UHGV virus genome: UHGV-0322013
DNA: 31,976 nt
From: a virus
Direction: 5' to 3' (one strand)
Positions 1 to 31,976 of this stretch are shown here, in pieces. The translations under genes and the position numbers were made by a program. The notes below the pieces were generated by a model. The model saw nothing but the letters and a program-made list of their open reading frames with translations, was not told the origin of the DNA and made no database searches. Positions within the stretch are counted from its first letter, which is position 1, and each line of letters begins with the position of its first letter.

Positions 1-174
1 GAATTCAGCACGATTATGAACGAGCACGAATGGCCTGCTGATGCTATTGAAGTGCAACTGGCACATGCCAACGGCGGATCTGTGCGCGGGATTTACAACC
101 ATGCTCAGTATCTCGATAAACGCAGAGAAATGATGCAGTGGTGGGCGGACTGGATTGATGAAAAGGTAGAGTGA
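1..174 (+). CDS. int: Tyrosine integrase, C-terminal fragment (P4/IntA-type); the 5' part of the gene lies beyond the window
   Basis: Frame 1 reads through from base 1 to TGA at 172-174: EFSTIMNEHEWPADAIEVQLAHANGGSVRGIYNHAQYLDKRREMMQWWADWIDEKVE, matching the conserved C-terminus of P4-family integrases as recalled. Window starts at GAATTC. Confidence 0.8.
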   Translation, partial: EFSTIMNEHEWPADAIEVQLAHANGGSVRGIYNHAQYLDKRREMMQWWADWIDEKVE

Positions 175-198
175 GCGACCTTAACAACTATCGAATAG

Positions 199-247
199 CA
201 CAAAGCCTTGCAGTCCAGTACAAAGCTTTGTGTTCATCATTTTTGTC
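199..247 (+). terminator. Inverted repeat (8-bp arms CACAAAGC / GCTTTGTG, 18-nt spacer) followed by a T-rich run, just downstream of int; possible int terminator and/or part of attP
   Basis: Read directly: cacaaagc-cttgcagtccagtacaaa-gctttgtg then ttcatcatttttgtc. Confidence 0.3.
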
Positions 248-302
248 TCATCAACCACAGTAAGTCATCGATCGATTAAGAATTTGATGATAGTTTTGTC
301 AA

Positions 303-2219
303 CTATAGCAATCTTATTTCTCCACCATGAACATTTATTGGCGTCATAAGAAGTGGACTCTCTACTACGACAAACCCATTTTCATTACTTATAACCGGGG
401 TCTTTGATTCATCAGATGTTGAAATAACCATCGCTTTATCTCCTGCCACAACACCTAACCAAAACCATGTCCCTAAGTTATGATCTATCTTCAATGCTAA
501 AAAAATAAGCTGTGTATCAGAGTATTGTATTTGCGTTGTCCATTTTGCTCTAGTGTCTGAACCTGAAACCTCTGTAGAAACACTTGCGCCAACTGTATGT
601 GCAGCGGAGCTACCGTTACTCATTTTACCGTTAACAAGTTGCGGGTGGTATTTGCTTGTTTGTTTTGCTTTTCCTATCACTGAACTAAGACCTAAATCCG
701 GGCTATAGAACACTATTGTCTGTTCCACTGTGCTGGCTTCTTTTGCCACTACTGCCGGCAATGTAGTCCCTCCGGCCTTAATGTCAGTTTGCCAGTGAAT
801 ATCTGAAAGATTGTATGGAGATCCCTCGTTAATGTCCCACCAAACCGCTCCGCCACCTATACGGTTATTAGGCATAATTCTTACGTTGGTATTGTCGTCG
901 AATGCACCAAACATTTTCATACTGCTACCGTAAATCCAGCAGTTATCCAGCGTAATGTTATTGGCGCTCGTTGCTATAACCCCATACACATTGCTTTCGT
1001 TTGACTCTATGTAGCATGAATCAAACTTGATGTTATATGCACCTGCAATCCAAACACCGTGAGTACGAAAACTTTCAATACCACAGTTGAACAGCGTAAG
1101 TGCCTCTACCGCACCTTCAAACTTAAAACCTACATCACACTCTCCTGTGTGAACCGATACTAATGGCTGAATGTTGCATTCATCAGTAAAGTGATAGCGA
1201 TGCAGACCAGTAGTATATGTACCATTGCACTGAAGATTTCGAAATAAAGAGTAAAAGCAGCGCTGAGTGTAAACCAACTGCTGGACATTTACTCCAACAA
1301 TATCTGTAACCTCGCATCCAAATACATGATTCCGCAAACGTAACCCCTGATAGAAATTAATCAGTGTGGCATTGCGAATTATTGTTCCTATGGTTAGATA
1401 CTCTTCACCAGACTTTCCAAATACAGAAGATATAGCACCACTAGAAGCTATATAACCAGTCTCAATGAATACGTTATTTTCGTCGGAAGTATCGTCGCGG
1501 CCTACGATGCGAGCGCCCTGAAAATCGATCACTTGCACCCGACGATTAGGGAAATTAGTTGCTTCAATGTCAGATGGAGATTCTGAAGCCAACACATAAA
1601 CTTTACCAGCGATGTAATAGCTTTTCCACGGAGTGGCTACTACTTTAACACCACCTGCACGCCACGCAGCAATCAGAGCGGCCTGAAATGCGTATGTGTC
1701 GTCATGCTTGCTTGGGTTATCTTCTCCGTTTAATAAGTAGGCATCGCCATACGCACCAAAGTCATCTACATTAATTTCCTGATTAAAGTAGTCAGATGCT
1801 TTTCTGGTTGCAGCATCAGCATAAGGCTTCTTAAATGAAATATAAGAAGCACCATCATCAGATGATAATCGCGAAGAAAGTTGATCAGGGTCATACTTCA
1901 GCACATTAGGAAAATAGAATTGCCGCGCTCCATACGCATCATAAACAGCCATAGAGTGGCCTTGCACAGTTACGAACTTGGCAATCTGTCCGTTATATAC
2001 CGGATATCCGGCAGCGTTAATGATGATTGGTTGCGAAACAGGAACGCGAGAGCCGTCTTCGTTCTCTACATAAACCTGAACCCGGTTTTCAGGATTTACC
2101 GGGTCAGTGTCAATTTTCCCGATATAAATTTCGCCATTGGCTACGGCTTTAAAAGAACGCGCCATAGTGAAGAGTTGAGAAGGCATCGATACAATCACAT
2201 TGGCTGTAATGTCTGTCAT
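303..2219 (-). CDS. Tailspike protein: P22 gp9-like N-terminal head-binding domain with a divergent C-terminal receptor-binding (probable polysaccharide depolymerase) domain
   Basis: 638-aa ORF; the N-terminal ~110 aa ([29 protein letters not shown]...[13 protein letters not shown]...NVLKYDPDQ) match the P22 tailspike head-binding domain from memory; the rest is unrelated to P22 gp9. RBS GGAG upstream of ATG. Confidence 0.9.
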
Positions 2220-2275
2220 TTAATTTGCTCCAGATACAAGGAATCGCCGCAGCATGGCCACGGTGAAATTTGGGC

Positions 2276-2300
2276 ATAAAAAAACCCAGCCTAAGCTGGG
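2276..2300 (-). terminator. Rho-independent terminator between ant and the tailspike gene (P22 T-ant analogue)
   Basis: Minus strand reads CCCAGC-TTAG-GCTGGG followed by TTTTTTT. Confidence 0.6.
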
Positions 2301-2319
2301 TCGTTGCGTTGGTTATCTG

Positions 2320-3255
2320 TCAGTAGTTATGTACTGAAGGAGGTAATTCTTTATTCTTAAGTCTCATCCATGCGGAAAGATTCGTTGGTCCGTCTGGCTC
2401 ATTAATATCAACATCTCGTGTGTGATTGATTAAAACGTCTCTCGCCATTCCGATAACATACGAGAACTCATGACCGTAGTCGTAGCATCTGCCTGAATAG
2501 TTCGATTGAATTTGTTTTAGCGCCGGATACAGTTCGCGGAATAATGCCTGTGAGCGGTTGGCATAATCCCATAACCATACAAGGCTGTTTGCTTCTTTTG
2601 CAGAAAGCTCGTTGGTTTTCTTCTCTTGTTTGCCGATGAACTCGCCTTCGAGCGGAACGCGAGCTGCAAGTGACAGTGCTTCGGCAAACTGCTCCTCACT
2701 GATTTCTTTGTACGAACATCCAAAATGGGATTTCAGTGACGACCACATGGTGATCATCGCCTTAGCCTGTTTTTCTTTTGGCAGAGACTGACCGCGACTC
2801 ATGACGAGTTGTTTAATGGCTTCCTGCTGTTCAGTGGTGATTTTACCAGGCAACGCCTTTTTAGCTTTGCGTGGGTTAACTACATGGCCTTTAGTCCAGT
2901 AGTCATGCAGCACGCTAAAGCATTCCTCCTGGTACTGAATCAGTTTATCACGGATGTCAGCACGAACTTTCTCAGGGTTGATGCTGAACAGCCATCCATT
3001 TAACTTCTTCAAAGGAAGGCAGAGTAGCTTACGAAGCTTCCCATCAGCGGCAACCATGTTCATATGAACACAGTTGAATTTGCTAATCTGCTTCATGAGT
3101 TTTGTTTGCTGCGTTGACCAGCTCATTCCAAGGTTTTCAACGATTGGCTTCATCGCAACATATGCAACTCCGGCAGCCATGGCGGTGATAATTTGCTGAC
3201 CGTTGAATGGTACGTAAGAGGTGTTCACTGCTTCTAAAATTGCTATACTATTCAT
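2320..3255 (-). CDS. ant: Antirepressor Ant (P22 immI type)
   Basis: Track ORF 2320..3321; start placed at internal ATG ([46 protein letters not shown]...) which matches the P22 Ant N-terminus and has a GGAG RBS; 311 aa. Confidence 0.85.
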
Positions 3256-3320
3256 GTTGGTTTTTCTCCACGGATTTACTGACAACCGAAGCCCTGACTG
3301 TTCCCGCAGTTGGGGCTTCA
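3250..3320 (+). ncRNA. Candidate sar-like antisense RNA covering the ant ribosome-binding site (arc-ant intercistronic region)
   Basis: Plus strand has a TATACT -10-like hexamer inside the ant 5' end, then sequence antisense to the ant RBS and a stem (GAAGCCC / GGGCTTC). By analogy to P22 sar; boundaries are approximate. Confidence 0.3.
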
Positions 3321-3323
3321 ACT

Positions 3324-3485
3324 TTACGCGCCAATGCGCCCTTCCTTCTTAAAGCTGTCCATTACTCTCTGATAAATCTCAGAGTTAACAGATCGACCAT
3401 TCTCTTCCGCCACCTTGCGTACCAAATCCAATACTTCTTTAGGCCACCGCAAATTGAACTGCGGCATTTTGCTCATTCCTTTCAT
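3324..3485 (-). CDS. arc: Arc repressor (ribbon-helix-helix)
   Basis: Internal start of track ORF 3324..3548 gives [53 protein letters not shown] (53 aa), near-identical to P22 Arc as recalled. Confidence 0.9.
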
Positions 3486-3575
3486 ATTCACCTCACAATA
3501 TGGGTCCACCGTGGACCTATTGAGAATATAGTAGAGTGCTTCTATCATGTCAATACACTAACTTGGAGTGATGGC
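3486..3575. promoter_or_regulatory. immI divergent promoter/operator region: Mnt operator palindrome (about 3502-3518) and Arc operator (about 3528-3548) overlapping Pant and Pmnt
   Basis: GGGTCCACCGTGGACCT is a perfect palindrome matching the P22 Omnt core; ATAGTAGAGTGCTTCTATCAT is the reverse complement of the 21-bp P22 arc operator as recalled. Confidence 0.75.
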
Positions 3576-3827
3576 ATGGCTAGAGATGATCCGCACTTTA
3601 ACTTCCGTATGCCTATGGAAGTAAGGGAGAAATTAAAATTCAGGGCGGAGGCGAATGGGAGATCAATGAACTCTGAGTTGTTACAAATCGTCCAAGATGC
3701 TCTATCAAAACCATCGCCTGTGACTGGATATCGTGACGATGCAGAACGACTCGCTGATGAACAGTCAGATCTTGTTAAGAAGATGGTGTTTGATACGCTG
3801 AAGGATTTGTACAAAAAACCCACCTGA
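3576..3827 (+). CDS. mnt: Mnt repressor (ribbon-helix-helix; maintenance of lysogeny)
   Basis: Internal ATG of track ORF 3207..3827 gives MARDDPHFNFRMPMEVREKLKFRAEANGRSMNSELLQIVQDALSKPSPVTGYRDDAERLADEQSDLVKKMVFDTLKDLYKKPT (83 aa), matching P22 Mnt; GGAG RBS 8 nt upstream. Confidence 0.9.
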   Translation: MARDDPHFNFRMPMEVREKLKFRAEANGRSMNSELLQIVQDALSKPSPVTGYRDDAERLADEQSDLVKKMVFDTLKDLYKKPT

Positions 3828-3845
3828 AGGTGGGTCCTATTTATT
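3812..3845. terminator. Bidirectional rho-independent terminator between convergent mnt and the lipoprotein gene
   Basis: AAAAAACCCACC-TGAA-GGTGGGT then CCTATTTATT; the mnt stop codon TGA is the hairpin loop; A/T runs on both sides. Confidence 0.6.
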
Positions 3846-4263
3846 AGTCTTGCTTTGTTGATGGTATAAGAGATGCGTTTGCCTCTTTTGGCTTCAAGGT
3901 ATACATTCCACCATTAAATGGATCTACAGCAAGCCAACCAATTAACCCACCAAACACAAGGTTCCCACCAATATACCAACCATTAGCATTGGCTTTGATT
4001 GGCAGGGTAACTGGTTCATACCCATCCTTCTCCATAGTGATCTGGTAGCTCTTTTTGCCAAAATAGCTACCATCTGACTTGGCGAGTGTTACACCTTGTG
4101 GGGTCTTACCTTGCGCAACAATCACACCTGACTCATCTTTTACCTTAAAGCTCGCGCCAGAAGGATTGCTGTTCACTTGCACAAGTTGCGTTTCATCACC
4201 AACAATAGTTGCGCACCCAGATAACATGATAACGCCAGCGACGACGCTAATAATCCTCTTCAT
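3844..4263 (-). CDS. Lipoprotein of unknown function (PEGA-like beta domain, Gly-rich hydrophobic C-terminus); accessory gene in the P22 sieA position
   Basis: Track ORF 3844..4275; likely start at MKRIISVVAGVIMLSGC (signal peptide with lipobox LSGC). The mature part shows a PEGA-like pattern (VQVNSNPSGASFKV...GKTPQGVTLAKSDG...DGYEPVTLPI) and ends GGNLVFGGLIGWLAVDPFNGG. Confidence 0.7.
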   Translation of the reverse strand: MKRIISVVAGVIMLSGCATIVGDETQLVQVNSNPSGASFKVKDESGVIVAQGKTPQGVTLAKSDGSYFGKKSYQITMEKDGYEPVTLPIKANANGWYIGGNLVFGGLIGWLAVDPFNGGMYTLKPKEANASLIPSTKQD

Positions 4264-4380
4264 ATCAATTTCCATATTAAAAAAAACGGAAACATCCTAA
4301 TGACAAACCATTCAAATGTGAAGTAGGCAAAAGATGTTTACTTTTTTCATGGTATCCTGCTCAAAACTAAGGAGGTTGGT

Positions 4381-4704
4381 GTGTATACAACAGTTATCGT
4401 GATAGCTATCGCACTCATTGTGGTTCAGTATCAACTGGCATCTTTAAAACAAAAGATATTTGACCTCAAGACTGAGAACGAAGCACTTAAAAACTCAATA
4501 AAAGATGAGAAGAACAAACTATCATTCACTATATCTGATATTGAGCAATCCATTGAAATTATTGAGAATAATATTAACAGACTAAAAAAAGAAGATATTC
4601 ATGAAATCAATAACAATATCAAGGATTTGAAATCTTGGATTAGGAATGTAGGACAAATCTCCACATCAACACGAGATAAGCTCAATCCATCCATGGATGA
4701 CTAA
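4381..4704 (+). CDS. Small membrane-anchored coiled-coil protein, unknown function (AT-rich accessory gene)
   Basis: 107-aa ORF with GTG start 5 nt after AAGGAGG; N-terminal hydrophobic helix (YTTVIVIAIALIVVQY) then heptad-like K/E/N-rich sequence; very AT-rich; on the opposite strand to the flanking late genes. Confidence 0.6.
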   Translation: MYTTVIVIAIALIVVQYQLASLKQKIFDLKTENEALKNSIKDEKNKLSFTISDIEQSIEIIENNINRLKKEDIHEINNNIKDLKSWIRNVGQISTSTRDKLNPSMDD

Positions 4705-6816
4705 TTACTCCTGTGCCATTCCGCTTAGCGATGCCACAATTCCAGCCCTCGCTAAACGCTGGAACTCTTCGTTTCCTAGTGCATCGCGTATTGCTTTTAC
4801 GGCGGCTTTATTTGCCATAAATCTGCGTTCCGCCGCCGCTAATGCTTCTTTACTTCCGCCAGATCTTACTGCTTTCGTGGCTTCCTGAACTGCTTTCTCT
4901 ATCGCATATCGACCACTACGTGTGGTGGCAATTTTAGATACAGCACCTTTTAACCCGGCGCCAACTAAAGCACCTGCGGCAGCGCCTGCAATGCCCCCTC
5001 CTGCTCCACCAACAATGGCACCTGATGTTGAGTTGGCAATTGCATTTAACACTGTTGATGTGACGTTGGATAAACCGGCATCCAGATCGCGTAGTACATT
5101 GGCAGTTCTCCCTGTTCTTTCAATATACTGCTGAGGTTTCACTGCTGCTCTTGCAAGAGTGCCATATGCATCAGCAATTCTTCCGAGTTCTGAGGAATAT
5201 CTGCTAATGGCTTTTACATTTTGTGGGGTAAGTATCCCTGCGATATGGTTAATTCCTGCTGCATCAGATTTGCCACCACGTACACCATGCGAGATAGCAT
5301 CCTGCAACATTGATGATATAGCAGGAACACGCTCTGATTCTGGCAGCGCGCGGATCATAGAATGGAATCCAGCAGGACCATTAAGACCTTTAGCTGACGA
5401 TGATTGAAGAGATTTTACTCCATTCGTAATCAGTGCATCTGTTGCCAAATCACGCCCAAAGACAGACTCTGCACTCTCTTGTGCGGATAACCTCGCTTTA
5501 GACAGATCATTAGCTTTTTGCCAGTCATCAAGAAATCCGCCGTTTTCCGCCATTGTGCGCATATCATCAGTAATTGCCCGGCGTATTTCCCCTGCTCTCC
5601 TTGCCGCATTTGCCTCTCCGCTACGCTTATATTTTTGCTCCGCATCAGCAAATTTCGCTCTCCATGCTTTCATGCCATCAAATGTTACTCCACCTTGATT
5701 GTTTGCCTGAACAAACTGTTTCATTTCAGGAGTAAGCGGTATGCCAGCAGATCGCTCAGCCTGAATAACGGCATTACCATTTAGCATTCTTGCTTTTTGA
5801 TTTGGCATTGTTGACCGCACGTCATCCCATGCCGCGCGCTCGGCATCCTTCATCTGATCAAGATTTTGAAGAATCCTTTGTTTTATAGCCGCACTTTTTT
5901 CTGAGGCTGTTCCAGATGCTGCCCCAAATTCATCAAGGTTTCGACTTAACTTTGATGATATTTCGTTAAATGCTGCCTGATGGGCGTCCTGAACAATTCC
6001 TGGTGTTGATGCCAATGCGCCTTCTGCTTGTGCAATTCCACGACTTCCAGATCGCATTCCTGGTGTTAATGCGTTTATATCAATTCCAGCAGACTCAGCC
6101 GCTTTTGCTACATCTTCTGACACATTAGCGGCCTGACTGGCAATTGACTGACGCCCAGAACCTGACTTTGCCATCCTGGAAACATCATTAGCAGAATTCA
6201 GTGCTGCACCACCAAGAGCCTGTGAAACCCTTGGCGCAATAACGCGCTCGACACCTGAAAGAACGCCTTGAGCACCAATATTGATACCACCGTTAATGGC
6301 AGCATTTTGTGCAAAATCACCCTCCTGATTTGCAGCATCAGCAAGAGAACCTGCAATCATGTTTCCTGCGGAACCGATGTCTCCTGCGAGCTTTGCTGGC
6401 GATCCAGCAGCTTTTGCCGCTGTGCCAATTGGCAGGAGATACCCACCAATTGTTTCACCAGCTTGCGCGTAAGGGTCTGTCGGTCGATCGACTGGACGAT
6501 AGACATCATCCAAAACCTTGGGGCCACCAAGCCCCTGGCTGATTGCATTAATCAGACTTGCGCCACCCTGCAATACGTCAAATGGTATGTTTACCAGACC
6601 ACGGCCAGCCTGTTCTGCAATTTGCCCTGCGCTTTGACCACCAGTGAGCCAGTCAGTGGCTTTTCCTACCAGAGATTGTTCTTCTGGCTGCGATTGGTTT
6701 TGAGTGGATTGATCACCAGAAGACAGCATCTGAGCAATGCGACGTGCTCCCTCAGTATCACCGGCAGCATCAGCATTCCTTAATGCCGTCATCAACTGTT
6801 CGCGACTATAGGCCAT
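4705..6816 (-). CDS. Ejection/internal virion protein, P22 gp16-like (703 aa, longer than P22 gp16)
   Basis: Position after gp20 and Gly/Ala-rich sequence typical of P22 gp16; N-terminus [31 protein letters not shown]. Confidence 0.8.
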
Positions 6817-8090
6817 TACTGACCTCCGAGATATTTATTAATCAGGTCATCATCAGAAAGCTGCTGTTGAGACGGTTGTATGTCCTTCCCGTATTTCTGT
6901 TGCATACGTTTCTGAGCCATCTCAGTGGTTTTTATGATTGTTTTGATAGCTGCTCTGGCTGATTTTTCAGACTGATTTGGGGACAAACTACCAATAGCAT
7001 CCATTACCTTTTGCCCCTCGGCATTACTTAAAGCCCCCATCCCTTTCATCTGCTGAATGCCAGATAAGAATCCCTGAGATTTCAGTGTGTCAACCAGAGT
7101 TTCTGTATCAGCAGCCTCTGTTCCTGGAATGAATCTACTCGATAGTGGGTTTAGGTTTGTTCCGAAATATCCCGTGAATCCTGGACTATTAAGCACTTTT
7201 GTGGCCGTATCTATCGTTCTGGAAAGATTATCCATTCCAGAGTTGTACGCATCTGCCTTATCTCGCTTTGCCTGCTCCATAGCTTGCTGATTCTGCAATC
7301 TCTTGTCCTGCAATTCAGCAAGTTTTAAAGCATTAGTTTCATTTGCGATGAGCCTGTCGTATTTCTTGTCCTCTAATTCCATCCGACGAAGATTGACATT
7401 TTGTTGCGCAATATTGTTGCTTGCCCATCCTCTGGCATTTGTCATGTCATTATTACGGATTGTTTCGTTAATTTTTTGCTGATCCTGCTGGCGACCAACC
7501 ATCTTATCCTGAACAGCAAACGCCTTTTCTGGTCCAAGCGCACCGAGAGACATAGTAGTCAGCATGTGTGATAGCTGCTCTGGATTCTGGATACCTGTCT
7601 GAATCATCCAGTCAGCATTAGCACCAACGCGATTTAACCTGTCCTTGTTGTCAGTAATGAATTTACTGTAGGCTTCCGGTCCCTGAGAAAGAGCGACGTT
7701 AGCCCTCATGGCTAAATCGCCCATATCGTTGCGTTGCTGATCATTAAGACCGGAAAACGCCTGTTGTGCCTGTGCAACAAACGCTGGATTTTCCTGGGCA
7801 AACTTAAATAGTCCCGATGGATCACCAGAAGCCCATGCATCAGCGTGAACCTTATTGAACGCACTAATAGCTTTCTGTTGCTGTTCCTGATTGTAAATAT
7901 CAGCAACTCCAGCCAGACCACGTAACGCGGTCAGGCCAACGTTATTTGCACCTGAGCGAGCCAGTTCATTGTTTTCGCGGATCAGACCAAGCGTTGCGTT
8001 AATGTCGCTTGCCTTTGGCGCATTCTCATTTTGCGTACCGATGCCAGCCAGAAAACCACCAGAATTAATACCCTGTTGCCACGTAGCCAT
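6816..8090 (-). CDS. Ejection protein, P22 gp20-like
   Basis: 424-aa ORF in the conserved P22 order gp7-gp20-gp16; Q/N-rich. Confidence 0.75.
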
Positions 8091-8099
8091 GATTACCCC

Positions 8100-8792
8100 T
8101 TAAAACAACGAGCCAAGCAGACCAAGACCGCCGCCGATCGCAGCCCCCCACGGAGTGGATGAACCAATTAATTTCGCAAGTCCAGCCCCAGCAATAGCAC
8201 CTGACGCACCTCCGCCAATAGCAGATTGCATTGCTGATGGTCTGTTGGCATTTGCCGCTGCAAGAGCCGCACTTTGCTGCGAAATCTGACTCATGTTGTT
8301 GGCATATGTCTGCCCGGCGTTTGCCTGACCTTGCAGTGCGCCAAGACCAACATTTGCCAGATTCTGGTAGTTGTTCATCTGACCAGATAGCCATTGCTGA
8401 CCAAGCGTTGGTGCGATTGTTGCTAACTGATTACTGGTTGCGGTGGAACCCAATCCACCTGTTGCTTCCGCTGCAGCCAGACTCTGATAGCGAGCCTGAC
8501 CTGCAAGGTCTTTATACTGCTGAGAGTTGTAATACTGGTTAAGTGCCTGACCTTGCCCCTCCAGAGACGATAAGTTTTCGAGGCTGCCGACATACTTATC
8601 AGCCAGAGGAGTAAACGGCTTCAGGTTATTCATGATGGTGTTGAACTGCTGATTTTGCAGGTCTGCGGCATACTTCTGAGCTTCTGCGGCATACTTTGCA
8701 CTTTTATCAGAGCTGCCACCTTTCCCGCCTTTTTCAGGGCAATAAGGTTCCTCGCCGCGCAGTTTTCTGCCCAGCTTAAATGCATATAACAT
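8100..8792 (-). CDS. Ejection protein, P22 gp7-like
   Basis: 230-aa ORF (P22 gp7 is 229 aa) with a Gly/Ala-rich C-terminus, in the expected position. Confidence 0.75.
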   Translation of the reverse strand: MLYAFKLGRKLRGEEPYCPEKGGKGGSSDKSAKYAAEAQKYAADLQNQQFNTIMNNLKPFTPLADKYVGSLENLSSLEGQGQALNQYYNSQQYKDLAGQARYQSLAAAEATGGLGSTATSNQLATIAPTLGQQWLSGQMNNYQNLANVGLGALQGQANAGQTYANNMSQISQQSAALAAANANRPSAMQSAIGGGASGAIAGAGLAKLIGSSTPWGAAIGGGLGLLGSLF

Positions 8793-8794
8793 GG

Positions 8795-9250
8795 CTATCT
8801 CCCGTGATTCAGGAAGTCGATTAGTTCTTCGCGTGTAGCACTGTAAAACGTCACGTCATCCACGCCTTTGAAGTATTTCTTGATGGTTCCTACACGATTA
8901 AGGCCAATCATTGCGCAGTACATCTGCCCGTGGCGGAATTTGCGTGCAGCGAACGATGTGACGCACTGAACGGTGGTGTTAGTCAGAATGTATCGCCAGA
9001 ACGCCAGCCCGATTTCCTTGCTGAAGCCGCGAATCTCTGGCAGGTACATGGCGTGGCAATCGAATGTCAGCGGCTGAATCTCCTGATAGTAAACAATTCC
9101 GCCGAACTGCCCGTGCACGTTCACCTCAAAGTAACGGCATTCAGGTTTGTAGTCGTATCCATCACCGTTATTGCTTCCGGCGATAATGTCAGGGTGATTT
9201 CCGACTGCTTCGATCAGGTCGATGTTTCGCGTTGGTTTGAACTGAATCAT
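8795..9250 (-). CDS. P22 gp14-like virion-associated protein
   Basis: 151-aa ORF between the tail needle and gp7 genes, as in P22 gene order. Confidence 0.6.
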   Translation of the reverse strand: MIQFKPTRNIDLIEAVGNHPDIIAGSNNGDGYDYKPECRYFEVNVHGQFGGIVYYQEIQPLTFDCHAMYLPEIRGFSKEIGLAFWRYILTNTTVQCVTSFAARKFRHGQMYCAMIGLNRVGTIKKYFKGVDDVTFYSATREELIDFLNHGR

Positions 9251-10098
9251 TACTGCTCCGCGATTATCTTGATGGTTGTGGCAGTAAACGCCGCACCATT
9301 TGACTGGATGGTTAACGTACTGCCATTTGCGGCAAGAAAGCCGTCTTTATCCACGCTGAAAAACGTAGCTAACAGGATGTTATCGGTCGTTGTCGCCGAG
9401 TTGCGACTGCTTACCAGTGTGTCAGGAACAGAGCCGGAAAAGGTTAGCTGCATTGACCTGTTGGCGGTTCCGCTGGGCCACGTCCCGACGATCGACAGCT
9501 TGAAGAACAAGGTTTTGTTCTCGTTGAACACAACCATCTTGTTGTTAACGGTGTCGAAGAATGGTGCCAACGAGCCGGATGACGGCGTGAGCGTTTTCAG
9601 CAGGCTAACAAGGTTAGTCGGCGCTGTCGGGATGGTTACTGATACGCCAGAGTAAACAACCTCTGATTTCTTACGAGTAGTGGCATACTCAAGAGCATCG
9701 ATGCGCGTTTCATGGTCTGAGAGCGTGTTTTGAATGGCGACAACTTCATCCGTCAGATAATCAATATCGTTTTCTGCTGTCGTTAATCGTGAGTCAAGGC
9801 TGACTATCGCTGCTTCTGCGTTAGTGATCCTTGTTTCGTGGTCCTGAATCTTCGCTTCAGCTGATGCCAGTCGAATTTCGTGATCGACCAGAATCACATC
9901 CTGCTCATCGTTCCTGACTTGTGCGTCATAAGCGCCCTGTCCGGCCTCGTTGGCCTTGTTCGCCACGTTACCAACATCAGTACCCTGTGCGATAACGTAC
10001 AGCAGATATGACTGCGAGAAGATATTGCGTGGAAGGACTGATGTGTCGAGCCGTGTAGCCTGAATGATTACCGGCACATTGAGATTCGAATCCGCCAT
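9250..10098 (-). CDS. Tail needle protein (P22 gp26-like coiled-coil N-terminus with an extra C-terminal knob domain)
   Basis: N-terminus [43 protein letters not shown] matches P22 gp26; 282 aa versus 233 in P22, with a non-coiled-coil C-terminal ~120 aa. Confidence 0.85.
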
Positions 10099-11516
10099 TA
10101 CTCAATCCTTATCTGAGCGCCTGACAGAGTGACAGGTGACTTCGTGATAACGCGCAATTTGAAGCCGACATTTTTCCTGATGCGCCCTACTCTCTTCCAC
10201 AAAACACGCTTGTCGTAAACGAACGGTTCATTCTGCTCAATCATCTGCTCACGACCGTAATTGATGCCATCAGTGGTTGCCGAGAGGAACAGGCGGTCGG
10301 CGTACTGAGCGACACCCGTCGATGATTCCACCTCCAGATCAAAGCATCTGGCGTTATCTGCTTTGAAGAGTGGAGTAAACAGCAGGTGTTCTTGCTGTAG
10401 CCCATACTGGCTGCTGATGTCGAACTGCAATTTTCCGGTCACGGACTCCAGCTTATCGCCGCACGTTATCTGATTGCCTTCGTAAATGAAGTCGATAGCG
10501 CGGTACACATCGTCATACAGGCCTGTTTTCAGCACACACCATTGCGGACCATTGGCGCTTGAAGATGCATCGTACACAAGGACGTGACGCGGAAGATGGA
10601 TAATCAGCAACTCATGCGCATCAAATCGCAGAGACTCCATCACACCATCAGCCAGTTCATCAGCAGTGTAGGAGCGGAGGATTTTCTCAATGCTCGCGCT
10701 GGCGATTGGTGATACCTGACCTGAGCCGATGATGTATACAGACGGCGCACCCGTTGCCGGATTGCTGATAAACGCATAGGAATCAGCAAACGGCGTTTTG
10801 CAGTAAGTCCCGGCGATGCCTTTTTGCACCATCAGTGATGGCTGTGCGACATACAAAGCGGCACCAACGGTGGTTGCGCCAGTCAGGGAGAAATATTCAA
10901 TCGTCGATGAGCCAAAGCAAACGATGAAGTCTCGCCATGTACCTATGCCGATGATGCCGTCCGGCTGCGATTCTGCGCGATATTGTGCGCTGTAACGGTC
11001 AGGATGCGATTCGTCTTCAAGGTCAGTGATAAACCACGAATCAGTTCCGTCTTTTGACCACGCATAACGCCCACGTAAGCGTGTAATGTCGCGGACTGAA
11101 CCTAACTCGTACTGTGTGAATCCGCTGTCTGTAGGCCAGTTTGAGACAGTTTTAACCGTGCCATCATAGCGATACTCGACCAGTTGACCATTAACACCTA
11201 CAGCCTGAGATGTCCGACCATGCGCCATTGATACGCGACCACTTCCGGCGACGTCACCGACTTCGCTTTCGCCTTTGTAAAGCTTCCCACCACACACGCG
11301 ATAAACAGCATTCTGCGCCATGTTGTACTCGACTCCGCGCGATACACCGTTTACATCAGAGCGTTTGGCAATGCCCGGGAATGAGCGAAGATATCCGCTG
11401 CTGTTAAGGATTTCTTTGGGTGTAGCCAACATATTCACTGGTAGATAGTCGATATAGTCGGCATTTCGGAAGTCTTTGCCGACACCTTTCATGAGCGGAA
11501 GTTGCTGAATCGGCAT
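10098..11516 (-). CDS. Tail accessory protein, P22 gp10-like
   Basis: 472 aa, same length as P22 gp10, in the conserved order. Confidence 0.85.
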
Positions 11517-12016
11517 TATTCGCTCCCGTTATCGCAAGGTTCCTTTCGGTGGAAGTAATTCCAACCGTTCCACTTCGCCAACTGGTTACCGCTACCAACA
11601 GGCATACGGTTTGGATAACCGGACTTACATTTAGCGGCTTTTGCTCTGTCCATTGCAGACAGTTTGACGAGTCGCTCTTTCCCGTATCTGGCAGTGGTTA
11701 TAAGTTTTGCAGGCGCTTCCAGCGCATAATCCGGTGCAATGCGGCAGGCAAGGTTGAAAATGACAGCATTGATAGCGTTATTTGATAAACCGTGCTCATC
11801 GCCCGGATCTGGAGCGACATCTGCATCAGCGAAAATGTAGCCAACGTTGATACCAGGTGACACATCACCGCCAAGCCATTCCGCCATCATCATTTCAAGG
11901 TCGTTGACGCCGTCTTCCATAGACTGCGGTTCGACATCGGTTAACGTGGCATTTGATGCAACACCGAGCTTACGTAATGCTGCAAGGACTAAATCACCCT
12001 TCGTTGTCAGGTTCAT
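11516..12016 (-). CDS. Head-tail adaptor / tail accessory protein, P22 gp4-like
   Basis: Internal ATG of track ORF 11516..12085 gives 166 aa ([33 protein letters not shown]...[13 protein letters not shown]...), matching P22 gp4 in sequence and length. Confidence 0.8.
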
Positions 12017-12224
12017 CTGCTGCCGCCTTAGGTTTTCGACCAGGCTTTTTACGCTGTTTTTCTTCTGGCTCTGGCTCTGCAACATCCTTCAAAAGCTCAT
12101 CAGGATGTGAAAACCAACCAGCATCCAGATATTCCTGAAGCTCTTCGGCTTTCACGATTTCAAAGTCGTAGCCAACTCCTTTCCACTTCTTCATGTCGCC
12201 ATGACGAAAGATCATGTGTGTCAT
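11994..12224 (-). CDS. Small acidic hypothetical protein between the coat and gp4 genes
   Basis: Track ORF 11994..12272 trimmed to an ATG with GGAG RBS ([45 protein letters not shown]...); lysine/proline-rich tail; overlaps the gp4 start. Confidence 0.5.
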
Positions 12225-12235
12225 GCTTGTCTCCA

Positions 12236-12262
12236 GATAAAAAAGGGAGCCGAAGCTCCCTC
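12236..12262 (-). terminator. Rho-independent terminator (probably leaky) immediately after the coat protein gene
   Basis: Minus strand GGGAGC-TTCG-GCTCCC followed by TTTTTTAT, just downstream of the coat stop codon. Confidence 0.6.
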
Positions 12263-12268
12263 TGGTTA

Positions 12269-13564
12269 TCACGCAGTCTGGTTAGGCAGACCAACACCAA
12301 TTGCCTCTGGTCGTACAGCACATGCTGAATACCACACAGCAATACGGCACTTACCAGACAGAGTGTTGATATCACCCTGCGTTGCGAAGATGCCGTTAAC
12401 ACCAATACCAGGAATGCTGAAGGAAGACGTTTTCATGCCAGCAAACAGTTCATGGGTTACCGGGATAGGCTGAGACAGCAGACGGATTGAGTCATCAGCC
12501 CAGAACACGTTAGCGGTAGTTGTTGCCACGTTCAGAACGTTTACCGGAGTGGTATCAGCAAGAGAGGTGTTTACGTTAGCGTAAGCCTTCTCTTCTTTTG
12601 TCAGTGACGCGTCATCAAGCGCAATCGGCTTCGGCGTGATTTCGATGTGAGTACCATCGATCACACGGGTGATTGAGAAAGTCGCATCATCAGTCAGCAC
12701 GTTCTTCGCCATCTGAGACAGGAATTTCACACCAGTGAAGCTGATTTTGTCGCCGCGCTTAAATCCGGTGGTGGAGGATACGGTCACCGTTGCAACACGG
12801 TTGTCGACGTTCTCTTTGTTACCATCGGTATCAAGAGTGTATGCCTGCGGCTTAAACTTCTGCGCACCAGAAACAGTTACACCAGTAGCGGTTGACTTGG
12901 TAACTGCCGGAAGTTTCGGTGAGCGAAGAATTTCATCAAAGCCAGCAATCTGACGCTGAATAGTACCGTTGCGATACGCTTCTTCAGGAACGCGCCCGAA
13001 GATGTCACCATCTACCAGGTTGCGGCCTGCTTTGCGGTAATCATCAGGGTTCAGGAAGTAACTGATGCCCATATCGCGGTTTAGCTCACGGGAGAACATC
13101 AGGCGCTCTGCATCAGACACAAAATCCCAGCCAGACAGGCCAGTAGATGGACCAATTGCGCGGGTATCGTGAACAACAAGTGAGCCCATTTCAGTTGCCT
13201 GTTTGGCAATTGCTGACTCAATGTTATTCGCCAGTTTTTTGGCGGATGCCTGGATGCGGCGACGGTAAGAACGCTCATCACGCAGATCATCTGCACGAAG
13301 CTCGAAGAAATCGTTATCCGGATCGCCCATGTTGCATTTCACGGACAGCTCCAGAATCCCGGTTGCGTTGCCAGTTAAATCCCAGCCAGTCTGAGTTGGC
13401 GCTTCCTGCTCAACAGGCATCCACACGGTATTGCTTGAACGTTGCATGGATTCTGCCGGAGGGGTGTATTTTGTCACTTTGGACGCCATTGGCGTCAGGT
13501 TCTGGACGGTTTCGATGATTTCATCGATAGCGTAAGTAACTAACTGCCCTTCTTTGAGAGTCAT
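12269..13564 (-). CDS. Major capsid (coat) protein, P22 gp5-like
   Basis: 431 aa; many blocks match P22 coat as recalled ([55 protein letters not shown]). Confidence 0.95.
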
Positions 13565-13631
13565 ATATTGAATACCTTACTTTCTTTATGTGCTATACTA
13601 TTGTTATATCAACATATAGCGCATTAGGGTT

Positions 13632-14153
13632 ATGAGCATGGAACTGAATGAATACTTCGAATACCGCGATGGTTCTTTGGTTTGGAAAGCCAGAAGCTCT
13701 GAATTTTTCAACAACAAAAAGAATCGCAACTATCACAACGTTTGGAATGCAAAACACGCTGGGAAAGTTGCTGGTCTTTTAGAAAGCAATGGATATATCC
13801 GCATAAGAATTAACGGCATTAAGTGGCTAGCACACCGCATCGTATGGGTAATGTTTAACGGAGATATTCCAGAAGGCATGGAAATTGACCATATAAATGG
13901 GATTCGCCACGACAACAGAATTGAAAATCTTCGTCTTGTGAAAAAATCAGCAAACCAAAGGAATAGAATCAAACTATCTAAAAATAACTCCAGCGGAATA
14001 TCTGGAGTTTACTTTTGCAACACGCGGAAAAGATGGATCGCTCATAAGCGACTGCTTAATGCAAGAGTGCAAAAAGTATGTTCTTCATTCGAAGAGGCGA
14101 AAGAAGTAATCAGAAAGTTTGACGAGGAAAACAACATCACGATATCGAAATAA
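13632..14153 (+). CDS. Free-standing HNH homing endonuclease with AP2-type DNA-binding region
   Basis: 173-aa plus-strand ORF with the HNH core EIDHINGIRHDNRIENLRLV...NQRNR and a following SGISGVYF...KRWIA segment; AT-rich; paralogous to the ORF at 23275..23799. Confidence 0.85.
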   Translation: MSMELNEYFEYRDGSLVWKARSSEFFNNKKNRNYHNVWNAKHAGKVAGLLESNGYIRIRINGIKWLAHRIVWVMFNGDIPEGMEIDHINGIRHDNRIENLRLVKKSANQRNRIKLSKNNSSGISGVYFCNTRKRWIAHKRLLNARVQKVCSSFEEAKEVIRKFDEENNITISK

Positions 14154-15065
14154 TTATCGAATTCCTTTATTCAGTTGCGCCTTGAGCTTGCGGTATGTCT
14201 CTACATCCCCTTTGTTTGCTGCCGCTTCCATCTGCTTTTCAATCGCAGAAATATTTGCAGCAACAGCGTGTCCCTGAATGGGTTCATCAGGTAACGGGGC
14301 TTCTGAAACAGGCTTGGCTCGAGGCTTGAGAGTTAAACGTTCTGACAGTCGAGTGAGTTCAATCAGCGCGGATTGCCCGTCCATCGCCAGCAACTGGCGT
14401 GTTTTCTCAGGATTAGCACCAAGGTGATACATGAGAGCAGCGGATTTCTCCGGGAAGAGGCGCATGATGTCGGCACCGACTGCTGGCGGCACCAGTTGCA
14501 TGAATGCATCCTCTTTCTCCTGATAGTCAGGGATATTGAGCTTTTCCGCTGCGTCGTAGTGCTTACGGGCTGCCTCGACGTATTGCGCTGATTGCTGGGT
14601 GAACTCCTGAGTTTTGCGACCCTGCTCGGCGACAGCCTGGCTTCGTGCGTCCATAGCCTTGATCTGCCATTCACTGTTTGCCTGCTGGAAGGCAGCCAGT
14701 GCGCGGCTCTGGTCATAGTCGTACTTAGCCAGCGCATCTTCGGAAAGATAATCGTTAGGGTCTGGTTGTTTTGGTAACTCAGGGTTCACCCGCAGGTGCT
14801 CCGGCAACTCCCCACGCTTAACCGCTTCCATCTGCTGCTCAAGCTCACGCTGGCGTTTGCGTTCGATGCGGCGACGGGCAAATTCAGCATTAGTTGCCGG
14901 GTATTGTTTTGGTTTCTCATCGTCTTTCAGGACAATCTCGAAGCCTTCTTCCTGACCTGCGTTGTCGTTGGCATTATCGACAACTAAGCCATCAGCAGAT
15001 GCCGCTGCATGATTGCCGGGCAGGGTTAATTCTTCAGAAGCCTGAATGTCGGTGGTTTGGTCCAT
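14154..15065 (-). CDS. Scaffolding protein, P22 gp8-like
   Basis: 303 aa as in P22 gp8, with long near-identical stretches ([99 protein letters not shown]). Confidence 0.95.
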
Positions 15066-15078
15066 GATTAACTCTCTC

Positions 15079-17244
15079 TTATTGAGGTGTCTCGGCTACT
15101 CCGCCGGAGGGGATTTGAACTTGACGCATAAGATTCGCGAAATCCATGCGTTGTGAATGAGTCTGGTCTGCATCTTTAAGAAGCAGCTCAGCGTTAGCAC
15201 GAGCATCTTTGCTGCGCTGTTGCTGGAATTGACCTACGAGCTTGAGGTACTCACGCAGTTCTGCCTGCTTGTCGAGGTCCATATTGTTGAAGATCTCTGC
15301 GATCTTCGCGGCGTTGAGTTGGTTTTGGGCTTCAACCTTGGCGGCCTCAACCTGAATCTGCGCCTGTTGGTTCTCTGCCTTGAGCAATTCAGCCTGACCT
15401 TGCAGAAGGATGCCCTGCGCCTGAATTTGCTCTGCTGATGGCTGCTGCGGCTGTTGTTGTGCCTGTTGTACCATCTCCATCTCTTCAGGTGTTTCTGGTT
15501 TCTTCAGCCCCATCATCACCAGTTGCTTGTTCGCGTACTCTCGCATCATCTCGACGCCTTTACCGTCAAGCAGCGTGAAGTATTGCAGCATCAGCATCTG
15601 GAACTCTGGAGTACCTTGCGGAACCTTGGTAAGTAACTCCTGAATCTCTGCGCGGTTCTGTTCCTTCATGCTCTGGAAGGATGGCCCAACGTCCGTATAG
15701 CACTCATAGCGACCGCGAATGTCGTTGAGTGTGACCACATTGCCGGACTGGTAATCTACAACTTGCGCGTAGAGTTGAACGTCTTTCTCGCTTCCGTCTT
15801 CAAGAGTCAGCGTTACATGGCGAGGAACGTCATAAATATCGTTGACCATTGAGGCATAAATCTCGCCATCACGTCGCATTGCGGTAGCCAGGTTATCCTG
15901 AAACACGTATGTCTCAAGGTCTGCCCGCATGTTCAGTTGATTGACGGTATCGAAAGCGACCTGACCGTTTGCTGCCTGCGCATCCACACCAAGACTAGCC
16001 ACCTCTTTCACTGCGTTGGTGGCAGCCTCAAGCATGTAAGCGTTGGCTTGCGGCACTTCAGGGTTTTCCATGTAGGAGATTGGACCAATCGGCAGGTCGT
16101 TACCGTTTTCATCGGTCCTGTTCTGCAGATAGTACGGATAGTCATCATTTCCACCGTACATGTATTCGTAGCCTTCGATTTGCTCAGGGAAGAAGGTCGG
16201 TTTCTTCTTCGGTGAACGAGCAACAATATCGGCGTTGAACGACATGATCATGTTACGAAGGCGTTGACCGTCTTTCGTCAGCCTTACCACTCCTTCGTAG
16301 CACTCCTTGTCACCAGCGAATGACCATTCGCCATACACTGGAACGATTGGAATATGCTCTCCGGCTATCTTCTCGCGGTCTTTCAGTATCTGCGTGCAGG
16401 TGATGATCGACTTATACACACGCCGACGCTTCACCTTACGCTCTGCTACCTTAATGAATCCACGATTAGCCAGGTCGTCGATGACGTCTTTGATATCCTG
16501 TTGGTAATAGCTGACCGGCTCACCTGTCAGCGGGTCGCGGTAGATGAAGACTTTCTCTTTCTTCTCTTCTACCTCGTAATACTCAGCGACGTAGACGACA
16601 TCATTCGATACCCAAGGAAACAGCCATGTGTCATTCGGATTCTGGAAAGATGGCAAGGTGTCCGGATCAATACCGTAATCCTCTGCGAACTCTTTCCAGC
16701 CATTGCGCGACAAGGCGTTAATCACCGTGCAGTGCTTAGCGTCGCTCTTATCCATCTGCTTGCTGTTGGCTTCCCATATGACGTGTGAGCAGGCTTCATG
16801 GATTGGCAGGCGTCGGATTACCTGATTGTTGCTTGTTGGATCGTTGTCTTCGTACTGCGTGACCAGACGCCATGCACCAACGCCTGACTCTATCTGCTCA
16901 CGAACGCCAACGTTAACGGCAATTTTTGCCGTGTTATGGCGCATATCAGTACGATACATCCCCATCAACACATCGGCTGCATCAGGATTAGCACCGTCTT
17001 TTGGTCGGAAGAGAACGTCGATAGGGTTCCGGCGCATCTCTGCGACCAGTTTCCTGACCACCGGGCGAACAACATCGAATTGTCCGCGATATTGCAGGGT
17101 CGTGTAGTTTGATAGCCAGTCATCCCATTGCGACACTCGGCTAAAATACAGGTCATTTGTCGCCTCGGTTCTGGCTTCATCGCTCGCCATCCAGTCTGCG
17201 TCAAACTTACACAGAATGGAATTGAGTCTGTTTTCGTCGGCCAT
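15079..17244 (-). CDS. Portal protein, P22 gp1-like
   Basis: 721 aa (P22 portal ~725), immediately downstream of the large terminase gene; Q-rich C-terminal barrel region. Confidence 0.9.
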
Positions 17245-18744
17245 TTAAGTTCTCCGTGCGATGGGCCTGATTGGGGCTGGTATCTTTTTCTCTTTTGGTT
17301 TTTTGATGTCGCGCATCATTTTTGCGAAGCGGCGCATCATGTATGCATAGCGAACGGCTGAGAGAACGTCATCGTTAAGCTTGACGATCTTCCCGTTTTC
17401 ATCACGGTGATAGAGGCGGAACTCCTCAAAGAATGGCTCACAGGTGTTGAATACTTTGAAGCGTCCATCGAGCATCATGTCGCGCAATTCAGTGATGCCA
17501 GGCTCAACAGCATTACCGCCATCAGGCCATGTCGCATGCTCCTGTAACATCATAAATCCAGCGTCTGCATACTGCCCTTTGAGCTGCTCACCGCCACCCT
17601 TCTCGTGCTGGTTTCCGTCATGAGGCCATGCAGTTGGCACTTTATGCGCCCATGATTTAACGGCCCCCCACGCCTGAACGGCTGTTTTTTCTTTCGCCTT
17701 CCACACGCGTGAAACGTAGATTGTGTCTGCGTCCTTATCCCACCAAAGCTGAACCTGCGCCTGCGGGTGATCCCATCCGAAATCCATCCCGCCAATTACG
17801 TAGAAGTGATCAGGACACTCGAACGGCTGACACTTAATCGTCTCTTCCGGTATCTGGAAGATTCGACCACTACCCATCGTAGGAATACCGCGAGCACGCG
17901 CCTCTCTCTCATGCTCAGGATAGGATGCGATGATTTGCTCTTTCTGCTCGTCGGTGTAGTGCTCAGCGTCATAGATGGTCATGTTGACCACTTTCTGAGA
18001 CTTGCTGGGATTCTTCAGGAACTTGGTAACAACGTCAGACATCCCCATAAGCGGGGTAAACGTCAGAATTGAGAATTGCCCGTATTTGTTGGTACGGGTA
18101 AGACCTTCACCATAAATGCTGTATGGTGGCTCTTCGTCAAACCACACGCCGTGGATTGTGTCACCCTGCCAGCGAGCACGGCCTTGCGAGTATGGTTTGA
18201 AGTAGCAGATTGAAATGCCATCTTCAACGCCATCAGCCGTGTGATGCTTAACCAGAAGATGATCAACAAGGTTCGGAAAGAAAGGAGACTTCTTCCAGCT
18301 AATGATGTCTTCTTTCGGTATGGAACCGTAGCCTGGCTCGTCATTCTCTTCGATACGACCGCACAGGATGCGTTGAGTCGTTTTGGTTACCGTCTCGTTT
18401 GTCTCGCCGCCAATCCAGAAGACAACAGGCTCATAGAAACGCTTACCTTTCCACTCACCGCCATATTTACCATCAGCAGGATAGCCTTTTGTGCCCGGAT
18501 AACGCCCTGTAAGGTGAAACGCGACTTCGGCAGCACCGGTAAATGACTTACCAAGCTGGTTACCAGCCATAAAACAGCGCTCTGGATAGTCATGCCCGGC
18601 GTCGATGAACTCACGCTGTTTGCTGTATGGCGTAAATTCATATAGCAGGTGTGTGTTCCGGTAGTTCTCTTCTTCTTCGAGTAGCTCGAGCAACTCGATT
18701 TGCTCTTCGTCGCTCAGGTTATCAAGAATCGCGTCCAGTTCCAC
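17245..18744 (-). CDS. Terminase large subunit, P22 gp2-like
   Basis: 499 aa, same length as P22 gp2; position between the small terminase and portal genes. Confidence 0.9.
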
Positions 18745-19210
18745 GGTTGAATAGCTCCTTGATACGAGAGCGTCGCTTATCGCGATCTCCCTTATCAGGT
18801 GTCACGTCTTCAACTTGCGACTGCTCTTTGAGGCCCAAATCACGGGCGATGATGTTAGCGTTGAGAAGGTCAGCGGCTGCGCCAGAAAATTTCTGGTCGT
18901 AGATGATGTCTTCCGCTCGTGATGTGACGTCAGAAAAACCTTCCATTGACCGGAAGGTTCCCCACGTTTGCCTGGTGATATCAAGGAAGGTACACAATCC
19001 TGAAATAGTCATGGCTCGCATCTTAGGGACATTAGCCTTAATTATTTCTCCCTGATATGAAAATACCTTACCCTCCCATAGTGGGTTATCATCAGCCCAC
19101 TCGAAGTATTCACAACAAGCTGCCCACAGCGCCTCAGGCGATTCGAATTTAGGATTTCGCCCATGACTACTGCGGGCCTCCCAAAATCGGTTGCCCTTTG
19201 GTGCTGCCAT
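18722..19210 (-). CDS. Terminase small subunit, P22 gp3-like
   Basis: 162 aa, same length as P22 gp3; N-terminus [46 protein letters not shown] matches as recalled. Confidence 0.9.
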
Positions 19211-19215
19211 ATTGA

Positions 19216-19305
19216 TTATTTCCCTTCTGCTTGCTTATCCCATTCATCGCGGAATTTGGATGGGTTGTCGAAGCCCTGAGAGCCTGAACAAACTTTGATT
19301 ACCAT
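19216..19305 (-). CDS. Possible 29-aa micro-ORF coupled between orf64 and the small terminase gene
   Basis: Hand-translated [29 protein letters not shown]; its ATG overlaps the orf64 stop (TAATG) and AAGGAG sits 8 nt upstream. Not in the ORF track; coordinates approximate. Confidence 0.25.
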
Positions 19306-19499
19306 TACTTAGCTCCTTTCTGCTTGCCTGTGTTTGATGTCGTTTCAGCAGCAGCCCCAGAGCAATTAACGCTACCCGCAACACCATATCCATAACCAGT
19401 CTTGAAGAAATTGTTGCCAGTAAATTGGTTAACAATCTTCCCGCAGCACGGGCAGCGTTGGCATTGGCAATAAGGGGATTGATTATTCCAGTGATACAT
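19305..19499 (-). CDS. Small cysteine-rich hypothetical protein (possible zinc ribbon)
   Basis: Internal start of track ORF 19305..19574 with RBS GGAGAAACAAG-ATG: MYHWNNQSPYCQCQRCPCCGKIVNQF... (64 aa, CxC...CxxC). Confidence 0.5.
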   Translation of the reverse strand: MYHWNNQSPYCQCQRCPCCGKIVNQFTGNNFFKTGYGYGVAGSVNCSGAAAETTSNTGKQKGAK

Positions 19500-19872
19500 C
19501 TTGTTTCTCCTGAATGAATGGCAGGAAGTGATTAACCATCCTGTCCAGCATGTAACAGTACGTCTCGTTGGCATCTTCAGGCCTTGTCGTCACGCCGACA
19601 TCAGAGCAAACGTAAAAGCAGACGTGGGCGCACTCATGAACGAGCGTAGCGATCTGCTGATCGAATACTCCAATCAGATAGCATCGCTCACCCGTATCAG
19701 TGTTTTCATAGTTGCTTGCAAACCCAAGATTGAATGGCTTCTCATCCCCGCTGCCGCCAAGGAATTTATCAGCGTGCTGAAACTGTTCTCTGGTTGTTGC
19801 GAGGTAGACATGTGCACTTTGAAACAGCGGAATGGTGAACGCCGGGAGTTTGTGCCATTTGGCCTTAGCCAT
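19483..19872 (-). CDS. Hypothetical protein with an HExxH motif (possible minimal zinc metallopeptidase)
   Basis: 129 aa; motif LVHECAHVCF; GGAGTG RBS 5 nt upstream; same orientation as the late operon. An equal-length antisense ORF exists but lacks these features. Confidence 0.6.
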   Translation of the reverse strand: MAKAKWHKLPAFTIPLFQSAHVYLATTREQFQHADKFLGGSGDEKPFNLGFASNYENTDTGERCYLIGVFDQQIATLVHECAHVCFYVCSDVGVTTRPEDANETYCYMLDRMVNHFLPFIQEKQDVSLE

Positions 19873-19873
19873 A

Positions 19874-20116
19874 TCACACTCCAGCGGTGAACAGGTCTAA
19901 CGCTTCCTTCGACTTACGCACCGCTTCGATAGTGCGGGTCGTGATATCCGAATTAGCGCCGCCTGACTGGAAGTGAATTTTGAATAGCTCAAGCTTCAGT
20001 TCGTCAGTGCCAATGAACTGAAATGCTTCTTCTGCGGCTGCGTTCTGGTTCATGACCAGCTTGTAAATCTCTAACTGGAATTTCTGTTCTTCAGTCATGG
20101 GAATAATCTCTGCCAT
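19874..20116 (-). CDS. Hypothetical protein (80 aa)
   Basis: Track ORF with GGAG RBS 6 nt upstream of ATG; its stop abuts the orf129 start. Confidence 0.55.
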   Translation of the reverse strand: MAEIIPMTEEQKFQLEIYKLVMNQNAAAEEAFQFIGTDELKLELFKIHFQSGGANSDITTRTIEAVRKSKEALDLFTAGV

Positions 20117-20216
20117 TGTTGGCTCCGTTTATCCGTTAAAAGGGATATCAGTTAAGTTATCCCGTGTAGGGTATAAGCCATTATCAAGCCCACCCGTAGA
20201 TAGGCTTTGTAATGAC

Positions 20217-20405
20217 TTACCCCAGCTTTGCTCGCACCAGTGCATCTTTAGCTTCGAGCAGCTTGCGGAGACCTGCTGACTTTTCAGCACTGTCAGGCAG
20301 TGATTCATCCATCAGTGTCGCAAGGTCACCGATTGGCTTACTTACTTCCTGCAGATGCGCGGGGAGGTGTTGATAAGCGAAATACTTCATGATTGGAGAT
20401 GACAT
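20217..20405 (-). CDS. Hypothetical protein (62 aa)
   Basis: Track ORF with RBS GAGGG upstream of ATG, first gene after the post-Rz terminator. Confidence 0.5.
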   Translation of the reverse strand: MSSPIMKYFAYQHLPAHLQEVSKPIGDLATLMDESLPDSAEKSAGLRKLLEAKDALVRAKLG

Positions 20406-20422
20406 TATTTACCCTCGGTTAG

Positions 20423-20447
20423 TAAAAAGCCTCGCTATTACGAGGCT
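20423..20447 (-). terminator. Rho-independent terminator downstream of Rz
   Basis: Minus strand AGCCTCG-TAATAG-CGAGGCT followed by TTTTT. Confidence 0.55.
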
Positions 20448-20455
20448 ATGATTGT

Positions 20456-20893
20456 TCATTTCAGGCACTGCGTGTTGATATATTCCTGCAGGTAGTTAAC
20501 CTGCGCGGTTATCTTGTCGATTCCACTTCGGAGACGGTAATAATTGAGTTCAGCATCTGCTGTAAGTCCTGGGCTTTCTCCATCGCCCATGCCGCTGGCT
20601 CCGGTCGTTGACTTTGCACAGGTGGCGGCGACTTGCAGGCGCTTACGCCCAGCAGAAACATCAGCACGGAGACTTTCAATAGTCGCGTTAGCATCAGCAA
20701 GCTCCTTTGTGTATCTGGCGTCAAGTTCTGCTACATCACGTTGACGCTTCTGCATGTCAGCGATTGTGGATGTGGCCTTATCGCGCTGTTCTTTATAGGC
20801 GATGGCGTTATCACGGTAATGATTAACAGCCCATGACAGGCAAACGATGATGCAGATAACCAGAGCGGAGATAATCGCGGTTACTCTGCTCAT
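20456..20893 (-). CDS. Rz: Spanin inner-membrane subunit Rz (lambda-like N-terminal half, divergent C-terminal half)
   Basis: [31 protein letters not shown] matches lambda Rz as recalled; the rest diverges; 145 aa. Confidence 0.9.
20509..20694 (-). CDS. Rz1: Spanin outer-membrane lipoprotein subunit Rz1, embedded in the +1 frame of Rz
   Basis: Internal start of track ORF 20509..20724: [20 protein letters not shown]... with lipobox and proline-rich segment, as in lambda Rz1. Confidence 0.75.
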
Positions 20894-21366
20894 ACCTCAA
20901 TCTCTCTGACCGCTCCGCCAGCCTCTTTGAATTTTGCAATCAGGCTGTCAGCCTTATGCTCGAACTGGCCATAACCAGCACCCGGCAGTGAAGCCCAGAT
21001 ATTGCTACAACGGTCGATAGCCTGACGGATATCACCGCGATCAATCATCGGCAAAGCGCCACGTTCCTTAATCTGCTGCAGCGCAACAGCGTCCTGGCTT
21101 TTGGGAGAGAAGTCTTTCAGGCCAAGCTGCTTACGATAGGCATCCCACCAACGGGAAAGAAGCTGGTAACGTCCGGCTGCTGTTGATTTGAGCTTTGGGT
21201 TTAGCGTGACAAGTTTGCGAGGGTGATCGGAGTAATCAGTGAATAGCTCTCCGCCTACAATGACGTCATAACCATGATTTCTGGTTTTCTGACGTCCGTT
21301 ATCAGTTCCCTCCGACCACGCCAGCATATCGAGGAACGCCTTACGTTGATTATTGATTTCCACCAT
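20890..21366 (-). CDS. R: Endolysin R (lytic transglycosylase), lambda R
   Basis: 158 aa, [49 protein letters not shown]... essentially identical to lambda R as recalled. Confidence 0.95.
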
Positions 21367-21673
21367 CTTCTACTCCGGCTTTTTTAGCAGCGAAGCGTTT
21401 GATAAGCGAACCAATCGAGTCAGTACCGATGTAGCCGATGAACACGCTCGTTATATAAGCGAGATTGCTACTTAGTCCGGCGAAGTCGAGAAGGTCACGA
21501 ATGAACCAGGCGATAATGGCGCACATCGTTGCGTCGATTACTGTTTTTGTAAACGCACCGCCATTATACCTGCCGCGAAGGTACGCCATTGCAAACGCAA
21601 GGATTGCCCCGATGCCTTGTTCCTTTGCCGCGAGAATAGCGGCTAACAGGTCATGTTTTTCTGGCATCTTCAT
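21350..21673 (-). CDS. S: Holin/antiholin S (S107/S105 dual start), lambda S
   Basis: 107 aa starting [34 protein letters not shown]; upstream sequence TTATTGGGGGTAAGACATGAAGATGCCAG as in lambda. Confidence 0.95.
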
Positions 21674-21790
21674 GTCTTACCCCCAATAAGGGGATTTGCT
21701 CTATTTAATTAGGAATAAGGTCGATTACTGATAGAACAAATCCAGGCTACTGTGTTTAGTAATCAGATTTGTTCGTGACCGATATGCACG

Positions 21791-21828
21791 GGCAAAACGG
21801 CAGGAGGTTGTTAGCGCAACCTCCTGCC
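21791..21828 (-). terminator. Perfect 12-bp GC-rich palindrome (GGCAGGAGGTTG / CAACCTCCTGCC) with a short U-tract on the minus strand, between pR' and S
   Basis: Read directly; followed on the minus strand by GTTTTGCC. Confidence 0.5.
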
Positions 21829-21963
21829 ACCCGCTTTCACGAAGCCAGCCATTGCGCTGGTTTTCTTTTATGCAAAGCACACCGCACCGTAGCCACAGCG
21901 GATAAGGTGATTATTTTTGTCTGTCTGGTATTTGGTTTGATGTGCTTTCAGAAAGGCCGTGCT

Positions 21964-22000
21964 TAAAACGCAAAAAGCCCCGAGCTATTAACTCAGGGCT
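21964..22000 (-). terminator. tR'-like terminator ending a short pR' leader RNA (about 65 nt)
   Basis: Minus strand AGCCCTGAG-TTAATAG-CTCGGGGCT (9-bp stem with one G-U pair) followed by TTTTTGCGTTTT. Confidence 0.65.
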
Positions 22001-22029
22001 TTATTTAACGAGTGCATTTATCCATCGTT

Positions 22030-22064
22030 GGGTCAAATTTACCCAACTTTATTCAAAAAGTCAA
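22030..22064 (-). promoter_or_regulatory. Late promoter pR' with overlapping qut region
   Basis: Minus strand TTGACT, 17 bp, TAAATT, just downstream of the Q stop; matches the lambda pR' arrangement as recalled. Confidence 0.7.
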
Positions 22065-22106
22065 TATTATGCCGTTAATATGTTGCCATCCGTGGCAATC
22101 ATGCTG

Positions 22107-22730
22107 CTAACGTGTGACCGCATTCAAAATGTTGTCTGCGATTGACTCTTCTTTGTGGCATTGCACCACCAGAGCGTCATACAGCGGCTTAACAGTGCGT
22201 GACCAGGTGGGTTGGGTAAGGTTTGGGATTAGCATCGTTACAGCGCGATATGCGGCGCTTGCTGGCATCCTGGAATAGCCGACGCCTTTGCATCTTCCGC
22301 ACTCTTTCTCGACAACTCTCCCCCACTGCTCTGTTTTGGCAATATCAACCGCACGGCCTGTACCGTGGCAATCTCTGCATCTTGCGCCCGGCGTCGCGGC
22401 ACTACGGCAATAATCCGCATAAGCGAATGTTGCGAGCACTTGCAGTACCTTTGCCTTAGTATTTCCTTCAAGTTTTGCAACGCCACGGTATTTCCCCGAT
22501 ACCTTGTGTGCAAATTGCATCAGATAGTTGATAGCCTTTTGTTTGTCGTTCTGGCTGAGCTCATGCTTACCGCAGAATGCAGCCATTCCGAATCCGGCTT
22601 GTGATTGCGCCATCCCCATAGCAGCCATCACATCAGTACCGGAAAGAGAGTCAGAAGCCGTAGCCCGTGGTGAGTCGCTCATCATCGGGCTTTTTGGCGA
22701 ATGAAATTTAGCTACGCTTTCGAGTCTCAT
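22107..22730 (-). CDS. Q: Late antiterminator Q (lambda Q)
   Basis: 207 aa beginning MRLESVAKFHSPKSPMMSDSPRATASDSLSGTDVMAAMGMAQSQAGFGMAAFCG, essentially identical to lambda Q as recalled; zinc-binding CRDCHGTG...CGRCKGVG. Confidence 0.95.
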   Translation of the reverse strand: MRLESVAKFHSPKSPMMSDSPRATASDSLSGTDVMAAMGMAQSQAGFGMAAFCGKHELSQNDKQKAINYLMQFAHKVSGKYRGVAKLEGNTKAKVLQVLATFAYADYCRSAATPGARCRDCHGTGRAVDIAKTEQWGRVVEKECGRCKGVGYSRMPASAAYRAVTMLIPNLTQPTWSRTVKPLYDALVVQCHKEESIADNILNAVTR

Positions 22731-22915
22731 GGCCTTCCCCTTTTGCCCTGTTTGACCATCAGGACGCCGTTAACTATTACGTGACGCTCGCCTTTGCTGT
22801 CTCGGTTGTACTTGAGCACTGTTCCTCTTGCGCAGGAAAGCATCCTTGCCACTTCGGTCTGATTGCCTCGTGTCTGGATAAGAAGCTCTGGTATCGTTTG
22901 AATTGTGGCGTTCAT
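22727..22915 (-). CDS. ninH: NinH-like protein
   Basis: 62 aa; core KTIPELLIQTRGNQTEVARMLSCARGTVLKY...VNGVLMV resembles lambda NinH; position immediately upstream of Q. Confidence 0.7.
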   Translation of the reverse strand: MNATIQTIPELLIQTRGNQTEVARMLSCARGTVLKYNRDSKGERHVIVNGVLMVKQGKRGRP

Positions 22916-23274
22916 ACGTTCTCCAGTTCGGTGATTTTTATTCCAAGCCGTCCGCCTGGTACTTTCACACCACGAATTACGCGAATGTCATCGAATTGCT
23001 CGTCGTCTTCCGCAAATCCGGCGTGGATAAGGGAGTCGAGTAAACCTTTCAGGATGTTGTCGAGGTCGCGGCGGCGGGAATCTGGAACGTCTGCGATGAC
23101 TTTGATGCGGAGTCGTGATTTGGTGAAAATGTCTAACTTGAGTTGGCGAATGATTTGCTGAACGTCTTTTCGGTATTTCTGGCCTTTATCGCTGATGTAG
23201 TATTGGCTTTCCCGTCTTCGCCAGTAGGTGTTCAGCGACGGTGGGTACGGAAGTGTGAATCTGTATTCTGCCAT
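22912..23274 (-). CDS. rusA: Holliday junction resolvase RusA
   Basis: 120 aa; motifs TLPYPPSLNTYWR and PDSRRRDLDNILKGLLDSL...GGRL match the RusA family. Confidence 0.85.
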   Translation of the reverse strand: MAEYRFTLPYPPSLNTYWRRRESQYYISDKGQKYRKDVQQIIRQLKLDIFTKSRLRIKVIADVPDSRRRDLDNILKGLLDSLIHAGFAEDDEQFDDIRVIRGVKVPGGRLGIKITELENV

Positions 23275-23799
23275 TTATCCTCTCCCATGATTATGGTGAT
23301 ACCCCAATCGTGATTCCGCCAATTTTCTGGCATTAACGGCTAGAGATATGTCATCGTATAATCCAAGAAATATCTTTTTATTATCACTGTTTATATATGC
23401 GCCCCACTTTTTATTCTTCTTATAGTAGGCAACCCCCATTACTCCAGAGCGATTATTAATAGGCTTTTTTCTGTTCCTTGAATTCTGTTTATCATCTACA
23501 ACGCGCAAATTGCATATTCTGTTATCGCTTTTAACTCCATTTATGTGGTCAATTTCCCCATCAGGTTCACTTCCATAAAAGGATATCCATGCGATTCTAT
23601 GAGCTCGACAAACTTTTTTACTTACAGATATACGAACGTATCCTTTTTCATCTATAGAACCAGCAATCTTACCGGCATATGTTGAATTCCAGCACTCTCT
23701 TACACTTTCTCTTCTCTTGTATATAAACAAACCTGTTTCGCTATTATATTCATACAATTCATTGATTTCTTTTTGTGTTGGATATCTTTTACCGTTCAT
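23275..23799 (-). CDS. Free-standing HNH homing endonuclease with AP2-type DNA-binding region (paralog of 13632..14153)
   Basis: 174 aa; HNH core EIDHINGVKSDNRICNLRVV...NSRNR then SGVMGVAYY...KKWGA; AT-rich; start overlaps the ybcO stop (ATGA) and its stop abuts the rusA start. Confidence 0.85.
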   Translation of the reverse strand: MNGKRYPTQKEINELYEYNSETGLFIYKRRESVRECWNSTYAGKIAGSIDEKGYVRISVSKKVCRAHRIAWISFYGSEPDGEIDHINGVKSDNRICNLRVVDDKQNSRNRKKPINNRSGVMGVAYYKKNKKWGAYINSDNKKIFLGLYDDISLAVNARKLAESRLGYHHNHGRG

Positions 23800-24086
23800 G
23801 ACTTAATCTTCCCCTCCTTCAGCAGTATCGCCTGCGTCCTGATCACGCCTTCGAGGTGGTAAAGTCTGGCGTCTTTGTTGTCGAGATTATGGGTGCGTCG
23901 GTCGATTTCATCGTGACACGCGCTACAAGCCCATGCACCGATCAGGTCGTCAGGCTTCATTCCCGTTCCGCAAATTCCGGCCATCCGGTAATGTGCCAGA
24001 ACTGTAGTTTCAGGATTACCATTGCATACGCCGTAAATACGTACCTGGCATTCTCTGTTGCGCGCTTCTTTGCGTAGGTTAGCCAT
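23796..24086 (-). CDS. YbcO-like protein (DUF1364; Cys-rich putative nuclease of lambdoid nin regions)
   Basis: 96 aa, MANLRKEARNRECQVRIYGVCNGNPETTVLAHYRMAGICGTGMKPDDLIGAWACSACHDEIDRRTH resembles DLP12 YbcO as recalled. Confidence 0.6.
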   Translation of the reverse strand: MANLRKEARNRECQVRIYGVCNGNPETTVLAHYRMAGICGTGMKPDDLIGAWACSACHDEIDRRTHNLDNKDARLYHLEGVIRTQAILLKEGKIKS

Positions 24087-24808
24087 TAAGCAGCCTCCCC
24101 TGTTACTTTCAGCATTCCGTTATCGAGCAGCTTTCTGGTCAGCCACTGTTGGCCACGCCCGGTGATTTTTGTGGTGAACGATATCTGTATTCCGTGATTT
24201 GTATTGACCGCTGTTTCTTTCACTGTGAAATAGCCGCGATCCATATATTCCTGCATTGGCACATTGCGCCGGGAACCTGAAGCAATAAGGATTTTGTGAT
24301 CGCGCATCCACGCAAACAGTTTGTTTGGACCAATACCGACAACCTTTGCAAAGTTTCCAATCAAAATTCCGCTGGCTTCGCCAACTCGATCGGCAAACTA
24401 AACTTTAGGTGCGGCAATTGCGAGCTGGTTTTCCAGTTGCATTTTCTGCTCAGCAAGATCAGCAGCAAGGCGCAACGCTTCTGGTAGCGTTTTGGGGATA
24501 TTAACCGCAGCTTCTTCAAGCTCTCGCCAGCGGTCAACAAGGCGAGCGGTGAACTCTGGCGACAACTGGGCAACAACAACAATACTATCTCGCTTACCTT
24601 GTTCGCCTTCGAAGACGTAATGCTCGTACTGAACATTGAACCCTAAGTTGATGATTCTTTCGGAAACCTCAATTTGAGGAAGCCGGATAACACCATTTTT
24701 AGCCAGCGTTTCGATGGTACGTTTCACATTGTCATGACGCTTACTAACCAACTCAGCGATTTCAATGCTTGTCATTTTGATGGCATTGCCATTTATTAAC
24801 TCATTCAT
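24086..24808 (-). pseudogene. Antirepressor-like gene (Rha-type N-terminal domain plus KilAC C-terminal domain) interrupted by a single in-frame TAG at 24398-24400
   Basis: Track ORFs 24398..24808 ([33 protein letters not shown]...) and 24086..24364 are in the same frame (start coordinates differ by 444 nt); I read 11 sense codons between the TAG and the annotated TTG. Confidence 0.65.
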
Positions 24809-24971
24809 CGTCTTCTTTCTCGTACATTGAGCTATTCTGATCGCTCATCAGTTCTGCGCAGCAATCGGAGCACACGTGAACTTCCAGCACATGCAGCTTC
24901 TGACCGCAGTTAGCGCACGTTAAAGCCCGCTCGACGCTTTCTTGTTCGTAACTTCGATTTGGGTCAATCAC
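24801..24971 (-). CDS. ninF: NinF-like protein
   Basis: Hand-translated from a GTG with [67 protein letters not shown] (56 aa), closely matching lambda NinF as recalled. Not in the ORF track; coordinates approximate. Confidence 0.65.
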
Positions 24972-25150
24972 CTTGTTTTCCTCGCACGCTCTCTAAGCCA
25001 CCTGATATCCCACAGGTGAGCCGTGTAATTGAAGGTTTTTACGTCAGATTCTTTTGGGATTGGCTTGCGTTTATTTCTGGAGCGTTTCGTTGGAAGGTAT
25101 TTGCAGTTTTCGCAGATGATGTCGGTGATGCTTCGTCGCTGTCGTCTCAT
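24968..25150 (-). CDS. ninE: NinE-like protein
   Basis: Internal ATG of track ORF 24968..25195, overlapping the ninB stop (ATGA): [37 protein letters not shown]... (60 aa); size and position match lambda NinE. Confidence 0.6.
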
Positions 25151-25557
25151 TCGTACCTCCTGTCGGTAAATCTGACACCCTGACCAATAGCCCATGCTGT
25201 CGTGTACTCAATCAGGCTTGCCATGCGCTTCACGCTCATCTGCGCGCTACTTTCGCGAATGTTGACGTATTCGCCTTCAAGCCCGGGCAAAACATCAGCT
25301 TCCTGCTTTGTTGCCACTGCATGACCGCTTATCAACAAAACCTTCCATTGTTCTGGTTTTAACCATTTGCCGCACCATTGAACCTGACTTGCGATATCCG
25401 CCAGCATCGCGTGAAATTTTGCGTTCTGGTCAAGGTTGCGCTTGTAGTCAGTAATGCGGATGGTAACTGGCTTGTCTTTATCGAGTGGTGTTGCGAGGAT
25501 GGCATTTATTGCGGCTTGCTGTTGTTGCTTAGTTCGGAGGAAGATTGTTTGCTTCAT
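25147..25557 (-). CDS. ninB: NinB (Orf-family recombination mediator)
   Basis: 136 aa; [36 protein letters not shown] resembles lambda NinB (RSLDQNRKLWACLGDVSRQVEWHGRWLDAESWKCVF) as recalled. Confidence 0.8.
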
Positions 25558-25559
25558 CG

Positions 25560-25913
25560 TTACTCCTTCACTTTGATTCCAGCGGCGCGAAGAACCTCTT
25601 CAATTTCCCATCCAGCATGCACAGGATAGCGGTCTGAACCGTCGCAGCATTTATCCTTTTCGCTATATGACACCGCCACATCATCCCAATAATCGTCAGG
25701 CGCATGACCAGCCTGAATCCATATAAGATGTGCATGAGGCTTTGGTAGCTCAATTTCTATTGCCGCCCTGCTATCTATCCATGCTTGCCATGCATTATGT
25801 AAGTCTGGGTTGTGCAGGTAATCACCCAGCATTCGCTTATTAACAATTTCCTCTACTGAGATATTGAATTGCTTTGATGCCCATTGCTCGAAAGACTTTC
25901 TTGATTCGTCCAT
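25560..25913 (-). CDS. Hypothetical nin-region protein
   Basis: Track ORF 25560..25937 trimmed to the first ATG (MDESRKSFEQWASKQFNISVEEIVNKRMLGDYLHNPDLHNAWQAWIDS...); Trp/Asp-rich. Confidence 0.5.
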   Translation of the reverse strand: MDESRKSFEQWASKQFNISVEEIVNKRMLGDYLHNPDLHNAWQAWIDSRAAIEIELPKPHAHLIWIQAGHAPDDYWDDVAVSYSEKDKCCDGSDRYPVHAGWEIEEVLRAAGIKVKE

Positions 25914-25914
25914 A

Positions 25915-26130
25915 TCAATCCCCGTTAGTCGTTTCACTCACGAATCTGACAAAACCAGCCATGTTAATTTGCATGAGTTTTTTCAACACTTTGTCTCGCC
26001 GGCTACGTTTTGGTTTTGGCCTGTGGTTGAATCTTTCACAAACTGGAAGGCTTGATGATTTCCAGTACCTATTACGCCTTGCTCCATCTTCCGCCATATC
26101 GGCATGAATAAGGTCTGCGAGTGTGCTCAT
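25915..26130 (-). CDS. Hypothetical basic protein
   Basis: Track ORF 25915..26136, ATG start 10 nt after GGAG; lysine/arginine-rich middle (RPKPKRSRRDKVLKK). Confidence 0.4.
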   Translation of the reverse strand: MSTLADLIHADMAEDGARRNRYWKSSSLPVCERFNHRPKPKRSRRDKVLKKLMQINMAGFVRFVSETTNGD

Positions 26131-26144
26131 ATTCACCTCTCCAG

Positions 26145-26327
26145 TTACATTGGTTTTGTAATGTTGCTAGTCATCTTACGAATAAAAAAATGCGTACGTA
26201 GCTTTGCTTCCCACATGTAAATCTCCTCAAGGCGAGATAAATCTACGAATACCGGACCTTTGTAATCTGGTCTTGATGCCCTTATGTATGAGCTAATAGT
26301 TTGTGCATCTTGCTCGTCAAGATTCAT
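26145..26327 (-). CDS. Hypothetical protein (60 aa)
   Basis: Track ORF with RBS GAGGG 6 nt upstream of ATG. Confidence 0.45.
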   Translation of the reverse strand: MNLDEQDAQTISSYIRASRPDYKGPVFVDLSRLEEIYMWEAKLRTHFFIRKMTSNITKPM

Positions 26328-26520
26328 GACTTCCCTCTCTAACAGATTTCAGGTTATTCCACTCCGTTACCGCACTGCGATAATTCGCGGCCGCCACAGC
26401 GGCGTGGTTAGCGCAGTAGATTTGGCACCCGCTCTCCATGTCAAATATTGTCGGTGATTTTCCGCATTTACATTTTTTGGCACGCGGTGCGTCTGAACAC
26501 ATTCCGTTAACGGTGTCCAT
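26317..26520 (-). CDS. Hypothetical Cys-rich protein (possible zinc ribbon)
   Basis: 67 aa, CKCGKSPTIFDMESGCQIYCANH; strong RBS GAGGGGG upstream of ATG; first gene after the post-P terminator. Confidence 0.5.
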   Translation of the reverse strand: MDTVNGMCSDAPRAKKCKCGKSPTIFDMESGCQIYCANHAAVAAANYRSAVTEWNNLKSVREGSHES

Positions 26521-26544
26521 CAGGATCCCCCTCGTTCTTAATCC

Positions 26545-26575
26545 AATAAAAAAGGGCTACTGTGTAAATAGCCCC
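26545..26575 (-). terminator. tR2-like rho-independent terminator between the helicase gene and the nin region
   Basis: Minus strand GGGCTA-TTTACACAG-TAGCCC followed by TTTTTTATT. Confidence 0.5.
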
Positions 26576-26604
26576 TGTTATTAGCTCAGTGATGTAGATG
26601 GTCA

Positions 26605-28041
26605 TCAGAATCCTCCTTTCTTCTTGGACTGCGGTTCCTCACGTTCACGGCGGCGCATTTCAGCAGACTGTTGGTCTGTGTCATAAATAGCGCCATTTGC
26701 CTGAATGCAATACACCGTGCCGGTATTGCCATGACGATTGAGACGAAGGATTAGTTCGGTTTCACCAGGAGGAACGCTGTCATCAAAAGCACCTTCACGA
26801 TGGATCCCGACCCAATAATCGCAATCCTGTTCAATCTGCCCTGTATCTCGTGAGTCACTTGGTAATGGGCGTTTATTGGTTCGGCTTTCCAGTGCGCGGT
26901 TAAGTTGTGTCAGAAGCACAACAACGCAATCAAGCTCTTTGGCAAGGTTCTTCAGTCCTTTGGTGATCATGCCGTAAGCAAGGTCGTTGCGATCGGCCTT
27001 CTCAGCGGTCATTAGTGTCAGGTAATCGACCAGAATCATGCCAACACATCCTTTTTCTCGCTTGATTCGACGGCTTTCGCTGACGATTTGAGCCAGAGAT
27101 AATCCCGGCGTGTCGTCGATGTAAAGCAGGTCGATTTCACTCAAGCGATTGGCTGTTTCGATCGCCCTGTTGAAGTCACCATCGTAATCACCCTGATAGC
27201 CGTCATCAGCGTCATTTGTCGCCGGAAGGTAAAAAATATTCGGGTTAACACCTGACTTCTGTCCCACCAGTTTTTCCAGTATCTGATCACCTGGCATTTC
27301 AAGGCTGAACATCAGAGCGGGCTTTTTCTCATGCACTGCGCAATTGATTGCCATCTGGCTGTATAGCGTCGTTTTCCCCATCTTAGGGCGAGCTCCAATG
27401 ACAAACAGAGAGCCTTTCACCAGACCTTTCGGTGACAGCATCCTGTCCAGCGATGGGATCCCTGTGCTCATTCCCCGTTGTTCGCCTGATGGGTCAAATC
27501 GTTTCTCAAGGTCGCTAACCCAGTCTTCCATGACCTCACCAAATGAGCGAAGGCCGCGACGCGATCCGGTTTTTGCATGGTCTGTCAGTTGCGTGAAAAT
27601 CACCTGAATAGCTTCGTACTTCTGCGTTGCAGTCATTCCGTTGCGTGAATAGAGCAATTCCGTCGCTTCAGTCATGCGGTTGATGGCGTAGCGTTCCATT
27701 GCGGTTTCACGAACCTGCATTGCATAGGCAACGATGTTTGCGGCGCTTGGCGTGTTCTTTGCGATCTCAGCGATATAAGCAAAACCGCCAACAGACGCCG
27801 TTAACGATTTACGCTCCAGTTCATCGAAAAGCGTCAGGCCATCTACTGGCTTTTGCTCCCGGTGCATTCTGGTTATTTCTTCGAAAAGGATTTTGTGTGA
27901 TCTGCTGTAAAATGAATCTGGCTTCAGCATCGCTAGAACTTTCTGGACGCGCTCACTGCTGTCATCATCCAGAAGCAATCCACCAATCACCGCCTGCTCT
28001 GCCTCGATGCTATGGGGCGGCGCATAAAAATTATCGGTCAT
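26605..28041 (-). CDS. Replicative DNA helicase, DnaB family (P22 gene 12 analogue)
   Basis: Track ORF 26605..28056 trimmed to an ATG with GAGGG RBS; DnaB N-terminal motif SIEAEQAVIGGLLLD and Walker A GARPKMGKTT; 478 aa. Confidence 0.9.
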   Translation of the reverse strand: MTDNFYAPPHSIEAEQAVIGGLLLDDDSSERVQKVLAMLKPDSFYSRSHKILFEEITRMHREQKPVDGLTLFDELERKSLTASVGGFAYIAEIAKNTPSAANIVAYAMQVRETAMERYAINRMTEATELLYSRNGMTATQKYEAIQVIFTQLTDHAKTGSRRGLRSFGEVMEDWVSDLEKRFDPSGEQRGMSTGIPSLDRMLSPKGLVKGSLFVIGARPKMGKTTLYSQMAINCAVHEKKPALMFSLEMPGDQILEKLVGQKSGVNPNIFYLPATNDADDGYQGDYDGDFNRAIETANRLSEIDLLYIDDTPGLSLAQIVSESRRIKREKGCVGMILVDYLTLMTAEKADRNDLAYGMITKGLKNLAKELDCVVVLLTQLNRALESRTNKRPLPSDSRDTGQIEQDCDYWVGIHREGAFDDSVPPGETELILRLNRHGNTGTVYCIQANGAIYDTDQQSAEMRRREREEPQSKKKGGF

Positions 28042-28930
28042 CGTGTTCACCCTCACGAACTTTCAGGTAGGTATTGTCGTTAAGCAGGAAATCAAATCCC
28101 TTTTTGTGCCAGACGGTTCCGCGTTGATGGTTTAGGCGTTCTTCGAACATCCATCGGCAATTTTCGCCTACGTAGCTCAAATAATTTCTCCAGTCCTGCA
28201 TCGTGAACCCATGCCCGTCAAGCTGGCGGGTTATCACTCCGGCTTTGCGCCAGAACGTTCGGATCTGGTTTTTACGCTTGTCATTCAGTGCGCGGATTTT
28301 TGGCGCTTCAGGAAGGATTTCGTGGTAAGCATCGACAACATCCTGACAGCTAACGGAAGGTTTTTTCTTGTCAGACTTTTTGTCTGCTGTGGCACTCTCT
28401 AATACGTCAGTATTAGAGATAATATTATTATATTCTTTATCTGTGGTAATTTGCTGGTAATCTGCTGGTACAGTATTGCTTACAGGCATTGGTATTTCTG
28501 GCTTTGAGGTGGTAATTTGCTGGTAATCTGCTGGTACAAAATTTGACTGATAATCGTCATATTTCTCTACCGAGAAAACTGAGAATTTACCGTGTGAAAC
28601 CCAGTCAATCATGCCGAGTTTTTTGAACTTTCTAAGCAGGTACTGAACGCGATCTGGTTTGAGTCCTGTTTCAAACGCCAGAGAGTTTCTACCGCCAAGT
28701 AGCTTCCCTCTGCCTACCAGAATTTCTCCTGCGTCAGTCATTACATACTCAGGCGTATGCTTTGCTTTGAGGATTAAGTGAACCCACAGATGCGCAGCTT
28801 CTGCGTCCTTGTAAAACGGCACATCCATAATTTTACGGTGCAGCAAGGCATACCCCTTACCGCTGCTTTGATGCGGTTGTTGTAGCCTTCTGGCCTCTCT
28901 GGCTTCGGCTAGATTAGATATGTTACTCAT
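28031..28930 (-). CDS. Replication initiation protein (lambda O / P22 gene 18 analogue) containing the origin
   Basis: 299 aa directly upstream of the helicase gene and overlapping its start; AAGGAG RBS; DNA iterons lie inside the coding region (repeated peptide [10 protein letters not shown]). Confidence 0.8.
28410..28538. repeat. Candidate replication origin: two identical 29-bp direct repeats built from TGCTGGTAAT-type iterons, adjacent to an AT-rich stretch, inside the replication initiator gene
   Basis: TGGTAATTTGCTGGTAATCTGCTGGTACA occurs at about 28444-28472 and 28510-28538; AT-rich run TATTAGAGATAATATTATTATATTCTTTAT at about 28410-28440. Confidence 0.7.
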
Positions 28931-29068
28931 GACCTTTCTCCTTCTGCATCAGCTTCACTTTTTCCAACTCAGCCCGGAATCGACCAGGCTGCTTGAAGCT
29001 GGACAGGAAGCGATCACGTAGTATGTGTTTGTGAATTTTGTCCTGGTAAGGACTGAGTGGTTTTGTCA

Positions 29069-29473
29069 TTAAGCCTCCTCTACTTCGTAATCAGCGAAGT
29101 AACCAGTAGACATTTTTAAAAACCTTGATTCGGTGACTGTGTAAGCCTTCCTTCCTTTCCTCTCCTTGCCTTCAGGCTCTATGAGGTGGCACGAATAAAT
29201 GATTCTGCGCTGCCAGTTGCCTGGCATTTCCACCACTGCCAGAACCTCAAGAATTCTCTTTCCTTCAGCATCAGCGGTGTAAAAACACTGATCACCATAA
29301 CCACAATCGGCTGGCTCATAATTTTTGTGACAACCGCCAATCCAGCGCTCATCGGTATGCACGTTGCCGTCATAAGACTGATAATCTGTGCATACGAAGA
29401 TAAATGGATATACGGTTTCGAACTTGTCACCGGCCTTTATGCCGGTGTTTACTTGCTTGGTTTGTCCTGGCAT
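29069..29473 (-). CDS. Hypothetical Cys/His-rich protein between cII and the replication genes
   Basis: Track ORF 29069..29680 trimmed to the ATG at 29473 with RBS AGGAG ([65 protein letters not shown]...); 134 aa. The longer form would overlap cII. Confidence 0.6.
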
Positions 29474-29482
29474 AATTACTCC

Positions 29483-29546
29483 TGTTACTTGGCGTAACAC
29501 AGTGTGCTTAAGCGTCCAGACTGCTACCAACAGCTGGGCGTTTTTC
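29483..29546 (+). ncRNA. Candidate oop-like antisense RNA overlapping the 3' end of cII
   Basis: Plus-strand promoter-like TTTACT, 17 bp, CATAAT, then a terminator inside the cII 3' end (CGTCCAG...CTGGGCG followed by TTTTTCTTTT). Arrangement mirrors lambda oop; boundaries approximate. Confidence 0.35.
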
Positions 29547-29786
29547 TTTTGTGAGAATCGATGCCACCTGCTGAGCAAGTCTCGCCATCTCATCATCAAC
29601 AACTCCCCATTCAAGAACAGCCAGAAGCATGGCCATCTTTGGGATAAAGCTGTCTTTCCATCGCGAAATTTGCGATTCATTAATCCCTAACGCGTCGGCA
29701 ACCTTTCGCTGACCACGTACAGCAATTCGATTCAGGATGTTGCTTGTAATTGCATTCGCTTTCTTGCGAGTACTTGTAAGTTGCAT
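29508..29786 (-). CDS. cII: Transcriptional activator CII
   Basis: Track ORF 29508..29846 trimmed to the ATG where the upstream DNA matches the lambda cII leader (AAGGAAATACTTACATATG); protein shares ALGINESQISRWK...MLLAVLEWGVVDDEMARLA with lambda CII (92 aa). Confidence 0.9.
   Translation of the reverse strand: MQLTSTRKKANAITSNILNRIAVRGQRKVADALGINESQISRWKDSFIPKMAMLLAVLEWGVVDDEMARLAQQVASILTKEKRPAVGSSLDA
29750..29763 (+). promoter_or_regulatory. CII-binding site of a pRE-like promoter (TTGC-N6-TTGC) inside the 5' end of cII, oriented toward cI
   Basis: Plus strand TTGCTTGTAATTGC. Confidence 0.6.
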
Positions 29787-29865
29787 ATGTAAGTATTTCC
29801 TTAGATAACAATTGATTGAATGTATGCAAATAAATGCATACACCATAGGTGTGGTTTAATTTGAT

Positions 29866-29897
29866 GCCCTTTTTCAGGGCTGGGATGTGTAAGAGCG
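29866..29897 (-). promoter_or_regulatory. nutR (boxA CGCTCTTACACA and boxB GCCCTGAAAAAGGGC) between cro and cII
   Basis: The minus strand carries both boxes in lambda nutR order; boxB is a 5-bp stem with a GAAAA loop. Confidence 0.8.
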
Positions 29898-29905
29898 TTG
29901 ATAAC

Positions 29906-30136
29906 TTAAGCAGCCATTAATTCAGGCCAGATGCTTTCCCAATCAACCGGATGAAGGTCTTTGCGAGTCACTTCACCATTGCTGAACTTCTCAATCAGAA
30001 CACAAAGTGCTGCGCCCAATTCATGATTACGGCTAAGTGCTTTCCTCAAATAGCCGATAGAAGTTCCGCACTTGGTGGCAAATTCTCTCTGCTCTTCCAG
30101 TGAAAGGGAGTTCAGATACAAGCGGAGTTCTTCCAT
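29906..30136 (-). CDS. cro: Cro-like repressor (HTH), divergent from cI
   Basis: 76-aa ORF with AAGGAG RBS, first gene of the rightward early operon opposite cI; not similar to lambda Cro. Confidence 0.7.
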   Translation of the reverse strand: MEELRLYLNSLSLEEQREFATKCGTSIGYLRKALSRNHELGAALCVLIEKFSNGEVTRKDLHPVDWESIWPELMAA

Positions 30137-30244
30137 TTGCTATCTCCTTCCCGTTGTTGAATAAGGTAAGTTTACCTGCAGGTAAAAAACAAATCAATAC
30201 CCACAGGTTATTTACCAACAGGTAATCAAAGATAGAATTAAATC
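30137..30244. promoter_or_regulatory. Right operator/promoter region (OR, pR, pRM) with repeated TTACCTGCAGGTAA-type palindromic half-sites
   Basis: TTTACCTGCAGGTAAA (about 30171-30186), CCCACAGGTTA and TTTACCAACAGGTAATC (about 30200-30228); TAGAAT -10-like hexamer 7 nt before the cI ATG (near-leaderless, as for lambda pRM). Confidence 0.7.
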
Positions 30245-30931
30245 ATGGATAAATACGAACAAAGACGACTAAGGCTGATAGAGATAAGAGACCGATTCTG
30301 TAATGGAAAGGCCTCAGAGTTGGCTCGTCGAATAGAAAGGGAACCATCATACGTTTCCAGAATGCTGTATCCGGAAGGAAAAAGCGGAAAAAAACGCATT
30401 GCTGACGATATGATGGAACTAATTGAAAAATCTTTTAATCTCCCACGCGGATGGATGGACATGCTTGCAGATAGCAAAGTTGGATCTGCAGACCATCTTG
30501 AGTTTGCGGGTAACGTTCGTGCGGGTTTTGTTCCGGTAATTGGTGAAGCCGTTTTGGGAGTTGATGGCTCAGTGGATATGATTGAATTCAGATCCGGTTG
30601 GTTAAGCATCTACAGTGGCGATAAAGATGCTTACGGTCTGAAGGTTAAGGGTGACAGCATGTGGCCAAGGATTCAGTCAGGAGAATATGTTGTTATTGAA
30701 CCAAATACGCCAGTACATCCAGGTGATGAAGTCTTTGTAAGGACCAAAGATGGTCATAACATGATAAAGATCATGAACAAAACAAGAGACGGAGACTATC
30801 AGTTTAGTAGTATAAACAGCGATCACCGTCCAATCACTCTTCCTGTTGAAGAAGTTGATAAAATGCATTTTGTTTCAGCTATTGTGAAACACACTAGGTA
30901 CGTAGACCAGGACGATCTGCCAAAATTTTGA
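30245..30931 (+). CDS. cI: CI-type prophage repressor (N-terminal HTH, C-terminal LexA/S24-like autocleavage domain)
   Basis: 228 aa; C-terminal domain with GDSMWPRI and downstream lysine, typical of S24 peptidase-type repressors; divergent from cro across the operator region. Confidence 0.85.
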   Translation: MDKYEQRRLRLIEIRDRFCNGKASELARRIEREPSYVSRMLYPEGKSGKKRIADDMMELIEKSFNLPRGWMDMLADSKVGSADHLEFAGNVRAGFVPVIGEAVLGVDGSVDMIEFRSGWLSIYSGDKDAYGLKVKGDSMWPRIQSGEYVVIEPNTPVHPGDEVFVRTKDGHNMIKIMNKTRDGDYQFSSINSDHRPITLPVEEVDKMHFVSAIVKHTRYVDQDDLPKF

Positions 30932-30945
30932 GGATAAAGCAGCAA

Positions 30946-31242
30946 ATGTTTATACCAGGTATAGTGGTCGCTGTTGTAATCATCTGCTTCATATGGGCAA
31001 AGTTATCTCCTGTAAGCTCTAAGCATACAGCTGAACTCATGAAGAAGAAGCATCTTATACATGAGGCAGAAACGATAATTAAGAAGTTCAAAGGCATGTC
31101 ATATGACGACATGTCATCAGATCAGATTGCTATATATAAATGCGCCATTGAGCGTCTTGACTACTTAAACGGACTCAAACCCAAACACACCCCGGTAGAA
31201 TCAAAATTGCCGCAATGGCCAAGCAATCCAAATAGCTTCTGA
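30946..31242 (+). CDS. Small membrane protein co-transcribed with cI (rexAB position); unknown function
   Basis: Track ORF 30928..31242 overlaps the cI stop; probable ATG at 30946: MFIPGIVVAVVIICFIWAKLSPVSS... (98 aa, one N-terminal TM helix then a charged soluble region); followed by a terminator and then OL/pL. Confidence 0.6.
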   Translation: MFIPGIVVAVVIICFIWAKLSPVSSKHTAELMKKKHLIHEAETIIKKFKGMSYDDMSSDQIAIYKCAIERLDYLNGLKPKHTPVESKLPQWPSNPNSF

Positions 31243-31253
31243 CATCTCCTTTC

Positions 31254-31277
31254 AGCCCGCAAAGCGGGCTTTTTTAT
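31254..31277 (+). terminator. tImm-like rho-independent terminator ending the cI operon
   Basis: AGCCCGC-AAA-GCGGGCT followed by TTTTTTAT. Confidence 0.7.
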
Positions 31278-31296
31278 ATCAATCCAAAAAATTAAT

Positions 31297-31380
31297 TACC
31301 TGAAAATTCAAACAGGTAAACTCTCACACCAATTTTATTTACCTGCAGGTATAGACAACAGTTTTACCTGTAGGTATATT
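31297..31380. promoter_or_regulatory. Left operator/promoter region (OL, pL) with three TACCTG...CAGGTA operator sites
   Basis: TTACCTGAAAATTCAAACAGGTAA, TTTACCTGCAGGTATA and TTTACCTGTAGGTATATT; candidate pL -35 TAGACA and -10 TATATT spaced 17 bp. Confidence 0.65.
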
Positions 31381-31420
31381 TTAAGCCATCAGCAGGACGC
31401 ACTAACCACCATGAAGGTGA

Positions 31421-31451
31421 TGCTCTTAAAAATTTAGCCCTGAAGAAGGGC
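31421..31451 (+). promoter_or_regulatory. nutL (boxA GCTCTTAAA and boxB GCCCTGAAGAAGGGC)
   Basis: TGCTCTTAAAAATTTAGCCCTGAAGAAGGGCAGCATTCAAAGCAGAAGGCTTTGGGGTGTG matches lambda nutL as recalled. Confidence 0.85.
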
Positions 31452-31719
31452 AGCATTCAAAGCAGAAGGCTTTGGGGTGTGGTGAAGCCAGCTAGTCACT
31501 GGCAAGTGCTTACCTACTGTTGAGCGGTGAAGCGCTCCCAACGCTAGCAATAGCGTGGACGAGATGGGGAGCCGCGGGCGATAAGGCCGCCATAACGCGC
31601 ACGTTGTCGCATGGAAAAATCACTGGGGTGCCGGTTATACCCCTCCGAATGAGACTCAACAAGCTGGAGCTAGACTACCAGCCACCACACCACCAAAGCT
31701 AACTGACAGGAGAATCCAG

Positions 31720-31976
31720 ATGGATGCACAAACACGCCGCCGCGAACGTCGCGCAGAGAAACAGGCTCAATGGAAAGCAGCAAATCCCCTGTTGGTTGGG
31801 GTAAGCGCAAAACCAGTTAACCGCCCTATTCTCTCGCTGAATCGCAAACCGAAATCACGAGTAGAAAGCGCACTGAATCCGATAGACCTTACGGTGCTGG
31901 CTGAATACCACGAACAGATTGAAAGCAACCTGCAACGTATTGAGCGCAAGAATCAGCGCACATGGTACAGCAAGCC
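31720..31976 (+). CDS. N: Antitermination protein N (lambda N), 5' partial; continues beyond the window
   Basis: MDAQTRRRERRAEKQAQWKAANPLLVGVSAKPVNRPILSLNRKPKSRVESALNPIDLTVLAEYHEQIESNLQRIERKNQRTWYSK is essentially identical to lambda N over the 85 visible residues; RBS AGGAG. Confidence 0.95.
   Translation, partial: MDAQTRRRERRAEKQAQWKAANPLLVGVSAKPVNRPILSLNRKPKSRVESALNPIDLTVLAEYHEQIESNLQRIERKNQRTWYSK

What the first reader, a model, noticed from the sequence alone, without database searches (positions are those of the whole stretch)
30928..31290. Small membrane protein fused to the cI operon in the rexAB slot: candidate prophage-expressed exclusion or abortive-infection gene
Directly downstream of cI, and overlapping its stop codon, is a ~98-aa ORF with one N-terminal transmembrane helix and a charged C-terminal region. 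It is followed by a clean terminator and only then by OL/pL and nutL. That is exactly where lambda keeps rexA/rexB and other lambdoid phages keep lysogen-expressed defence or conversion genes. I do not recognise the protein as Rex, SieB or any described exclusion factor.
Basis: partly seen in the sequence, partly recalled or inferred. Interest (0 to 1): 0.7.

Follow-up and report, generated by a model that had tools for sequence, protein, structure and literature searches.

The report
Uncharacterised membrane gene riding behind cI
A real, conserved but functionally unknown 98-residue inner-membrane protein gene sits directly behind the prophage repressor gene cI, and its only relatives sit where related phages keep the exclusion gene sieA, so it is a good but unproven candidate for a new anti-superinfection protein.

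Summary
A 98-aa ORF (ATG 30946-31242; an in-frame TTG at 30928 overlaps the cI stop) follows cI. After it come an intrinsic terminator (31254-31278), OL/pL, nutL and a lambda-type N gene.

The ORF is a real gene:
- All 27 IMG/VR copies are intact, and 12 of 18 variable sites fall at codon position 3.
- It accompanies this cI in all 52 E. coli genomes that carry it. RefSeq leaves it unannotated in 50 of them.

It belongs to phrog_10450 (function unknown), a tiny enterobacterial family. It has no Pfam, NCBIfam, PADLOC, PDB or BFVD match, and no profile similarity to SieA, SieB, RexA or RexB. All members have one N-terminal transmembrane helix and a predicted cytoplasmic helical domain with invariant Cys66 and Trp91-Pro92.

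The family occurs in only two places. One is directly behind cI. The other is in P22-like phages between ejection gene 16 and the tailspike gene, which is the sieA slot; SieA was absent from every such locus examined. Among alleles, cI is 83% and Cro 88-92% identical, but the ORF is only 39-48%.

My best reading is a lysogen-expressed exclusion or defence factor acting at the inner membrane. Expression and function are inferred, not shown. No paper in the searched library mentions it.

The parts
30171..30226 (.). OR operators (three TACCnnCAGGTA-type palindromes) between cro and cI
   Evidence: the repeat finder; sequence
30211..30238 (+). pRM-like promoter (TTTACC-16-TAGAAT) ending 7 nt before the cI ATG. 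This implies a leaderless or near-leaderless cI-ORF transcript. Putative.
   Evidence: 9/12 match, chance-level score on its own; its position relative to OR and cI as in lambda is an inference
30245..30931 (+). cI repressor (228 aa, S24 peptidase C-terminal domain)
   Evidence: Pfam PF00717 E 1.4e-17 and phrog_4; annotated cI in mEp043
30931..30935 (+). Shine-Dalgarno-like GAGGA overlapping the end of cI, 10 nt before ATG 30946
   Evidence: conserved in 27/27 IMG/VR copies; GAGGA or GGGA is likewise placed in L009 and L008
30946..31242 (+). Focal ORF, 98 aa plus stop (alternative in-frame TTG start at 30928 gives 104 aa); member of phrog_10450
30949..31005 (+). N-terminal transmembrane segment (residues 2-20, FIPGIVVAVVIICFIWAKL), predicted N-out/C-in
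   Evidence: hydropathy and flanking-charge count for all 20 family members; AF2 helix 4-47
31045..31221 (+). Conserved predicted cytoplasmic helical domain (residues 34-92; invariant K34, I38, E40, A41, M56, C66, A67, L71, W91, P92)
   Evidence: alignment A3; AF2 pLDDT 82-93 over residues 31-90
31254..31278 (+). Intrinsic terminator ending the cI-ORF operon
   Evidence: invariant in 27/27 copies; a different hairpin plus T-run at the same place in L008
31297..31380 (+). OL operators and pL (TAGACA-17-TATATT at 31352-31380)
   Evidence: conserved at about 80% nt in L008 and L009
31421..31451 (+). nutL (boxA-like TGCTCTTA at 31421-28; boxB GCCCTGAAGAAGGGC at 31437-51)
   Evidence: sequence; hairpin picked up; the match to lambda nutL is from my own knowledge of the lambda sequence
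31721..31976 (+). Lambda-type antiterminator N gene, cut by the end of the window

Best explanation
The ORF is a genuine accessory gene of the immunity operon. It is most likely transcribed with cI from pRM in lysogens (and from pRE during establishment) and translated from a ribosome-binding site embedded in the end of cI.

It encodes a single-pass inner-membrane protein. The N-terminus of 1-3 residues faces the periplasm, and a roughly 75-residue helical-hairpin domain with a Trp-Pro tail faces the cytoplasm.

I propose that it is a prophage-expressed superinfection-exclusion factor. It would act at the cytoplasmic face of the inner membrane on the DNA-delivery step of incoming phages, chiefly P22-like phages whose ejection proteins gp16 and gp20 build the trans-envelope conduit. 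That would make it functionally analogous to SieA but unrelated to it.

Shown here: the gene is real, it is conserved, and the operon anatomy and the two-slot distribution are as described. Inferred: expression in lysogens, membrane topology, and the anti-phage function and its target.
For: 1. Anatomy.
- cI, the ORF, the terminator and OL/pL lie on one strand, with no terminator between cI and the ORF.
- The same arrangement, with a 3-14 nt gap, occurs in two diverged alleles, L008 and L009.
- It also occurs in 27/27 IMG/VR loci.
- All 52 E. coli genomes that carry this cI also carry the ORF and OL.

2. A coding gene under selection.
- No copy is disrupted.
- 12 of 18 variable sites are at codon position 3, and pN/pS is 0.21.

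3. Second context.
- Every member of the other subfamily (101-114 aa, 30-40% identical, same architecture) lies in a P22-like phage between gene 16 and the tailspike gene, convergent with gene 16. In some it is the last gene of the mnt operon.
- That is the position of sieA in P22 (PMC10883804).
- None of these loci, nor the window, contains a type A or type B SieA or its FxRYPxEAxxFNK motif.
- Both slots are documented as expressed from the prophage: PMC10883804 for sieA; PMC3564112 and PMC8585504 for genes behind cI.

4. Host phages.
- The window phage and 5 of 5 sampled E. coli prophages with this module are P22-like.

5. Arms-race-like pattern.
- Between the window, L008 and L009, cI is 83-87% and Cro 88-92% identical, but the ORF is only 39-48%.
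- Nucleotide identity drops from 70-90% to 38-57% exactly over the ORF and returns to about 80% at OL.

6. Topology.
- All 20 members have no charge before the TM segment and net positive charge after it.
- The conserved motif of SieA is also predicted to be cytoplasmic (PMC10883804).
Against: - There is no transcript, protein or phenotype for any member, and no paper in the searched library mentions the protein.
- A cytoplasmic functional domain is unusual for exclusion proteins that meet the injection apparatus in the periplasm.
- mEp043, which carries the gene, is a lambda-like siphovirus rather than a P22-like phage.
- One prophage carries both subfamilies (L022 and L046 on one contig). 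This fits different specificities but is not explained.
- The hyper-divergence could reflect allele swapping rather than selection.
- Promoter scans for the stand-alone copies were uninformative.
Confidence: 0.4

Rival explanations
1. Abortive-infection effector. The cytoplasmic domain senses a product of a superinfecting phage, and the transmembrane helices then oligomerise and depolarise the membrane. Infected cells die without yielding phage. This is RexB- or SieB-like in logic but carried out by a single small protein.
For: - It occupies the same slot as rexAB and bstA, both abortive-infection systems (PMC8585504).
- It is a single-pass membrane protein with a conserved cytoplasmic domain suited to sensing.
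- It diverges rapidly.
Against: - hhalign probability against RexA, RexB and SieB is below 0.5%, and there is no PADLOC hit.
- Conservation is concentrated in the soluble domain, while the TM sequence is poorly conserved. That argues against a specific pore.
- The second context is the slot of an entry blocker (sieA), not of an abortive-infection gene.
Confidence: 0.2
2. Lysogeny or host-physiology modulator rather than a defence gene. One version is a Hex-like factor that tunes repressor cleavage or spontaneous induction. Another is a membrane-tethered inhibitor or adaptor of a host inner-membrane protein (FtsH, a transporter, a sensor kinase or an envelope enzyme), giving a conversion phenotype.
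For: - 434 Hex is encoded on the pRM transcript just 3' of cI and stabilises lysogens (PMC3564112).
- The ORF is strictly linked to this cI type (52/52 genomes), which is compatible with a function coupled to the repressor.
- Neighbours of the other subfamily include O-antigen acyltransferases, which are classical conversion genes.
Against: - The second subfamily is not linked to cI at all. It sits next to the ejection genes, sometimes without any immI genes.
- A partner-specific regulator of cI would be expected to co-vary with cI. Instead the ORF is 39% identical where cI is 83%.
Confidence: 0.25
3. Not a functional gene: a fortuitous ORF or decaying remnant in the variable cI-N spacer.
For: - RefSeq (PGAP) leaves it unannotated in 50 of 52 E. 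coli genomes.
- There is no Pfam or NCBIfam family.
Against: - It is intact in every copy examined, and variation is biased to the third codon position.
- pN/pS is 0.21.
- Homologues at 30-40% identity in a second genomic context keep 10 invariant residues and the same architecture.
- The AF2 model is confident over the soluble domain.
Confidence: 0.03

Closest known systems
P22 SieA (superinfection exclusion A; Leavitt et al. 2024, PMC10883804)
   Same: - It is a prophage-expressed inner-membrane protein.
- The family's second subfamily occupies exactly the sieA position, between gene 16 and gene 9 and convergent with gene 16, in P22-like phages that lack sieA.
- The conserved part is predicted to be cytoplasmic in both.
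   Different: - SieA is 162-212 aa with 3-4 TM helices and the motif FxRYPxEAxxFNK. The focal protein is 98 aa with 1 TM helix and no such motif.
- hhalign probability is 0.3%.
- The focal copy is behind cI, not in the sieA slot.
Lambda RexA/RexB
   Same: It has the same genomic slot (between cI and OL/pL) and the same strand as cI. Co-transcription from pRM/pRE is presumed. A terminator precedes OL.
   Different: - RexAB is a two-protein system of 279 aa plus a 144-aa protein. By my recollection RexB has four TM helices.
- Here there is one 98-aa single-pass protein.
- There is no sequence relationship.
Phage 434 Hex (PMC3564112)
   Same: It is a small accessory ORF immediately 3' of cI, touching or overlapping its end, on the pRM transcript. 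It has been linked to heterologous exclusion.
   Different: - Hex is a 158-aa ORF, and the paper never mentions a membrane (0 occurrences).
- Hex blocks RecA-stimulated repressor cleavage.
- The focal protein is membrane-anchored.
- Direct sequence comparison was not done because no Hex sequence was at hand.
BstA (BTP1) and Stk (933W), defence genes downstream of cI (PMC8585504, PMC3564112)
   Same: They share synteny: a lysogen-expressed gene directly behind the repressor of a lambdoid or P22-like prophage, followed by its own terminator.
   Different: - BstA acts at sites of phage DNA replication (PMC8585504). Stk is a eukaryotic-like tyrosine kinase that aborts HK97 infection (PMC3564112).
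- No PADLOC or Pfam match links them to the focal protein.
phrog_10450 (PHROGs v4, unknown function)
   Same: Full-length match, E 2.7e-55, residues 1-98 on profile positions 1-98. All 20 family members match it.
   Different: The family carries no annotation. Its members in public phage records are mEp043 gp49 and N7 ORF14/HZ41, all 'hypothetical protein'.

Membership tests
phrog_10450 | Significant full-length match to the family profile | tested here: met
   E 2.7e-55, 185.8 bits, 1-98/98; 20 of 20 aligned relatives also match
SieA (P22-type superinfection exclusion) | Sequence homology to SieA types A, B or C, including the motif FxRYPxEAxxFNK | tested here: not met
   hhalign probability 0.3% against P22 SieA. 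tblastn with P22 and HS1 SieA and the motif regex give no hit in the window or any fetched locus. Type C was not tested.
SieA (P22-type superinfection exclusion) | Three or four predicted transmembrane helices, 162-212 aa | tested here: not met
   98 aa, with one hydrophobic segment at residues 2-20
SieA (P22-type superinfection exclusion) | Located between gene 16 and gene 9 of a P22-like prophage | tested here: not met
   The focal gene lies behind cI. That interval of the window (3844-4704) holds other ORFs. The feature is met only by the paralogous subfamily.
SieA (P22-type superinfection exclusion) | Blocks DNA injection by P22-like phages | not testable with these tools
   Needs plating, K+ efflux and lysogenisation assays
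RexAB (lambda) | Homology to RexA or RexB; a two-gene system | tested here: not met
   hhalign probability 0.2% (RexB) and 0.06% (RexA). There is a single ORF between cI and the terminator. No PADLOC hit.
RexAB (lambda) | Position between cI and OL, on the cI strand | tested here: met
SieB (P22/lambda) | Homology to SieB; location next to N/gene 24 on the side away from pL | tested here: not met
   hhalign probability 0.1%. The focal gene is upstream of pL.
Hex (phage 434) | Sequence similarity to the 158-aa Hex ORF | not tested
tblastn of the focal protein against 50,697 phage records found only mEp043 and N7/HZ41 below E 1e-3.
Hex (phage 434) | Encoded on the pRM transcript 3' of cI | tested here: inconclusive
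   The anatomy is compatible: same strand, 14-nt gap, and no terminator until 31254. Transcription was not measured.
Known anti-phage defence proteins (PADLOC-DB v2) | Match to any of 5027 defence-protein models | tested here: not met
   0 families at E<=10 for both the 98-aa and the 104-aa forms

The most novel reading that the evidence does not exclude
phrog_10450 is a previously unrecognised family of single-pass inner-membrane superinfection-exclusion proteins. It replaces SieA in P22-like coliphages and has been recruited into two independent lysogen-expressed operons: behind cI, and in the mnt/sieA slot. It blocks phage genome entry from the cytoplasmic face of the membrane. It diversifies several-fold faster than the immunity genes that flank it because it is in an arms race with the hypervariable ejection proteins.
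Probability: 0.3. Interest if true: 0.65.

Novelty: new member of a known kind. Interest (0 to 1): 0.5.

Why it matters
Genes carried on the repressor transcript are among the few phage genes expressed in every lysogenic cell. The characterised ones (rexAB, hex, stk, bstA) have each revealed a distinct defence or lysogeny-control mechanism.

This family has no recognisable relative and is missing from most RefSeq annotations. It also appears in the sieA slot of the P22-like phages examined here that lack sieA; two thirds of sequenced P22-like phages lack sieA (PMC10883804).

If it does block infection, three things follow:
- It would help explain how sieA-less P22-like prophages protect their hosts.
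- It would give a minimal 98-residue handle on the poorly understood inner-membrane step of podovirus DNA delivery.
- It would add a model to defence-finder databases.

If it does not, it is one more small conserved prophage gene of unknown role.

Tried and rejected
Annotation libraries:
- Pfam, NCBIfam and PADLOC scans gave nothing. Pfam's best hit was TTC3 at E 0.13.
- Scanning all 20 members found no consistent second family.
- Weak PHROG hits (phrog_1077 'transcriptional regulator', E 0.0045; phrog_10423) were matched by only 2 of 20 members. I rejected them as noise.

Structure searches with the AF2 model (pLDDT 79.9):
- The afdb50 library was unavailable.

Sequence and locus searches:
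- An exhaustive HMMER search of 1.84 billion representatives found only 9 proteins.
- Genome-contig scans gave nothing with the sieA-slot subfamily profile and one Escherichia sp. contig with the cI-linked profile. A first attempt failed for lack of a conserved stretch.

Direct comparisons:
- Profile comparisons with SieA, SieB, RexA, RexB and the window's own TM plus coiled-coil ORF (4381-4704) were all negative.

Other leads:
- Promoter scans upstream of the stand-alone sieA-slot copies (L010, L011) gave nothing above chance.
- I considered a link to the svsR sRNA reported at the 3' end of another cI gene (PMC12803456). I did not pursue it: that sRNA lies within a cI gene rather than downstream of one, and I did not compare the sequences.
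- Literature searches by accession, locus tag and PHROG number returned nothing.

Full report
**What is there**

The right end of the window is a lambdoid immunity region, read on the + strand.
- cro: 29906-30136, minus strand.
- Three OR palindromes: 30171-30226.
- cI: 30245-30931, with an S24 peptidase domain (Pfam E 1.4e-17).
- The focal ORF.
- A hairpin terminator: 31254-31278.
- OL and pL: 31297-31380.
- nutL: boxB at 31437-51.
- A lambda-type N gene from 31721.

The ORF is 104 codons from a TTG at 30928 that overlaps the cI stop. It is 98 codons from ATG 30946, which has GAGGA 10 nt upstream. Gene callers and related records use the 98-aa form. In mEp043 and in 5 of 27 metagenomic copies that codon is GTG. 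The terminator folds at -12.6 kcal/mol, z = -3.45, and no shuffle does as well. The one nuance is that only the longer form overlaps the cI stop.

**It is a real gene**

- The segment is 97% identical in phage mEp043, where it is annotated 'hypothetical protein'.
- It occurs in 52 of 5,426 complete E. coli genomes. The whole cI-ORF-OL block is present at full length every time, yet the ORF is annotated in only 2 of the 52.
- All 27 copies in IMG/VR are intact. Of 18 variable nucleotide sites, 12 are at the third codon position. The terminator is invariant.
- Against mEp043, pN/pS is 0.21, compared with 0.11 for cI.

**The family**

- The protein matches phrog_10450 (unknown function) end to end (E 2.7e-55). 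It matches nothing in Pfam, NCBIfam or PADLOC.
- Word-indexed searches of 5.8 billion proteins gave about 25 clusters at 90% identity.
- An exhaustive HMMER pass over 1.84 billion representatives gave nine proteins at E up to 0.001.
- Named sources are E. coli, E. fergusonii, Salmonella and Kluyvera.
- All members share one N-terminal hydrophobic segment. It has no charge before it and net positive charge after it. By the positive-inside rule this predicts a tiny periplasmic N-terminus and a cytoplasmic C-terminal domain.
- That domain carries invariant K34, I38, E40, A41, M56, C66, A67, L71, W91 and P92.
- AlphaFold2 on a 13-sequence alignment gives mean pLDDT 79.9. It shows a long helix at 4-47, a second helix at 58-75 and an ordered tail.

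**Two genomic contexts, both lysogen-expressed slots**

Subfamily A (97-98 aa) is always the gene directly behind cI. This holds for:
- the window;
- mEp043;
- 27 of 27 IMG/VR loci, all in the order cro-cI-ORF-N;
- two diverged alleles, L008 and L009, with 3-4 nt gaps to cI.

Subfamily B (101-114 aa, 30-40% identical to A) is always in a P22-like phage. It lies between ejection-protein gene 16 and the tailspike gene, convergent with gene 16.
- In N7 and L006 it is the last gene of the mnt operon.
- In other loci it occurs without immI genes.
- All 24 IMG/VR loci of this subfamily fit the pattern.

That is precisely where P22 keeps sieA. Leavitt et al. define the sieA position in the same way and note that only 22 of 66 P22-like phages carry sieA (PMC10883804). 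I found no type A (P22) or type B (HS1) SieA, and no SieA motif, in the window or in any of these loci. Subfamily B therefore sits where sieA would be in phages that lack it.

Further points on distribution:
- The window phage is itself P22-like, as are 5 of 5 sampled E. coli prophages carrying the cI-ORF module. mEp043 is a siphovirus.
- One prophage contig carries both subfamilies (L022 and L046).
- The N7 allele of subfamily B occurs in 57 of 5,426 E. coli genomes.

**An island of divergence**

Between the window and the L008 and L009 alleles, cI is 83% and Cro 90-92% identical in protein, but the ORF is only 39-40%. Nucleotide identity runs at 70-90% through cro and cI. It falls to 38-57% across the ORF and returns to about 80% over OL and pL. 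The ORF is thus the fast-evolving, or most frequently exchanged, part of an otherwise conserved module. That pattern is typical of genes engaged with variable partners. The ejection proteins are among the most variable P22-like virion genes (PMC10883804).

**Comparison with known systems**

The slot is that of lambda rexAB, 434 hex, 933W stk (PMC3564112) and BTP1 bstA (PMC8585504). Profile-profile comparisons give probabilities below 0.5%:
- SieA 0.3%
- SieB 0.1%
- RexB 0.2%
- RexA 0.06%

. The protein also fails SieA's defining architecture of 3-4 TM helices and 162-212 aa. It therefore belongs to none of these families. What it shares with them is its position and, by inference, its expression pattern. 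No paper in the searched library mentions the protein by accession, locus tag or PHROG number. Searches on exclusion in lambdoid and P22-like phages turned up nothing on it either.

**Interpretation**

Established here:
- a conserved protein-coding gene;
- operon anatomy consistent with co-transcription with cI;
- a single-pass membrane architecture;
- exclusive residence in two prophage-expressed slots;
- strong association with P22-like phages;
- rapid diversification.

Inferred: expression in lysogens, N-out/C-in topology, and function.

My ranking of the explanations:
- 0.40: a superinfection-exclusion factor acting on phage DNA delivery at the cytoplasmic face of the inner membrane, a functional stand-in for SieA.
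- 0.20: a single-protein abortive-infection effector.
- 0.25: a Hex-like or host-modulating lysogeny factor.
- 0.03: a non-functional ORF.
- The remainder is unassigned.

The evidence is positional and evolutionary only. The experiments listed under next steps would decide between these within weeks, because mEp043, N7 and the Leavitt et al. assay system already exist.

**Verdict**

This is a valid observation and a sensible interpretation that remains unproven. The gene is a new, uncharacterised family in a known class of prophage accessory genes. Interest is moderate. It is raised by the sieA-slot paralogues, the hyper-divergence and the gap in annotation. It is limited by the lack of any functional evidence and by the family's rarity, about 1% of E. 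coli genomes for each subfamily.

Noticed in passing
window 2320-3827: A complete P22-type immI region. It holds ant (about 2320-3255, minus strand), sar antisense RNA at 3256-3323 (Rfam RF00262, 95.6 bits), arc (about 3324-3485, minus strand) and mnt (about 3576-3827, plus strand). The window phage is a P22-like podovirus carrying a lambda-type N gene and mEp043-type immunity.
   Followed up: partly
window 3844-4704: The window's own sieA slot, between mnt and gene 16, contains no SieA. It holds a predicted lipoprotein ORF (3844-4275, minus strand; lipobox LSGC; phrog_6823) and a 107-aa N-terminal-TM plus coiled-coil ORF (4381-4704, plus strand; phrog_5962). Both are of unknown function and are further candidate lysogen-expressed envelope proteins. 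The second is not related to the focal family (hhalign probability 0.4%).
   Followed up: partly
window 29069-29473 (minus strand): A 134-aa ORF (phrog_30464, unknown function, no Pfam hit) is inserted between cII and the DUF2740/O replication genes. mEp043, ECONIH4 and PA45B lack it at this position. L008 has a T5orf172/MUG113 gene in the same slot. This looks like another variable cargo site in the early-right operon.
   Followed up: partly
window 30554-30582; L009 4610-4638: A promoter-like TTGGGA-17-TATGAT lies inside cI, upstream of the focal ORF, and is conserved in a diverged allele. It scores 9/12, which is chance level, and it lies in conserved coding sequence. If it were real it would be analogous to lambda pLIT.
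   Followed up: no
IMGVR_UViG_2563366933_000009 (L022 4001-4294 and L046 3929-4246): One 38-kb P22-like prophage carries both family paralogues: the copy behind cI and the copy in the sieA slot. This suggests non-redundant specificities.
   Followed up: no
RefSeq E. coli genomes, hits H81-H132: PGAP annotates the focal ORF in only 2 of 52 complete genomes that carry it, although it is intact and conserved. This is a systematic annotation gap for this small gene.
   Followed up: yes
L002 3008-3848 (phage N7 ORF16 and ORF15): In N7-type phages the mnt operon carries two more unknown genes ahead of the family member. One is a 115-aa protein with two CxxC pairs (phrog_4293). The other is a 169-aa protein with a central hydrophobic segment and a coiled-coil tail (phrog_24865). 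This three-gene cassette recurs at 98-100% identity in six IMG/VR loci.
   Followed up: partly
L003 6564-8174 (E. coli ECONIH4 prophage, the closest relative of this part of the window): An ISSpu7-family IS1634-like transposase is inserted in the early-left operon a short distance downstream of N. That prophage copy may therefore be defective.
   Followed up: no
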